This document shows positions 1 to 58,428 of a stretch of DNA of 58,428 nt, piece after piece. Under the pieces are notes generated by a model. It was not told the origin of the DNA, did no database searches, and was given only the letters and a program-made list of their open reading frames with translations. The position numbers were made by a program, and so were the translations under genes. The stretch lies in IMG/VR virus record IMGVR_UViG_3300045988_116781, one strand, 5' to 3'. Each line of letters starts with the position of its first letter. Positions within the stretch are counted from its first letter, which is position 1. This stretch comes from a virus.

Positions 1-137
1 ACAACGGAATTGCTGTGTCCGGGAACGAGAACCAAATCACGGTAATATCCGAGAAGTTCATCAGCCTGCTGGAGAAGAAAGACGAGCAGATAAATCGGCT
101 GCTCGACATCATAGAGGGTTTCAGAAAAGACAAGTGA
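1..137 (+). CDS. 3' portion of an XRE-like HTH regulator gene that starts at 58163 and crosses the circular junction
   Basis: Frame 3 is open from nt 3 to the TGA at 135-137 and reads NGIAVSGNENQITVISEKFISLLEKKDEQINRLLDIIEGFRKDK. Nt 1-55 duplicate 58374-58428, so this continues the ORF at 58163..58428. Confidence 0.6.
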   Translation, partial: NGIAVSGNENQITVISEKFISLLEKKDEQINRLLDIIEGFRKDK

Positions 138-140
138 GAT

Positions 141-356
141 ATGGAGAATTATAGCAGATACGTCATAGACCTGTTGAAGCAGTCTTTCTCGGATTACATC
201 GCTACCGGGGAAGTGGATGCGGAAAGGCTCACGGAAGCCCAAAAGAGGCTATCCCTTGAGCTTGACAGGTGCAAGGTGGGTAATTTACCATGCGATGAGT
301 TGGAAGCCCTGTACGGGGACGTAATGTGGCTTAAAAGCGACTTGTTGGGGATATGA
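141..356 (+). CDS. hypothetical small protein in the lysogeny module
   Basis: 71-aa ORF. Its ATG lies 3 nt after the upstream stop and it overlaps the next gene by 4 nt, suggesting an operon. No recognisable motif. Confidence 0.5.
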   Translation: MENYSRYVIDLLKQSFSDYIATGEVDAERLTEAQKRLSLELDRCKVGNLPCDELEALYGDVMWLKSDLLGI

Positions 357-655
357 GCAGGAAGAGGGCATACAGACCGGAAACGGTGGCGGTAATGGAA
401 CGCTTCTTTCAGGCTCTCGATGCGATTATCGAAGCCAAGATGATACGTGGCGTGCAGACATACTGCAACGAGTTCGGGATAAACAAGCGGCATCTGTACG
501 TCCAGCGGAAAGACCTGTTCAAAGGCTTCTTTGAAATCTATTGGATCATGCCGATGATACAGAAGTTCGGGGTATCTTCCGACTGGCTTCTGTTCGGCAA
601 GGGCGACATGTTCAAAAAGAAGCGGAAAAAGACGGATAACGATACGGAACAATGA
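353..655 (+). CDS. CI-type phage repressor-like HTH protein
   Basis: 100 aa. The segment FGINKRHLYVQRKDL...KFGVSSDWLLFGKGDMF resembles the phage CI-repressor HTH family signature (LDWLLtGkG). It sits next to the integrase/att region. Confidence 0.6.
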   Translation: MSRKRAYRPETVAVMERFFQALDAIIEAKMIRGVQTYCNEFGINKRHLYVQRKDLFKGFFEIYWIMPMIQKFGVSSDWLLFGKGDMFKKKRKKTDNDTEQ

Positions 656-691
656 AAAAGGGAGAGCATGACCGTTTTCCCTTTTCTTCTC

Positions 692-790
692 TTTTCCCCC
701 ATACCCCCTTATCTCATCTAAACCCTACTACTAAAAATTATATATACCTTATAGATATATTATATATAAATAGGGGGTTTAAGGGGGAAA
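692..790. repeat. imperfect inverted repeat (C5/G5-rich arms) flanking a 57-bp AT-rich spacer
   Basis: The left arm TTTTCCCCCATACCCCCTTA (692-711) pairs with the right arm AATAGGGGGTTTAAGGGGGAAA (769-790). The spacer 712-768 is almost pure A/T, including TATATA runs. Confidence 0.7.
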
Positions 791-800
791 GACTTCATTT

Positions 801-1144
801 TGTTATAACACTTGTTATAACAAAGTCTATAAGTCGCTGATTTTCAGTCGTTCGATTTTTGATTTTGGATTTGTTATAACAAAATTTTGCGCAAAAAACA
901 GCCTCTAAAAACAGGAACTTTTGCTGTAAATCAATTAGTTACAACTTTTGTTATAACTCTTGTTATAACACTTGTTATAACAAAGTCTATAAGTCGCTGA
1001 TTTTCAGTCGTTCGATTTTTGATTTTGGATTTGTTATAACAAAATTTTGCGCAAAAAACAGCCTCTAAAAACAGGAACTTTTGCTGTAAATCAATTAGTT
1101 ACAACTTTTGTTATAACTCTTGTTATAACACTTGTTATAACAAA
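801..1144. repeat. perfect 160-bp tandem duplication (2.15 copies)
   Basis: 801-960 is identical to 961-1120. A third copy starts at 1121 and diverges after 24 nt. Confidence 0.95.
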
Positions 1145-1334
1145 ATGCGTAACACGCCATTTCGGGCAAAAAATAAAAAACGGGCATTTGATTTTCAATT
1201 AGTTATGAAGTTTGTTATAACACTTGTTATAACAAAAATGAAAGCCGCTTTTTACTTAAAAACGGCTCATTTTTGAAAATCGCACTATTGATTTTCAATA
1301 AGATACAAACTTTGTTATAACTCTTGTTATAACA
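801..1334. promoter_or_regulatory. array of 14 copies of the 10-bp palindrome TGTTATAACA (iteron or arm-site-like)
   Basis: Copies start at 801, 813, 872, 949, 961, 973, 1032, 1109, 1121, 1133, 1213, 1225, 1313 and 1325. Three of them end in T instead of A. Clusters are spaced exactly 12 bp apart, and the last copy ends 3 nt before the integrase stop codon. Confidence 0.6.
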
Positions 1335-1337
1335 AAA

Positions 1338-2483
1338 TCAATCCAATATTTGGGGTATCTGCTGGACGGCTTTCTGCTTGTTCTTGTCGAGTACCTTTGC
1401 GTAAATCTGTGTTGTGGAGAGGTCCCGGTGTCCGAGAAGTTTCGACACGGTGTAGATGTCAGTGCCAAGGTCGAGCATCATTACGGCGAATGTATGCCGT
1501 CCGCAATGGAATGTTATCTCCTTGTCTATCCCTGCTCTCAGTACCCACCGCTTTATGGCTTCGTTGGTACACGATGGGGAATATATGTCCCCGAATACGC
1601 TTTCATTCGGTTTACCTCTCTTGCCCATAAGTTCCGCTGCCTGCGGCGTGATGTCAAGATATTCAAGACCTCCCGTCTTTTTCTGCTTGAAGATGATCCG
1701 GGTATATTCGCCCTGTTCGTGTACCTCTCCCCACGTCAGTTTCAGTATGTCGCTCCGGCGAAGTCCCGTCAGACACGAGAACAGGAACGCTTTTTTGATG
1801 TTTGGATATTCGCATTCGGTTTGCGCCAGCTTCTTCAACTCGTCAATAGTAAGGTACATTCTCGTTCCCTCCTCGGCCTTGAAGCCCTCTATGCCACGTA
1901 TCGGGTTGTGGGCGATAATCCTTTCATCGAAAGCCTGATTGAGACACGCACGCAGCTTGTTGAAGTAGCTGAGCTTTGAGTTCCTCGCCAAAGGTTTGTC
2001 CTTTGTCCGTTCCCGTTTGTCATTCTCCCATGCATTAGCCTTGTTGTCGAGATAGTCCCTGAAACCCTGTACCCATTCGGGGGTAATCTTTGCAAAGGTT
2101 ATCTTGTGGTTTTTCTCGTACTTCTCCAAATGCTTCAGGCACGAGTACCAGTTGCCCCAATTACCCCTGCTTTCAGTACCCAGCCGCTTTTCGCACATCG
2201 CACGGTAATAATCGAAGAAAAGGGTATCTTCCTTATATGCGGACTTGAAGCCATATTCGTCATTCTGTATCTCGACCGTGCGCTTTGCCCGGATGGCTTC
2301 CGCAAGCTGCATCGTCTGTCGGTTCTGCTCCTTGTCGGCACGTGTATGTTCCGGCACAAGGTAGAGTTTCAGGTATTCGTATTTTCGTCCCTCTTTCGTG
2401 AACACGTCAAGGTACAGGCTGGTATTTCCTGATGGCATGAGCCGCTTCCGCAGGTTTACCCGTTCTTTCTTTTTTCTATCCAT
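1338..2483 (-). CDS. int: tyrosine recombinase / phage integrase
   Basis: 381 aa. The C-terminal catalytic region reads ...CLTGLRRSD...HCGRHTFAVMMLDLGTDIYTVSKLLGHRDLSTTQIYAKV, which contains the R..HxxR..H..Y signature. Confidence 0.93.
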   Translation of the reverse strand: MDRKKKERVNLRKRLMPSGNTSLYLDVFTKEGRKYEYLKLYLVPEHTRADKEQNRQTMQLAEAIRAKRTVEIQNDEYGFKSAYKEDTLFFDYYRAMCEKRLGTESRGNWGNWYSCLKHLEKYEKNHKITFAKITPEWVQGFRDYLDNKANAWENDKRERTKDKPLARNSKLSYFNKLRACLNQAFDERIIAHNPIRGIEGFKAEEGTRMYLTIDELKKLAQTECEYPNIKKAFLFSCLTGLRRSDILKLTWGEVHEQGEYTRIIFKQKKTGGLEYLDITPQAAELMGKRGKPNESVFGDIYSPSCTNEAIKRWVLRAGIDKEITFHCGRHTFAVMMLDLGTDIYTVSKLLGHRDLSTTQIYAKVLDKNKQKAVQQIPQILD

Positions 2484-3053
2484 ATTCTTGTTACTTTTTT
2501 GGTGCTTTTGGTGCTCATTTTATATGAGCAACGATTTAGCACCAAAGTTACGGCATATTACCGACATAGCCATAGCAAATAAAGGGAAAATTTCAGATTT
2601 TTGTAAAATACTGTATTTCAATCTGTTTTTGCCGTTATTATTACCTGTTTTTGCTGTTTGGTTGCTATCTGTAAAGTCCTGATTTTTGCGACTTACTTTC
2701 CGATGCAGTAAGGTGACAAGTGTATCTATTTGATTTAATGCAAGTTGCTTGATTTGGTGCTATTGATTAGCAACGGAATAGCAACGATTTTGCGGAAATT
2801 AGTAACAATCGTATAGCAAAAATGGCTTCCGACCGATTTGTTTTGCTACTCCAAATATAGTCCAATTTTTCATTGGTTGTTACTTCTCCTGTGATGTCTC
2901 CCATATTGTGTATGGTTTCTCCGATGTCCCGTATTATGAAGTCTCCCGAAGTTGGCATATAAATAAAACAAACCCCCAGCAGTAGCAAGACCTGCCAGGG
3001 GCATTCAACGCAACCGATATAACGAATATACCAGTCTGTGCAAAGATATGAAT

Positions 3054-3374
3054 TTATTTTTTCAATTTGGACTTTAATATCATTTCTCCGTTGTCCTCAT
3101 TGCGGATAAATACGTCACATGTAGTGAGGTGGAACGTATGCCTTACCATAGCACCAAAGGAGTTTTTACCGCCAACCTCCAAAGTCCATTTCACTTCCCC
3201 GACTTTACTGTTCTCGTTCACTTCGTATTCTTCGCTGTAAACCTTGATTGAGGACGGGTCTTTGAATGTATCTTCAAAATAGAGCATATAGAGGTCTCTG
3301 CCACTCCTTACGGAAGACGGTTCGCAACTGTACAGCAGAACTGACAGCAATATGAATGATAATATCTTTTTCAT
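3054..3374 (-). CDS. small lipoprotein (moron candidate)
   Basis: 106 aa. Signal peptide plus lipobox: MKKILSFILLSVLLYSC. Confidence 0.6.
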   Translation of the reverse strand: MKKILSFILLSVLLYSCEPSSVRSGRDLYMLYFEDTFKDPSSIKVYSEEYEVNENSKVGEVKWTLEVGGKNSFGAMVRHTFHLTTCDVFIRNEDNGEMILKSKLKK

Positions 3375-3377
3375 GGA

Positions 3378-3866
3378 TTATCGTTTTGTGAATGTAATGT
3401 CGTTGTTATCTGCAGTTCCGTATGCACGGAGCTTGATTGTTGAGTTGTCCACGATGGTTAGGGTACGCTTATCTTCCTTGTTCGTCACTTCTCCGCTGCC
3501 AGTGTTGTACTCGTAAAATGAAATGGTCTGTTCCTGACCGTCATATACAGGTGTTGAGATAACGAGATAGCAAACTGAATGCGTCTCAACTCCTGTATAT
3601 GTTTCGTCTATTACAGCATCTCCGCAGGCTTTGAATGTTCCGAACAGACTTACAACTTCCTTTGGCTCTGAATAGGGCGTAAATGTGATTTCTTCGGTAC
3701 GGTATACTGTTGTACCGTTGTTGATTGAATACTCTCCGTAGAAAGTCCCTTGTAAGGCTTCCAGTACGGACTTCTCATGCTCGTTGAACCCGTTAAATTC
3801 CCCGTCGTCTTTGGAGCATGAGCCAAGCATCAGGATGACGGCAAGGATTGGTAGAACTTTTCGCAT
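3378..3866 (-). CDS. lipoprotein (moron candidate)
   Basis: 162 aa. Signal peptide plus lipobox: MRKVLPILAVILMLGSC. It lies 3 nt upstream of the next lipoprotein gene. Confidence 0.6.
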   Translation of the reverse strand: MRKVLPILAVILMLGSCSKDDGEFNGFNEHEKSVLEALQGTFYGEYSINNGTTVYRTEEITFTPYSEPKEVVSLFGTFKACGDAVIDETYTGVETHSVCYLVISTPVYDGQEQTISFYEYNTGSGEVTNKEDKRTLTIVDNSTIKLRAYGTADNNDITFTKR

Positions 3867-3991
3867 TATTCTTAATTTTAAGTTTCAAATTCCTATCCGT
3901 ATCGCCTTGCCGTTGTTCCCGGATGCGCATAAAAAACGTGGGCATCCCTCGTTGGTAAAGAGGCATCGCCAAACGCCCGTAGCCCACAAGG

Positions 3992-4019
3992 AAAATGCCC
4001 ACGCATATGACGTGGGCAT
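3992..4019 (-). terminator. candidate intrinsic terminator after the lysis cassette
   Basis: On the minus strand, ATGCCCACG-TCATATG-CGTGGGCAT forms a 9-bp stem and is followed by TTTTCC. It lies 138 nt downstream of the spanin-like gene. Confidence 0.4.
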
Positions 4020-4156
4020 CTACCATTGCTTTTAAGGCTACGTGAAATTTTGGCGATTTTCTTTACCTCAAAACAATAGCAAACGCTATACTTTTTCAAT
4101 ATGTCGCTCCAAAGGTACGCAATTTTTTCATATCGCGGCAACAATTTGCAGGATAA

Positions 4157-4636
4157 TCATATAAACCGCCTGATGAGAGCCAAAAACGGCTTCCTAAACA
4201 CATAGACCACAAGCACTACGAGCACGACCCAAAATCCCCTCATCTGTGTCTTCTGCCATTTGGTTAGCTCACGTTCTACCGGAACAATCTTCTCTACTTC
4301 AATATTACGGTAAATGATGCTGTCCTTACGCTCTTTCGGGACTTCAACGGGGATTCCCTTTTCCTGTGGTTTTGTCCTCAAATCATGGTAGAGCGTACCG
4401 TCAGAGTTTATCCGTGCATCTGACTCGGCAAAGTCGTTTTCAAGGTGTGAGGAACTGTCACGGGTCGTCCGCTCCGCCGTCTGTGCAGGAATTTCAACCG
4501 TAACTGTGTCGTGTATGTATTCAACCGTTTTAACGACCTCTACACGCACGCTGTCGCTTTGGACGGTAGTCAGCTTCCGGCTTGTGCCACAAGCCGTGAG
4601 AAGCAAAATTAAGGTGCAAATAAGGGCTGTTTTCAT
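4157..4636 (-). CDS. unimolecular-spanin-like lipoprotein with C-terminal TM helix
   Basis: The internal start MKTALICTLILLLTACG carries a lipobox, and the C-terminus FWVVLVVLVVYVF is a TM segment. Its ATG overlaps the endolysin stop (TAATG). Confidence 0.5.
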   Translation of the reverse strand: MKTALICTLILLLTACGTSRKLTTVQSDSVRVEVVKTVEYIHDTVTVEIPAQTAERTTRDSSSHLENDFAESDARINSDGTLYHDLRTKPQEKGIPVEVPKERKDSIIYRNIEVEKIVPVERELTKWQKTQMRGFWVVLVVLVVYVFRKPFLALIRRFI

Positions 4637-5145
4637 TACTCCGAGAATGTTAGTGAGTTGATACGATTTTTCCATCCTTTCAGGAAGCGTGTCTGTGACG
4701 GATCCCGTTTGACGATGTTCTCCACGAACTCGATGCGCCTGCTGTGGATTTTGTCGAACAGGGTGCGCTGGTCGGCTGTATTGATTGCGGTAAGGGTATC
4801 GTTCCCGACAATGCCGTCCACTGCCACACCGAGAATTTTCTGCACCTGCTTGATTGAGGTTACGGTTCCCGAAGCCCAAGCCCAATCAACAACAATATCG
4901 GCTATTGATTGGTTGTTGATGTCGTCTGCTTTCCACTTGTCCCAAAATCCACACTTAAAGATGTGAAGCCATTGTTCATCTGTGATGTTCTTCAACTGTT
5001 CCACCGTGGCTTCCTTTCCGTAGAAGTTCCTGAATGTACCTATGGTGATACCCTTGTTCGTTGCTCCGCCTCTGTCCAGCGGATCATCAACGAAACCGCC
5101 CTCCCAGCGGAGGATAAACGGTTTCAATAGTTCTGCCTTTGCCAT
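4636..5145 (-). CDS. endolysin, glycoside hydrolase family 108-like with peptidoglycan-binding C-terminus
   Basis: 169 aa. The N-terminal ILRWEGGFVDDPLDRGGATNKGIT matches the GH108 signature. Confidence 0.8.
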   Translation of the reverse strand: MAKAELLKPFILRWEGGFVDDPLDRGGATNKGITIGTFRNFYGKEATVEQLKNITDEQWLHIFKCGFWDKWKADDINNQSIADIVVDWAWASGTVTSIKQVQKILGVAVDGIVGNDTLTAINTADQRTLFDKIHSRRIEFVENIVKRDPSQTRFLKGWKNRINSLTFSE

Positions 5146-5153
5146 ATTGATAG

Positions 5154-5444
5154 TTATTTGGAATTGTTAGTAGTGTTGTCTATTTTCTTTTTACGCTCGC
5201 TCAAAGCCTTGTTGATACCGCCTCCGGCCATGAAACCGCCGATACACAGCATGAACAGTCCCAAAGCGTCAAGGTCTGTTTTAAGGTAGCCGTTGGTACA
5301 AACGTCCCATACCAAACAGAAGCACACACAGAAGCCAATCAATGCACCTACTATGCTTGACAGCACGAGTGCGAAAGACTTGCTGCTGTCAAGACTGTTC
5401 GCTTTTATCAGACTTTTCAGATATTCCGTTATTCCCATCTTCAT
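5154..5444 (-). CDS. holin candidate
   Basis: 96 aa with two hydrophobic helices and a charged tail (SERKKKIDN). It lies directly upstream of the endolysin. Confidence 0.55.
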   Translation of the reverse strand: MKMGITEYLKSLIKANSLDSSKSFALVLSSIVGALIGFCVCFCLVWDVCTNGYLKTDLDALGLFMLCIGGFMAGGGINKALSERKKKIDNTTNNSK

Positions 5445-5877
5445 TTATGCTTGGATAATATTTGTCATATTCGTGGTTGGCGAGTTTGACGAGACGGCAA
5501 TAATCCCTCGGAGGCATACGTTTCAAACATTCGTCATCAGGACGCACACAGATATTGTGTTGTGCTTCCATGAGTTTCAGTTTCAATTCGTTGTTCTCAC
5601 GTACAAGTTCATTGTTCAGCCTTTCCAACTCGTGCTTGTCAGAATAGAGGTTGTCAATGCGCTGGTTCAGCTCGTTGATTTTCCTATCCTGCTGTTCGAT
5701 ACGTTGTTTCAGGCTGTCAACGAGCTGTCTCATAACGTTAAGCTCCTTTTCTTCAGCCTCTATGTTCTTGATACGCCGTTCAGGCTTCATGAAGAACAGG
5801 AACTTTATCAATCCTATGCCACCGAGTGATGATACCACAAGGACTATTATCTTGACTATCTCGTTCAATATTTCCAT
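5389..5877 (-). CDS. N-terminal TM plus coiled-coil protein (lysis-associated, i-spanin-like or regulator)
   Basis: 162 aa with a TM segment (IVKIIVLVVSSLGGIGLIKFLFF) followed by a long heptad-rich region. It is the first gene of the lysis cassette. Confidence 0.45.
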   Translation of the reverse strand: MEILNEIVKIIVLVVSSLGGIGLIKFLFFMKPERRIKNIEAEEKELNVMRQLVDSLKQRIEQQDRKINELNQRIDNLYSDKHELERLNNELVRENNELKLKLMEAQHNICVRPDDECLKRMPPRDYCRLVKLANHEYDKYYPSINEDGNNGISEKSDKSEQS

Positions 5878-5906
5878 GCCTGTAAATTGATATTCGTTTA
5901 TGCGTT

Positions 5907-5937
5907 CAAAGATACTATTAAAGTACTTAATAAGTAC
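5907..5937 (-). promoter_or_regulatory. candidate promoter with palindromic operator upstream of the lysis cassette
   Basis: The minus strand reads GTACTTATTAAGTAC (5923-5937), then 8 nt, then the -7 box TATCTTTG (5907-5914). This is about 30 nt upstream of the ATG at 5877. Confidence 0.45.
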
Positions 5938-5955
5938 GCTATTGCGGCAAAAAAA

Positions 5956-8900
5956 TCAGTTCGTAATCCCCAGCCAGTCGTTTATATTCAGTATAATGAA
6001 CATGAATGAACCGTCATTGCGACTTGCATCGTCACTTGTATTTACGGTTATATACGATGAATATCTGCCTATTACTGTAGCCTTAATCGGTGCTTCACTA
6101 CTGCCCTGAGAATATCCTAATCCAGTAACAATAGCGATACAGTCATTTGCCGAATTGAACCAAGTAGAACTGAAATTCACTCTATACTGACCTACCCCTG
6201 TCCTTGATACGCTCATGGTCGTTCCGTCAAAAGTCTTGTAGCTTATGGAGGTTCCCGAACTTGATCCGGTAACGATACCCATAGCAAGCGCATTGAGTTT
6301 ACGGCCATATCTTGATTCCGTCATAAGGTTTATCCTGTTGAGCACAATCCAGCCGTAGAACTGCGTGGATGTTCCGTAACCGATAAGCTCTACACATTCA
6401 CGGGACAGCCTCAGGTAGTTCTTTGATATTCCGTTCTCATAGAAATACTTTCCTGTCGGTGCCGTGTACTCAATCGTCCCCTGCGAGTATTGGCTTCCCC
6501 AGCGGTAATTCGTGATGCACATCCTACGTCCGCTCTGCTTCACGTCCCATTCCAAATTTCCATTCGTAATCCAGCCTCCGCCTACTGAAATGGTCGCTAC
6601 GTTATCGTGCGTGGACTGCATGCCTCCAACCACGATTGAGTCTGTCTCCTGTACGAAAGGATTTCGCAATGAACCTTGCAGTAAGACATCCTTAAATGTA
6701 CCTCCCTCGAAAACTGCATTACGTCCCTTTACGGTGCCGTCTTCGGTAGTTTGGAAGTTGCCGTTCTTCGAATGGATGTTCTCGACAAGCAGATTTTCAG
6801 TATCAATCAAAGAGTTCTTCAGGTAACCTCCCTCAATGATTGTTTCTTTCATCACGGCATCCTGTTTAAGCTGTTTGAAGTCACCGTTGATGAAATTGTT
6901 AAGGCTGCTGTCGTCCGTGTATTTTGAAGCCTTTACCCAATCAGATGCGTAATAACTCCCCGAAGCTCTTGCGGTTTTACACCGCATTATGTCTCCTGAT
7001 GTACCCTGTACCCACAAATCCCCGATATCGTATGGCGGATAAGGTGTCGATACAAACACACGTCTTTTGCTGTCAGCCGTATCCTGTGCCTGCCCTGCTT
7101 TGGCAAGTGCCTCTACTGTGGCCGTGTCCGTTATCTCGACCCAAGAATACGAGCTGCCCGATTTAGTCCACCGCCAGGAACGTCCTGTTTTCAGGTTTGT
7201 AAACGTATCATTCAGATGCTTGTTTTTCTCCTCTGTAGTGGTCCATTGAGATGCAGGAACATTCGATGTAGTAGGGTTGTACTCATAGAAGAAGCTCTCT
7301 ATTGCCCCGTCTATCTGTGATTGCAGACCGCCTACGGCTTCCACGAACTCCTGCGCCTGCGTGTCGATACGCTCGTTCAGCTCATCTTCCAAATCGCTGA
7401 CGTTCTTATCCGTTCCGTTTGTGCTCCTGAACCTTATGTTTCCTCCGATTATGGAGTTTGCCAAGTCGAAATACGTCTTTCCGTCAGCAGAAACAATCTT
7501 GTCTGTTGTGATACGTCCGGGCAGAACTTCGGTAAAGCCGTACAGCGTAGCAAAGGAACGTTCCCCGTCATACTCGCTGTTGAGCACACCAACAAGCAGA
7601 TGGTAATATCCCGATACGTCATTCATGCCTATTGCGGTCGGAGAAAGCACAAATTCTCCCGTACCCGTGCCTGTCGGCACTTTGGCATAGAAGTAATACT
7701 TCTGTGATATTTGGTCGAGTACGGGGCTTGTATAGCCGCTCATAGTCCAATGCTTGTACGTGTTCTTATCACGGCTTGAGGTTATGGTGTCGATGCCGAG
7801 CGTCATGTGCTGCAATACGGTTGCAGGGGCTATGAGCTGCTTCGTTTCCTGATTGTACGTGATGTGGTACTGTATCGGGTTAAGGCTGCTGTCCACGAAG
7901 CGGAACTGCAAACTCTCGTCCCCGACAAGCATGGCCATAGTCTGTACCGCAATCGGATTGATACTGTTCGTGAAGTTCTCGAGTAAAGCCTGCTCCAACA
8001 TGTCGATTGTCTCCAAAGAGTCCCTGAACCTGCGTTTCGTGAACTGAATGATTTTCTTTTGGTTCTCATCCACAATAACGTTACCGTTCTCCAACTCGTT
8101 CAGAGTGGAGTTAAGGCTCTTTCCCGATACGCTGTTTGACAACTCCACCGTAGGAGCATACGGAGAAGTGAGATAGTCCTTTATGCCCGTTATCCTGATT
8201 TTCACACCGTCAGGCGCAAACTGATTGTCCGTAAACAGAACGTAACCGCCCACAACGAGCTTGCCGCCGACCTTTAGCCAGTTACGTTTTGCCCACATGC
8301 CCTGCAACTCTCCGCTGAACGTGAATTTGGTGTCCTCGTTCTCGTACAGATACCGGGCGGCTTCACGGAACATATCCCACGATGCGCCCGTCTTTGTTGC
8401 GTTGTCACAGATGTAGGCATCAGGAAGCATACATCCGAATATGGCGTAAGTGTCGCCCTCGTGAGGTATATACACGCCTCCGGGCATGGTCAGCCCGTCT
8501 ATCTCTTGCGGGACAATCTCAAACCGTCTTTCGGCGTGGTTGTACTTCAACTCGAAAGCCTTGTCATCTCCGGCCAGCATACCGCTCTGAAAGATGATGG
8601 TCATGTTTTCGCCCTCGATGAGATAGTCATTGTAGTTCAGGTTTTCGGGTATGGTGTTGTCTATGATGTCATAGAAGTTGTTGGCTTCATCTATGACCTC
8701 CACTTTCGTAACCTTGCCGACACGGGACGGATATATCTCCGAACAGTCCAGACTGTCCTCATTGTTGTAGAGTACAGCCTTATCCTGCCTCCTGATTGAA
8801 TAACCGTCAGCATCTGAAATGTAGGTGCGACCCTCGTATTCCAAGGTCTGCGATTTCGGAAGAAGAAGCTCTGCAGATCCGTACTTTGAGCGGTCTATGT

Positions 8901-9543
8901 TCTGCGAGCCTCCCTGAACAAAGAGGATTTCAACGGGACGGCTTCCCGTCTCAGTAGTGCGCCCCACACCCGGGACAAAGCCGTTACCCTTGCCGTAAGA
9001 CAAAGGTAACGGGTCGTCCTTGAAATATTCGACTTTCTTCAGGTGTATGGTCTTGCCGACTATCTCCCATTCGGAGTTGAACGTATCCGCAACGCTTTGC
9101 AGCGCATCGCTCACAAACGAATGGTCGAATGCGATAGTCTTCTCGGTTGATACGATACAATCCCCAACGGCCCAACCGCTGTCACGCTGGTTGAGATTGT
9201 CCACGATTACCTGAATGTACTCCTTGGGAGTGGCGCACATGGAGAATTTGAGCCGCTTGTCCACCGTGTTGCGGAGCTTGTAGCGGTTCAGCTGGTACTG
9301 TGCGCTCTCCATTATCAGGGTGTATTCAATATCCCGTGTCCCGTTCTTTTTGATGTTCGCAGGGGCGGCAAGGGTGTACCTTATCGCCATATACTCGCAC
9401 CATGCGCCTACGGGTATCTCAACGTATTCAGGAAGAGAGAATTTCAGCGTAAGGTTATGGTCGCCCATGAGCGAGCGGTAACGGTAGCTGTCATCGCTTT
9501 CCTGTACGTCCAGCGTTGTGTCGTTGAAGTGTATCGTTATCAT
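5956..9543 (-). CDS. large distal tail / host-specificity protein (Tal-like)
   Basis: 1195 aa. It lies downstream of the tape measure and Dit-like genes, and its size and position are typical of a siphovirus tail tip protein. Confidence 0.45.
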   Translation of the reverse strand: MITIHFNDTTLDVQESDDSYRYRSLMGDHNLTLKFSLPEYVEIPVGAWCEYMAIRYTLAAPANIKKNGTRDIEYTLIMESAQYQLNRYKLRNTVDKRLKFSMCATPKEYIQVIVDNLNQRDSGWAVGDCIVSTEKTIAFDHSFVSDALQSVADTFNSEWEIVGKTIHLKKVEYFKDDPLPLSYGKGNGFVPGVGRTTETGSRPVEILFVQGGSQNIDRSKYGSAELLLPKSQTLEYEGRTYISDADGYSIRRQDKAVLYNNEDSLDCSEIYPSRVGKVTKVEVIDEANNFYDIIDNTIPENLNYNDYLIEGENMTIIFQSGMLAGDDKAFELKYNHAERRFEIVPQEIDGLTMPGGVYIPHEGDTYAIFGCMLPDAYICDNATKTGASWDMFREAARYLYENEDTKFTFSGELQGMWAKRNWLKVGGKLVVGGYVLFTDNQFAPDGVKIRITGIKDYLTSPYAPTVELSNSVSGKSLNSTLNELENGNVIVDENQKKIIQFTKRRFRDSLETIDMLEQALLENFTNSINPIAVQTMAMLVGDESLQFRFVDSSLNPIQYHITYNQETKQLIAPATVLQHMTLGIDTITSSRDKNTYKHWTMSGYTSPVLDQISQKYYFYAKVPTGTGTGEFVLSPTAIGMNDVSGYYHLLVGVLNSEYDGERSFATLYGFTEVLPGRITTDKIVSADGKTYFDLANSIIGGNIRFRSTNGTDKNVSDLEDELNERIDTQAQEFVEAVGGLQSQIDGAIESFFYEYNPTTSNVPASQWTTTEEKNKHLNDTFTNLKTGRSWRWTKSGSSYSWVEITDTATVEALAKAGQAQDTADSKRRVFVSTPYPPYDIGDLWVQGTSGDIMRCKTARASGSYYASDWVKASKYTDDSSLNNFINGDFKQLKQDAVMKETIIEGGYLKNSLIDTENLLVENIHSKNGNFQTTEDGTVKGRNAVFEGGTFKDVLLQGSLRNPFVQETDSIVVGGMQSTHDNVATISVGGGWITNGNLEWDVKQSGRRMCITNYRWGSQYSQGTIEYTAPTGKYFYENGISKNYLRLSRECVELIGYGTSTQFYGWIVLNRINLMTESRYGRKLNALAMGIVTGSSSGTSISYKTFDGTTMSVSRTGVGQYRVNFSSTWFNSANDCIAIVTGLGYSQGSSEAPIKATVIGRYSSYITVNTSDDASRNDGSFMFIILNINDWLGITN

Positions 9544-10382
9544 TATCTGCTTTCGCTGTAAAGTTCTACATAGATGCCTACCAAGTCGGCGAGAGGCTGG
9601 TAAACGGGAATTTCAGTATTACGGGTACACAGGTAGGTAATGCCGTCCTGGATGTAATACTTGCCCTGCTCCAGCTCCATATTGTTGTTGTACGGTATCG
9701 GGTCGTCAGCAGTACCGGATGCGGTCTCTACGATTTCCGTGTACAGGCTTTCAGTACCTGTTCCCGGTCGCCATTGTTCCTGTACGGTGTGCTGCTGGAG
9801 GACTTTCCACAGCCTGCCGTCACATTGCATCTTGTCGCCCTGCTTGACCTCCTTTCCGATGAGCGTTTCCCATTCGGGATATACGCTCTTTACTGACAGG
9901 GCATCGTTGTCGGTCAGGCTCATCGTGTTCACGGTAAGCATGAGCAGCTTTGCGATGTCTGCCATTCGTGGAGCGGATGCGGTTTTGGGTGTTCCCGGAT
10001 CAATCTCCAAATCCTCCTTTACCATGCTCTTGACTGACGAGACGAAAGCAAGGTATTCCTCGTATTCGGATACCACTCCAGCATCGGACAGTACGCCCTG
10101 CTGGTAGGCGTTGAATTGGTTGATGAGAGCCAGTTCCGCTTCTGCCGAATAGTCGGAGCGTATGACCGCTTCAACACACTTGCCGTATTCGGGCTTCCCG
10201 TGAATGGTGACCTCACGGCACGAATACTGAACTTTCTTTACCGATGATACAGGTTCTTCTTTCCCCTCCTGCATCATTTCATGCTGGACCTCTTCTTCCT
10301 GAATGTCCCAACGGTACAGGTAATTCCCGTTACCTACTGCCTCCAATTTAGGCGGCTTTGTGTCGTAATACGTACGTGTCAT
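9543..10382 (-). CDS. hypothetical tail-module protein
   Basis: 279-aa ORF. Its stop overlaps the start of the 1195-aa gene. No recognisable motif. Confidence 0.45.
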   Translation of the reverse strand: MTRTYYDTKPPKLEAVGNGNYLYRWDIQEEEVQHEMMQEGKEEPVSSVKKVQYSCREVTIHGKPEYGKCVEAVIRSDYSAEAELALINQFNAYQQGVLSDAGVVSEYEEYLAFVSSVKSMVKEDLEIDPGTPKTASAPRMADIAKLLMLTVNTMSLTDNDALSVKSVYPEWETLIGKEVKQGDKMQCDGRLWKVLQQHTVQEQWRPGTGTESLYTEIVETASGTADDPIPYNNNMELEQGKYYIQDGITYLCTRNTEIPVYQPLADLVGIYVELYSESR

Positions 10383-11385
10383 AAAATTCTGCTTTTAAGA
10401 TTGTTTTTAGTAAATGTCTCGAATTGCTGTATTTCGCCCAACCGAACCAGCTGCACAGAGCCTGACGGTAGTCCTCCAGCTTTACGTTGGCTTTCCTGTT
10501 CCATTTCGCCGCCGCACGGCAGAAGTTCTGCTTAATGCTTTTCCTGATAAGCGTCTGGTTGTGGTAAAATACGAAGCCTATAAAGTCCAATCCCCGGCCG
10601 TGCCTGTCGGAACGGTTATCCCCGATAGGAAACACTTGCTCGTTCCCTTTCAGGTTCAACTTCAAGTCTTTCATGTATTCCCTTATGTCTGCAAGAAGCC
10701 TGTGAAGCTCTTCTTTGCTCGATGCAAGGAATACCATGTCGTCCGCATAGCGGAAGTAGTATTTCACTCTCTTTACCTCTTTAACCCAATGGTCGAAATA
10801 TGCGAGATACAGGTTTGCGAAATACTGTGAAAGATAGTTGCCGATAGGCACTCCGGCTGCGCTGTCGATTATCTCGTCAAGAAGCCAAAGCGTGTCCTTG
10901 CACTTGATTTTCTTCCTGACGATTGACTTCAACACATCATGGTCGATTGACGGGTAGAACTTCCGAATGTCTATTTTCAGGCAGTACCGTGTGTTCTCAC
11001 GGTCTTTCATAGCCTGCTTGACCTTGCGCATCGCTCCATGTATGCCACGCTTCTTGATGCAGCTGTACGTGTCGGTAGTGAATATGGATACCCATATCGG
11101 CTCCAGCACGTTCATTATGGCATGGTGCAGGATGCGGTCGGGATAATAAGGCAGTCGGAAAATCTCACGTTCCTTTGGCTCGAATATGGTAAACGTCTCA
11201 TATTCCGAGTTCCTGAATGATTTGGTACGCAACATCTCATGCAAAGCAATGATGTTCGCTTCCCTGTTCCTGTCATGGAAACGCACACCGTATGTGTTCG
11301 CCTTACCACGTCTTGCCTTTTCGTCAGCGAGACGGAGGTTTTCCAGCGAGATGATTTTTTCGTATAAGTTGCCAAGTCTTTTCAT
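10348..11385 (-). CDS. DGR-type reverse transcriptase
   Basis: 345 aa. It has the RT motifs YADD (RYADDMVFL) and the DGR-typical IGNYLSQYFANLYL. A TR lies 132 nt upstream. Confidence 0.92.
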   Translation of the reverse strand: MKRLGNLYEKIISLENLRLADEKARRGKANTYGVRFHDRNREANIIALHEMLRTKSFRNSEYETFTIFEPKEREIFRLPYYPDRILHHAIMNVLEPIWVSIFTTDTYSCIKKRGIHGAMRKVKQAMKDRENTRYCLKIDIRKFYPSIDHDVLKSIVRKKIKCKDTLWLLDEIIDSAAGVPIGNYLSQYFANLYLAYFDHWVKEVKRVKYYFRYADDMVFLASSKEELHRLLADIREYMKDLKLNLKGNEQVFPIGDNRSDRHGRGLDFIGFVFYHNQTLIRKSIKQNFCRAAAKWNRKANVKLEDYRQALCSWFGWAKYSNSRHLLKTILKAEFYDTYVLRHKAA

Positions 11386-11517
11386 ACTGCTTTGCTTTTC
11401 TTAGTCGGGGCGTTCGGTAGCCCAAACAACGGGCGTTCCTACCAGCTCCTTTCTGACGTTATGTTTTTTGCCAAGAGGCAAGGCCGCTGCTCCCATATAT
11501 TTTTTAACCCATATTGA

Positions 11518-11633
11518 AAAGTATAGGTGAGAGCTGATGTTCGCATTCGTATTCGAGGGGGTGTTATTCGAGTTCGCATAGCTGAAGCCTGCATTCGCCC
11601 TGTTATTCGCATTACCGCTGAACAGCACACCAC
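11518..11633 (-). repeat. DGR template repeat (TR)
   Basis: This 116-bp segment is homologous to 12084-12199 and, in part, to 52000-52075. Every mismatch falls at a coding-strand adenine of this copy. It is rich in AAY codons (NANNRANAGFSYANSNNTPSNTNAN). Confidence 0.9.
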
Positions 11634-11662
11634 AAGAGCAGCCAACCTTTTTTCTCATTCTC

Positions 11663-12022
11663 TTACTCGAAATAGTACCTGTTCCCGTTACTCCGCAATG
11701 TTACCCTACGTGGGAACTTGCCCATCTCCTTAATCTTTTTCAGGACATACAGGATGTCCGCTGACCCCGTAAAGAATTTCTTTGCATCGGATTCCGGGCT
11801 GTCTTTGTCGGGCTTGATTTTGACCAAAGTCTGACCTTTTATCCCTTTCGCCTTGCTGAAACGTGTCGGGACTTCCTCGATGAAGTCCGTTACCCAAAAC
11901 GTGGTGTTCACGATTTTGGACTGTGTCGTCTCTGGGCAGTTGAAACTTCTGCTGTTCTCATCACGGGGGATTTGCAGGAAATCCAAAGAACCGTCATCTT
12001 CCAAATTGTTGTTCATGTTCAT
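11663..12022 (-). CDS. hypothetical protein at the DGR accessory (Avd) position
   Basis: 119-aa ORF between the target gene and the TR. I could not recognise Avd-like four-helix-bundle features. Confidence 0.5.
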   Translation of the reverse strand: MNMNNNLEDDGSLDFLQIPRDENSRSFNCPETTQSKIVNTTFWVTDFIEEVPTRFSKAKGIKGQTLVKIKPDKDSPESDAKKFFTGSADILYVLKKIKEMGKFPRRVTLRSNGNRYYFE

Positions 12023-12071
12023 ATCTTTTGCATTGTTGAGTTAAACTTCCTATGCGCTTCGTGCCAACGTG

Positions 12072-13508
12072 TTACGCTGGGATAAAGCAAAGGCGAGAGC
12101 CGAAGTTCGCATACGTATACGAGGGGGCGTTATACGAGTACGCAGAGCCGAAGCCCGCAGTCGCCCCGTAATTCGCAGAACCGCCGAACAGCACACCACG
12201 CAATGTTTCAGTAGTGGGTATGTTCGTGTAATGGTAATCACAGAAATAGGTAGTAGAACCTCCACCTACAACGGACGGCATGATTTCTCCGCCCTCTCCG
12301 AAAATTACCTCCTTTACATAGGATTCCGTTCGGGCTTCATTTCCGACATGGGACATGTTGTTATAGTTGCTGTCGTTGAAATATTCCGGATTGTCCGTGA
12401 CAAATACCTTGCTTAAACCGTCCCCGGTCGGTTCATTCGGAGAGATGCGCACATTGATACCGTCAGTCCATTGCCACAGATGTCCGAAAGGATTTTCGAT
12501 ACCTCTGTAACGTGGCACTTTGACGGTAAGCCCTGCGCTGTCGTATTCCTCCGGCATTGAGAACTCCACTTCGCCCGTACCGTTACCCAACTCGTCGGTA
12601 TATCCGCACGGAATGAATGGATAGTAGCCATTGAACGCACTCCATTTAGAACTGTTAAGATTGGTCACACCATCTCCGAGACCGCCCTGCGCATATCCGT
12701 TGCTGTCCTTTGAAGCGTTGAACGCCTTTTGAGAGTTCAGGGTTGCGTATTCGATGATAAAGAGCCAAAACAGGTCTTTCTGAATGTCATACGTCATGCA
12801 GTTCCACTCCTTTGTTGCGGATTTGCGCTTGCGTGCATAAGTGCGAAAGTTTGTACGTGAAATTGACGTTGCAGGTCTTCCAATCAGGGTACGGTAAGTT
12901 CCGTCCCATTCCGCATTGTTGTTACCTCCCCTGTAATCCGCAGTCTCATTGACAACGGAGCATAGCGTGGTCGTTGAACGCTGTACGGTGGCTTCATAGG
13001 CGGATACGTATTTCTTCCTTACCTGATGATAGCCGGGCAGGGGATATTCCGAAATCTTGACCCTGCGCTTGTTGCCCTCGGTCTCGAACTTGCGGTAGTA
13101 CATTGGAAGTTCCACCATGACTTGACCACGTGAACCGTCACGGGTGTTGCCTCTCCAATCGGCAGGATTGAGGTATTCCGTAACAGTGCCATCATCCGCC
13201 AAAAGACAGCCTTTCATCCGGCTTTGGATAGGCAGGCTCTTGTGCAGCTCCATGTTCCCGATACGGGTGCATTCGGGAGACGATACGGTGACATCGTACT
13301 CGATGCCATAGGCGCAGTTCTCTTCAAGGTAGGGCATAAAGGTAGCGAGAGCAGCCTTTTTGCTTTCCCCGTCCGTGTCAAGCACCTCACACAATAGTTC
13401 AAAGGGGTTTGTACCCTCCACTTCCGGCAGATCCGCCAGACGTTTTCCGTTCTCGAAAGCCTCGATGATTGAACGCACCTTGCTTTCTTCTTCGCTTGTT
13501 AATGCCAT
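12072..13508 (-). CDS. DGR target protein 1 (tail fibre / receptor-binding candidate with C-terminal variable region)
   Basis: 478 aa. The C-terminal GVLFGGSANYGATAGFGSAYSYNAPSYTYANFGSRLCFIPA is encoded by VR1. An upstream GIENPFGHLWQWTDG-type motif is typical of C-type-lectin/FGE-fold DGR targets. Confidence 0.85.
   Translation of the reverse strand: MALTSEEESKVRSIIEAFENGKRLADLPEVEGTNPFELLCEVLDTDGESKKAALATFMPYLEENCAYGIEYDVTVSSPECTRIGNMELHKSLPIQSRMKGCLLADDGTVTEYLNPADWRGNTRDGSRGQVMVELPMYYRKFETEGNKRRVKISEYPLPGYHQVRKKYVSAYEATVQRSTTTLCSVVNETADYRGGNNNAEWDGTYRTLIGRPATSISRTNFRTYARKRKSATKEWNCMTYDIQKDLFWLFIIEYATLNSQKAFNASKDSNGYAQGGLGDGVTNLNSSKWSAFNGYYPFIPCGYTDELGNGTGEVEFSMPEEYDSAGLTVKVPRYRGIENPFGHLWQWTDGINVRISPNEPTGDGLSKVFVTDNPEYFNDSNYNNMSHVGNEARTESYVKEVIFGEGGEIMPSVVGGGSTTYFCDYHYTNIPTTETLRGVLFGGSANYGATAGFGSAYSYNAPSYTYANFGSRLCFIPA
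12084..12199 (-). repeat. DGR variable repeat 1 (VR1)
   Basis: 116 bp aligned to the TR without gaps. All 19 mismatches are at TR adenines on the coding strand. Confidence 0.9.
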
Positions 13509-13512
13509 AATT

Positions 13513-13779
13513 TTAACTGTTTAATAGTTTGAAAACTGATTTGCTTCCTGATTTTATCAATGATGCAGCTCTTTCGCCGCTCATCCTGAGACGTTCGCCC
13601 GTATGCACAGGCCTCTTGCGTGTCCGTTTCGTTCCTGTCATGATTTTGCAGACAGGCTTTCCGTTGCTGACCACGAACATTACCGAACCGGGCGTATTGA
13701 GCCGCATAGCGTCATACTTCCTGAACGATGCCCAAGAGCGCATACGTCTCACTACCGATATGAAGATTGAGACTATCAT
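13513..13779 (-). CDS. small basic hypothetical protein
   Basis: The start MIVSIF... overlaps the upstream stop (ATGA). The gene ends 4 nt before the DGR target gene. Confidence 0.35.
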   Translation of the reverse strand: MIVSIFISVVRRMRSWASFRKYDAMRLNTPGSVMFVVSNGKPVCKIMTGTKRTRKRPVHTGERLRMSGERAASLIKSGSKSVFKLLNS

Positions 13780-14096
13780 ACCTGTTCCACCCAAGAACCG
13801 CTACCCCAATAGATGTCGCATTCTCCGAGTATCTCCATATCCGGCGCAATCTCCACTATCGCCATAGGCGACCAGTCGTTGTACGCTATGGGAGCATCGG
13901 AAAATCTCTCATCCTGATAGCATTTCACACTCAATACGGTATCCAGTGCTTCGGATGCCGTATCCTTTGGCCTGATGTAGACCGAAAACGGGGTGTCGTT
14001 AGGCAGCTTGAAGCCTTGCGACAGGCTTTCAATCTTGCCGTGGGACAGGATGCGTCCCCCGTTCATAAATTCGCTGATGTAACCTTTCTGTGCCAT
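13776..14096 (-). CDS. hypothetical tail-module protein
   Basis: 106-aa ORF in operon context. No recognisable motif. Confidence 0.45.
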   Translation of the reverse strand: MAQKGYISEFMNGGRILSHGKIESLSQGFKLPNDTPFSVYIRPKDTASEALDTVLSVKCYQDERFSDAPIAYNDWSPMAIVEIAPDMEILGECDIYWGSGSWVEQV

Positions 14097-14110
14097 AACC
14101 GAATGTATTT

Positions 14111-14785
14111 TTAGTTCAACCTGATATTTCCGTTTGCCGTCAGGCGCATAGATGTACGAGTGGCAAGCCTTATGGTCGGTGCAGTCACCTTAATCTGAAT
14201 GGTCCTGAAAAGAGCCATGTTGCAGGTAGGTATGACGTGTATTACGCTCGTTCCTGCACCGAGAACGGTGATCCTCCCGTCAGGGGTTACCGAAACCGCC
14301 TTATCATCTCCCAGGCAGAGTACATTCTGATGTACCCTTTCAGGAAGCAGTACTGCATCTATCTTGGCCGTCTTGTTGCCTGTTGTCAGATGAGCCGGAT
14401 AGCTCAACTCCATAGAGGTAGGGAACAGTCCCAACGCTTCAAGGTTGGATGCAGTCTCTATGATTTCCCGGCAGTCCTCCGTAGCCTGATTGGCTTCTTC
14501 CGTAGCATTCTCGCAACCCTCCTTTGCGGTATTCGCCGCATTTGCGGCGGTATTGGCGGTACTTGCCGCCGTGTTCGCATTTCCAGCGGCCGTATTTGCC
14601 GCCGATGTTGCGGAATTTGCGTTCGATATTACCGTCTGTACTGACTGCTTCAACGAGTTTACCGTGTTGGCGATATACTCCAGCGATACCTTTACGCTCC
14701 TGTTGAGCGCATCAACGCCTATGGTAAAAAGCCCCGTGAATGTCTCACAAAGCGGAAGTTCCGATATTTTCTTCTTCGTTGCCAT
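14111..14785 (-). CDS. Ig-like (Big_2-like) domain protein with Ala/Asn/Thr-rich repeat
   Basis: 224 aa. It has an ANSATSAANTAAGNANTAASTANTAANAANTA low-complexity stretch. The C-terminal VSVTPDGRITVLGAGTSVIHVIP...IKVTAP resembles bacterial Ig-like group 2 domains. Confidence 0.5.
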   Translation of the reverse strand: MATKKKISELPLCETFTGLFTIGVDALNRSVKVSLEYIANTVNSLKQSVQTVISNANSATSAANTAAGNANTAASTANTAANAANTAKEGCENATEEANQATEDCREIIETASNLEALGLFPTSMELSYPAHLTTGNKTAKIDAVLLPERVHQNVLCLGDDKAVSVTPDGRITVLGAGTSVIHVIPTCNMALFRTIQIKVTAPTIRLATRTSMRLTANGNIRLN

Positions 14786-14796
14786 ATATCATTTCC

Positions 14797-15723
14797 TTAA
14801 TCGTTTCTCAATAGGATATTGCTTTCTCCGTCCTCTGTAAGCACGAGCGCATCATCCTCGGTTGCCAGCAACGCATGGTTGCCAATCGGTCGGTAATTAG
14901 TGAACGTGAGCACTACCGAGAACTCGCACCAAACACGGCCGTTACGCATGATGTCGAACTTCGATACCGTGTTCTTCTTGTAGAAGCAGTCGAACTCCTC
15001 CACCGTCTTGTCAAGGTACAGGCTTCTTTCCTCCGGCTTCAGAAGTTCCGTAAACAGGGAGTTCCAACGCTTCCAGAATACGGTAACATTCGCCGCACGG
15101 ATAAGCAGCTTCAACGTCACGTCCTTTGCTTCATAAAAGACGTTTTCTCCGTCATACGAAACGCCTGCTACAGACTTGATGTCGATTGTAAGGTTCGGGC
15201 GCACGTTAGGGGCTTTCAGTATGCTGTCGTCACTTCCGTCAAGCACATATACACCGAACCGTGAGAAGTCGATACCGTCAAGCTCGTAGCCCGACTGATG
15301 CACGTCTTCCGCTCCTGTTGAATACGGCGTATCCTGATCCGGTTCGGGAAAATCATCTGCAAAACTCAAAGAAAGCTTGCCGAGATGTATTCTTGACGAC
15401 AGGGAGCCGTTGCTTACAAGCCTAAGTTTGTACGTCTTGCCAAGCTCCGTGAAGTTGAACGTATGATATGACTTGTCGGAAAGCAACTCGAACAGGTCAC
15501 TTGCAGAAGTGATATCGGTAATGCAGAACGATATGGCGAACGTCTTTGTGTCAAGTACAGGTGCGGACAGGTCGTATTCCTCCCCGTCATATTCCGGCCA
15601 TTCCGTACTTTCTATGTTCTTGAATGGCGGAAGCTGAATGAGAGCCTTGTACCCGTACTGTTCGACAAATACGCCGTATTCATCGAAAGCATCCGTTCCG
15701 TCTATGTAAAGCCTGCCTTTCAT
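14797..15723 (-). CDS. distal tail protein (Dit-like) candidate
   Basis: 308 aa. Called from its position downstream of the tape measure. Confidence 0.4.
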   Translation of the reverse strand: MKGRLYIDGTDAFDEYGVFVEQYGYKALIQLPPFKNIESTEWPEYDGEEYDLSAPVLDTKTFAISFCITDITSASDLFELLSDKSYHTFNFTELGKTYKLRLVSNGSLSSRIHLGKLSLSFADDFPEPDQDTPYSTGAEDVHQSGYELDGIDFSRFGVYVLDGSDDSILKAPNVRPNLTIDIKSVAGVSYDGENVFYEAKDVTLKLLIRAANVTVFWKRWNSLFTELLKPEERSLYLDKTVEEFDCFYKKNTVSKFDIMRNGRVWCEFSVVLTFTNYRPIGNHALLATEDDALVLTEDGESNILLRND

Positions 15724-15724
15724 A

Positions 15725-16213
15725 CTACATCAATATCCTTGCATGGTCCTGTCTGATGAATGTCACATCCGACTTGTCGTCTTTTTCGATACGCACTACC
15801 GAATATCCTCCGGCCAATACGGAGGCACTTGCCCCGTGCATCAAATGAAGCCTGTTTCCGGCGTTCTCACGGTATTTCACGGTCGCAACGGTGTCGCCTA
15901 TCAGAAACGCTTTGCGAGCCTCTGTAAGCGTTATCTTACCGCTGTCTATGTACACGCCGAAACGTTCGGGACGGTACTGCTTGAACTTCCTGAATGTCGC
16001 CAAGTCAGGAAAGCCGAATTTTGTCAGGAACTCGATGCCACGCGGGGAGAAGATGAGTTCCACAAGTCCCTCCAAATCCTCCGTTCCCTTGAACATGTCG
16101 CATTCCGCAAGCTTGCGTGCCATTTCACGGTCGCCCATGCTCATGCAGCGTTCCTGTGCGGCCTGTTTCGCCGCTTTCCATTCTTCCTGTATATGTCTTA
16201 CAAGCTCTTTCAT
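15725..16213 (-). CDS. hypothetical protein
   Basis: 162-aa ORF. Its start overlaps the tape measure stop by 4 nt. Confidence 0.45.
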   Translation of the reverse strand: MKELVRHIQEEWKAAKQAAQERCMSMGDREMARKLAECDMFKGTEDLEGLVELIFSPRGIEFLTKFGFPDLATFRKFKQYRPERFGVYIDSGKITLTEARKAFLIGDTVATVKYRENAGNRLHLMHGASASVLAGGYSVVRIEKDDKSDVTFIRQDHARILM

Positions 16214-19200
16214 CGCTGTATCCTTAATCCTTTTAATTGTATGTCGTTCAGGGTGCTTGAAACTTTTGATACTCTTTTATCCAAGTTGTCAAGCTTCGTG
16301 TTGGTCTCAGCCGTATTGTTCTCTATGCCCATGAGACGCTCCAGCACAAGGTTACCGATACGGTTAAGCTCCACAACTCCCGTCATTATCGAATAGGTAT
16401 GTCCCTGTATGGTAGTCAATCGGGCATTATTCTCGTCCACGCTCTCCTGTGAAGCGGTAGCAATGCCTTTCTGCGTACCCTCACGGGTGGTTTCTGCATC
16501 TCCCAATATGATGTCTTTCAATTCATCAGGAAGCCCCTCCATACCCTCGGAGAAGATGTTTACCAATCCGTACAGTTCATTGGCGAAAGCCCCCATACTG
16601 TTGTTTATGGCATCAATGCCCTTGAACGTGCCGTCATCGCCGAACCACTTTGTCTTATACCTGTCGAACAGCTGTCCGATGGGTTTTTCAAGAAGTTCTG
16701 TAACGAGCATACGCTTGACAATATCAGACACAATGTCGTCTACTGTGTCTTTCCATGCCTTTGCAGCATCCTCGCCCTCACGGAACGCATCAAAGAACGC
16801 ATCGCCGAGCTGTTCCGCAATGTCAGCCGCCGAGCCTCCGATAATGTCCTCTACCATCTCGTTGATGACAGCGACCATCTCATGACCAATCTCCTGAATG
16901 TCTCGCTTCCATTCTTCGATTTTGCCGCTGTCGCTGTCTTTCTTGCTGCTCTCCGCATTGATTTGCTGCTGGATAGCCAACTGCTGCTCCGCAAGGTTTT
17001 CGAGCTGGGAACGGCTGCTTTCGTACTTCTCCGCTCCCAAAGCCTTATCAGCGGAATATTCAATGTCCGCATAGGCATCCGCAATCTTCTCTATGGATTT
17101 TTGGTATATCTCACTTTGATAGAGTGCCGGCCCGATCAGACGGTAGACGCTGCTGTAATAGTAGGCGGTGGCGTTATGGAGTTCCAGAACCTCTGCGGTT
17201 GCTTCCCTTACCACGTCTTGCAGTTTTTGCAGGGAGTCGAAAGAGTTGTCCTGCATACGTACCACGTCCGCATTGTCAAGTTCCCATTGCAGCTGGTCTA
17301 TACGTCCTTGCAGACGCTCTATTTCTTCCTGATACTCCTCGTCATTATTGAACAGTCCGGCAATGGCGGTAGCTATCTGCAGGGCTGCGGATATAACCGC
17401 AAGTATCACGGATGCTTTCTCAACGGTGGAGATTGAGGCTGCTGCGGCGGTTGCGCTTGCCTGCATACCTGTACTTGCAGCACTTACTGTGCTCGACATG
17501 GCGGATGCAACGTTCTTTCCCACATCCCCTATGGCGGAAATTACAGTAGAGGTAGCATCCAGCACTTCGTCTATGAAGTCTATCGCCTTGCCTATACCTG
17601 CACCTACTTCATCGCTGAAAACGTCTGCCAAGTTCTTTGCATGGCCTCCTACGCTGTCGATAACGCCCTTTACATTGTTCAGCTGGTTGGCGAATGTCTT
17701 GTAGGACGTAGTGAGGTTGTTACGGGCTGTAAGCACTCCCTGTTCGGCGTTCTTGCTCCGTGTCTCTGCGCTGGTCAGGCGGTTGGTGGCATTAGTCACA
17801 TTCTCTACGGCCTGCGCATATTCTTCGGTGTCCTTTGAGGTCTTGCCATCCTGAACGAGCGCATCAAGTTCCTGCTGTGCCTGTATCGCAAGGTTATACT
17901 GTTCCTGTGCGGCGGTAAGCTCAATCTGCGCATCCTTGTACTCGTTGAGTGACGTGACTACCATGTCCTTTGCATCCCCGATGTCTTTCATGGCTTTTAT
18001 AAGTCCCGTGAAAGGGTTTCGGTTGGCAATCTCGTCCTCGATGGACTTGATAGCCTCCTGCATGTCCCTAATCTCGGTCACGTCCATATTGCCTTTGTTG
18101 GCATCGAACATGGATTGAACCTGTCCCAAAGTATGCTGTAGCGAAGAAAGCGACTGTTTGCTCAAATCCCCGAAAACGCTATCCCAATTTATATTTTTCT
18201 TGAACTGGTCTATATCGAGCTTTGACAGTTCTTCGAGATAGAGCCTGTTCGCTTCTGCTTGGTATTTTGCCGGAATGAGTGCAAGGCGGCTTTCCCAATC
18301 TTCCTGAAGCTGCTCACGTTTTTGGTAATAGTTGCCGTATGCAGAAAGCCAATAATCCTCCAATTCCTGCCCCTCTGCGGCGTTTATTTTTCCCGATAGG
18401 TCATTGTATTGGTCTTGTGTGATATTGCCTCCTGCAAGGTCTTTGCTGAGCTGCTTGCGCTGTTCCTGATAGGTGCGTTTTATGGCGTTTACCTTACGCT
18501 GTTCCTCCGAAACGAAAACGTCAGCCAAGTCCTCATACAGTCCCTTTATATATTCGGCATTCTCTTCCTCAGCCTCCCGGGTCTCGTTGGTTGCGGTTGC
18601 GTTAGCCGCATCCCTTTGTGTCTGAAATGCTTTACGGTCGGATTCCGAAAGTGTCTGACCGAGCTTTCCGAGCTTTTGAGACAGTTCCGCTTCTTCCTGG
18701 TCTATGGCGGAGATTGTCTGCTTCCTTTGGTTCTCGATTTCACGGAGACGTTTTTTAAGCCCATCTTGCAACGCAGATATTTCCGCATCCGAAGCATCGG
18801 CAAGCAACTGCTTACGCTGTTTTGCAATGTCTTCAAGCAGTTTTTTCCGTTCCTCAGCCTGTTTTTTCAGGTTGGTATTCTCTTTTGTGTCGCCTCCAAG
18901 GTCTTTGTATGCCTTTTCAGCCGCATCATACGTTTCTTTGGCTTTTTTGTATTGGTCGGAGGTGTACTTTGACCTCTCGCTGTTTATCTTGTCAAGTTCG
19001 GATTTAGCCTTTTCCCATTCTTTTCTTGCAGAGTCATAGTCCTGTTGGAACGTGGTCTGTGCGTTTTTCTGTGCCTGTAATGCCGATACTTTTGCATCCG
19101 CATCTTTCAGGCTTCCCTGCAAGTTGCGGAAACGCATATTGAGGAAAATATCCACGTTCCATATACCCAAGCTGTTTTCTGTCTTTCGCTGCTGTTCCTC

Positions 19201-20865
19201 GACCTTTTTCTTTACCCGGTCAAACTCTTTCCTGATGCTGTCTCTTTCGTCTATGGCCAGTTCAAGTTTCGTGTCAAGCGGCAAGGCTGCATATTCCGCT
19301 TCTTTGCGGATACGCTCTATCTCGTCTACATCTTTTTGCAGGCTATCAACGATTATCTGCACCTGTTCCTGCTTGTTTTCGAGAAGTCCTGTGCCGAATT
19401 CCTCACGCAACAGGTTTGCGTTTTGTTCAGACAGTTTTGTCCAATCCTCATCAGCCTGCTTGATGTCGTCAAGCAAGGTCTTGTACTTGTTCAGCTCATC
19501 TATCTTGTGCTGGTACGTTTCTTCATCCTGTATCTCGTTCAGACGCTTTGTCGTCTCTGAAAGGTCGGCGGCTGCAAGCTCTTGCATTGTGTATGCGTTG
19601 GTTATCTCCGGGCACAACTTTTTCAGACGTTCATAAGCCGCTATCTGTGAATAGTCTGTTTCCGTCTTGTCCCTGATGACATTGATACACTCGTCAATGG
19701 CTTGCCGTTCTTCTTCCAACTTCTGACGGTAAGCATCGCTGTCCTCATTCAGCTTTTCCTGTGCCTTTTCCGCATTGCTCGTGCTGTCTGTATAAAGCAC
19801 CAACGCCGTAACAACTCCGATGATAGCCGCTGCAAGGAGGACGTAGGGGTTTGCCCATGCGGTGATATTGAACGCCTGCTGTGCAGCCGTGAGCAATCCG
19901 AGTTCCTTTCGGAACATCATTATAAGCCGTATGCTCTCGGTAAGGTTTCGTGCCTTTTCCACCACCCATACAGCCATCAAAGCTGCCTTGTATGTGCCGT
20001 ATGCGGCCGCTACGGACAATATGGCGTTCAGGAACACATCATAATGTTCTACCATATTCGTAAGCAGGTTCACACCGCTTACGAACACGCTCTGCTGGCT
20101 GCTTCCTATCTCGTTGAGCATGGAGTTCCATGCGCCCTCCAAGTTGGACAACGCACCGTTTATGCCCTCCGATTGCTTTTCGAGCATTCCGTAGAACTGA
20201 CCTCCCTCAGCCGTTGCAGACGCAAAGGCTTTCTCCATATCCTCTGCGGATATTGTCCCCTTTGACATCTCGTCTCGGAGTTCTGCGATACTCTTGCCCG
20301 TGTCCTTTGACATTTGGTTTAACGGGTTGAAACCTGCGTTAATCATCTGCAGCAGGTCTTGACCCATGAGCTTGCCGTTAGCCGATGCCTGCGCAAAAGC
20401 CAGCACAAGGGATTGGAAACGCTCGGCATTGCCCATCGAAATGTCGCCGATTTGTTTCAATATTGGCATTACCTTTTCAGCCGCCACACCGAATCCGAGA
20501 AGCGTCTGCGCACCTTTGGCAAGCGGTTCGAGCGTCATAGGTGTCTTTACCTCGAACTCACGGATTGCCCCGAACAGTTCTTTTGCCTTGTCGGTAGAGC
20601 CGAGCAGGGTAGCAAAGGAGATTTCAAGCGACTCGATTTCGCCCCTGACCTGCACAACGCTACGGGCAAAGTTCGTCAGGGCGGTAACTGAGAAATATGC
20701 GGCGGCAGCAGTACCGATAGTCCTCATTGCACTGTCGATACGCTTGCTCTCGTTCTCTATGTTGCCGCCCATGCTCTTGAACTCGTTGGACGCTCTTTTT
20801 GCGGAAGCCTCCAACTGCGCCGTGTCAAGCGTTATGGCATAGGACAGTCTTTCTTTGTCGCTCAT
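16210..20865 (-). CDS. tail tape measure protein
   Basis: 1551 aa with long coiled-coil and alanine-rich segments. It lies immediately downstream of the frameshifted chaperone pair. Confidence 0.88.
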   Translation of the reverse strand: MSDKERLSYAITLDTAQLEASAKRASNEFKSMGGNIENESKRIDSAMRTIGTAAAAYFSVTALTNFARSVVQVRGEIESLEISFATLLGSTDKAKELFGAIREFEVKTPMTLEPLAKGAQTLLGFGVAAEKVMPILKQIGDISMGNAERFQSLVLAFAQASANGKLMGQDLLQMINAGFNPLNQMSKDTGKSIAELRDEMSKGTISAEDMEKAFASATAEGGQFYGMLEKQSEGINGALSNLEGAWNSMLNEIGSSQQSVFVSGVNLLTNMVEHYDVFLNAILSVAAAYGTYKAALMAVWVVEKARNLTESIRLIMMFRKELGLLTAAQQAFNITAWANPYVLLAAAIIGVVTALVLYTDSTSNAEKAQEKLNEDSDAYRQKLEEERQAIDECINVIRDKTETDYSQIAAYERLKKLCPEITNAYTMQELAAADLSETTKRLNEIQDEETYQHKIDELNKYKTLLDDIKQADEDWTKLSEQNANLLREEFGTGLLENKQEQVQIIVDSLQKDVDEIERIRKEAEYAALPLDTKLELAIDERDSIRKEFDRVKKKVEEQQRKTENSLGIWNVDIFLNMRFRNLQGSLKDADAKVSALQAQKNAQTTFQQDYDSARKEWEKAKSELDKINSERSKYTSDQYKKAKETYDAAEKAYKDLGGDTKENTNLKKQAEERKKLLEDIAKQRKQLLADASDAEISALQDGLKKRLREIENQRKQTISAIDQEEAELSQKLGKLGQTLSESDRKAFQTQRDAANATATNETREAEEENAEYIKGLYEDLADVFVSEEQRKVNAIKRTYQEQRKQLSKDLAGGNITQDQYNDLSGKINAAEGQELEDYWLSAYGNYYQKREQLQEDWESRLALIPAKYQAEANRLYLEELSKLDIDQFKKNINWDSVFGDLSKQSLSSLQHTLGQVQSMFDANKGNMDVTEIRDMQEAIKSIEDEIANRNPFTGLIKAMKDIGDAKDMVVTSLNEYKDAQIELTAAQEQYNLAIQAQQELDALVQDGKTSKDTEEYAQAVENVTNATNRLTSAETRSKNAEQGVLTARNNLTTSYKTFANQLNNVKGVIDSVGGHAKNLADVFSDEVGAGIGKAIDFIDEVLDATSTVISAIGDVGKNVASAMSSTVSAASTGMQASATAAAASISTVEKASVILAVISAALQIATAIAGLFNNDEEYQEEIERLQGRIDQLQWELDNADVVRMQDNSFDSLQKLQDVVREATAEVLELHNATAYYYSSVYRLIGPALYQSEIYQKSIEKIADAYADIEYSADKALGAEKYESSRSQLENLAEQQLAIQQQINAESSKKDSDSGKIEEWKRDIQEIGHEMVAVINEMVEDIIGGSAADIAEQLGDAFFDAFREGEDAAKAWKDTVDDIVSDIVKRMLVTELLEKPIGQLFDRYKTKWFGDDGTFKGIDAINNSMGAFANELYGLVNIFSEGMEGLPDELKDIILGDAETTREGTQKGIATASQESVDENNARLTTIQGHTYSIMTGVVELNRIGNLVLERLMGIENNTAETNTKLDNLDKRVSKVSSTLNDIQLKGLRIQR

Positions 20866-21161
20866 ACTCTTACTACTTCTTCATTCTCAAAATCATTGAA
20901 CAAATCAGGATTGTTAGCGTCCTTTGTCTCATCAAACAGGGGCTTGTCCTCATCGTCAGGCTTATCCCCGTACATTGGCGTGGCCTTACTGTACAATATG
21001 GCGTTGGTATAGCTGATGTCATACAACGCCTGACGGGCTGTTATTCCGAAAGTCTTTGATACTCCGAGAACGGTTGCCCAGATGCTGTCGTTTAGTTGCC
21101 CACTTCCTTTGTCGGCTTCAGAATGTTTGCCTCGTTTAGGGAAGTGGTAATGCCGAAAAAA
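20863..21161 (-). other. -1 programmed frameshift extension of the tail chaperone (GT-like product)
   Basis: The minus-strand heptamer T_TTT_TTC (plus strand GAAAAAA, 21155-21161) is in X_XXY_YYZ phase. The -1 frame then stays open with no ATG until a TGA that overlaps the tape measure ATG (20863-20865). Confidence 0.6.
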
Positions 21162-21607
21162 TCCCCGACCTCCAAATCCTGCAACCTGCGGACAATCACG
21201 TTCAGCATCACTGACGGTCTCATGTTCTCCAAGACGACTTTGGCAAGTTCAGCCTTTCTGTCAATGGTTACAGTTTCCTCCACTTCGACCTTTTTCAGCC
21301 CGAATAAGCGGCTTTTTACGACTTTCCGTGTAGTTGTCTCGGTCAGACCTTTTGCGCCCAAAATAAGGACTGCTACGATGTCGCCGAGAGCACGGTAATC
21401 CTTTGCTATGTGCAGTACCGAATACAAAATCTTATCTCCGCTTACGGGCTTCACTTCCGGAAGCGTTGATACGATTTCTGACACGAGTATCAGAGTGGCG
21501 ATTGACGGTGGTGCGATGTCATACTTCACGCCCTCCAGCTCGATGCTCGCAACTGGTCTCTCAAGGATGGCCGATGCGACTTTGCTTTCAATGGTCTGTT
21601 CTGTCAT
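21092..21607 (-). CDS. tail assembly chaperone (G-like)
   Basis: 171 aa. It lies between the tail tube and the tape measure and has a slippery heptamer near its 3' end. Confidence 0.65.
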   Translation of the reverse strand: MTEQTIESKVASAILERPVASIELEGVKYDIAPPSIATLILVSEIVSTLPEVKPVSGDKILYSVLHIAKDYRALGDIVAVLILGAKGLTETTTRKVVKSRLFGLKKVEVEETVTIDRKAELAKVVLENMRPSVMLNVIVRRLQDLEVGDFFGITTSLNEANILKPTKEVGN

Positions 21608-21626
21608 ATTCTAAAATCTAAATTTG

Positions 21627-21711
21627 CGGAGGGTGGAGGATTCGAACCTCCGGTGCGTTTCCGCACGCCTCGTTAGCAATGAGGTGCATTAAGCCGCTCT
21701 GCCAACCCTCC
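21627..21711 (-). tRNA. tRNA-Ser (anticodon GCU), type II with long variable arm
   Basis: The reverse complement folds as a cloverleaf. Acceptor stem: GGAGGGT/ACCCTCC. D stem: GCA/TGC. Anticodon loop: TTGCTAA. Variable arm: GTGCG-GAAA-CGCAC. T arm: GGAGG-TTCGAAT-CCTCC. No CCA is encoded. Confidence 0.85.
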
Positions 21712-21802
21712 GAATGGCTGTTCTATCCTGCCGAACAGCAAAGGGGTGTCTTTCCACACGTCAGATATGCTACTTGCCTGTTGATTGGGACTGTACTGAC
21801 TG

Positions 21803-22330
21803 TCAGTCGGCAGCGGCCCAGTCGGAAGCGGCGACCTTGAACTTCGTGTAAAGCTCTCCGTCTTCACAGGCAAGGATTTTGAACGTCACGTCCACATAGT
21901 GACCCTCCTCTTCTGATGATCCGGGACGGAAAGAAATATGGGTACGTCTTGCCTTGATACCTGTCGAGCCGATGTTCTTCGGGGTCAGCTTCAGGGAGAA
22001 GTCATCAGGAATTACGTTAGTAGTGACTTTCAATGTCTCGTTCCCAGAAGTTCCTGCCTTAACAGCTCCTGTCAGCTTGTTCTCCGTATCGAAGTCCATC
22101 TCCATGATACGGGTAGTGATAGATACCTGAGGCTCGCCCTCTTCCTCTGCCACTACCACACCTCCTGTGGCGACAGCCTGTAAGGTATCGCCGTCCTCTG
22201 TGGACATAGTGGTTGTTTTGTCCTTTATCGTGCCGATGTTAAAGAGTTCGGAAGCCATAGCTTCATCCGCACCTGTCTTTCCGACCTCAATCTTGCACTT
22301 CGACCACGACATGATTACTTTCTTTGCCAT
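21803..22330 (-). CDS. major tail tube protein candidate
   Basis: 175 aa. Called from its position upstream of the chaperone and tape measure genes. No sheath gene is nearby. Confidence 0.55.
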   Translation of the reverse strand: MAKKVIMSWSKCKIEVGKTGADEAMASELFNIGTIKDKTTTMSTEDGDTLQAVATGGVVVAEEEGEPQVSITTRIMEMDFDTENKLTGAVKAGTSGNETLKVTTNVIPDDFSLKLTPKNIGSTGIKARRTHISFRPGSSEEEGHYVDVTFKILACEDGELYTKFKVAASDWAAAD

Positions 22331-22342
22331 ATTCGTAAAGTG

Positions 22343-22762
22343 TTAAATTGTTATTCGTTTGAATTTTATCCTTACAGAAATGAAATGCTGTTCTATACCC
22401 TCCGCTTCCAATGATTTCGGTGTTCCGTCTTTCTCCAAGTCGTATTCGTTGCTGTCGTTTCCCTCGATGAACGATACGGCAAGTTCCTCCAGCTCGTCTA
22501 TGCGCTTGATGTTCTCCACCTTTGCCCCACTGCTTCGTACGGATATGTCCGGCACATAGATGTTCAGTACCACGATACCGCTCTGCACCTGTTCGTCCAC
22601 TCCGGACAGGAACTTGACAACGATGTCCTCCTTGTCCGACTCGGGAGGTCTCATGCCCTTGCGGTACACCTTTCCCGAAACAGCCTTTGCAAGTTCGCTT
22701 TTGGTCACGAACTCGAAAAAGTCCCGTTCTATGCGCTTTTCGGTTTTTGTTGCCATACTCAT
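22343..22762 (-). CDS. tail terminator / neck protein candidate
   Basis: 139 aa. Called on synteny only. Confidence 0.35.
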   Translation of the reverse strand: MSMATKTEKRIERDFFEFVTKSELAKAVSGKVYRKGMRPPESDKEDIVVKFLSGVDEQVQSGIVVLNIYVPDISVRSSGAKVENIKRIDELEELAVSFIEGNDSNEYDLEKDGTPKSLEAEGIEQHFISVRIKFKRITI

Positions 22763-23283
22763 CAGGTTTTTTTGAAGCCGAGTTGAAGTAAAAGACGTGG
22801 TACCAGTTCATCAGCAAGCAGTTCGGCAGACGCAAGCACGTTCAGGTTATGCAGTTCCTCCACATACACGGCGTATTTCATACCAGCGGCCACAATCAGG
22901 ACAATGCCCTGCGCATATCTTGCGGAGTATTCATCCGCAAGCCTGTCGAGCAAAGCCTGTCCCTCCTTGACCCCGTTGTCGCCCCGGCTTTTTACGAGAC
23001 GGCCTTTGGAGTTCCTGACCTTTTGGCTTCCCCGGTATGTCTTCGGCTTTCCATATTGGTAAGCATGACCATTGACCAGCACCACATAGCCGATAGAGCT
23101 GCGCAGATTGCCTGTGATGTCGTTGTACTCCCCGGCATTGCGTGCTTCCGTTATGCAACGTTCGCCCACATAGCAGAAAGTCTCGACACAACGCTCTTTC
23201 AGGCTGTCTGTCTTTGCCTTGATGTTCTTTACGATACCAAGGATGGTGTTCTTGCCGTGTATGGTTATCGCCGTTCTTGCCAT
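22762..23283 (-). CDS. head-tail connector / tail completion protein candidate
   Basis: 173 aa. Called on synteny only. Confidence 0.35.
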   Translation of the reverse strand: MARTAITIHGKNTILGIVKNIKAKTDSLKERCVETFCYVGERCITEARNAGEYNDITGNLRSSIGYVVLVNGHAYQYGKPKTYRGSQKVRNSKGRLVKSRGDNGVKEGQALLDRLADEYSARYAQGIVLIVAAGMKYAVYVEELHNLNVLASAELLADELVPRLLLQLGFKKT

Positions 23284-23284
23284 C

Positions 23285-23605
23285 TTACACCGTGATTTGT
23301 ATTCTTCCTACCGTTTCGAGTGCTTCGGTAGCCTGAATACGGTATTCGCCAAGGGCTTCTCCTGACCGCTCCAAATAGATACGGCTGGAGCTGAATTTGT
23401 CCTGTTCCTCAATCAGCACCACAAAGGAGGCTACACGGAACTCTCCGTCTTCGTATTTCCCCTTACGGTTGTCGCTGTTCGTCTTTATGGAACAGGGTAC
23501 AGGCTCGCTCCACTCTACGGCAGCTTCCGTATCGGGCTCTCCGTATTCGTTGAAGTCCGCAACCTCCTTGACTATCTCGTATTTCAGGAAACCGTTAGTT
23601 CTCAT
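23285..23605 (-). CDS. head-tail adaptor candidate
   Basis: 106 aa. Called on synteny only. Confidence 0.35.
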   Translation of the reverse strand: MRTNGFLKYEIVKEVADFNEYGEPDTEAAVEWSEPVPCSIKTNSDNRKGKYEDGEFRVASFVVLIEEQDKFSSSRIYLERSGEALGEYRIQATEALETVGRIQITV

Positions 23606-23612
23606 AAGGCAG

Positions 23613-23942
23613 TTACCACAAGTTAGAACCGTTCTCTATCGTCTTTACCGAAATCAGGTAATCATCTGCATCGAGACCGTAATCCTTGCACCACAGCTTG
23701 ATGTTCTCGTTGATTGCATCCTCACGTACAGAGGTGGAAACGCCGTTTTCTGTCCGGCTGCTCTCCACATAGCCCCTGACCAAGCGTACCGCCACCCGAA
23801 AGAGTTTTTCATCTTTCGGAGTGGCTTCCGCATCGCTGTCTATGCCCTCATTGAAAAGCATCATCTCCATTGCTCCACGGTCGGGATAGAACGTGTTGCA
23901 GATGGCGTTGCAAAGACCTCTCAATGCTTTCAGATTATCCAT
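23613..23942 (-). CDS. head-tail connector candidate
   Basis: I used the internal start MDNLKALRG... at 23942, 3 nt after the capsid gene stop. The longer ORF to 24062 would overlap the capsid gene. Confidence 0.35.
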   Translation of the reverse strand: MDNLKALRGLCNAICNTFYPDRGAMEMMLFNEGIDSDAEATPKDEKLFRVAVRLVRGYVESSRTENGVSTSVREDAINENIKLWCKDYGLDADDYLISVKTIENGSNLW

Positions 23943-23944
23943 GA

Positions 23945-25051
23945 TTATGACTGCGTTTTGAGGGTGTAGATACCGTTCATCTCCGTAATCACAGGCAAAG
24001 CGAATGCTTCCGCTTTGGTGAACTCTACGCCGTTCGAGCCCTGTGTCTCTCCTGCGCCCCACTGTGACACACGGATACGTCCGTAGTTGGAGTAGGCAAC
24101 GCCCGGCTCCTGTCTCAACTCGCTGTTGGCATAGGCGTTCTTTACGAGACCCAGTTTGCCGTCAGGAATGAACACCATATTCTTGGCGTTCCAAGGGGTA
24201 TACGGAGTACGCTGCGTGCCGTTCTGTACTCTAATCTGTCTACGGATAGGCTCGAATACAGGATAGCTGTTGGTCTGCATGTACTCGTTGATGTCCTTCA
24301 GCTGCACCATACGGGACGATTTGTCAGTTCCCCAAATCATCTGCTTCATCTTCTTCGAGCGGCACATGTAGGAGATGAGAGACGGGGCGCACAGCACTTT
24401 GCCGAAAACGACCTTGTCCTGTGCGGCATCGATAATCGACTGAATGTCCTCGAAGCAGTCCACGGTGTCCTTATTACCCTCTGTCCATTCTTTGGTTGAA
24501 CTTGCGATGTTCTCCGCTGGCTGGTTGAACTTGATAGATCCACGTACACCGCCTTCCGGGTTGGTAGTCTCATCCAGAGTGAAAACACCCTCGTTTGAGA
24601 GTGCGCCAAGGAAAATCATGTCGAGCTTTGCAAGCACGCTGTTTACAGGCGTTTTCACGTTGCCCCACATAAGGTCGATGAGCTGCTGTTTCTTCTGTCT
24701 GTCAGGCAGGGATTTGCTATCAAGGATTTGCAGAACCTTTCTGTAATCCTGAATGGTCATTGGCAGGGTAATGGCATGGTTTACGATTTTCTCTTTGAGA
24801 GTTTCCAGCCCCTCCGTGCCCAAAATAGCCTCCTTTGAACTGTCGCCGATTGTCGGTGCGGCAATACTGATGTTGTACTGTCCGATGATTTCCTCGAAGT
24901 CAAGTCCGATGGTCGGGGTGTCCCAATCAAGGTACTTCTCGAAAATCACTTGGTCGAACAACCTCTTGTTTCGTTCAGAGGCAGCATCGAAGCGAATCTG
25001 TACGACTTTCGTCAGTTCGCCGAAAATTGAACTATACTGAAACTGTGGCAT
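23945..25051 (-). CDS. major capsid protein
   Basis: 368 aa. Called from its size and its position after the scaffold and decoration-like genes. The N-terminus resembles major capsid protein E-like families. Confidence 0.7.
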   Translation of the reverse strand: MPQFQYSSIFGELTKVVQIRFDAASERNKRLFDQVIFEKYLDWDTPTIGLDFEEIIGQYNISIAAPTIGDSSKEAILGTEGLETLKEKIVNHAITLPMTIQDYRKVLQILDSKSLPDRQKKQQLIDLMWGNVKTPVNSVLAKLDMIFLGALSNEGVFTLDETTNPEGGVRGSIKFNQPAENIASSTKEWTEGNKDTVDCFEDIQSIIDAAQDKVVFGKVLCAPSLISYMCRSKKMKQMIWGTDKSSRMVQLKDINEYMQTNSYPVFEPIRRQIRVQNGTQRTPYTPWNAKNMVFIPDGKLGLVKNAYANSELRQEPGVAYSNYGRIRVSQWGAGETQGSNGVEFTKAEAFALPVITEMNGIYTLKTQS

Positions 25052-25058
25052 AGCGATA

Positions 25059-25652
25059 TTACTGCTTTATGAACAGAATGTTCGGGTTAGACTTAAGAGT
25101 TACCCCCTGAAGCCAATCGGCCGGGATAGGGTAATCCACATTGTTGTAGAGAACGACAGCCTCATACGCTGCGTCAATGGTCGGGATGCCAGTACCCTTG
25201 AACTCAAGGTCAGCACCGACAACCATGTTCGGTGTGTAAAGCGGCTTTGCGCTGCTCTGTCCGTCACTCTCCTGAATGCTGTCCCCAGCAACAAGGCCGG
25301 AGATGGCGGTTGCGAAAGTGATTACATCATAATCCGCATTGGAGGTGTCGATTTTGTTTACAGTTGTCGAAGTGGCAGTACCCAGCTTCTGCACCTTGTC
25401 GCCAACGGCAAAAAGATGCCCTTTGCTTACACGTGCATCGGTGGTCGTACCGCCGTCAAGAACCTTTGCAATCTTTACCACGCCTGCGCTCATCTCATCA
25501 AAATCTACCTGAATAGGAAGACCCCTACGCAGTACAGTCCCGACAGGGAATGTCTGTTTAGGCTTGAAACCGCCAGGCAGGATTTTGCATTCCCCACGCC
25601 AAATGACAGGGGTTTTGCCTGAAAAGGCCTGTTTCTTAAATTCGATAGCCAT
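25059..25652 (-). CDS. capsid-associated (decoration/cement) protein candidate
   Basis: 197 aa. It lies between the scaffold and the major capsid gene. Confidence 0.35.
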   Translation of the reverse strand: MAIEFKKQAFSGKTPVIWRGECKILPGGFKPKQTFPVGTVLRRGLPIQVDFDEMSAGVVKIAKVLDGGTTTDARVSKGHLFAVGDKVQKLGTATSTTVNKIDTSNADYDVITFATAISGLVAGDSIQESDGQSSAKPLYTPNMVVGADLEFKGTGIPTIDAAYEAVVLYNNVDYPIPADWLQGVTLKSNPNILFIKQ

Positions 25653-25679
25653 TGCTTGAATTTTTTAGAGGTTAAACAA

Positions 25680-26288
25680 TCATTTGTCCGGCAGAGACTC
25701 AGCCCAAGATTTGGCTTCATTCTTCATGGCTTCATCCGTGCCGCTTAACTCAAGTGCCGTGTCTTTCGGCATGAGCTTGTTGTTTACAAGTTTCTGTGCA
25801 AACTCCGTCAGAACCTTGTCGATGTCCGCATCATCAGCGATGCTGAAATTCTCCATAAGGAAATCGGGAATGTTCAGAGACTTGGCTTTGGCAGCGATTT
25901 GTTCCGCACGGCTCTTCTTCGTTTCGGCAGCTTTGAGGGTCTCGTTCTCCTTTACGAGATTGGCGATTTGCTCATCACGCTTCTTCATCTCAGACTTGAA
26001 CCATTCCGGCACGCTCTCGTTGCCCTTGTTTTCGCCCTCACCGTCACCATCTCCGTCTTCGGCAGATTGCTTCGTGGTTGATTGCTTCTTCTGTGTCTTC
26101 CTCGTTATCTCCGCCTGCATAGCCTTTGCAAACGGCACGAGAGAATCCACTTTCTTTGCGATGTCCTCATCGGAAGCATCGTCGGCAAGACCCTCCGAAC
26201 CCAATTCAACGAGTTCGCCGAGTGCCTTTTCCGTAAGCCCCATGTCCTTGCATTTGCTGGTCAGGAGCGTCAATAACTTCTTTTTCAT
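25680..26288 (-). CDS. scaffolding protein
   Basis: 202 aa, acidic and helical/coiled-coil (EDGDGDGEGEN, KKRDEQIANLVKENETLKAAE). It is the first gene of the capsid operon. Confidence 0.6.
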   Translation of the reverse strand: MKKKLLTLLTSKCKDMGLTEKALGELVELGSEGLADDASDEDIAKKVDSLVPFAKAMQAEITRKTQKKQSTTKQSAEDGDGDGEGENKGNESVPEWFKSEMKKRDEQIANLVKENETLKAAETKKSRAEQIAAKAKSLNIPDFLMENFSIADDADIDKVLTEFAQKLVNNKLMPKDTALELSGTDEAMKNEAKSWAESLPDK

Positions 26289-26323
26289 ACTCCGGGTATT
26301 CTTTGATTGGTCATATTACAGCG

Positions 26324-26364
26324 CAAATATAGCCATAAATCCCGAAAACGTACTTATTAAGTAC
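26324..26364 (-). promoter_or_regulatory. candidate promoter plus perfect 17-bp palindrome upstream of the capsid/tail operon
   Basis: CGTACTTATTAAGTACG (26349-26365) is a perfect palindrome. The minus-strand -7 box TATATTTG lies at 26324-26331, about 35 nt upstream of the ATG at 26288. Confidence 0.45.
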
Positions 26365-26506
26365 GTTTTTAATATATTTTTCCAAGAAAATTTTTATCCC
26401 GTCCAACTCACGGGCATACACGCTTTTACGCTGTTTTTCAAGTGATTGCACGAAAATTTCTTTGAAGATTTTTGCTGAAAAGTTTGCCTGTATTAAATAA
26501 AACCCA

Positions 26507-26540
26507 TACATTTGTCCCGTCAGACATACTTAATAAGTAC
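26507..26540 (+). promoter_or_regulatory. candidate promoter of the plus-strand island with a downstream operator-like palindrome
   Basis: The -7 box TACATTTG (26507-26514) is followed 11 nt later by ATACTTAATAAGTAC (26526-26540). The ATG is at 26585 and is preceded by AGGAGG. Confidence 0.4.
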
Positions 26541-26584
26541 GCCGACAAGATAAAAAACAGCAAATAAATTAGGAGGTAATCAAA

Positions 26585-26785
26585 ATGGTAACAAACGTAA
26601 TTATAGACGCAACAAGAGAGGGCTACTCAACCGAGCAAGTAAGAAACACGATGACTGTTAAGGAACTCATCGATGTACTTTCAGAATACGATGAAGATGC
26701 AAAAGTGTATCTGTCCCATGACAACGGATATACATACGGAGGCATCCGTTATGGCAGCTTTTCAGAACAGGAAACCGAAGAATAA
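26585..26785 (+). CDS. hypothetical small protein
   Basis: 66-aa ORF preceded by a strong RBS-like AGGAGGT. Confidence 0.5.
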   Translation: MVTNVIIDATREGYSTEQVRNTMTVKELIDVLSEYDEDAKVYLSHDNGYTYGGIRYGSFSEQETEE

Positions 26786-26803
26786 CTCAAAAACGCAACT
26801 GAT

Positions 26804-27169
26804 ATGACCGAGAAAGAATTTACAGACCGTACAGGTTACACGCCAAAGGATGATGAGTTTATCAAAATCCACGAAATGTATATGAATACCGACCTTGATA
26901 AGGACGCTTTCTGTAAGGCGTGGATGCACAACAAGGATTTGCTTGCCGAAATAGTTAAGCAGACAATCATAGCAAGGGAGCTTTACCAACAAAAGGACAG
27001 TCTTGCGGACTTTCTCATCACACAGGCAGAGAAATGGAGCGCATCCGATTTGAGGGAAAAGGCTATCGAAATGCTGGGAGATCGGGAGTACATACGCCGG
27101 AAAGTTACCAGAGGCTTCAACCTTTGGTATGATGACAGGGAATTGATTAACGAAATTTTGAAAAAGTAA
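26804..27169 (+). CDS. hypothetical protein
   Basis: 121-aa ORF, tightly packed with its neighbours. Confidence 0.5.
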   Translation: MTEKEFTDRTGYTPKDDEFIKIHEMYMNTDLDKDAFCKAWMHNKDLLAEIVKQTIIARELYQQKDSLADFLITQAEKWSASDLREKAIEMLGDREYIRRKVTRGFNLWYDDRELINEILKK

Positions 27170-27180
27170 GAATTAGAGTT

Positions 27181-27555
27181 ATGGAAGCGACAATTCAGCA
27201 AGTAGAACAGATAATTTCGGTACTTACAGACGATGAAAAACAACTCCTTAAAGATACTATCAATGAGGGAGGATGGGGAGACTCGGATTGGGAGTTCTTG
27301 GATGAGAACGGTAAAATAGAGACAGTATCAATGTACGGATATTGCACAAATGATGCGCACCTTGCCGGACACTTCAAAGGTCGTATAGTTTCCACGATGT
27401 TCAAGTCAATCTACAAGAAACTTTGCCCTGAACACAATAACCAAATAGGCAGATACATATCTCATTGCAATGATTGGTGGGGTGACGGATCAGGCGATAT
27501 GCTTTTCATCAGAACCGGATATTACAGGACATTCGAGAAATGGGCAAGATTATGA
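27181..27555 (+). CDS. hypothetical protein
   Basis: 124-aa ORF. Confidence 0.5.
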   Translation: MEATIQQVEQIISVLTDDEKQLLKDTINEGGWGDSDWEFLDENGKIETVSMYGYCTNDAHLAGHFKGRIVSTMFKSIYKKLCPEHNNQIGRYISHCNDWWGDGSGDMLFIRTGYYRTFEKWARL

Positions 27556-27926
27556 TACGGACAACGGTACAGGTATTTTTAAGAGCCGACAACGGCGAGC
27601 AAGACGAATTTATCACCCCGATAAATTTAACCCCTGACAAAGCCCGTAACTACTATGTAGGGCGAATTTTCAACATGGGTACGGTGGAGGACAAGATGAT
27701 GATGTGCTATGCCGTCCATATCCTGCAAGTACAGGAACGGAGAAAAGCTGTCGTGAAAGTTCAGACAAGCTTCGGCAGGAACTGCCTGAATGAGATTAGA
27801 GGTCTCAAAGAGGGCGAGGTTTTGGAGGGCTGGTACAACAAACAGAATAAGGCGTTCGATTTCACCTACAAGGGCAACGATGCGATGCTTTGGGTGGGTC
27901 AGAACTGCGAACTGATAAACGAGTAA
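27540..27926 (+). CDS. hypothetical protein
   Basis: 128-aa ORF that overlaps the upstream gene by 16 nt. Confidence 0.45.
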   Translation: MGKIMIRTTVQVFLRADNGEQDEFITPINLTPDKARNYYVGRIFNMGTVEDKMMMCYAVHILQVQERRKAVVKVQTSFGRNCLNEIRGLKEGEVLEGWYNKQNKAFDFTYKGNDAMLWVGQNCELINE

Positions 27927-27957
27927 TAACAAACAATTCAACGCAACCGATATTTTT

Positions 27958-29082
27958 ATGGAAACAACGATTTTAAGCAAAAAGAACTGCCACAGGGTAG
28001 CAACGGTAAGACAGGCTGGCAATCCGAATGCGCCTGTCTTGGATTTCAAGTTTCGGGAACATGAGGTAAGCCGCAACTTCTTCGGAAGCCAGCGTGCGCA
28101 TCTTGCAGGTGATACGGTGATAGATGATACCGATACCGAAATGGGCAAATGGGAGGTGGTGTCATGGAAGTATGTCGAGAACTTCGAGGATATGTGGGAC
28201 TTGGCTGTACGTGCCTTTGACGGCACCAGCCACAGCCCGGAGGAACGTGCGAGGTTCTACATACATTCGTATGAGGATACCCTGCAAAGCGACCTGAAGC
28301 TAATACCGAACGAGGAACAGGAACGATACACCGCCAAATTCAGGGAATGGGTGCGTACCCTGTTCGAGAGACACTCACGGATACTCAGCCCGATGATTAC
28401 AGGACCAGCACGTTTCCCGACTTCGAGGAACAACAAGGCGAACAACGCCTATGACAATGCTGTGAACGAGTTTGAGGAATGGCGCAAACGGGCTGTTAAA
28501 GCCATCAACAAGCGTATCGAGGATGCAAAGCCGGAGGAACAGAAGCAAGCGGAAGAATGGCTGCGACTGAAACGTGATATTGAAGACATTGCCGCCACTC
28601 TGAAAGCCATTGACACAGGCGAAAACAAATACAGTTATCGTCCCTTGTTTGTATCGAGCCTGTACGGCAAGCTGGAGCGCATCGCCAATAACGGAAAGGC
28701 AGATTTGATACTGAAAGCGACCGAATATATCAAACAACTAAACGAGACATTGCCCAAACCGATATTTACAGCCCGTCACAAGTTTTGGAAGCTCTCGGAG
28801 GTGGTGCAGGCTTCAATCAAAAAGGAAAGCGAATTACGGGGCAAGGATGATGCAGAAATGGCATTTGACGGCGGCATGGTGGTAAAGAACTATTCGGAGG
28901 ACAGACTTCAAATCCTGTTCGATGAAAAGCCGGATCAGGAAACAATCTCGAAATTGAAACATAACGGCTTCCGCTGGTCGCCACGCTTCAAAGCCTGGCA
29001 ACGTCAGCTTACCTCAAATTCTTTCTATGCGTGTGCGAGGGTAATACCTGTTACAGTTGAACAATTAAAAACAATGAATTAA
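27958..29082 (+). CDS. hypothetical protein; C-terminus resembles DUF3560-type proteins of conjugative elements
   Basis: 374 aa. The C-terminal RLQILFDEKPDQETISKLKHNGFRWSPRFKAWQRQL matches, from memory, the FDgKP...LK.hGFrWsp...aW signature. Confidence 0.4.
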   Translation: METTILSKKNCHRVATVRQAGNPNAPVLDFKFREHEVSRNFFGSQRAHLAGDTVIDDTDTEMGKWEVVSWKYVENFEDMWDLAVRAFDGTSHSPEERARFYIHSYEDTLQSDLKLIPNEEQERYTAKFREWVRTLFERHSRILSPMITGPARFPTSRNNKANNAYDNAVNEFEEWRKRAVKAINKRIEDAKPEEQKQAEEWLRLKRDIEDIAATLKAIDTGENKYSYRPLFVSSLYGKLERIANNGKADLILKATEYIKQLNETLPKPIFTARHKFWKLSEVVQASIKKESELRGKDDAEMAFDGGMVVKNYSEDRLQILFDEKPDQETISKLKHNGFRWSPRFKAWQRQLTSNSFYACARVIPVTVEQLKTMN

Positions 29083-29093
29083 AAATCGGGACT

Positions 29094-29465
29094 ATGAATA
29101 AAGAACAAATTAAAAAGGAATATAACGAACTCGTAAATAGCATTGAGGAAATGAGAATGTATGATGGGCGAAATACTGTTGACAGATATGTATGTAAGCG
29201 GTGTGGAGCGCATCTTTACACGACTTATATAGACAAGGGGGTTACGCCGTTCACCATTCAATGCAGGAGATGCTCAGTAGGTACAATGATACATGATAAG
29301 ACGTTCAGGAAAGAAACGATACCGTCATATATAGTGGTTTTGGGATGGTATAGACCTACATTAGAACAAACCTTAAGAATGTCAGAGGGGGCTATTTTTC
29401 ATGTTCTTAAAGGCGGTTTATTTTTGGAAGATGAGCTAAACGTAAATAGCGATGATAACGATTAA
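29094..29465 (+). CDS. hypothetical Cys4 zinc-ribbon protein
   Basis: 123 aa with CKRCGAHL...CRRCSVG. Confidence 0.45.
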   Translation: MNKEQIKKEYNELVNSIEEMRMYDGRNTVDRYVCKRCGAHLYTTYIDKGVTPFTIQCRRCSVGTMIHDKTFRKETIPSYIVVLGWYRPTLEQTLRMSEGAIFHVLKGGLFLEDELNVNSDDND

Positions 29466-29697
29466 CGATATTGTATTCTATGACAAACCGGGAAGTTGCG
29501 GCTCATGTCCGTTCTTTGATAACGGAGGAACCAGTAGCTTCCACGGTTCTGAAATAGGTTACTGCCGTTTGTTTGATGAAATGCACAGGCGATGGATAAA
29601 TCCGCCCCGGAGATGTCAAAAGCTGTTCAACAAGGCGTTCAGGATGCCGGAGGGCAGCAGGTTGGTAATAGTAAGAAAGGAGGAAGAAAATGAGTAA
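29452..29697 (+). CDS. hypothetical Cys-rich small protein
   Basis: 81-aa ORF with CGSCPFF...YCRLF...RRCQ. Confidence 0.4.
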   Translation: MITINDIVFYDKPGSCGSCPFFDNGGTSSFHGSEIGYCRLFDEMHRRWINPPRRCQKLFNKAFRMPEGSRLVIVRKEEENE

Positions 29698-29941
29698 GAT
29701 ATACCATGTCGAGATGAAAGAGCCGATAGACGGAAAGCGGCACTTCTACTTCGGCTCACAGGCCGCTATTTACGAGGTTTTCAGCACCTCACAGGTGGGC
29801 ATAAGCTACAAATCATTGACGAACAAATACGACCTCACAGAGAAGCCGTACGAGAACAGGAAGTGCATAATCCGCATCGGGGAACTTATCAGGAAGCCGA
29901 CCAACAGAGGGCCGAGACCTCAGCAGTTTTTCCACTACTGA
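29690..29941 (+). CDS. hypothetical small protein
   Basis: 83-aa ORF. Confidence 0.4.
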   Translation: MSKIYHVEMKEPIDGKRHFYFGSQAAIYEVFSTSQVGISYKSLTNKYDLTEKPYENRKCIIRIGELIRKPTNRGPRPQQFFHY

Positions 29942-30007
29942 GACCAGTACCTGATAGAAAATCCGTACCTTTGTAGTAACATTCAACGCAATCAAATAGA
30001 TATAACC

Positions 30008-30763
30008 ATGTTAGGAGCAATTATAGGTGATATTGTAGGCTCACGTTTCGAGTTCAACAATGTAAAAAGCAAGAGTTTTAAGCTGTTCACGAAAGAGTGT
30101 TCATTTACAGACGATACAATCTGTACGGTAGCCGTTGCGGATGCTATCTTGTCCGGCAAGAGTTACCGGGACAGCGTACACGAATGGTGCAGCAAATATC
30201 CTAATCCGATGGGTGGGTACGGCGGCTCATTCGCACAATGGGTACATTCTGACGATCCACAACCTTATTACAGTTTCGGCAACGGCTCAGCGATGCGTGT
30301 AAGTCCGATTGGCTTATATTATCATACTGCTGATAGTGTGCTTTTGGAAGCAAAAAAAACTGCTGAAATAACCCATGACCACCCTGAAGGTATCAAGGGG
30401 GCTCAGGTTACCGCCATGTGCGTATTTATGTCTCGTTGGGGATTTACAACTGACGACATAACTAAATATGCTGTATCTGAATATGGAGAAATCCCGAAAT
30501 TCGTGCCGTTCTCCAATCCGTTCAACGAGACCTGCATGAATGCTGTCCCCGTGTCAGTCTCATGTGTTCTTAATAGCACCTGTTTTGAGGAAGCCATAAG
30601 AAACGCAATGATTGTCGGTGGTGACAGCGATACGATAGGTGCGATTACAGGCGGCATTGCGGAAGCGATGTACGGTGTTCCCGTAGACCTGAAAGATATT
30701 GCGATGTCGTATCTTCCTGATGAAATGAAACGAGTTATAAACCGATTTTACAGTGAGCTATGA
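30008..30763 (+). CDS. ADP-ribosylglycohydrolase family protein
   Basis: 251 aa. The N-terminal MLGAIIGDIVGSRFEF...SFTDDT and the C-terminal GGDSDTIGAITGGIAEAMYG are hallmark ARH/DraG-family motifs. Confidence 0.8.
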   Translation: MLGAIIGDIVGSRFEFNNVKSKSFKLFTKECSFTDDTICTVAVADAILSGKSYRDSVHEWCSKYPNPMGGYGGSFAQWVHSDDPQPYYSFGNGSAMRVSPIGLYYHTADSVLLEAKKTAEITHDHPEGIKGAQVTAMCVFMSRWGFTTDDITKYAVSEYGEIPKFVPFSNPFNETCMNAVPVSVSCVLNSTCFEEAIRNAMIVGGDSDTIGAITGGIAEAMYGVPVDLKDIAMSYLPDEMKRVINRFYSEL

Positions 30764-31074
30764 GCAAACGAGATGAGCTATTGACTTCATGTAGATATTA
30801 CAAGGGCGAAAATGAAAACCCTTACAAAGATGGGAACAAAGCCCTATTTTGGGAATATGAGAAGAATTGGCTTGATATGTTCCTTGACGAGAGCCAAACC
30901 CTCATAGAATACAGGGATGAGTATGTAAAAGACGGTCTGCTGGACTTTGAGAGCAAGGATGATGTACCTACAACTCTCAAAGCCATGCTTTACAACCGTT
31001 TTCTCTATTGGTTGGAAGGGTCTCCGACCGAGTTCAAAAAATTCTATAAGGAACAGTATTTGGGTCAAATCTGA
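30760..31074 (+). CDS. hypothetical protein
   Basis: 104-aa ORF. It overlaps the ARH stop by 4 nt and is convergent with the minor head gene, overlapping it by 10 nt. Confidence 0.45.
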   Translation: MSKRDELLTSCRYYKGENENPYKDGNKALFWEYEKNWLDMFLDESQTLIEYRDEYVKDGLLDFESKDDVPTTLKAMLYNRFLYWLEGSPTEFKKFYKEQYLGQI

Positions 31075-33563
31075 CCTACCACTTCAACGTCTATAAAGTA
31101 TCTCCAGCCCGATTTCTCAACCTTTGTGATGCGAAATCGGGTATTTCTTTGTATCAGCATTTCGTTCTCAGAAGAATATGCAGAACGTCCGTCAATATAG
31201 AGCATCTTTGTCCCTTTCGGGCAGTAAATGTTTATTATATTACCACCAAATCCTGTCCCTTTTGCTGCTCCACAACTCATAAATGCAGTATCTGTGATGC
31301 TTTTACCCACAAGGGCGTTCAGGCTGCTTTCGTCCAAAGATGCAAGTTGCAGGAATCCTGCTAATCCCTCATCATCAACTCCACGTTGTAGCCAAATATC
31401 CTTATCGTATGTCGATTTATTGATAAGGTTTGTCAGGCTGTCTATGTCTTTCGGTGCTAACGGGCTTTCATTGTCAAGAGGAACATTGCCTATACCCTTG
31501 AAGTTAGATTTTCCCCATGCACCGTCATATCCTCTCAAAGGCCTGTTTACATATCCGCTTCCTGATGTATATCTCCAAGCCGCATCCTGTTCTTCTTTTG
31601 AAGCAGTATTGTATATCTCATCCGCTTTGTCCTTGAACTTGTTTACAGAATTGCTGGATGTCTTACACCATATAGCCTTGTCCTTTCTGTCTTTGGTATA
31701 AGCACTCTCATCAAAGGTTGTTGATTGACCTTTGCCGAACAGTCTTTTGGCGTTCCGTTGAGCCGCAGCTTTGTCGAGTTGCTCACGCTTCTTTTTGATG
31801 TCGAGTATCGTTTGCTGTGCGGCTGCTTTGTCCTTGCTGGATATAGCATCCTGCAATTTTGCCACAAGGTCAAGATACGGTTGCGACTTCGTTTTGAAGC
31901 TGCTTATGTTCTTGAACTCATTGCTGATGTTCTCCCAATCGAGAGCGTCCGACACTTTTTCGAGCTGCTTCTTGTAGGCATTCTGCGCCACCTCCCATGT
32001 GGAGTATTTCTGATGTTTCTGTACCCAGTCTATCTCGAACGACAGTTTGGACTTCTGTTTCTCCAAAGAGAGACCAGCCCAACTGTCCAGCTTCTTCTGC
32101 ACGGCTTCATTAACAGCTTTTGCCTCCGACATAGAGAACTGACGTGCAACCTGCATCGGATTGTCGAGATATGAGTAGGAGAGGATTTCCTTGCCGACCG
32201 CTTTCAGCCTGCGAGCCTCTTTGAGTATCGTATCGAGATTGCCGCCGTTGAGTGCTTTCTGCAATGCGGATGTATCAACGTCCGAGATACCGCCCATGTA
32301 GGACAGAATGCTCTGGCCGTACTTGCGTGTAGCCCTGCGCTCGTTCCATGCCTTGCGTATGGCCGCTTCCTGTTCGGGTGTCCTGCTGGCGTGCCGGATC
32401 TCTGCGTTGCGTAAAGTCCAACGCCGCTTGATGTCCTGTATCTGTCCGGGCGTTCTTGCCGCATGGCGTTCTTTGGCTGTTTCCAAAGCCGTAGGGGGAT
32501 TTATAATCCTGTCAACGGTCTTCTTATTGTTCTTGATGAAATAAGGCAGCGTACCACGTTCTTTTGCCTTTTCTATGCGTTCTGCGTTGTCTATTGCCCA
32601 TGACTTGAAGTTACCCGGCATGTCGGCAATGACTTTCCCCGAAATGTCGTAATCCTCTCCATTCAGTTTCGCCTGCTGCATGGCCATCATATCCTTTTCT
32701 GATAACAAGACAGGAACTACGTAGCAGAAGCATTGAGGATGCCATCCGTCAAAGACAAAATTTTTAGGATATCTTCCGGCAAGTGTGTCACAGATATCGG
32801 TCACAGGGTGGTTGCGTGACAGGTGTATTTCCTGACCTATCACGAAGTCCATCTGCTGCCAGCGTGTATTGTCAGCCCTGCGGTATGCGATGTTTGTTTC
32901 TGTTCGGGCGATACGCATGGCGTTCTTTGCCGATGAGCGGTAAACGCCCTGTCCCGGGTGATAAGCCTTTGCCGCCTTTGACAGCTTCAGGTTGCCTTTC
33001 TCATCTCGTATTCTGCGGAACAGCTTATCGGGATTATTCAGGTATTGCCGGACGTATCTCGATATTTGGGATGCGCTGTCGCCGTCTCCAATGGCCACGG
33101 TCATGGCAAGTTCCATTTCGGAGCGTAGCTGCTTCACGGGCTGCCAAATACGGTCTGACAGGTTAAGTCCGGCTTCGCTCCGGCTGATGAAAGCCTCCAT
33201 AGCCTCCGTGTTTCGCTCAAACCATCCTGCGAAACGCTTGTCTGAAAGTATCTCCTTACCGAAACAGGATGCGGCAAGCTCATCGCAAGCGGTGTTAGCC
33301 TCGTCCCATTCAAGAGTGATGTCGTTCTTGATTGCGGCATATACTGCGGAATGTAGGTTTCTAAGCCTGTCCGAGACTTTCTTTGCGATTTTCTTCTGTT
33401 CTGAATAGCGAAACACCTCTCCATCGTCCAAATGCGGTACAGAGGACGTTAAGGCAAGAATATCGTTTACCGCTACGGCAAACAATTTCCTTACCTGTTC
33501 CGCATACCTCTCTGTACGGTTGAGAAGTGCGAGATATTCCTTTTTCCCTGTTTCAGTAACCAT
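31065..33563 (-). CDS. minor head protein (SPP1 gp7 / Mu F-like) fused to a C-terminal ADP-ribosyltransferase domain
   Basis: 832 aa. The central IARTETNIAYRRADN...HPQCFCY is typical of gp7/MuF head morphogenesis proteins. The C-terminal roughly 190 aa carry R-S-E ART motifs: YVNRPLR, FMSCG and ENEMLIQ. Confidence 0.75.
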   Translation of the reverse strand: MVTETGKKEYLALLNRTERYAEQVRKLFAVAVNDILALTSSVPHLDDGEVFRYSEQKKIAKKVSDRLRNLHSAVYAAIKNDITLEWDEANTACDELAASCFGKEILSDKRFAGWFERNTEAMEAFISRSEAGLNLSDRIWQPVKQLRSEMELAMTVAIGDGDSASQISRYVRQYLNNPDKLFRRIRDEKGNLKLSKAAKAYHPGQGVYRSSAKNAMRIARTETNIAYRRADNTRWQQMDFVIGQEIHLSRNHPVTDICDTLAGRYPKNFVFDGWHPQCFCYVVPVLLSEKDMMAMQQAKLNGEDYDISGKVIADMPGNFKSWAIDNAERIEKAKERGTLPYFIKNNKKTVDRIINPPTALETAKERHAARTPGQIQDIKRRWTLRNAEIRHASRTPEQEAAIRKAWNERRATRKYGQSILSYMGGISDVDTSALQKALNGGNLDTILKEARRLKAVGKEILSYSYLDNPMQVARQFSMSEAKAVNEAVQKKLDSWAGLSLEKQKSKLSFEIDWVQKHQKYSTWEVAQNAYKKQLEKVSDALDWENISNEFKNISSFKTKSQPYLDLVAKLQDAISSKDKAAAQQTILDIKKKREQLDKAAAQRNAKRLFGKGQSTTFDESAYTKDRKDKAIWCKTSSNSVNKFKDKADEIYNTASKEEQDAAWRYTSGSGYVNRPLRGYDGAWGKSNFKGIGNVPLDNESPLAPKDIDSLTNLINKSTYDKDIWLQRGVDDEGLAGFLQLASLDESSLNALVGKSITDTAFMSCGAAKGTGFGGNIINIYCPKGTKMLYIDGRSAYSSENEMLIQRNTRFRITKVEKSGWRYFIDVEVVGQI

Positions 33564-33570
33564 AAATCAG

Positions 33571-35016
33571 TTATTCAGCCGTTGGTAATACTTCTTCCTC
33601 CGTTCTGTTCCCGAATAAATCTGCATTCGCTTTCTGCCGTTCCTCTTTCTCCTTTTCAATCCGCTGCAACTCCTTTGCATGGTCTTTGACAAGCGGATTG
33701 AGTTCAACTGCGCCCTCTTGGCTGATAAGCCCAGCATCGTACATCTTGACGATATTGGATATGCATTCCGTGATGTCCTCCCCGAACGGCTCTTGAAACT
33801 CGTGCCCGATCTGCAGTTTGGAGCATTCCTCTTTCAGGGAAATGTCAAGCACGTTTCCGATAATGGCGGTTATCAGACTGGCCGTCCTGTCAAGCAGTTC
33901 ATCGTGTATCTCCTTATGCTTCGATGCCTTGATGTCTGCAAGCAGCATGACCGTACGCAACGCCTTTGCCGAAAGCTGCGAGATGCTTTTCATCGTGTCG
34001 AGACTTATTTTCGGCGTGAATGTCTTGGAATAGATTTGGTCTTGCAGCCATTCGATTTCGTCTTTCTTCGATTGCGGCGCATTATCCCATGTGAGGTACT
34101 TTGCAGCCTTATCCACTCCGTCCTGTCCTTTCGTGATGAGCAGTTTGTTGGCATCTTTCTTTTCAGGCAGATTTTTTACCACTTCTGCATCCATGATGGC
34201 GATAGGGTCGGCGAAATAGTCGTTTGTGTCCGCAGAGCGGCTGGCGATGTACTCCTCACGGTGTATCAGAGGCTCAACGCCTGCCCATTCCTTTTTCTGC
34301 TGGAACAGGATGATGGGGATTTTCCCCACGAGGTTTTCTTCTTCCTCCACCTCCCAGCCGAGACCGCCACGGACACACTTGTAGATGGTGTTCGGGGTAT
34401 AGATGTCGAAATGATACTCCACCTTGTCGTTTGCCTTGACGTAGTATCCCCAGCCTATGGAAATGATGTTCTCGAACTGGTCCCAGCGCACATAGATGTC
34501 ATCTCCCTTGCTCTTTGCGAGAACACGTATCTGTACGTCAGGGTTGCCGTCATTATCCCTGAATACACGGAACAGCATTGCACTCTCCGTTTCCGCTCCG
34601 GCTATGCGCTTGCATTGACGTATCTTGCTGTTGAAATGTGTATTCTTGATAACGTCCATGTACTTGTTGAAAGCCCTGTCCGTATTCTCTGATAGTTGAG
34701 ACCATTTCACGGGACGACCATACAGGAACACGAGCGAGATTTCATTGATATACACAGGGTACGGTACAGGCAGTTTCCATACAGGCTCTTTCCGTAGGAA
34801 CTTGCCGTTCTTGTCCGTGATGATTTTGTCCTCACGCTTCATTATCTGATGCGAGAACGTGTCATAGTCCTTGATAGCGTCAAGGATAAGCTCGCTCCTG
34901 TTGCTCATCGAGTCTATGACCGCACCGATGTCTTTGGCTTGCAACAGCTTCTCGAACTCCTGATTACGTCCCACGAGCTGATTGACGTAATTCCGAAATA
35001 CATTAAAGTAATTCAT
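33571..35016 (-). CDS. portal protein
   Basis: 481 aa. It lies between TerL and the gp7-like minor head protein. Confidence 0.7.
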   Translation of the reverse strand: MNYFNVFRNYVNQLVGRNQEFEKLLQAKDIGAVIDSMSNRSELILDAIKDYDTFSHQIMKREDKIITDKNGKFLRKEPVWKLPVPYPVYINEISLVFLYGRPVKWSQLSENTDRAFNKYMDVIKNTHFNSKIRQCKRIAGAETESAMLFRVFRDNDGNPDVQIRVLAKSKGDDIYVRWDQFENIISIGWGYYVKANDKVEYHFDIYTPNTIYKCVRGGLGWEVEEEENLVGKIPIILFQQKKEWAGVEPLIHREEYIASRSADTNDYFADPIAIMDAEVVKNLPEKKDANKLLITKGQDGVDKAAKYLTWDNAPQSKKDEIEWLQDQIYSKTFTPKISLDTMKSISQLSAKALRTVMLLADIKASKHKEIHDELLDRTASLITAIIGNVLDISLKEECSKLQIGHEFQEPFGEDITECISNIVKMYDAGLISQEGAVELNPLVKDHAKELQRIEKEKEERQKANADLFGNRTEEEVLPTAE

Positions 35017-35037
35017 AACTTGTTTTATTTTAATTGT

Positions 35038-36510
35038 TTACAATCCAAATGTACCTTTGCCGAGTGCGTCATAGTCTATGTCGTCATCATCGTTCAAAAG
35101 GTCGTTTATAGCATATCCGAGTATATCTACATATTCGTCATGGGGCTGGGTCGGGAAACCGCATACCTCTTTCAGGAACTCCTCATTCCAGCTGCCCTCC
35201 ACGATGTACACCCGGCCGCACTCTATGCGAGGGGAAACCACACGCAGCCTGACCTCCTTACTGTCGTCAGGTGTGGGCGTTTCCTTGACATTGAGCGTGG
35301 ATATTTCCTTTAGCATCTGAACAACGCTGATACCGTTCGCCTTTGGCTCGATATGCAGCTTGCTCTCTCCTGTTGCCCCGTGCGATGCCATATACTCCGG
35401 AAGAAAGCGCAACAGATCCGGCATCTCTTTCCACACTTTTTGCGCATCCACGAGATACACGCTGTTCCTTATCCTGCAAGCAGCCAAAATGCCGCTCGGG
35501 TCGTTGTCTGTCCTCTGCTTCTTGTTGTATGCGGTATCGAGATAGAAGTGTATCGTTTCCCGAAACCGCAAAGCCATGAAGTCAGAGTACGATATCCTGC
35601 GAAACCACTCATCCTTGACAATGTTACCGCCGTCCACTATCGGGGACTGTTCGTATTGTCCTGCATAGCCGAGACTGCCGAGGTCTATTTTCGCTTCTTC
35701 CAGGACAGACCTGTTGAGCCGGACAGGGTCGAGAAGCCCGTCCACGTATTTGTCCCGAAGTTCAACGGGCTTTACCATGTCCGACAGTTCGGCTGGCAGA
35801 CACACGTGCCGTATCTTTTCGCCCTTGCGCTTCAACAGGTAGCCCGTAACGTCTTCCTCATGCAGACGCTGCATGACGGTAATCATCGGGGTGTTCTCCT
35901 TGTTTACCTTTCGTGAGGACAGCGTTTTCACATGCTCGTTTGCCTGTAATCTTAACGGCTCGCTGTCCGCCTGTTTCGGGTTCTGCGGGTCATCGTTGAT
36001 TATCACGTGGGCATGGAAGCCTGTAATGGTCGCACCTGTTGATGTGGCGTAACGGAAGCCTCCCTGCGTGTTCTCGTAGTGCTGCTTTCCCTGTTTATCA
36101 CGTCTCAATACGATTTCAGGAAACAGTTTGCGGAACTTGTCGCTCTGAATGATGTCCTTTGATTTCGTTGCGTGCTCTATTGACAGACCACCCGAATACG
36201 AGTTTGTAATAGCCCTCAATGTGGGGTCATTAATCCATAACCATACCGGGAACATGATTGTGACGATTGTCGATTTTGTTGTTCCCGGAGGAATATTGAT
36301 GATAAGGTCATAAGGTTTCGGCTCTCGGTTTATGATTGATACCGAGAGCTTCTGCAACTCATCGCACAGATAGGGTATGTGCCAGTTGTAAATGGGCTTT
36401 TCCGATATGATAACGTCCCAAAACATCTTCACGAAGTAGAAAAAACTCTTCCGGCACTCATCTGCTACGACTTGTATTCCCAACGCCGTATAATCAATGT
36501 TCCGTATCAT
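35038..36510 (-). CDS. terL: terminase large subunit
   Basis: 490 aa with Walker A-like PPGTTKST and Walker B-like VIINDDP. The C-terminal nuclease region is in a typical position. Confidence 0.85.
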   Translation of the reverse strand: MIRNIDYTALGIQVVADECRKSFFYFVKMFWDVIISEKPIYNWHIPYLCDELQKLSVSIINREPKPYDLIINIPPGTTKSTIVTIMFPVWLWINDPTLRAITNSYSGGLSIEHATKSKDIIQSDKFRKLFPEIVLRRDKQGKQHYENTQGGFRYATSTGATITGFHAHVIINDDPQNPKQADSEPLRLQANEHVKTLSSRKVNKENTPMITVMQRLHEEDVTGYLLKRKGEKIRHVCLPAELSDMVKPVELRDKYVDGLLDPVRLNRSVLEEAKIDLGSLGYAGQYEQSPIVDGGNIVKDEWFRRISYSDFMALRFRETIHFYLDTAYNKKQRTDNDPSGILAACRIRNSVYLVDAQKVWKEMPDLLRFLPEYMASHGATGESKLHIEPKANGISVVQMLKEISTLNVKETPTPDDSKEVRLRVVSPRIECGRVYIVEGSWNEEFLKEVCGFPTQPHDEYVDILGYAINDLLNDDDDIDYDALGKGTFGL

Positions 36511-36925
36511 TCAGCACCTGTTCCCCGATAGTTAGCAGGACTTTCCTCTGCTCATCCGTGAGCTTGCTCAAATCAATTTCGGCGGCTTTCAGCAACGGTT
36601 CTCCGTTAGCCCCCGTATGCTCCAACCGCTCACTATATCCACGGTCTTTCATCTGCGTTTTGGCGTAGAAGATTATCATCGTGGTGTCGCCCTCTTTCAT
36701 CTTCTTCAGGATAAGGGCTTCCGCAAAGTCCTTCTGCAGCTCCTTGATATCCTCCACCTTTTCGGCAAAGTCGCTGTCCTCCTTAAGCCACTTGTAGAAA
36801 GTGAAACGGGATATGCCAGCCGCCTTGCAGGCAGAAGCAACGATGCCGGAACTCTTGTTCAGGGCATCAAGCACAACCTCCTTGTCTTTGGCTATGCGTT
36901 CCTGTATTGTCTCATTTGTTGCCAC
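36494..36925 (-). CDS. terS: terminase small subunit
   Basis: 143 aa with an HTH (ACKAAGISRFTFYKWLKED). It overlaps the TerL start. Confidence 0.7.
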   Translation of the reverse strand: MATNETIQERIAKDKEVVLDALNKSSGIVASACKAAGISRFTFYKWLKEDSDFAEKVEDIKELQKDFAEALILKKMKEGDTTMIIFYAKTQMKDRGYSERLEHTGANGEPLLKAAEIDLSKLTDEQRKVLLTIGEQVLNDTEH

Positions 36926-38009
36926 GTCTTTCCTCTAATTGCTGGTTTTCTTTCATTATGTCGCCGAGTATTACCCGGTATGTCCTTTTTTTCGGGTCAC
37001 CTGCCACAAGCATTTGGTAAAGCCTCTTGCATGTTGCGGATGATGTGCGCTCATCTACACGGGCATACAGTTTCTTCGCTTCCTTGTAACCCGGGTACAT
37101 GTCGGGGTGCTGGCTCGCTTTCTTCATTTCCTCTTTGAGCACGATACGGTAATCCTTATCCTTGTCGAGGTCGAACTTCTGATCCTGCTTCGTGCTTCGG
37201 AACATATCAGTGTCCCAGTACAGCATCACGAGGTCGGCGTTCGGCTCTCTCCTGATGACACGTTCGTACAGGTCGGGATAGAACTCCAGCACCTTTGGCA
37301 AAGTCTTGATAGTATCGATTGAAAAGAACTGCGAAATCCTTAGCTTATTCAACGCTACGCCCACTTTGTATAGGTAGATGTAGGTCATGGGGATTTGAAG
37401 CCCGTACAGTTTGATGTAAAGCCATACATCGCTGTCTTTCCAATCATACATGGGATAGATGAACGGGCTTTTGTCCGTCTTTAACGATATGGCGGTTCTT
37501 CGCTGTACGCTTTCAGCCATACGTAGACCCACCATCTGCGGTACTTTCTTGAAAATCTTTTCCCCAAAATACTGATAGGTCATTCCCATACGGAAATCCT
37601 TGTGGTTGCGTATGGCGAACTTCGGCATGGGACGTACCCAAACGCTTTCCTTGCCCGGCTCCCAGCAGATAAAACTTTCATCGTTCGCCAACTTGTTGCA
37701 GCAGTTGTAGTGCTTTATGGGCAGACAGAACCAGTAGAACCTTGCTCCGAGAGAGAGAAAACGAGACCTCCAGTCCTTGACTATCTCCTCCACGTCAGGG
37801 TATATCGCTTCCTCATCGAAGAATATCACAATCAGACGGGAGAACGGTATGCCGTATTTCTGCATCGTCTTGACAACGATGTCAGCCATACAGATACTGT
37901 CCTTGCCGCCTGAAAAGCTCAACGCAACGAGCTTGTTGTTATTGAAGGCTTCGAGAACCCTGCGCTCCGCCGCCTCCACGACCGAAATATTCAACGTCTT
38001 TTGGAACAT
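36912..38009 (-). CDS. PAPS reductase-like PP-loop ATP pyrophosphatase (IbrA-like)
   Basis: 365 aa with the PP-loop LSFSGGKDS and a long C-terminal extension, as in IbrA-type proteins. Confidence 0.65.
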   Translation of the reverse strand: MFQKTLNISVVEAAERRVLEAFNNNKLVALSFSGGKDSICMADIVVKTMQKYGIPFSRLIVIFFDEEAIYPDVEEIVKDWRSRFLSLGARFYWFCLPIKHYNCCNKLANDESFICWEPGKESVWVRPMPKFAIRNHKDFRMGMTYQYFGEKIFKKVPQMVGLRMAESVQRRTAISLKTDKSPFIYPMYDWKDSDVWLYIKLYGLQIPMTYIYLYKVGVALNKLRISQFFSIDTIKTLPKVLEFYPDLYERVIRREPNADLVMLYWDTDMFRSTKQDQKFDLDKDKDYRIVLKEEMKKASQHPDMYPGYKEAKKLYARVDERTSSATCKRLYQMLVAGDPKKRTYRVILGDIMKENQQLEERRGNK

Positions 38010-38012
38010 AGG

Positions 38013-38543
38013 CTATCCACGTTTGATGATTGTCGCCTTGCTGAATGTCTGATGCCGCTGTGTTACGAGCTTCAGGAATGTTTCCCGGTCTATTTTTGAA
38101 AGACGGAAGATTTCCTCACGGCTCATGCCCAGCTTCTTCGATATTTCGTCCACCGAAAGCCCCTCATCGAGAAGTTTCTTGACGATGTTCTCCATAGGCT
38201 CAAGCAGGTGCGTACCCCTTGCACGGTTGAATGTCACAGTTCCGGCCATGTCGTCCGTTGCGTTGTCATGCGCAACAATCACGACCGGGATTTTACCGCC
38301 GAGCAATGTCTTCAACGGCTCACGCCCTGACACCATCCAACGGTGGAAACCGTCTATGATAGTGTAGTCGGGACGTATCACGATAGGGAAACAGAAACCG
38401 TTATTGAGAATACTTTCCGTAAGCAGTTTCAGGTTCTTTTCAAGCACCTTGTTAGGGTTGTAGTCATTCGGTTTGACCAACTCACGGTCTATGAACTGCA
38501 AGTTCCGCAGCGGGGCGAAAAGGTCTTTTTGTTGCTTGCTCAT
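38013..38543 (-). CDS. ParB-like nuclease domain protein (IbrB-like)
   Basis: The start MSKQQKD overlaps the upstream stop (ATGA). The protein has the ParB/Srx-type motif IIDGFHRW and a C-terminal HTH-like region (VDEISKKLGMSREEIFRL). Confidence 0.6.
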   Translation of the reverse strand: MSKQQKDLFAPLRNLQFIDRELVKPNDYNPNKVLEKNLKLLTESILNNGFCFPIVIRPDYTIIDGFHRWMVSGREPLKTLLGGKIPVVIVAHDNATDDMAGTVTFNRARGTHLLEPMENIVKKLLDEGLSVDEISKKLGMSREEIFRLSKIDRETFLKLVTQRHQTFSKATIIKRG

Positions 38544-39121
38544 AACGTAATCTCCTTTCCGCAATGAGGACAAACCATAGTGCGTGCTGGCTGCATGCCG
38601 CTGTCGATGTCCTCAAATTCATCTGTCTGTTCCTCCTGTTTCTCCTGCGGTATGCTCTCCACGGACTTCTTCTGTGCTGGCTGCGTAAAGTCCACGCCCA
38701 TATTGTCAGTGGATACCTCGTTGATGATTGCTTCCAAGTAGTCATCCGTAAAGCCGATGATACCTGTCTCCCCAATCTCACGGATGATATCCTCCACCTT
38801 GCCGAAATTGATGTAGGACAGGGATTGGATTTTGTTGTCCTCCAAAACGAGCTTCATTTTCTGCTTGTCGGACAGACCATGCATGACAACCACGTCCGCA
38901 TCCGTGCGGCCGAGCTTTTCGAGTGCGAGCTTCTTACCGTGTCCGCAGAGTATCTGCATCTTCTCATCCACGATGATAGGATAATACTGCCCGTATGTTT
39001 CCATACTTTGAGCGATAGCCTTTACCTGTTCCTCCGGATGGATGTTCGGATTGTTGGGGAACTCTTTTAATTCCGTAACCTTTACGGTCTTTCTTTCCTG
39101 TGTTACTTTTGATTTTGACAT
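38540..39121 (-). CDS. ParB-like nuclease domain protein with C-terminal zinc-ribbon-like tail
   Basis: 193 aa with NPNIHPEEQVKAIAQSMETYGQYYPIIVDE..ILCGHGKKLA and a C-terminal CPHCGKE. Confidence 0.6.
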   Translation of the reverse strand: MSKSKVTQERKTVKVTELKEFPNNPNIHPEEQVKAIAQSMETYGQYYPIIVDEKMQILCGHGKKLALEKLGRTDADVVVMHGLSDKQKMKLVLEDNKIQSLSYINFGKVEDIIREIGETGIIGFTDDYLEAIINEVSTDNMGVDFTQPAQKKSVESIPQEKQEEQTDEFEDIDSGMQPARTMVCPHCGKEITL

Positions 39122-39122
39122 A

Positions 39123-39917
39123 TCATTTAGCGTTTAGAAATTGTTTTGCTGATTCAATGTATTGAGCCGCTTCCTCCACGATTTGAGGTGCAATCCCATA
39201 CACCTCCTGCCAACCGTTCTGTACAGAGCCGCACCATTGGCGTGCAGCCCATACACCCGTGCCAACCGTGAAGCCGTTTTTCCAATCGTAGATAGGCGGC
39301 ATGTTGCGCCCCATGAAGTAGTGTATCACGGCCAGTACCTCCTCATGCTTCCAATTGGCGATAGGGGACAGGCGTGTTACCCCGTTCCGGTCGGTGTAGC
39401 AGTTCTGACCCTTACCGCCCGTATAGTTGCCGTCCTGCGTGCGCCTGCCGAGACAGATAACCTCCAAATGCTTCTCCTTGAAGAACCAAGCCTGTGCCCG
39501 GTGCTGTATGATGTGAAACCATTGTGCCGCTTTCTTGCTGTCGGTCGGGAAAAGCATATCCTGATGCTTTGCGAGCCATTGCAGGTCAAGTTTGGCGTTG
39601 TCCCATACTGCAAGACCTTTCGGGCTGTTCTCTTTAATCCAAGCCAAGAATTGGGGGTATTCGAGTTTTGAGGCTATGCCGATAACGCAGTCTGTAATGC
39701 CAGCCTTTTCACAGACGTATTGCAGGGCAAGGCTGTCCTTTCCTCCGCTCCAAGCGTATCCGGCTCGTTTGCCTGCCGTCTGCTTCCTGATGTCGGCTAC
39801 AGCATGATCCACGAGAGCCTGTGCCTCTTGCAGGGACACGAGACTTTCTATCTCGTTCCAAGCCTTGACGAAATCGTCATTGCTTGAAGTCTGTTTCTTT
39901 CCTATTATCTGTTTCAT
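39123..39917 (-). CDS. PAPS reductase-like PP-loop ATP pyrophosphatase
   Basis: 264 aa with the PP-loop YAWSGGKDS. Confidence 0.65.
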   Translation of the reverse strand: MKQIIGKKQTSSNDDFVKAWNEIESLVSLQEAQALVDHAVADIRKQTAGKRAGYAWSGGKDSLALQYVCEKAGITDCVIGIASKLEYPQFLAWIKENSPKGLAVWDNAKLDLQWLAKHQDMLFPTDSKKAAQWFHIIQHRAQAWFFKEKHLEVICLGRRTQDGNYTGGKGQNCYTDRNGVTRLSPIANWKHEEVLAVIHYFMGRNMPPIYDWKNGFTVGTGVWAARQWCGSVQNGWQEVYGIAPQIVEEAAQYIESAKQFLNAK

Positions 39918-39923
39918 ATCCTG

Positions 39924-40526
39924 TCAGTTGAAATTGTACGCTATGTTCACGCCGATAGTCTCCATGCCGCCGTCATATTTCAGCTGAAACCAAAGTTCAG
40001 GCGTGAGTTTGAAGCGGACGTTAGCTATCACTCCGGGCATTGCCCTCATGGAATATCCCACGTTGAACACAAGCCACCTGTAAGTATAACCACCCACGAC
40101 CTGCAATCGGTCGCCGTCACAGAAGCGGTCGCCGTTGAAAAGGTTGTCCCAAGTGGCATCCACCATAAAGCCCAAAGGCAGCTTTACCGTTCCCGATAAA
40201 GTCTGCCTGTATTTGTTGGTTTTCCAGTCATAGATGTTCCGGCTCAATATGTAGAAGCGGTCGGCAATATTGAAGTTCAGCCATATTGCCGGAGAGAACG
40301 CCTGTGTATTGAAGTTGTACTGCGCAACGCCTGTCACGTTAAACCATTTCGCCACGTCCATCCTGTAACCTACAAACGGGTTGAATGTGGCAGAGCCTCC
40401 GTCATAGGGCTGGCTCAGCGAGAGCCAAACCCTATACTTTGTCGGTTGTGTGATACCGTCATATACCTGTGCCTTTGTGGTCGCCATTACCAGCAGAGCC
40501 GCTATGAGTAGTAGAAATCGTTTCAT
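39924..40526 (-). CDS. small outer-membrane beta-barrel protein candidate
   Basis: 200 aa. It has the signal peptide MKRFLLLIAALLVMATTKAQ, alternating aromatic/polar strand patterns, and an aromatic C-terminus (NIAYNFN). Confidence 0.5.
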   Translation of the reverse strand: MKRFLLLIAALLVMATTKAQVYDGITQPTKYRVWLSLSQPYDGGSATFNPFVGYRMDVAKWFNVTGVAQYNFNTQAFSPAIWLNFNIADRFYILSRNIYDWKTNKYRQTLSGTVKLPLGFMVDATWDNLFNGDRFCDGDRLQVVGGYTYRWLVFNVGYSMRAMPGVIANVRFKLTPELWFQLKYDGGMETIGVNIAYNFN

Positions 40527-40541
40527 CGTTCCAATTTTGAA

Positions 40542-42011
40542 TTAGTATAAATTGAGGTTTCTGTTCACAGTAGGTTTGTCTTTCATCACTCTCGCCATGA
40601 TGCCCGATGTGCAGATAGTGAGAAGCGAGCCTGTGAGGATGAGCGGAATGTTGCCGTGCAGGTTACCGTATGCGAAAATCGGAAGACCTACAATCAGGCT
40701 GGCCATGATGCCGTAATACAGTCCACGTTCTGACATCTTCCTGCCGTTGATGGCAAAGATTGTCGGGAGCATTACGGAGCTTCTCAAAGTACCGTAGAAC
40801 AGGAACAGGCAGGTTATGGTTATTCCCGGTATGTTTGCTACCACGATAGCCAAGACTGTAACGGCGACCATAGCGATACGGGCGATGTCCACCGAACTGA
40901 GTATGCGCTTTCCTATGCGTATTGCTCCGAGACTGCCTTTGCCGAACTTGTCTGCAATCCGCATTGATACATCATGTCCTGCGATTGAGGACACGGCGCA
41001 CATGATACTGTCCACGGTCGAGACGAGACCTGACAGGATAAGCAGGAAAAACAGGTAGAGAAACCATTTCGGGGTAAAGGCGATAACAGCCCCTACATTG
41101 ACAAGCTGCGTGTCGGCAATATCCAAACCTGCCCCCGATGCGAAAAAGCCGAATATGGACAGGGAAACGGGCACTACGGCGAATATCAGAGCCGCAAGCA
41201 GCATCGTATTCTTCACTTTGTCATGCTTTACACAGAATACACGTTGCCAAAACATCTGGTCGCCGAATGTTCCTGAAAGCAATCCTATCGTGGTGGGTAT
41301 TCCGAAAGAGAGCATCACGGCTATGCCGTTCTTATCGAACAGGTTGTCGAAATCGCCGCTTATGCCGCCCAAACCATTGACAAGCGTATCAAATCCGGCG
41401 TTCGATGTCATGATAGGCAGTCCCATGAGAAGCACAACCACGATGAAGCCCATTTTCACGAAGTCTGTCGTGATGCTCCCTCTGATACCGTTCGTAAGCG
41501 AGTAGAGCAGCGGTATTACTGCGAGCAATACGGTCGTCCAAAAGAAAGGTAGTCCCGTAATCTTGTGGAAGATTGCCGCTCCGGCCAAAAGCTGTACCGC
41601 CATTGAACACACCTGAAGCCCGAAACTCTCTATCAGGAACATGTTGTGTGCCCTCTTGCTGTACTTCTCCCGTATGTAGTCCGAAAACGTCCATCCGTTA
41701 GGTCTGAGGTTGCGCATCTTCTTTGCAAAGAATGCGAACAGCACCAGCGTAAGCACGTTCGGAACTACGAACCAAAATACACCAGCTAATCCCTGCGTAT
41801 AGGCTTTCTCCGCCGCCGTGAACATGGACGGTGCCCATACCCACGTTGCCGCCATTGAAAAGGCTGTCAAAATCCACGATGCCGAACGGTCGGCCACCAA
41901 AAACTCCGATTTGGTCTGTTCCCTCTTCCGGAGCAATGCGATGATGCCTACCATTGCAAGAAAATATCCGATTATCAGCATCAATCCGTCTGTCTTGCTT
42001 AAAATTTCCAT
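40542..42011 (-). CDS. sodium:solute symporter (SSS) family transporter
   Basis: 489 aa and polytopic (about 12-13 hydrophobic helices). The N-terminal region FLVADRSASWILTAFSMAATWVWAPSMF is typical of the SSS family. Confidence 0.7.
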   Translation of the reverse strand: MEILSKTDGLMLIIGYFLAMVGIIALLRKREQTKSEFLVADRSASWILTAFSMAATWVWAPSMFTAAEKAYTQGLAGVFWFVVPNVLTLVLFAFFAKKMRNLRPNGWTFSDYIREKYSKRAHNMFLIESFGLQVCSMAVQLLAGAAIFHKITGLPFFWTTVLLAVIPLLYSLTNGIRGSITTDFVKMGFIVVVLLMGLPIMTSNAGFDTLVNGLGGISGDFDNLFDKNGIAVMLSFGIPTTIGLLSGTFGDQMFWQRVFCVKHDKVKNTMLLAALIFAVVPVSLSIFGFFASGAGLDIADTQLVNVGAVIAFTPKWFLYLFFLLILSGLVSTVDSIMCAVSSIAGHDVSMRIADKFGKGSLGAIRIGKRILSSVDIARIAMVAVTVLAIVVANIPGITITCLFLFYGTLRSSVMLPTIFAINGRKMSERGLYYGIMASLIVGLPIFAYGNLHGNIPLILTGSLLTICTSGIMARVMKDKPTVNRNLNLY

Positions 42012-42046
42012 GTCGTTTTTTGAAATGTTAGATTTGTTAGTCCGTG

Positions 42047-42081
42047 CAAATATACTAATAAAGCGTACTTGTTAGGTACGC
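42047..42081 (-). promoter_or_regulatory. candidate promoter plus palindrome upstream of the transporter/packaging operon
   Basis: The minus strand reads GCGTACCTAACAAGTACGC (42063-42081), then 8 nt, then the -7 box TATATTTG (42047-42054). This is about 35 nt upstream of the ATG at 42011. Confidence 0.45.
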
Positions 42082-42102
42082 TTTAAGCCAAAAAAAGAGT
42101 TT

Positions 42103-42450
42103 TTACCTCAAATAATCATTTACTTGCGCTATAAAGCTCTCGATTGAGCGGCACAAAATGTACTTGTAGCCAACATTCTCCACCGACTGCTGCCAAGCCT
42201 TTTGCGAGTCACGCTGCCGACCGTCCACCGTCTTCATCTCGATACACAGACCGTGATAGCCTTTGGACGGAAGAAGCAACAGCAGGTCTGCAACTCCAGC
42301 CGTTACACCTTCGCCTTTCATAATCCTTGCCTCGAACTTTCCACGCTGACCGCCGTTCGGTACTGCGAACAGGTTTAAGGCGAAGTGCGGATATTGAAGC
42401 CTGAACCACTTCACGCAAGCCGTCTGTATTCTGCTTTCGTCATGTCTCAT
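42103..42450 (-). CDS. VRR-NUC domain nuclease
   Basis: 115 aa with GVADLLLLLP...GLCIEMKT (D...ExK nuclease motif). Confidence 0.7.
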   Translation of the reverse strand: MRHDESRIQTACVKWFRLQYPHFALNLFAVPNGGQRGKFEARIMKGEGVTAGVADLLLLLPSKGYHGLCIEMKTVDGRQRDSQKAWQQSVENVGYKYILCRSIESFIAQVNDYLR

Positions 42451-42477
42451 ACGTCAAAACCTCCTTTCTTGCACAAA

Positions 42478-42903
42478 TCAGAACGGCAAATCGTCATCAT
42501 CTGCACCTTGCGAGCTGCCGCCTCCCGAATAGGTGTTCTGCTGGGGTTGTTGCTGGCCGTTGTCCTGCCTGCGGTCGAGCATCTGCATGATGTCCCCGTG
42601 AATTTCGGTCACATACCGCTTTATGCCGTTCCGGTCGTCATAGCTGCGTGTCCTTATCTTTCCCTCGATATACACGGACGAGCCTTTATGCAGGTACTGT
42701 CCGGCAATCTCTGCGAGTTTTCCCCACAGTACGATGTTGTGCCATTCGGTGCGGTCGGGTACGGTAGTGCCTCCCTGTGTGGTGTAGCCCTTTTCGGTTG
42801 TCGCCACCGAGAACTGCGTGACCTTTGTCCCGGTTTGCAGGGTGTCCACTTTCGGCTCTTGCCCCACAAACCCGATAATCGTTACCTTGTTGATTGAAGC
42901 CAT
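42478..42903 (-). CDS. ssb: single-stranded DNA-binding protein
   Basis: 141 aa with an OB-fold N-terminus (INKVTIIGFVGQEPKV...WHNIVLWGKLAE), a Gly/Gln-rich linker and an acidic tip (DDDLPF). Confidence 0.92.
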   Translation of the reverse strand: MASINKVTIIGFVGQEPKVDTLQTGTKVTQFSVATTEKGYTTQGGTTVPDRTEWHNIVLWGKLAEIAGQYLHKGSSVYIEGKIRTRSYDDRNGIKRYVTEIHGDIMQMLDRRQDNGQQQPQQNTYSGGGSSQGADDDDLPF

Positions 42904-42938
42904 TGTACTACTAATAATGTTTGTATTTATATTATATA

Positions 42939-43496
42939 TTATACTATACTATCCTCTACTGACTTGTTAGTATCAGAGCCGTAGCGGAACGGTGTAAAGT
43001 GTATCACGATACCCGTAAACAGCTTCTTCTCCTGTGGCTCTTTGCCGAAAAACCACTCCTTGAAGTCCTCCAAAGGCAAACCGTCATTCGCTGCAAGTTG
43101 CTCTACATTTGCAACCTGTTTGCCGTCTATTGCCGCTTTGAGCGTTTTTGTGTCAGGGTCGTATGACATGGTTATACGTTGGCATCCGATACAGTTGCCG
43201 TGTATCTGGAAGATTTCCTCCTGTGGCGAGTTGTAGGGGCGTGCGCTCCATTGACGGACGGAAAGGTAGAACCCTCCGCTGTCAATCTTGCTGATATTAT
43301 GCTTCCACCTTGCAAAGTTTGCCCGAATGGTGTGTATCTTGCGCCCCTTTACAACCGTACCGTCAAGCTCCGATACCGTTTCCTGACAGCCGTTGAGCGT
43401 GTTGTTCAGTTTCTCCCTGAAGTGGGTAGGCTCTCCTTTCCTCGAATGACAGAGGGGAAAGCGTTTCGATAGTGTCAGAATGATTTTCTTCTTCAT
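42939..43496 (-). CDS. hypothetical protein
   Basis: 185-aa ORF in the early operon. Confidence 0.45.
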   Translation of the reverse strand: MKKKIILTLSKRFPLCHSRKGEPTHFREKLNNTLNGCQETVSELDGTVVKGRKIHTIRANFARWKHNISKIDSGGFYLSVRQWSARPYNSPQEEIFQIHGNCIGCQRITMSYDPDTKTLKAAIDGKQVANVEQLAANDGLPLEDFKEWFFGKEPQEKKLFTGIVIHFTPFRYGSDTNKSVEDSIV

Positions 43497-43517
43497 TTTC
43501 GTATTGGTTTTAACTGT

Positions 43518-43745
43518 TTATTTGCCCTCCATTGAGCTATCGTAATGCGGATAATCAAATATATTCCCCAGATGCGGTTGCGCCTCTGAACGCCCAAGAA
43601 TACCCTCTACACGGGTTATCTCATCGTCTATCTCTTTCTCCAGCTGCTTGCTCTTTTGGAGGGCGATTGATGAACGGTTCTTGAAGTATTCTTTCTGCAT
43701 CCGGCGCATCTGCACAACCTTGTCGTAAAACTCTCGTGGCTTCAT
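43518..43745 (-). CDS. hypothetical small protein
   Basis: 75-aa ORF. Confidence 0.4.
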   Translation of the reverse strand: MKPREFYDKVVQMRRMQKEYFKNRSSIALQKSKQLEKEIDDEITRVEGILGRSEAQPHLGNIFDYPHYDSSMEGK

Positions 43746-43748
43746 AGC

Positions 43749-44084
43749 TTAATCCCCATTTTTGCCTGAAAGTTCCAACCGTGCTATGGTTTCCAACTCC
43801 CGTAAATCTTTCTCCAGCTTCTCACGTTGCTCGTCCATTACCTTTACGCCTATGGCCGGAGAGATGTTGAATACCCTCATTGATGATGCTATTCCGTCAG
43901 GTATTCCAAGCTGCATACCTTTACCAAATCTGCCGAATGGGCTGTCAGGTATAGGCTCGTGACTTTCTGCCTCACGCTTCCTTGTCTTTTCTACTTCTTC
44001 AAGCATTTCTTTCTTTAGCCTGTCTATTTCCTCGATTTGCTGGTAGCAGTTGTAAATCCTGCGTGCTGTTTCTTTTGTAATCAT
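43749..44084 (-). CDS. hypothetical protein
   Basis: 111-aa ORF. Confidence 0.4.
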   Translation of the reverse strand: MITKETARRIYNCYQQIEEIDRLKKEMLEEVEKTRKREAESHEPIPDSPFGRFGKGMQLGIPDGIASSMRVFNISPAIGVKVMDEQREKLEKDLRELETIARLELSGKNGD

Positions 44085-44596
44085 TGTTTTTCCTCCTGTA
44101 TTTGTTTGATTTTTAATTTCATTCTTTCTTCTGCCGCCCGTACGTTGGCTATCTTTGTTGCGAGCTTCTCACGGGCTTTCTGCAGATCTGTATCGGTATT
44201 CTCATCAAAGAATAGGTTATGCGCCCGGTTGTAGGCTACATATTCCTCAATCTTGCGCCGAACCTTTGTAACCTGTGCCTTTGCCGATATGAGCCGATGC
44301 AAATCCTCGTTCAGCCGGGTATCCATTCCCAAACGCTTATCGTAATAGCTCGTGTAGCATCTGATGTTTCCTTTCGGGTATTTGCATACGAACCTTGACT
44401 TTCTCCACTCGATTACCCACCGCCTGCGCTCGTACACCTCACGGGGCAAATCGTAACAGAACAGGCGTTCGTAATTGCATCTCCCGTCTGTACGCTCAAT
44501 GCTGATGAATACCCAATGCTGTACCTCCAGCTCTTTTTCTGCTTTGGCATAGTCCTTTGCCAGCTGTATGAAATCATCTATACGTTCCTGTGCCAT
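44081..44596 (-). CDS. hypothetical protein
   Basis: 171-aa ORF with a 4-nt overlap with the downstream gene. Confidence 0.45.
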   Translation of the reverse strand: MAQERIDDFIQLAKDYAKAEKELEVQHWVFISIERTDGRCNYERLFCYDLPREVYERRRWVIEWRKSRFVCKYPKGNIRCYTSYYDKRLGMDTRLNEDLHRLISAKAQVTKVRRKIEEYVAYNRAHNLFFDENTDTDLQKAREKLATKIANVRAAEERMKLKIKQIQEEKQ

Positions 44597-44599
44597 TGC

Positions 44600-45076
44600 C
44601 TAATCGGTTAAAGTGAACAGTTCAAGTTGTCGTACAGGCTCTTTATAGTCTCTGTGCGCTATCATGAAAGCACTCCGAAGTTCGGCTTCTATTTCATCAA
44701 GAATTTTCTTGCCCACATTATTACGGTCGGCATTCCTGTTTATCTGCAGAGCCGCCTCCAAACTGCCATTTATCCGTTTGTCGTCCATAAATACCGAATA
44801 CTCCGTGAACATTCTGTTGGAATGTTCCGCATCCAGCTTTTCGTTATCCGTCTGCTTGCGCATGTAAACCGTTTCCTGAAACTTACCCACAGTCCTTAAT
44901 GTCTTTTCCTCGTTCTGCCTGTCGTTCTCGAAGATTACGGATATGGCCTCTTTCTTGCGGATTTTGTTCACTTTCGACCACCCGTAAAAGACACGTAGGT
45001 TTTTGCCATGAATACGGCTGCGTTCATTTTGATGCTTGCTGTCGAGAATGAAAAGCCGTTCACGTAAACTATACAT
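44600..45076 (-). CDS. hypothetical protein
   Basis: 158-aa ORF. Confidence 0.4.
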   Translation of the reverse strand: MYSLRERLFILDSKHQNERSRIHGKNLRVFYGWSKVNKIRKKEAISVIFENDRQNEEKTLRTVGKFQETVYMRKQTDNEKLDAEHSNRMFTEYSVFMDDKRINGSLEAALQINRNADRNNVGKKILDEIEAELRSAFMIAHRDYKEPVRQLELFTLTD

Positions 45077-45554
45077 TTTGACCTCCTTTCTTCAATTCTA
45101 CAATAAGTAAATCTGCCAATTCCAATGCGTTGTTTACCGTGGTTTCAATCTCAATCCTTGTGAAACAATCAGCATTGAGCGCAACTCCTCTGATGGCTTC
45201 TTTTGCTATCTCATACCTGCGCTGTTCCCAGTCAATTTCCTTTGAGAACTCCAAAGCGAACATCGGGAACTTACGGCCATCATCTGTTTCGTAAAATGCC
45301 AACTTAGCATTAAGCGGTTCACGGCAAGGTCTTACCATAACCGTTTCTCCCGTATCCTTAACCACGACTTTCTGCATTTCGGCACGGTTTTCCGTGTTTT
45401 TGGAACGGTTTTGCTCCTGTTTGGCACGCTCCCTGACCATTTTCGTATGTTCTGCCACGCAAGCCTTGCACCTGCGTGGATATGATTTGCTGAACTCCGA
45501 AATGTGCTTTTCCTGTCCGCACACCTCACAAACTTTGTATTCTGAATTATCCAT
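45069..45554 (-). CDS. hypothetical protein with N-terminal Cys4 zinc-finger-like motif
   Basis: 161 aa with CEVCGQEK...CKAC. Confidence 0.45.
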   Translation of the reverse strand: MDNSEYKVCEVCGQEKHISEFSKSYPRRCKACVAEHTKMVRERAKQEQNRSKNTENRAEMQKVVVKDTGETVMVRPCREPLNAKLAFYETDDGRKFPMFALEFSKEIDWEQRRYEIAKEAIRGVALNADCFTRIEIETTVNNALELADLLIVELKKGGQNV

Positions 45555-45557
45555 AAT

Positions 45558-48068
45558 TTATGCTCCTATTAAGTCAAACAATGTCGGTGCGGTAACCTCC
45601 TGCTCAATCTCTTTCAGGTAGGAAATACCGTCTCTCCAATAGTCATAGTTCAGTTCGGTAGACAGACCCATGCGCCCCATTTTCACGGCGCAGTACGGCA
45701 CCGTCTGAATACCTCCGAACGGGTCAAAAACGACTTCTCCCTTGTTGGAATACCTCTCGATGAGCCTTTCCACTATGTCAAGCTGCAACGGGCAGATATG
45801 GTTCTGCTTTTTCTTCTGCGACTGCTTCGTGTTCAGGGTGCGCATCCGTACCACATCGTCCCAAATCCAATCCTTTTTGCTTACCGGATCTACCGCCATG
45901 AATGTCTTCGGCAGCTTCCCGTAAGCCTCCAGCTCCTCCGCAAAGGCGATATGCTCCTCATAGTTGTAGACATGCTCGCTCTCGTACTTCCTGAACAGGG
46001 AACGTATCTTGTCTATGCCCAAGCCTTTCATGTCCTCGAAACTCAAAAGGGAGTTGCCCGAAGACTTCCAGCTTGCGTGAGCGTCAATCTGCCAGCGTGC
46101 CAGCGAATAATCCTCCTTGCTTTTCTCCACACGGCAATCCGCATAAGCCTTTGAGGTATCGGTAGGCAGCTTGCGGAACAGAAGCACGTATTCAGGACAC
46201 CCTACGCCCATTTTCGAGCCGTCCTTGCGCATTTCACCATAGCCCAAGCGGTACGTCTGGTTATTCTCCCTTACCACGTCTGTATCGACCGTTATGCGTC
46301 CCATATACCGGAAGCCATGCTTCATGTAGTGGAACACGGCCATGTCCGAAAACGGGTCTATGGTAGGCATTCCGTCCCCGGTTGCGTTACCGAACAGCAC
46401 CCGGTCTTTCACATGCACGCACAGAAGTCTGCCCGGCTGTAAAATCCGCATCAGTTCGGGAGTGAGATAGTCCATCTGCTCAAAGAACTTCTCATTATCC
46501 TGATTATGCCCGAAGTCGTTGTATGTCGGCGTGTACTCGTAGTGGTTGGAGAACGGTATGCTGGTCACAATAAGACCGACCGAGTTTTCCAGCATGTTCT
46601 GACACTCCAGCACGTTGTCGTTGTTTATCGCTCTCCACATCTTGCCCGACTGTTCCTCACGCTTGGAGAACATGTAGCGCATCATCTTTTCCTCTGCCTG
46701 TAATCCGAACAGCCCGTTTTCCCGTATGATGTTCGCCATATTCTCGACCATGTTGTTATGCTGCGCCCACTTCTGCATGAATGACTTGAAAATCTCCTGT
46801 TCGCTCTCAGCATACACCAAATACAGCTCAACCGGGTATTTCTGCATAAAGCGGTGTATGCGTGCCACTGCCTGAAACTTGTCGTTGAAACGGTAGTCGA
46901 TGAACATTATAGCCTTGTGGCAATGGTATTGGAAATTCAAGCCCTCTCCGAGCATTTCAGGCTTTGCGGCAAGGTATTTCAGTTTACCGTCCTTGAAGTC
47001 CTGAATAATGCTGTCCGCTTCCTCATCGTCCTGCGAACCGTAGACCGCCTTGCATCCGGGAATGGCTTTGCACAGCTCGACACGTTCCGCTTCCAAGTCG
47101 TGCCACAAAAGGAAATGGTCATCCTTATTCTCCGGGCGATTTATTATCTCCACCACACGGGCGATTTTCACAGGCATACAGTCCCTGCGCTCCCGTGCCG
47201 CATCCTGCAAGCTCAAGGCTGCTGAACGGAACATCATAGCCTGTCCGTCCCTGTCCTGCATCGGCATTGAATTGTCCACCTCTACGATTTCCTCATGCAC
47301 GTGCAGTTCAGGAAGCTCATACCCGATATCGGGGTAGCCCAAGTCTGACGGCTTCGTCAGGAACAAAGCCCATGTGCTTACCCATAGCCAAAACTCCTTT
47401 TCCTTGTGCGGATAGAGCGTTAGGTTGTTCGCCTTTGTGCTGTCTCTTTGGAAAAACCTCGTAAGAGCCTGTCCCGTGTCCATTACGCCGAGATAACCTG
47501 CATAATGTATCAACTCCTTGTATCGGTTGGGAGACGGCGTAGCGGTCGCCACAAAGCGGTACGGCACATTGCTGAACAACGGCAGGAACTCCTGATAGGT
47601 CTTTGTTCCGAAGCCACGCAGCACGCTCGCTTCATCCAAAGATGTTGCGGTGAAGTATGAAGGATCTATACGTACCCCGTCCTCACCGTCACGTACACGC
47701 TCGTAGTTGGTTATCATTATTTCGGTAGGGCATTCCATTACCTCCTGCATGGTGCGAACATAGGTCACTTCCATGCCGAGATGTTCCTTTGCCTGATGCA
47801 GGAACTCAATCACTACACGCTTGGGGCAAACAATCAATCCTTTGCCGCCCTCATGCTTCAGGATTATACGGAGGATTTCAAGCTGGGTTACGGTCTTCTG
47901 CATACCGAAGCTGCTGAATACAGCCCTGCAACCGCCCTTAACAGCCCAGCGAACGGTATCTTTGACGTGAGGATATAGATTTGGTGTCAGCTCATCCGTA
48001 CTGACCTCGAAGCCCGTGTTATGGCTTATCGCCATCTTGTCTCTGAGAAATGCAATATATGGTTTCAT
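45558..48068 (-). CDS. SF2 (SNF2/DEAD-like) helicase fused to a beta-class N6A/N4C DNA methyltransferase
   Basis: 836 aa. Helicase motifs: FGMQKT, SLDEAS, ATATPSPN and QAVARIHR. Methyltransferase motif IV-like TSIPF is followed by C-terminal motif I VFDPFGGIQT. Confidence 0.7.
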   Translation of the reverse strand: MKPYIAFLRDKMAISHNTGFEVSTDELTPNLYPHVKDTVRWAVKGGCRAVFSSFGMQKTVTQLEILRIILKHEGGKGLIVCPKRVVIEFLHQAKEHLGMEVTYVRTMQEVMECPTEIMITNYERVRDGEDGVRIDPSYFTATSLDEASVLRGFGTKTYQEFLPLFSNVPYRFVATATPSPNRYKELIHYAGYLGVMDTGQALTRFFQRDSTKANNLTLYPHKEKEFWLWVSTWALFLTKPSDLGYPDIGYELPELHVHEEIVEVDNSMPMQDRDGQAMMFRSAALSLQDAARERRDCMPVKIARVVEIINRPENKDDHFLLWHDLEAERVELCKAIPGCKAVYGSQDDEEADSIIQDFKDGKLKYLAAKPEMLGEGLNFQYHCHKAIMFIDYRFNDKFQAVARIHRFMQKYPVELYLVYAESEQEIFKSFMQKWAQHNNMVENMANIIRENGLFGLQAEEKMMRYMFSKREEQSGKMWRAINNDNVLECQNMLENSVGLIVTSIPFSNHYEYTPTYNDFGHNQDNEKFFEQMDYLTPELMRILQPGRLLCVHVKDRVLFGNATGDGMPTIDPFSDMAVFHYMKHGFRYMGRITVDTDVVRENNQTYRLGYGEMRKDGSKMGVGCPEYVLLFRKLPTDTSKAYADCRVEKSKEDYSLARWQIDAHASWKSSGNSLLSFEDMKGLGIDKIRSLFRKYESEHVYNYEEHIAFAEELEAYGKLPKTFMAVDPVSKKDWIWDDVVRMRTLNTKQSQKKKQNHICPLQLDIVERLIERYSNKGEVVFDPFGGIQTVPYCAVKMGRMGLSTELNYDYWRDGISYLKEIEQEVTAPTLFDLIGA

Positions 48069-48080
48069 CTTGTTGCCGAT

Positions 48081-49232
48081 TTAGAAATACACGTTTGTCA
48101 ATGCTCTGCCGTTGCTCTCGATTTGATACAATCCCTTTTGCGGTTCTGTCAGCTTCAGGTCTTCAACACGACCGAAGCGGTGGTAGTTGTTGCACAAGTC
48201 CACCACCCATGATTCCTGCTTGTCCTTGTGTGGTCTTATTGCCCGACCTATCATCTGATAGTAAAGCGAAAGGCTCATTGTGGGACGTGCAAGAACGACC
48301 GTATCAAGTTCGGGATAGTCAAATCCTGTAGTGAGTACCCCGACATTCGCTACGACTTTTATCTGTCCAGACTTGAACTTTTCAAGTATCTGCTCACGCT
48401 CTGATTTAGGGGTGGACCCTGAAACAATGGCACAACATCCGAATGTCTTTTCAAGCCGTTCTGCTTCTTTCAGGAAACGTGTAAATACAAGTATTCCCCG
48501 GCGGTTCACTTTAAGAAGCCGCTCGATGATGTTGCACAGGTGCTGGTAGAAATTCACACGCTTGTATTCGCTCAGTACCGATTTTTCGGAATAGTCCGCA
48601 CCTGTGGTGTTGTACCGCAGCTTCTTCATGTCAAGCGGACTGAGTTGGAAATACCGCATCGGCGACAGGTAGCCCCGTTCCGAAAGTTCCCCAATCTGTA
48701 CATGGTACAGCACGCTTGAAAATACGCATGGTCTCGTGCGTGTGATGAATTTCAGCATAGAGCCGAAGTCAAGGCTCGAATACAGCCTGTAAGGCGTGGC
48801 GGTTAATCCCAAAACCTTGCATTTTATGGCTGTCAGGAAGTCTTTGTACATGCCCTCTTTCGGGTTCACCAAATGGCATTCGTCTATGATTACATACCTG
48901 AATGCCCTGAACAGTTGCGGATTGCTCTTTACGCTGCCTATCGTGGCGAATGTGATCCGGCGTATTTCCTTGCTGTTAAATGAAGCCGAATACACAGAAC
49001 AGTCCCAAACGCCGTATGATTGCAGCTTTGCATAATTCTGTTCCAATATCTCCTTGCTTGGCTGGAATATGAGTGTAGGAGCGTCCAGCCGTGCGGCAAT
49101 GTCCGCTATCACAAGGCTCTTGCCGCTTCCTGTCGGCAGGACTATGATTGCGTTCTTGTTGCTGCTCCTGTCCTGGAAGAACGCCGTTGCAGCGTCGCTT
49201 GCTTTTTTCTGATAGTCTCTTAACTGATACAT
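48081..49232 (-). CDS. DEAD/DEAH-box (SF2) helicase
   Basis: 383 aa with LPTGSGKS (Walker A), IIDECH (motif II) and GFDYPELD...QMIGRAIR (motifs V/VI). Confidence 0.8.
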   Translation of the reverse strand: MYQLRDYQKKASDAATAFFQDRSSNKNAIIVLPTGSGKSLVIADIAARLDAPTLIFQPSKEILEQNYAKLQSYGVWDCSVYSASFNSKEIRRITFATIGSVKSNPQLFRAFRYVIIDECHLVNPKEGMYKDFLTAIKCKVLGLTATPYRLYSSLDFGSMLKFITRTRPCVFSSVLYHVQIGELSERGYLSPMRYFQLSPLDMKKLRYNTTGADYSEKSVLSEYKRVNFYQHLCNIIERLLKVNRRGILVFTRFLKEAERLEKTFGCCAIVSGSTPKSEREQILEKFKSGQIKVVANVGVLTTGFDYPELDTVVLARPTMSLSLYYQMIGRAIRPHKDKQESWVVDLCNNYHRFGRVEDLKLTEPQKGLYQIESNGRALTNVYF

Positions 49233-49254
49233 ATTATTCGTTGCGTTGATTATT

Positions 49255-49980
49255 CTATCTACGTGACTGACCTTTCAGGTGTATCACGTTGTAGGTCTTA
49301 AATCTGTCCTCCAACCTCCCGTAACCGTCCGCAAAGTATTCCTTTAGCTCCGATGCCGTCAGGTTGGTTGTTATGTGGGCGAACTTTCCTTGCTGCGCCC
49401 AAATCTCGTTTCTTGCGTGGAAAAAGTCAGTCACAAGGACTTTCGTATCTGTTCCGAAATGCAGATGAGTCTGTAACCCTACGTCATTGAGGCAGACGTT
49501 GAACGGCTTTCCCTCGAATGATTGCGTACCGTCCTCATTGTAGGTGTACTTATCGAGATGGTTGTGCATCTTGTAGTAATTTATCATCTGCGTTACCGAC
49601 AGGTTCACAAAGGCGTTTGGGTTTCCCGTCCTTTTGAGGTAGTCAGCAAATACCTGCATGAGCATCGTCTTTCCGACACCGACCTCTCCGCATATCATCA
49701 GGTTTTTGTGTATCGTGTAGCCCTTGCCCGGGAACACATCCTCCGCTTTCTTGCAGTTATTGAAGTAATAGAGCAGAAAATGTATGATGTCCCGGTTATT
49801 GTCATCGATTACAAACCGTTTGAACTGCTTGGCAAGCACTACGTTACCACAGGTACACAGCAAGTTGCCGTGCTGCTTGAAAACCGTTTCATCGGTCAGG
49901 TCGTCAAAATCCCTCCTCATAGTTACGTTCCATTGCTTTTGCAGCTGGAGCATTATTGAGTTTATCTTTTGCGCTTCCAT
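49255..49980 (-). CDS. DnaC/IstB-like AAA+ ATPase (helicase loader candidate)
   Basis: 241 aa with Walker A GEVGVGKT and Walker B-like VCLNDVG. The start codon is uncertain; alternative ATGs lie at 49953 and 49920. Confidence 0.6.
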   Translation of the reverse strand: MEAQKINSIMLQLQKQWNVTMRRDFDDLTDETVFKQHGNLLCTCGNVVLAKQFKRFVIDDNNRDIIHFLLYYFNNCKKAEDVFPGKGYTIHKNLMICGEVGVGKTMLMQVFADYLKRTGNPNAFVNLSVTQMINYYKMHNHLDKYTYNEDGTQSFEGKPFNVCLNDVGLQTHLHFGTDTKVLVTDFFHARNEIWAQQGKFAHITTNLTASELKEYFADGYGRLEDRFKTYNVIHLKGQSRR

Positions 49981-50734
49981 ACAGGTTATTGTTTCGTTTC
50001 AGATATTTATCCACGCACCAATTCAGTATCGCACGGTAATCATCCTTGTACCGCTTGCCTGATGATGCCTTGTAGTTGTCGAGTATCTCTACGAGTTCCT
50101 TTGCGCCGTCCTCCCCGTAACTGTTCACGAGCTTTGCGTATTCCGCTTCCGTCATTCTGACAAATTCGGCGTACTGCTTCTTCTCGACAGCAGGTTTCGT
50201 CTTTTTCGGTTTCGTGGCCGGCTTCTGCTCCGGTTCTTCGGGCTTCCGTTCAGTTTCAGCCTGCGGTATCTCGTTAGCCTGTGAATACCGCCTTGCCATT
50301 CCCTTTTGTCCGGCGTTTGTCCGTCTCTCACTCAATGAACCGTCACGGATCATCCTCTTTTGGCAGAGCGTGTTCCCATCGATATACAGGCATTCGTTCT
50401 CTATAAGTTCCCGAAGTCCCATCTCGATTTCCTCCTGTCCAAAAGGAAGATGTCTTGACAGCTTCAAAGCGAACTTCACTATAAGGCTGTCCTCATCCGT
50501 AACCTCCTCCAAATCCTTTTCAGAGAGAGCGATTTTTCCATACTCGGCAGACTTGTGCATCAGGCACATGATACGAATGTAGACACCGTGAGCCCTTGCA
50601 GAGCATTCCGCAAGACGTTCGTCCGACATGAATGCGTCCACATACAGGGGTAGGAATGGTGAGTTTCTACGTGCCATTATCACAGTCTTTATAAGCCCCC
50701 TCCAAAAGAGGAAGGGGCATTGTACTACATTCAT
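49904..50734 (-). CDS. replication protein candidate (DUF1376/YdaU-like N-terminus, DnaD-like C-terminus)
   Basis: 276 aa. FLPLYVDAFMSDERLAECSARAHGVYIRIMCLMH resembles DUF1376. The C-terminal KRYKDDYRAILNWCVDKYLK resembles DnaD/phage replication domains. Confidence 0.5.
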   Translation of the reverse strand: MNVVQCPFLFWRGLIKTVIMARRNSPFLPLYVDAFMSDERLAECSARAHGVYIRIMCLMHKSAEYGKIALSEKDLEEVTDEDSLIVKFALKLSRHLPFGQEEIEMGLRELIENECLYIDGNTLCQKRMIRDGSLSERRTNAGQKGMARRYSQANEIPQAETERKPEEPEQKPATKPKKTKPAVEKKQYAEFVRMTEAEYAKLVNSYGEDGAKELVEILDNYKASSGKRYKDDYRAILNWCVDKYLKRNNNLYGSAKDKLNNAPAAKAMERNYEEGF

Positions 50735-51447
50735 CAGATTTCAAGAACTGCGATATCGGGTGCTATTTTGCATATTCCCTCGATTACCGTATCAATCGCA
50801 CCGTCTTTGGTCTGCTCGGTCATGTCGTTTGCTTCCGGCGATACGAGCGTACAGGTCAGGTCGTCTGGATTGAAATAGGTCTCACATTCGATTTCAACAG
50901 GCTTTCCGCCCTTGAAAATCGGTACTTTGATTGTGAACGCTTCCGGCAGGTTGCTCTCGATTTTCTGTGCGAGAAGCAGCCGTTTGTCCCCTTTGCGCAA
51001 GTCCACTTCAGCCTCCACATCCTTGTTCACTTTCGCCCTGAAGTTGCGGAGCAGGGAAACAAGCTCCATTGCTGCCTGCTTGTTGTCGAAATACGAGCGG
51101 TTCATTTTGATGAACTCCGACATCTCGATAGGGGTGCGGTACTGTCCCTGATTGATGCCGAATTTCAGAAACACGGGGTGAAGCTGGAGTTGTCCCTTGA
51201 TTTCCGTGCGGTAATGGTTATTCTCGTCAATAACGAGCTGTATGCTCATCTCCTCCCGATCCACCGCTACAAATGCTTTCTTCTGCTCAATCTCCGTAAT
51301 GCGCTTTTCAAGCCATCTCAGGGGCGCATCGAGCGTTCCGAAGATTACTACCTGTTGGGGTTCTTTCGGTTCAAGAGCGGCACCCGTAAGCACCTCTAAC
51401 GTCTTTATTCCGTTCTCTACTGTAATGTTCAAATCTTTCGGTTGCAT
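50734..51447 (-). CDS. hypothetical protein
   Basis: 237-aa ORF with an ATGA overlap with the downstream gene. Confidence 0.45.
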   Translation of the reverse strand: MQPKDLNITVENGIKTLEVLTGAALEPKEPQQVVIFGTLDAPLRWLEKRITEIEQKKAFVAVDREEMSIQLVIDENNHYRTEIKGQLQLHPVFLKFGINQGQYRTPIEMSEFIKMNRSYFDNKQAAMELVSLLRNFRAKVNKDVEAEVDLRKGDKRLLLAQKIESNLPEAFTIKVPIFKGGKPVEIECETYFNPDDLTCTLVSPEANDMTEQTKDGAIDTVIEGICKIAPDIAVLEI

Positions 51448-51458
51448 AATTTTCTGTT

Positions 51459-51908
51459 TTAATCGTTATCTGTACCTGTTTTGCTTCTCGGTGTCTCAGG
51501 TCTCAATGCCTGAAACAGCGTTGTCTGTCTCTCATCAGGGCGCATCGGACGGCAGTCCACAAGTATTCCCTGTTTGTTGTAGAAACCGACCATCTGCTCA
51601 TCATGGTCACAGAACTTGTAGCAGTCCTCGACCACATACTCGGACTTGCTTTTGATGTTGGCAAGAAGCTCCTGCTTCTCGGTCTCCAGCGGCTTTTTCC
51701 TGAGCTTGAACTCATCGTTTGCCGCTTTCTTCTCTTCGTCAATGTCGTTGATGTCGATGACAATCTTTGACAGACGGTCTTTCATTGTCTCCATTTCGTC
51801 AGGTGTAAAGGCTTTCATGTAGCCTACTTCTTCCACCTTATCCGCATTGTCGGAGAGCATCTGTATCCGTTCCTTTTCGGACAGGTCTGCGAATAATACT
51901 TTTTCCAT
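51459..51908 (-). CDS. hypothetical coiled-coil protein
   Basis: 149-aa ORF. Confidence 0.45.
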   Translation of the reverse strand: MEKVLFADLSEKERIQMLSDNADKVEEVGYMKAFTPDEMETMKDRLSKIVIDINDIDEEKKAANDEFKLRKKPLETEKQELLANIKSKSEYVVEDCYKFCDHDEQMVGFYNKQGILVDCRPMRPDERQTTLFQALRPETPRSKTGTDND

Positions 51909-51926
51909 TGTGCGATATTTTTAGGG

Positions 51927-52514
51927 TTAGCCAAGATTGAAGTACGACCACAGGTCGATGAACTGCTTGCCGCAATACGTGGCGAGTTCTTCGCTCTTTA
52001 AGCAAAGGCGAGAGCCGACGGACGCAGTCGTAGTCGAGGGGGCGTGATACGAGTACGCAGAGCCGAAGCCCGCATAGTGTTCTGAAACTCTGTCCCGTAC
52101 GTCCATCATACGGCGTTCTTTCTTTTCCTCTACGCTCATTTCGTCAAGCTCTTTTTGTGTGTAGAGCCAAAACCAAGGATACCACCTTACCTCGTCTTTG
52201 GTGAACTGTGGCTCCCAGCCCTCGTTTAGAGCTGCTACGACAATCCTTAGCTGGAGATATGCTTCAAGGTTCGGAGACAGATTTTCTCCTAAATTCCATT
52301 CTTTTACGAACGGGTGTTCGCTGCCAAGTTCACGGCAAGCGTCATTGAATGTCCTTACACGAGCCATGATGTTCTTCTGCTGGAACATATCCTTTCCGAA
52401 TATTGCTTCAAGCATCTTTTTCGTTGCCTTATCCGCTTCGTTGTAGTTCTTGATAAGGTTCTCTTTTGAAATTTTTACTTCACTCATTGTTACTGAAATT
52501 TTGATGTTGTCCAT
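51927..52514 (-). CDS. DGR target protein 2 (small early-region protein carrying VR2)
   Basis: 195 aa. The segment AGFGSAYSYHAPSTTTASVGSRLCL is encoded by a 76-bp copy of the TR. 25 further residues follow the VR. Confidence 0.7.
   Translation of the reverse strand: MDNIKISVTMSEVKISKENLIKNYNEADKATKKMLEAIFGKDMFQQKNIMARVRTFNDACRELGSEHPFVKEWNLGENLSPNLEAYLQLRIVVAALNEGWEPQFTKDEVRWYPWFWLYTQKELDEMSVEEKKERRMMDVRDRVSEHYAGFGSAYSYHAPSTTTASVGSRLCLKSEELATYCGKQFIDLWSYFNLG
52000..52075 (-). repeat. DGR variable repeat 2 (VR2, remote, 5'-truncated relative to the TR)
   Basis: 76 bp aligned without gaps to TR 11519-11594. All 16 mismatches are at TR coding-strand adenines. Its 3' boundary sequence is the same as that of VR1. 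Confidence 0.8.
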
Positions 52515-52950
52515 AATTCTTTCTGTTTGATTGTTTCTTTCTCCATTCTTTGTCTGGGTCAGGTATTTCGGTATTCAGGAACTCACGGGCGAAATCCCTA
52601 ACGTTGTCCACATAGGCCGAGAATGTCACCGTGTCCATCGTGGCGGTAGAGTGGGGAAACTCCACAACCTCGCCTGTCTGCTTGTTCACGGCACTTTCCT
52701 TTGTGAACTTCGATTTGCAGAACTCATGCACCTGCTCTGTGTTGGTGAAATCGTCCCATCCGGCATCTATCAGAGCATCGAGCAGGATAGGATAGACACA
52801 CCCCCAAAGCCATGCGTTCTGGTCATTGCTCCGGTTTCCCCGTACACGCTTCACGGTCAGCATATAGATACCGTCAGTGCATCCCCTGAAAGCCTCGTAA
52901 ACCCTACGCAGGTCAAACCGTCCGCCTTTCTTGATTACCTGTAAAATCAT
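52480..52950 (-). CDS. NinB/Orf-like recombination mediator candidate
   Basis: 156 aa. NRSNDQNAWLWGCVYPIL resembles the lambda NinB motif NRSLDQNRKLWACL. Confidence 0.45.
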   Translation of the reverse strand: MILQVIKKGGRFDLRRVYEAFRGCTDGIYMLTVKRVRGNRSNDQNAWLWGCVYPILLDALIDAGWDDFTNTEQVHEFCKSKFTKESAVNKQTGEVVEFPHSTATMDTVTFSAYVDNVRDFAREFLNTEIPDPDKEWRKKQSNRKNYGQHQNFSNNE

Positions 52951-53309
52951 ACTTCCTGACCAATCTGTTTTTCCAATGCCATACGCACGGCCTTGATTGC
53001 GTTCTCACGCCCTTTCAGGCTTTCGATGTAGTCCACAACCTCCTGACGGTTTTCAGCCCTGTAATAGCCTTTTCCCGAAGCGATAAGGCATGTTACCAAG
53101 CCATGTATGCGTATGTGGTTGATGATTTTCCTAATCCGTACCTCCGTAACCTTGTAACCATTGTTGCGGAGCGATATGCAGATGTGGCCGTTGCTTACAG
53201 CGTTCGCCGCACCTGTCCTGTTCGACAGCCCTCTTACGATTATCGGCAACAGGGTGTTTTTCTCGTAACCGTTCAACGGACGTGTCTCGTTCTCAAAACC
53301 GTGTAGCAT
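52947..53309 (-). CDS. hypothetical protein
   Basis: 120-aa ORF. Confidence 0.45.
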   Translation of the reverse strand: MLHGFENETRPLNGYEKNTLLPIIVRGLSNRTGAANAVSNGHICISLRNNGYKVTEVRIRKIINHIRIHGLVTCLIASGKGYYRAENRQEVVDYIESLKGRENAIKAVRMALEKQIGQEV

Positions 53310-53310
53310 G

Positions 53311-54048
53311 TCAGTATGGATTTATTGAAAGGTTAAGCTCCAGCCCGGCGACCGCCGCATATACGGGCTTTCCCGATGTCTCCTGCACCTCACGGACAAA
53401 CCGTCTTTCATCGCTGTTGCCGTTAGAGAGATGTATCAGGACTATCTCGTTCACTCCCGACAGGTCGTTTGCCCTCAATATCCCTTTGGTCGTCTCAATC
53501 TCCATGTGCGAGTGTATCAATCTCGGTTTCATTGACAGCGTCACAGATCCGGCCTCTATCTTCGTATCCAAGATGTCCTCCGCATAGTTGGCTTCCAGCA
53601 GGATGTGGTTCAGTCCCGGCACTCTGTATTCGAGCATCATCGTGTCCGTCACGAAAAGCATACGCCCCATGTCCTCATGCTCGATGATGAAGCCCACGCA
53701 CGGAACATCGTGGCATACTGGTATTGCAAAGACCTTGAAGCCTCCCACAATGTAGCCGTGCATGGGTTCAATCTCTTTTCTGAATGACAGCGAGTCGATG
53801 CCTTTAGCCTTGAACACGGACGGGAGAGCGAGTACCGTGATGCCGTTTGAGACAAAATCCCTGACATATTTCGCATGGTCGTTGTGCTCATGGGTAATGA
53901 CAGCCCCGACAACCTTTGAAAGCTGCCATTTCAGGGCTTTCTTCACTTCGGAGAAGCGTACCCCTGCCTCGATGATTAAAGCCTCCTTATCGTTCTGCAA
54001 TACGTAGCAGTTGCCGTTGCTGTCACTCCCAAGAACATTCAGTCTCAT
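53311..54048 (-). CDS. metallo-beta-lactamase-fold hydrolase (candidate recombination exonuclease)
   Basis: 245 aa with the HxHxDH motif (THEHNDHAKY). It is adjacent to recT. Confidence 0.7.
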   Translation of the reverse strand: MRLNVLGSDSNGNCYVLQNDKEALIIEAGVRFSEVKKALKWQLSKVVGAVITHEHNDHAKYVRDFVSNGITVLALPSVFKAKGIDSLSFRKEIEPMHGYIVGGFKVFAIPVCHDVPCVGFIIEHEDMGRMLFVTDTMMLEYRVPGLNHILLEANYAEDILDTKIEAGSVTLSMKPRLIHSHMEIETTKGILRANDLSGVNEIVLIHLSNGNSDERRFVREVQETSGKPVYAAVAGLELNLSINPY

Positions 54049-54069
54049 AGCTCAACCCTCCATGATTGA

Positions 54070-55026
54070 TTAATATCCCGGACCATCTGCAGGTTCTTCA
54101 CTCGCAGCCGTAGCTGGTGCAGGTGACTGCGCCGGAGCAGTATTTACAGGCTCGAACGTGGTGTCGATGTTGATTACCTGCGCATTCGCACCGTCAAGCA
54201 CCATGTCCCGGTTGTTCATCGTGTCGTCGTCAGCAGCCATAGCACCCTGCATCTCGATTGACAGGTAACCGTACTTTGAGAGCAGCCGCCTGATTACGGT
54301 CTTCAATGCCATGTCGTTGAAGTTGCCCTCCCAGCCGACTTTCTTGCTCACTACCGATGTGTTGGCCAGTTTCTCCAGCTGGTCTATGGTAGTCTCTTTC
54401 TTCACGGACGGGGAGTAGCGTTTGGCGTATGATGCCATGTCGTGAACGGTCATGTAGAGCGTCTTTGCAAAGCCGTTCAGCAGCTCGAAGTAGCAGAAAT
54501 ATCCTGCAACCTTGTCCGATGTCCTTTCGCCGTCAAAGGCGATTTCTCCGGTCAGTTTGTTTACCTTGCGCACCTCTCCCTCATAGACCAAATCGGCGTT
54601 GATTGTGCGGTACTGCCCCGTGCGCATTGCGAGCTGGATATAGCCTTTGTAACCGGGTACGAATGTCGGTGTAGGCACTTTTACCCAAGTCCCGTCAGGC
54701 TGCTTCACGCTGTTGTTGAATACCACGATATAGGCAAAGCCCAAAGCCCTGTTTATCGGCAGGTTCATCGTGGCTGCTTTCAGAGCCTCTGCAACAACCT
54801 GATTGGGGTTGCAGGCTTGCAGCTGGCTGTCGCTGTTGTAAAGGTCGATGATTGAGGTCACGAATGCGTCCTTATGGTCTTTCAGGACGTTTGCGAACTG
54901 CTCCTGAATTGACGGAGCATGAAGAACGCTTTTAAGCAGTTCCACTTTCGGGTTCACTCTGCGTTCCGTTACTGCGGTCGTCTGACCGTTGCCCTGCTGT
55001 GCAGGGGCTTGATTTGGATTGTTCAT
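54070..55026 (-). CDS. recT: RecT-family single-strand annealing protein
   Basis: 318 aa. The region GYKGYIQLAMRTGQYRTINADLVYEGE is typical of RecT. Confidence 0.8.
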   Translation of the reverse strand: MNNPNQAPAQQGNGQTTAVTERRVNPKVELLKSVLHAPSIQEQFANVLKDHKDAFVTSIIDLYNSDSQLQACNPNQVVAEALKAATMNLPINRALGFAYIVVFNNSVKQPDGTWVKVPTPTFVPGYKGYIQLAMRTGQYRTINADLVYEGEVRKVNKLTGEIAFDGERTSDKVAGYFCYFELLNGFAKTLYMTVHDMASYAKRYSPSVKKETTIDQLEKLANTSVVSKKVGWEGNFNDMALKTVIRRLLSKYGYLSIEMQGAMAADDDTMNNRDMVLDGANAQVINIDTTFEPVNTAPAQSPAPATAASEEPADGPGY

Positions 55027-55038
55027 GTTGCGTTGAAT

Positions 55039-55272
55039 TTATTTGTTATTGACTGCGCAGAGTTTCGCCGCCTTGTCGGCTACGCCCTGCAAAAATTCCG
55101 TGTATTCGGACAGGTAGAAGCCCTCGTGTGTCTCTACCACATTTCCGTCCTGCTTTACTTCCACAACACCCGTTTTGAGGTTTGCGATTACTTCAACCCG
55201 ACCGCCGGGCATGGTGTGGATCATCAAGCTATCCGCTGTCTCGAAGCGTGTTTCCCAGTTGTACCTTTCCAT
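55039..55272 (-). CDS. hypothetical small protein
   Basis: 77-aa ORF. Confidence 0.4.
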   Translation of the reverse strand: MERYNWETRFETADSLMIHTMPGGRVEVIANLKTGVVEVKQDGNVVETHEGFYLSEYTEFLQGVADKAAKLCAVNNK

Positions 55273-55276
55273 ACCG

Positions 55277-57235
55277 CTATTCGATTACAAGTTCCTTGTC
55301 GGTGGATACTACGAGCCGTATTTTCTGTGACTGTGTAGGTAGCAGCTCGTTCACGCTTTCCGCATTGTCGATGAATATCGGGGCATACACTCCGTTTGAG
55401 CCGCATATTGCGTTGATGATGTCAAGTCCGGCGTTGATACGTCCTGCATCGTTCAGGTCAGAGAAAGGCACTCCGTTCACGGTTGCTTCACAGGTCTCGA
55501 CCTCTCCGCCGTTTATCTGCGTATCGAACATCTTGAACCTGACGATATGGAACATGCCGTTAATTTTGCGCTCTACGGCTTCGATACGGGATTTTGAGAA
55601 CGATGCGATAGTGAACTCTATGCCCTCCAGCTCCGCAACCTCCTGCGACTGCTTGCGCATCATTGTTTCGAGTTCTGCGATACGCTCGTTGTTGCGCTTG
55701 ATGATGTCCTTTTTGGAAAGCATCTTTTTCAGTTCGTCAATGGCTGACTGTAACGTGCCCTTGCCCTCGACAAGTTCCGATGTGTCGCTTCCTGTGTCTG
55801 TGGCTGTCTCGTTCTCGATTTGGTTTTTGAGTTCCGTTTCCTGATTGCACAGGTCGATGTAACGCTTGTCGGCGGCTATTACCGACTCCGTTTCAGGTTC
55901 TACAAGCTCGTTCAGGTAAAGCGATGAGGATTTCTGTGCGTCAATCCACGCCCGTTTTGATGCGATGTTCACTTCAGCCTGCGCCTTTGCTTTCTCTATG
56001 GCTTCACGTTTAGCCTTTACTTCAAGCCCCTTCTGCTTGTTCAGTTCCAAGCGTTTAGCCTTGTTCCGGCTGAATGTTTCCGAAAGCTCCTGCTGGCGGC
56101 TCTCTATCTCATCCACCTCGAACCTGCGCTTGCAGGTAGGGCAGATAAACTCATCCTCGTTGAACGTGAGTTGTTCTGCATTTATGGACTTCCATTCGGC
56201 AAGCAGACTGTTTCGTGTCTCTGCAAGGGCTGCAAGCTGCCTGTCATATTCCTGTATTTCCGATTGGAGTGCGGCTATCGCACGTTCCTCTCCGTTGATT
56301 TTTGAGATGAGTTCGTTGCGTGCGCTCTGCTGTCTGCGATAATCAGCAAGCAGTTCTTCCTTGATTTTGAATTTCAGTTCGGATTTTGCGGCGTAAATAT
56401 CTCCTTGTTTCCTTATGAGTTCGGCACGTCTCTTGTTTGCTTCCTTTGCAGCCTTGGATGCGTCCAGCAACTGTTGTTCAATGTTGGCCAGCTGTGCGTT
56501 CTTGCTTGCGAGTTCGCTCTCGATAGCGTCCCAGTCCTCCGCTTCCGGCATGTCACGTTTGCGCTCGTCAATACGTGACGGTATCATGTCAAGTTCGTTC
56601 TTGATCCGGCGTTTCTTTGCCTGAATTTCACGCTTGTACTCCTCAAGGTTCTTTCCAGTCAGTTTTGCCAACAGGTTCTCGAAGTCCGGGTTACCCTGAG
56701 CTATTTCAGTATCCGAAACGCCTCCGGCCATCTGAATGAGCATCTGCCGCTGTACGTCCGCTTTCTGTTTCGTGAAATACAGGGGGTTGGTTATGAACTT
56801 GAAGACCTCTTCCGTGCATATTGCGGCTATCTTGTCGTTGTACTCCTTTACGGAACACGGAACTCCGTTATACAGACGCTCTTCCTCGTGTCCGTCAAAG
56901 ACTTCTTCGGCAGAGCCTCTTTTCTTCGTCCATTTCTCGTTGTACCTGCGGCACAGGGTCACTTCCTCGCCGTTCACGAGCAATGTAACGGTTACCTCGT
57001 GCGGTATCTTCGGTATCGCTTTCCCGGTCTCATCATAGGTCTTGATACCGAAATTCTTTCTGTCCTTGCTGTCCTTTCCGAACAGTACCCATGTGAAGCC
57101 GTCAAAGATTGAGGTCTTGCCCAATCCGTTGTCTGCACTGATGCTTGTCAGGTCGCTGTCGAAATCGACCGTCAAATCCCTGATACCCTTAAAGTTCAGG
57201 AAATCCATTCTGGTAATGACTATCCGTTTACTCAT
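55277..57235 (-). CDS. Rad50/SbcC-like AAA ATPase with coiled coil and zinc hook
   Basis: 652 aa with N-terminal Walker A (DNGLGKTS), a long coiled coil containing CPTC, and a C-terminal D-loop region (FIDNAES). Confidence 0.7.
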   Translation of the reverse strand: MSKRIVITRMDFLNFKGIRDLTVDFDSDLTSISADNGLGKTSIFDGFTWVLFGKDSKDRKNFGIKTYDETGKAIPKIPHEVTVTLLVNGEEVTLCRRYNEKWTKKRGSAEEVFDGHEEERLYNGVPCSVKEYNDKIAAICTEEVFKFITNPLYFTKQKADVQRQMLIQMAGGVSDTEIAQGNPDFENLLAKLTGKNLEEYKREIQAKKRRIKNELDMIPSRIDERKRDMPEAEDWDAIESELASKNAQLANIEQQLLDASKAAKEANKRRAELIRKQGDIYAAKSELKFKIKEELLADYRRQQSARNELISKINGEERAIAALQSEIQEYDRQLAALAETRNSLLAEWKSINAEQLTFNEDEFICPTCKRRFEVDEIESRQQELSETFSRNKAKRLELNKQKGLEVKAKREAIEKAKAQAEVNIASKRAWIDAQKSSSLYLNELVEPETESVIAADKRYIDLCNQETELKNQIENETATDTGSDTSELVEGKGTLQSAIDELKKMLSKKDIIKRNNERIAELETMMRKQSQEVAELEGIEFTIASFSKSRIEAVERKINGMFHIVRFKMFDTQINGGEVETCEATVNGVPFSDLNDAGRINAGLDIINAICGSNGVYAPIFIDNAESVNELLPTQSQKIRLVVSTDKELVIE

Positions 57236-57246
57236 AATGCGTTGAA

Positions 57247-57522
57247 TTATTTGTTTTTAGTAACTATATATGTCGATGCCTTGCTGTCTATCTCCGCATT
57301 GGTCGGTATGCGGTCCTGAAGCTGCCATTCCTCTATCTCCGACTTCTTGAAGTACACCTTCTTGCCCTGCTTGTAGTGTGGTATGTTCCGGCTGCTTACA
57401 AGGTGGTAGATACGGCTCTTGCTCACGTTGAGCATCAATGCCACTTCCTCCACGTCAAGAACCTCTTTCGAGTTGAGACGCACGAGCTTTTCTATTCTGT
57501 CCAACTGTTCCTGCATAGTCAC
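57247..57522 (-). CDS. excisionase-type (MerR/HTH_17-like) DNA-binding protein
   Basis: 91 aa. LDVEEVALMLNVSKSRIYHLVSSRNIPHYKQGKKVYFKKSEIEEW is typical of the Xis/AlpA family. Confidence 0.65.
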   Translation of the reverse strand: MTMQEQLDRIEKLVRLNSKEVLDVEEVALMLNVSKSRIYHLVSSRNIPHYKQGKKVYFKKSEIEEWQLQDRIPTNAEIDSKASTYIVTKNK

Positions 57523-57743
57523 ACCTCCTCATCTTCGTCAAGTTCGGGTATAAGGTTTCTTTTCTCCCAGTATGAAGCGAGCCTGTAGACCAAATAGGCG
57601 GTGGCGAAGCCGATGCCTTTTGATATGATGAATGCGCTCCACCATGCTTCGTTTTCCGCTGGCTCGGACACGATGCAGATTAGTGAAATCATAGACAGGA
57701 TGCCTAACACCCATATTCGCCAGTTAATAATCTCTTTTCTCAT
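57519..57743 (-). CDS. small two-TM membrane protein
   Basis: 74 aa with two hydrophobic helices and an acidic tail. Confidence 0.45.
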   Translation of the reverse strand: MRKEIINWRIWVLGILSMISLICIVSEPAENEAWWSAFIISKGIGFATAYLVYRLASYWEKRNLIPELDEDEEV

Positions 57744-57973
57744 AGCTGTACCTCCTCTTTTGCCGGAAACAGGTGCTTCACGTCCACGTTGTACTTCTTT
57801 GCGATGATTGTCTGTGCGAGTTCGTCAGGCACTTGTCGGCCTGACAGCCAAAACCGAACTGTAACCTCGCTCCTGTGAGTGAGTTCGGACACGTCCCTGA
57901 TAAACTGCTGTGCGGCAGTAGGCTTCCGAAGCTCCTCATCATACAGTTCTCTGAATGTCTTTTTTGCTGCCAT
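57740..57973 (-). CDS. Cro-like small regulator candidate
   Basis: I used the internal start MAAKKTFRELY.... The HTH-like segment is ELTHRSEVTVRFWLSGRQVP. It is divergent from the XRE-like gene at 58163. Confidence 0.5.
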   Translation of the reverse strand: MAAKKTFRELYDEELRKPTAAQQFIRDVSELTHRSEVTVRFWLSGRQVPDELAQTIIAKKYNVDVKHLFPAKEEVQL

Positions 57974-57997
57974 TATGCTATTTATTTGCTTTTTTGC

Positions 57998-58028
57998 TTG
58001 CCTAATAAGTACGCTATGACTATATTTG
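57998..58028 (+). promoter_or_regulatory. candidate promoter/operator in the divergent switch region
   Basis: The degenerate palindrome TTGCCTAATAAGTAC (57998-58012) is followed by 8 nt and then the -7 box TATATTTG (58021-58028), upstream of the ATG at 58163. Confidence 0.4.
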
Positions 58029-58162
58029 CACGCAAGATTAAACCTATTGTTGCGATAACTTTTCCTATCGTGACACAAAGGTAAACAGTTTTATTGGTAT
58101 AGGCAAATAAAATCATCGTTTTCTGCAAAGAAATTTGTGTGCCATTATGTAACGAATTGAAT

Positions 58163-58428
58163 ATGAGCGGCGAAGAAGTAAAAGAAAAACTCAAGCAGGA
58201 GGGCATAGTATTCTCGGAATTAGCCCGTTTGCTCGGTTACGACAGCGACCAGCGGCTGCACTCGGCATTGAAAGCCAACGATGTCAGGAGCGGCCTTATC
58301 GAGGATATTGCCCGTGCGATAAATAAAAGTGTTTCTTGGTTCTACCCAGAGACCACCAAAACTGTTGCTACGGACAACGGAATTGCTGTGTCCGGGAACG
58401 AGAACCAAATCACGGTAATATCCGAGAA
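58163..58428 (+). CDS. 5' portion of the XRE-like HTH regulator (continues at nt 56-137 after the 55-nt overlap)
   Basis: MSGEEVKEKLKQEGIVFSELARLLGYDSDQRLHSALKANDVRSGLIEDIARAINKSVSWFY is HTH-like. The ORF runs off the window end in frame with 3..137. Confidence 0.6.
   Translation, partial: MSGEEVKEKLKQEGIVFSELARLLGYDSDQRLHSALKANDVRSGLIEDIARAINKSVSWFYPETTKTVATDNGIAVSGNENQITVISE
58374..58428. repeat. 55-nt terminal overlap, identical to nt 1-55
   Basis: Exact identity read directly from both ends. An ORF is continuous across the join. Confidence 0.95.

What the first reader, a model, noticed from the sequence alone, without database searches (positions are those of the whole stretch)
51927..52514. 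Second, remote DGR variable repeat inside a small early-region protein
Nt 52000-52075 align without gaps to the template repeat (TR 11519-11594). All 16 mismatches fall at positions that are adenine on the TR coding strand, and none fall at other bases. This is the signature of DGR mutagenic retrohoming.

The 3' boundary sequence is identical to that of VR1 and differs from the TR. VR1 and VR2 also differ from each other at many of the A-derived positions, which suggests independent diversification.

Four features are unusual:
- The locus is about 40.5 kb from the RT/TR in this linear view, or about 18 kb around the circle. It sits in the replication/recombination module, not among the tail genes.
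- The host protein is only 195 aa and has no obvious structural role.
- Homology to the TR stops abruptly at 52075/52076, so only the 3' two-thirds of the TR is used.
- 25 residues follow the VR, whereas most described targets, including VR1 here, carry the VR at the extreme C-terminus.

A phage that diversifies a non-structural early protein could be diversifying something other than a receptor-binding protein, for example an anti-defence or host-factor-binding protein.
Basis: partly seen in the sequence, partly recalled or inferred. Interest (0 to 1): 0.85.

Follow-up and report, generated by a model that had tools for sequence, protein, structure and literature searches.

The report
Second DGR target in early phage gene

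Summary
Window 52000-52075 (minus strand) aligns without gaps to TR 11519-11594. There are 16 mismatches, and all fall at template adenines (P about 2e-11). The same 17-nt 3' element as in VR1 is present.

VR2 is actively diversified. Eleven contigs of near-identical phages carry 10 different VR2 sequences. Among them, 16 of 23 adenine columns vary and 0 of 53 other columns vary. In five more distant phages, the non-adenine differences of each TR are copied into both VR1 and VR2.

The host ORF (186/195 aa) belongs to phrog_11581. This is a very large family of about 190-aa proteins from Bacteroides temperate phages. It always sits in the early recombination, replication or anti-restriction region, and it is hypervariable exactly at the adenine-derived codons.

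The same family is the distal second target in phage Versailles and in BI-TP1/LoVEphage, which I infer to be Benler's Quimbyvirus. Benler et al. 2021 and Dahlman et al. 2025 have already described such distal, non-structural second VRs.

New here are a different phage lineage and a use of only the 3' 76 nt of the TR that is conserved across that lineage. No C-type lectin fold could be detected. The function remains unknown.

Verdict: real, well supported, and a new member of a known kind.

The parts
52000..52075 (-). VR2, the remote variable repeat. It is 76 nt (77 if 52076 is counted), covers codons 147-172 of the host ORF, and is homologous to the 3' two-thirds of the TR.
   Evidence: 16 of 16 mismatches lie at TR adenines. 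Ten distinct variants occur in 11 related contigs, with 16 of 23 A columns variable and 0 of 53 non-A columns variable.
52000..52016 (-). IMH-like 3' end of VR2, GGCTCTCGCCTTTGCTT. It is identical to the 3' end of VR1 and differs from the TR at four positions. It is not rewritten.
   Evidence: The four A-derived positions in this stretch never vary among 10 VR2 variants. The motif GG[CT]TCTCGCCTTTGCTT is invariant in 60 family loci. TRs of other lineages differ from it, including at one non-A position.
51927..52514 (-). Host gene of VR2: 195 aa from M1, or more likely 186 aa from M10 at 52487, whose ATG overlaps the end of the upstream NinB/Orf gene. It is a member of phrog_11581.
   Evidence: phrog_11581 matches with E = 1.1e-63 over residues 10-194. 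At least 3,899 homologous 90%-identity clusters were found. 3,023 representatives at 50% identity match. Many homologues start at MSEVKIS.
11519..11632 (-). Template repeat (TR), lying between the accessory ORF and the RT gene. It has 32 adenines over 114 nt. The AAY codons cannot give stop codons.
12085..12198 (-). VR1, the adjacent full-length variable repeat at the C-terminus of the tail-module target protein.
   Evidence: 19 of 19 mismatches to the TR lie at adenines over 114 nt.
12072..13508 (-). Target protein 1 (478 aa), phrog_5302 'tail protein'.
   Evidence: E = 3.7e-145.
11663..12022 (-). Accessory ORF (119 aa) in the position of avd, between VR1 and the TR. It belongs to phrog_19665.
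   Evidence: E = 1.6e-38. There is no Pfam Avd match.
10348..11385 (-). DGR reverse transcriptase (345 aa). It carries the IGNYLSQ motif ([ILV]GxxxSQ) and the YADD catalytic motif.
   Evidence: Pfam RVT_1 matches with E = 7e-20. The motifs were read in the translation.
52480..52950 (-). Upstream neighbour: NinB/Orf recombination mediator. It overlaps the start of the VR2 gene, which places the gene in the same early operon.
   Evidence: phrog_72 matches with E = 2.6e-18. The same synteny is found in phage Versailles and in L001/L003.

Best explanation
**What it is.** VR2 is an active second target of the phage's single diversity-generating retroelement (DGR).

**Mechanism.** The TR (11519-11632) is transcribed. 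The RT (10348-11385), probably with the small accessory protein, copies it into cDNA in which template adenines are randomised. That cDNA replaces the homologous stretch upstream of the GC-rich 3' element GGCTCTCGCCTTTGCTT. This element is present at the end of both VR1 and VR2 but is altered in the TR, which gives directionality.

VR2 shares only the 3' 76 nt with the TR, so only that part can be rewritten. The effectively variable zone is the first ~57 nt, and the last 17 nt are never changed.

**Consequence.** About 10 codons are rewritten (residues 152, 154, 156-158, 161-163, 165, 166). This gives 3e9 to 1e10 possible peptides and can never create a stop codon.

**The protein.** It has about 190 aa and no signal peptide. 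Its N-terminal two-thirds are predicted with confidence to be helical, and two helices follow the VR. It belongs to phrog_11581, a family that is the recurrent distal DGR target of at least three lineages of Bacteroides temperate phages. It is always encoded among early recombination, replication or anti-restriction genes.

**Shown.** The TR/VR relation, the adenine-only variation between genomes, the concerted evolution with the TR, family membership and synteny.

**Inferred.** The retrohoming steps themselves, by analogy with the DGR of Bordetella phage BPP-1. Also that the protein acts inside the cell as a variable binding protein in phage-host (or phage-phage) conflict. I give roughly 0.3 to that specific functional guess. 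The confidence value given applies to the claim that VR2 is an active DGR target.
For: **In the window.**
- All mismatches are A-specific, with P = 2e-11.
- Only TR, VR1 and VR2 exist in the window.

**Between closely related genomes.**
- There are 10 distinct VR2 sequences in 11 near-identical contigs. 16 of 23 A columns vary and 0 of 53 non-A columns vary; Fisher P = 2e-11.
- The flanking gene sequence varies at about 10% of columns.
- In 17 proteins of at least 89% identity, only the A-derived codons differ.

**In more distant phages.**
- Five phages with RTs 63-85% identical have the same 76-nt VR2. It shows 47 A-site mismatches and 3 non-A mismatches, two of the latter in the IMH.
- Lineage-specific non-A differences of each TR are mirrored in both VRs.
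- Phage Versailles and BI-TP1 have homologous small proteins with full-length VRs and A-only mismatches.
- All 8 GenBank phage genomes that hold a family member have an RT on record: three places per genome for the VR query in six of them, Versailles, and BT-TP2 according to PMC12694917.

**Family-wide.**
- Entropy peaks at exactly the A-containing codons.
- No stop codon can be generated.
- The RT carries the IGNYLSQ and YADD motifs.
- Early-operon synteny holds in three lineages.
Against: - No read-level data and no experiment were available. Activity is inferred from differences between genomes.
- No conserved hairpin or cruciform was found 3' of VR1 or VR2. Such an element is required in BPP-1.
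- The accessory ORF is not recognisably Avd.
- No C-type lectin fold could be detected. Pfam, NCBIfam and PDB HMM searches were negative. The AlphaFold models have pLDDT below 50 over the VR, and Foldseek finds no PDB match.
- The intracellular, conflict-related role rests only on gene neighbourhood and the lack of a signal peptide.
Confidence: 0.9

Rival explanations
1. The small protein is a virion (tail-tip or receptor-binding accessory) protein that happens to be encoded outside the structural module. On this reading, VR2 diversification serves host-range switching just as VR1 does.
For: - The same TR has to yield functional binding surfaces in both proteins.
- The two families share the 39 VR-encoded columns.
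- GenBank annotates the Versailles homologue as 'tail protein'.
- phrog_5302 (tail) matches residues 145-175 weakly.
Against: - The similarity to tail proteins is confined to the VR itself. The 'tail' annotation derives from that stretch alone.
- In three unrelated genome architectures the gene lies in the early recombination, replication or anti-restriction operon. It overlaps NinB here and in Versailles, and in BI-TP1 it lies on the strand opposite the structural genes.
- It has no signal peptide and no detectable structural domain.
Confidence: 0.15
2. VR2 is a fossil: an old retrohoming or recombination product that is no longer diversified. The differences seen would then be historical.
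For: - Only 76 of 114 TR nucleotides are shared.
- No 3' hairpin was found.
- One close relative (L010) carries an indel and frameshift in VR2.
Against: - Nearly every near-identical genome has its own VR2, while the 53 non-A positions and the 75 nt downstream are invariant.
- The TR and VR2 share lineage-specific non-A changes in five diverged phages. This requires continuing information flow from TR to VR2.
- 90%-identity clusters of the family hold up to 37,449 distinct sequences.
Confidence: 0.04
3. The variation arises by gene conversion or recombination between VR1 and VR2, or between co-infecting phages, and not by mutagenic reverse transcription.
For: VR1 and VR2 share 67 of 76 positions and an identical 17-nt 3' end, which could support homologous exchange.
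Against: - Variation is restricted to template-adenine columns and includes all three substitution types.
- VR2 differs from the VR1 of the same genome at 9 A sites, and likewise in the five other phages.
- Recombination would not spare all 53 non-A columns while the flanks vary at 10%.
Confidence: 0.02

Closest known systems
Distal second DGR target of Quimbyvirus / LoVEphage (ORF 80/84 of Benler et al. 2021, PMC8008677); represented here by BI-TP1 gp84 and the LoVEphage homologues
   Same: - It is a homologous protein, 37-40% identical over 97% of the length, in the same PHROG-type family.
- The VR lies in the same place, followed by the same conserved tail (xELAxY[CF]GxQF...W).
- It has A-only mismatches to a TR that also serves a tail-module target.
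- It is encoded far from the RT among non-structural genes.
   Different: - There the VR is full length (~113 nt), the gene is on the opposite strand to the DGR, and it sits next to a TIGR02757/MutY-like nuclease, several methyltransferases and a tRNA ligase.
- Here the phage has a different architecture (58 kb), the gene follows NinB/RecT/MBL-hydrolase, and only the 3' 76 nt of the TR are used.
- Equating LoVEphage/BI-TP1 with Quimbyvirus is my inference. It rests on the matching description and on Dahlman 2025 citing both papers for LoVEphage.
Gut prophages with 'double variable repeat DGRs' (Dahlman et al. 2025, PMC12629997)
   Same: [quoted passage not shown] They were found by searching with the TR using BLASTn.
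   Different: That paper gives no analysis of the target protein family, its fold or partial TR use. Whether this window's phage is one of the four species was not determined.
Bordetella phage BPP-1 DGR (mtd, avd, TR, brt), the mechanistic prototype
   Same: It shares adenine-specific TR-to-VR information transfer, a GC-rich 3' element that distinguishes VR from TR (IMH versus IMH*), AAY-rich template codons, and an RT with the [ILV]GxxxSQ motif.
   Different: - BPP-1 has a single adjacent target, which is a tail-fibre C-type lectin protein with the VR at the extreme C-terminus, a canonical Avd and a 3' hairpin/cruciform.
- Here there are two targets. One is remote and non-structural by context.
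- No recognisable Avd, hairpin or C-type lectin fold was found.
Non-adjacent targets of prophage-borne DGRs in the survey of Wu et al. 2018 (PMC5758913)
   Same: In that survey, 45 of 372 DGRs have non-adjacent targets. For phage-associated DGRs these lie within 50 kb, that is, inside the same prophage.
   Different: It is a survey-level description only. This protein family was not singled out.

Membership tests
DGR variable repeat (target of mutagenic retrohoming) | A TR/VR pair whose differences are confined to template adenines | tested here: met
   16 of 16 mismatches lie at A and 0 of 53 non-A positions differ. The same holds in five other phages, with 47 A-site and 3 non-A mismatches.
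DGR variable repeat (target of mutagenic retrohoming) | A DGR-type reverse transcriptase on the same replicon | tested here: met
   ORF 10348-11385 matches RVT_1 with E = 7e-20. The IGNYLSQ and YADD motifs are present in the translation. The contig is circular.
DGR variable repeat (target of mutagenic retrohoming) | A 3' element (IMH) at the end of the VR that differs from the TR (IMH*) and is not itself rewritten | tested here: met
   GGCTCTCGCCTTTGCTT is present in both VR1 and VR2. It is invariant in 10 VR2 variants and in 60 family loci, while the TRs differ, including at a non-A position.
DGR variable repeat (target of mutagenic retrohoming) | Variation between or within populations confined to adenine-derived positions | tested here: met
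   There are 10 distinct VR2 sequences in 11 contigs, with 16 of 23 A columns and 0 of 53 non-A columns variable. This is a comparison between genomes. Read-level data are not available.
DGR variable repeat (target of mutagenic retrohoming) | A hairpin or cruciform just downstream of the VR, as required in BPP-1 | tested here: not met
   Folding of the VR2 flank gives z = -1.6. The VR1 flank has a 7-bp hairpin in this phage only. No conserved hairpin is seen across 25 related VR1 flanks or the VR2 flanks. This feature is not universal among DGRs.
DGR variable repeat (target of mutagenic retrohoming) | An accessory protein (Avd or HRDC) in the cassette | tested here: inconclusive
   A conserved 119-aa ORF (phrog_19665) occupies the avd position, but it has no Pfam, NCBIfam or PADLOC match.
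C-type lectin-fold DGR variable proteins (Mtd, TvpA, TaqVP, FGE-sulfatase/DUF1566 type) | The VR forms the last strands of a C-type lectin fold | tested here: inconclusive
   - Pfam gives no match for any of 70 members.
- PDB profile searches give no match.
- Two AlphaFold models (pLDDT 74-75) have the VR below 50 and no PDB Foldseek match.
- Homology to the tail target is limited to the 39 VR columns.
- Only motif-level hints exist: TFxDACxxLG, then LPxx-helix, and WGG in the LoVEphage subfamily.
phrog_11581 (small phage proteins of unknown function) | A full-length match to the family profile | tested here: met
   E = 1.1e-63, with residues 10-194 matching profile positions 1-192 of 200.
Distal non-structural second DGR target of Quimbyvirus/LoVEphage type (Benler 2021) | Homology to the LoVEphage/BI-TP1 distal target, which itself has a VR matching that phage's TR | tested here: met
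   tblastn gives 37-40% identity over 97% of the length. The BI-TP1 VR differs from its TR by 13 A-only mismatches. The Quimbyvirus genome itself was not available for a direct check.

The most novel reading that the evidence does not exclude
The phrog_11581 proteins may be a new, largely alpha-helical VR-display scaffold rather than a C-type lectin fold. They would be made early inside the infected cell or the lysogen, and the phage would use the DGR on them as a pre-emptive 'antibody-like' repertoire against variable intracellular targets, for example host defence proteins or factors of competing phages. The same template would then serve two unrelated scaffolds at once: the tail protein outside the cell and this binder inside it. 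In this lineage only the 3' two-thirds of the template would be grafted.
Probability: 0.2. Interest if true: 0.8.

Novelty: new member of a known kind. Interest (0 to 1): 0.42.

Why it matters
Almost all experimentally understood phage DGRs diversify receptor-binding tail proteins. A second, distal target encoded among early recombination and anti-restriction genes suggests that gut phages also hypermutate an intracellular binding protein. That would be a new arena for targeted hypermutation.

This analysis does not discover the phenomenon, which Benler 2021 and Dahlman 2025 noted. It does add four things:
- The target is one coherent and very large protein family. It has thousands of 90%-identity clusters, 3,023 representatives at 50% identity, and single clusters holding up to 37,449 variants.
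- The family is shared by at least three different Bacteroides phage lineages.
- It has no detectable C-type lectin fold.
- One clade stably uses only part of the template.

Together these define a concrete, abundant and culturable system for asking what a non-structural DGR target does. Phage Versailles, the LoVEphage relatives BI-TP1 and PV4-TP1, and BT-TP2 are cultured isolates or inducible prophages.

Tried and rejected
- **Megablast of the region against GenBank phages:** no match. The phage has no close sequenced relative there. tblastn was needed instead.
- **Fold assignment:** two AlphaFold runs used 121 and then 70 more diverse sequences. Three Foldseek searches and three PDB HMM searches followed. 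Pfam, NCBIfam and PADLOC scans were also run. None gave a known fold or domain. BFVD returned only uncharacterised phage proteins.
- **A truncated copy of the tail target's lectin domain:** rejected, because profile-profile homology covers only the 39 VR-encoded columns.
- **A conserved 3' hairpin or cruciform:** none found.
- **Family members in DGR-less phages:** some 50%-identity representatives (for example P0442, P0448, P0403) lack VR-like composition. They have no close relatives in GenBank phages or IMG/VR, so their context could not be examined.
- **RT co-occurrence in IMG/VR:** this could be checked on only six contigs, because only the top 80 loci of each scan are returned and flanks are limited to 10 kb.
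- **Further VRs in the window:** none.
- **Chance, fossil and gene-conversion explanations:** considered and rejected (see the rival explanations).

Full report
**1. The observation**

All genes concerned are on the minus strand. A canonical DGR cassette lies at 10.3-13.5 kb:
- a target gene, 12072-13508 (478 aa, phrog_5302 'tail protein');
- a 119-aa accessory ORF, 11663-12022;
- the TR, 11519-11632;
- the RT, 10348-11385, which matches RVT_1 and carries the IGNYLSQ and YADD motifs.

VR1 (12085-12198) differs from the TR at 19 positions, all of them template adenines.

The claimed VR2 (52000-52075) aligns without gaps to TR 11519-11594 with 60 of 76 identities. All 16 mismatches are at adenines, and none of the 53 other positions differ. 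The hypergeometric P is 2.3e-11. A 60/76 match by chance anywhere in the window is expected about 1e-17 times.

Homology stops at 52076/52077. A scan of both strands finds no fourth copy. VR2 is in frame, in the same frame as VR1, at residues 147-172 of ORF 51927-52514.

The window is a circular assembly with a 55-nt terminal overlap, giving a genome of 58,373 bp with an integrase at 1338-2483.

**2. Is VR2 being diversified?**

*Close relatives, DNA level.* I collected VR2 from eleven contigs of near-identical phages: the window, L001-L003, L007, L008 and five metagenome contigs found with an exact-flank pattern.
- They hold ten different VR2 sequences.
- 16 of the 23 adenine columns vary.
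- None of the 53 other columns varies. Fisher P = 2e-11.
- The seven adenine columns that never vary are the four inside the 3' 17 nt (the IMH), two that are fixed as G, and one that remains A.

In a four-genome alignment of the whole gene, about 10% of columns outside the VR vary (61 of 606). Within the VR, only 12 adenine columns vary.

*Close relatives, protein level.* Seventeen sequences of at least 89% identity differ essentially only at residues 152, 154, 156-158, 161-163 and 165-166.

*More distant phages.* Five phages whose RTs are 63-85% identical to this one carry the same 76-nt VR2 with the same 5' boundary.
- Between them they show 47 adenine mismatches and 3 non-adenine mismatches. 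Two of the latter lie in the last six nucleotides.
- Wherever their TRs differ from this phage's TR at non-adenine positions, both their VR1 and their VR2 carry the same change.
- This concerted evolution requires continuing information flow from the TR to VR2.

*The 3' element.* GG[CT]TCTCGCCTTTGCTT is invariant in 60 family loci, while the corresponding TR ends vary. This is the expected IMH/IMH* relation.

**3. The host protein**

*Family size.* The ORF is a full-length member of phrog_11581 (E = 1e-63, residues 10-194).
- The likelier start is M10 at 52487. Its ATG overlaps the end of the upstream NinB/Orf gene, and many homologues start there.
- At least 3,899 clusters at 90% identity match the window protein.
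- At least 3,509 match the Versailles homologue, and 363 match the BI-TP1 homologue. The sets were not checked for overlap.
- A full HMM scan of a library of 50%-identity representatives gives 3,023 hits, 319 of them below 1e-30.
- Single 90% clusters hold 1,129, 11,135, 14,127 and 37,449 distinct sequences. That is what a hypervariable patch in an abundant phage produces.

*Conservation pattern.* The family alignment shows a conserved helical N-terminal part. It then shows a WYPWF motif, an acidic helical insert, the hypervariable patch AGF[GA]xAxSxxAPSxxxAxxGSRLCLKS, and a conserved tail of about 25 residues, xELAxY[CF]GxQFIxLWxDF. Column entropy peaks exactly at codons that contain TR adenines. 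The residues after the VR are therefore a family feature, not an oddity of this phage.

*Fold.* This remains unassigned.
- Pfam, NCBIfam, PADLOC and PDB sequence and profile searches are all negative.
- Two AlphaFold2 models (mean pLDDT 74.5 and 75.1) are confident for residues 20-100 and 170-190, which are helical. They fall below 50 over the VR.
- Foldseek finds nothing in the PDB and only uncharacterised phage proteins in BFVD.
- Profile-profile comparison with the tail-target family matches only the 39 VR-encoded columns.
- Motif-level resemblance to C-type lectin/FGE domains exists: [IV]xT[FY]xDACxxLG, followed by an LPxx helix, and WGG in the LoVEphage subfamily. This is a lead, not a test.

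**4. Context and relatives**

*In the window and its close relatives.* Here and in L001/L003, the gene sits in a tight same-strand operon: HTH, SbcC-like ATPase, RecT, MBL hydrolase, a 120-aa ORF, NinB, the VR2 gene, phrog_12688, DUF2303, replisome organiser, helicase, SNF2/methylase, SSB and VRR-NUC.

*Phage Versailles (ON453897).* It has the same synteny. Its homologue carries a full-length VR of about 116 nt with adenine-only mismatches to a TR that lies next to a tail target and an RT more than 40 kb away.

*BI-TP1, a LoVEphage relative.*
- The homologue lies on the opposite strand to the DGR.
- It sits next to a TIGR02757 nuclease-like protein, several methyltransferases and a tRNA ligase.
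- Its VR is full length, with 13 adenine-only mismatches.
- This is exactly the neighbourhood Benler et al. 2021 described for the distal, 'non-structural' second target of Quimbyvirus.
- Dahlman et al. 2025 cite Benler et al. and Van Espen et al. jointly for LoVEphage.

*DGR co-occurrence.* All eight GenBank phage genomes that hold a family member also carry a DGR.

**5. Mechanism**

By analogy with the BPP-1 DGR (established knowledge), TR RNA is reverse-transcribed with random misincorporation opposite adenines. The cDNA then replaces the VR upstream of the IMH.

Both VRs carry the same IMH, so one cDNA pool can serve both. They nevertheless differ at 9 adenine sites here and in every other phage examined, so homing events at the two sites are independent.

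VR2 shares only 76 nt with the TR, so the 5' junction of cDNA integration must fall inside that stretch. Codon 152, only 15 nt from the boundary, varies between relatives. Short homology is therefore sufficient. This agrees with what is reported for BPP-1 (my recollection of Guo et al. 2008, not checked here).

The variable codons allow 2.9e9 to 1.2e10 peptide variants and can never yield a stop codon.

The protein has no signal peptide or hydrophobic segment (read directly from the sequence) and is co-transcribed with early genes. I therefore infer an intracellular variable-binding role in phage-host or phage-phage conflict, as Benler and Dahlman proposed for their cases. This is inference only. 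A virion role is not excluded.

**6. Comparison with what is known, and verdict**

Non-adjacent targets within prophages are documented (Wu et al. 2018). Distal non-structural second VRs in Bacteroides phages are documented too (Benler 2021; Dahlman 2025), and the LoVEphage-type target is a homologue of this protein. Roux et al. 2021 note that their survey could not see remote targets, so such cases are probably under-counted.

Three points are new here:
- a further phage lineage;
- the recognition that one large family (phrog_11581) is the recurrent distal target across lineages;
- the absence of a detectable lectin fold, together with clade-wide use of only the 3' two-thirds of the TR.

The finding is real and well supported, but it is a new member of a known kind. 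The open question, the function of this protein, is interesting and now experimentally approachable.

Noticed in passing
window 1-55 and 58374-58428: The first 55 nt are repeated exactly at the end of the window, so this is a circular assembly with a true length of 58,373 bp. A 381-aa integrase ORF lies at 1338-2483 (-), so the element is a temperate phage.
   Followed up: partly
L010 (IMGVR_UViG_3300045988_153028), about 10440-10520; also P0370, P0409, P0427, P0451, P0505: Several family members, including a 95%-identical relative of the window gene, have an indel and frameshift inside the VR. These are either assembly errors across a polymorphic VR or real inactivated copies.
   Followed up: no
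window 11663-12022 (-): The ORF in the avd position of the cassette (119 aa, phrog_19665) has no match to Avd or to any Pfam, NCBIfam or PADLOC family. It may be a different kind of DGR accessory protein. Versailles and BI-TP1 have no comparable ORF between target and TR.
   Followed up: partly
window 52480-52514 (-): The annotated start (M1, 52514) overlaps the NinB/Orf gene by 35 nt. The ATG of M10 (52487) overlaps the last codons of NinB (AATGAGTGA), which suggests translational coupling and a 186-aa product.
   Followed up: partly
P0442, P0448, P0403, P0478, P0493, P0499 (50%-identity representatives): Some distant family members keep the conserved tail (ELAxYCGKQF...) but lack the Ser/Tyr/Asn/Ala-rich VR-like composition. 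They may be non-diversified versions of the scaffold, but their genomic context could not be retrieved.
   Followed up: partly
L130 (TR about 2780-2855) compared with L128, L139 and the window TR: One lineage's TR has only 13 adenines in the 76-nt stretch, against 19-23 in the others, with G where the others have A. This could be erosion of the template's mutagenic capacity.
   Followed up: no
cluster of P0001: P0512, P0517, P0521: Three listed 'members' of the 90%-identity cluster are in fact the neighbouring NinB/Orf protein. This is presumably a clustering artefact linked to the overlapping gene calls.
   Followed up: no
L167 (BI-TP1) 4713-6256 (-): The BI-TP1 RT is annotated as a short 816-nt ORF followed by small overlapping ORFs. 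This is consistent with Benler's report that the Quimbyvirus RT is split over three frames, yet both VRs show adenine-only mismatches to the TR.
   Followed up: no
L001 17352-17420 and L003 18891-18992: In two relatives, a 489-aa gene with a sodium:solute symporter (PF00474) hit follows the VRR-NUC gene at the end of the replication module. It is either a host gene at a prophage border or phage cargo. The corresponding window region was not examined.
   Followed up: no
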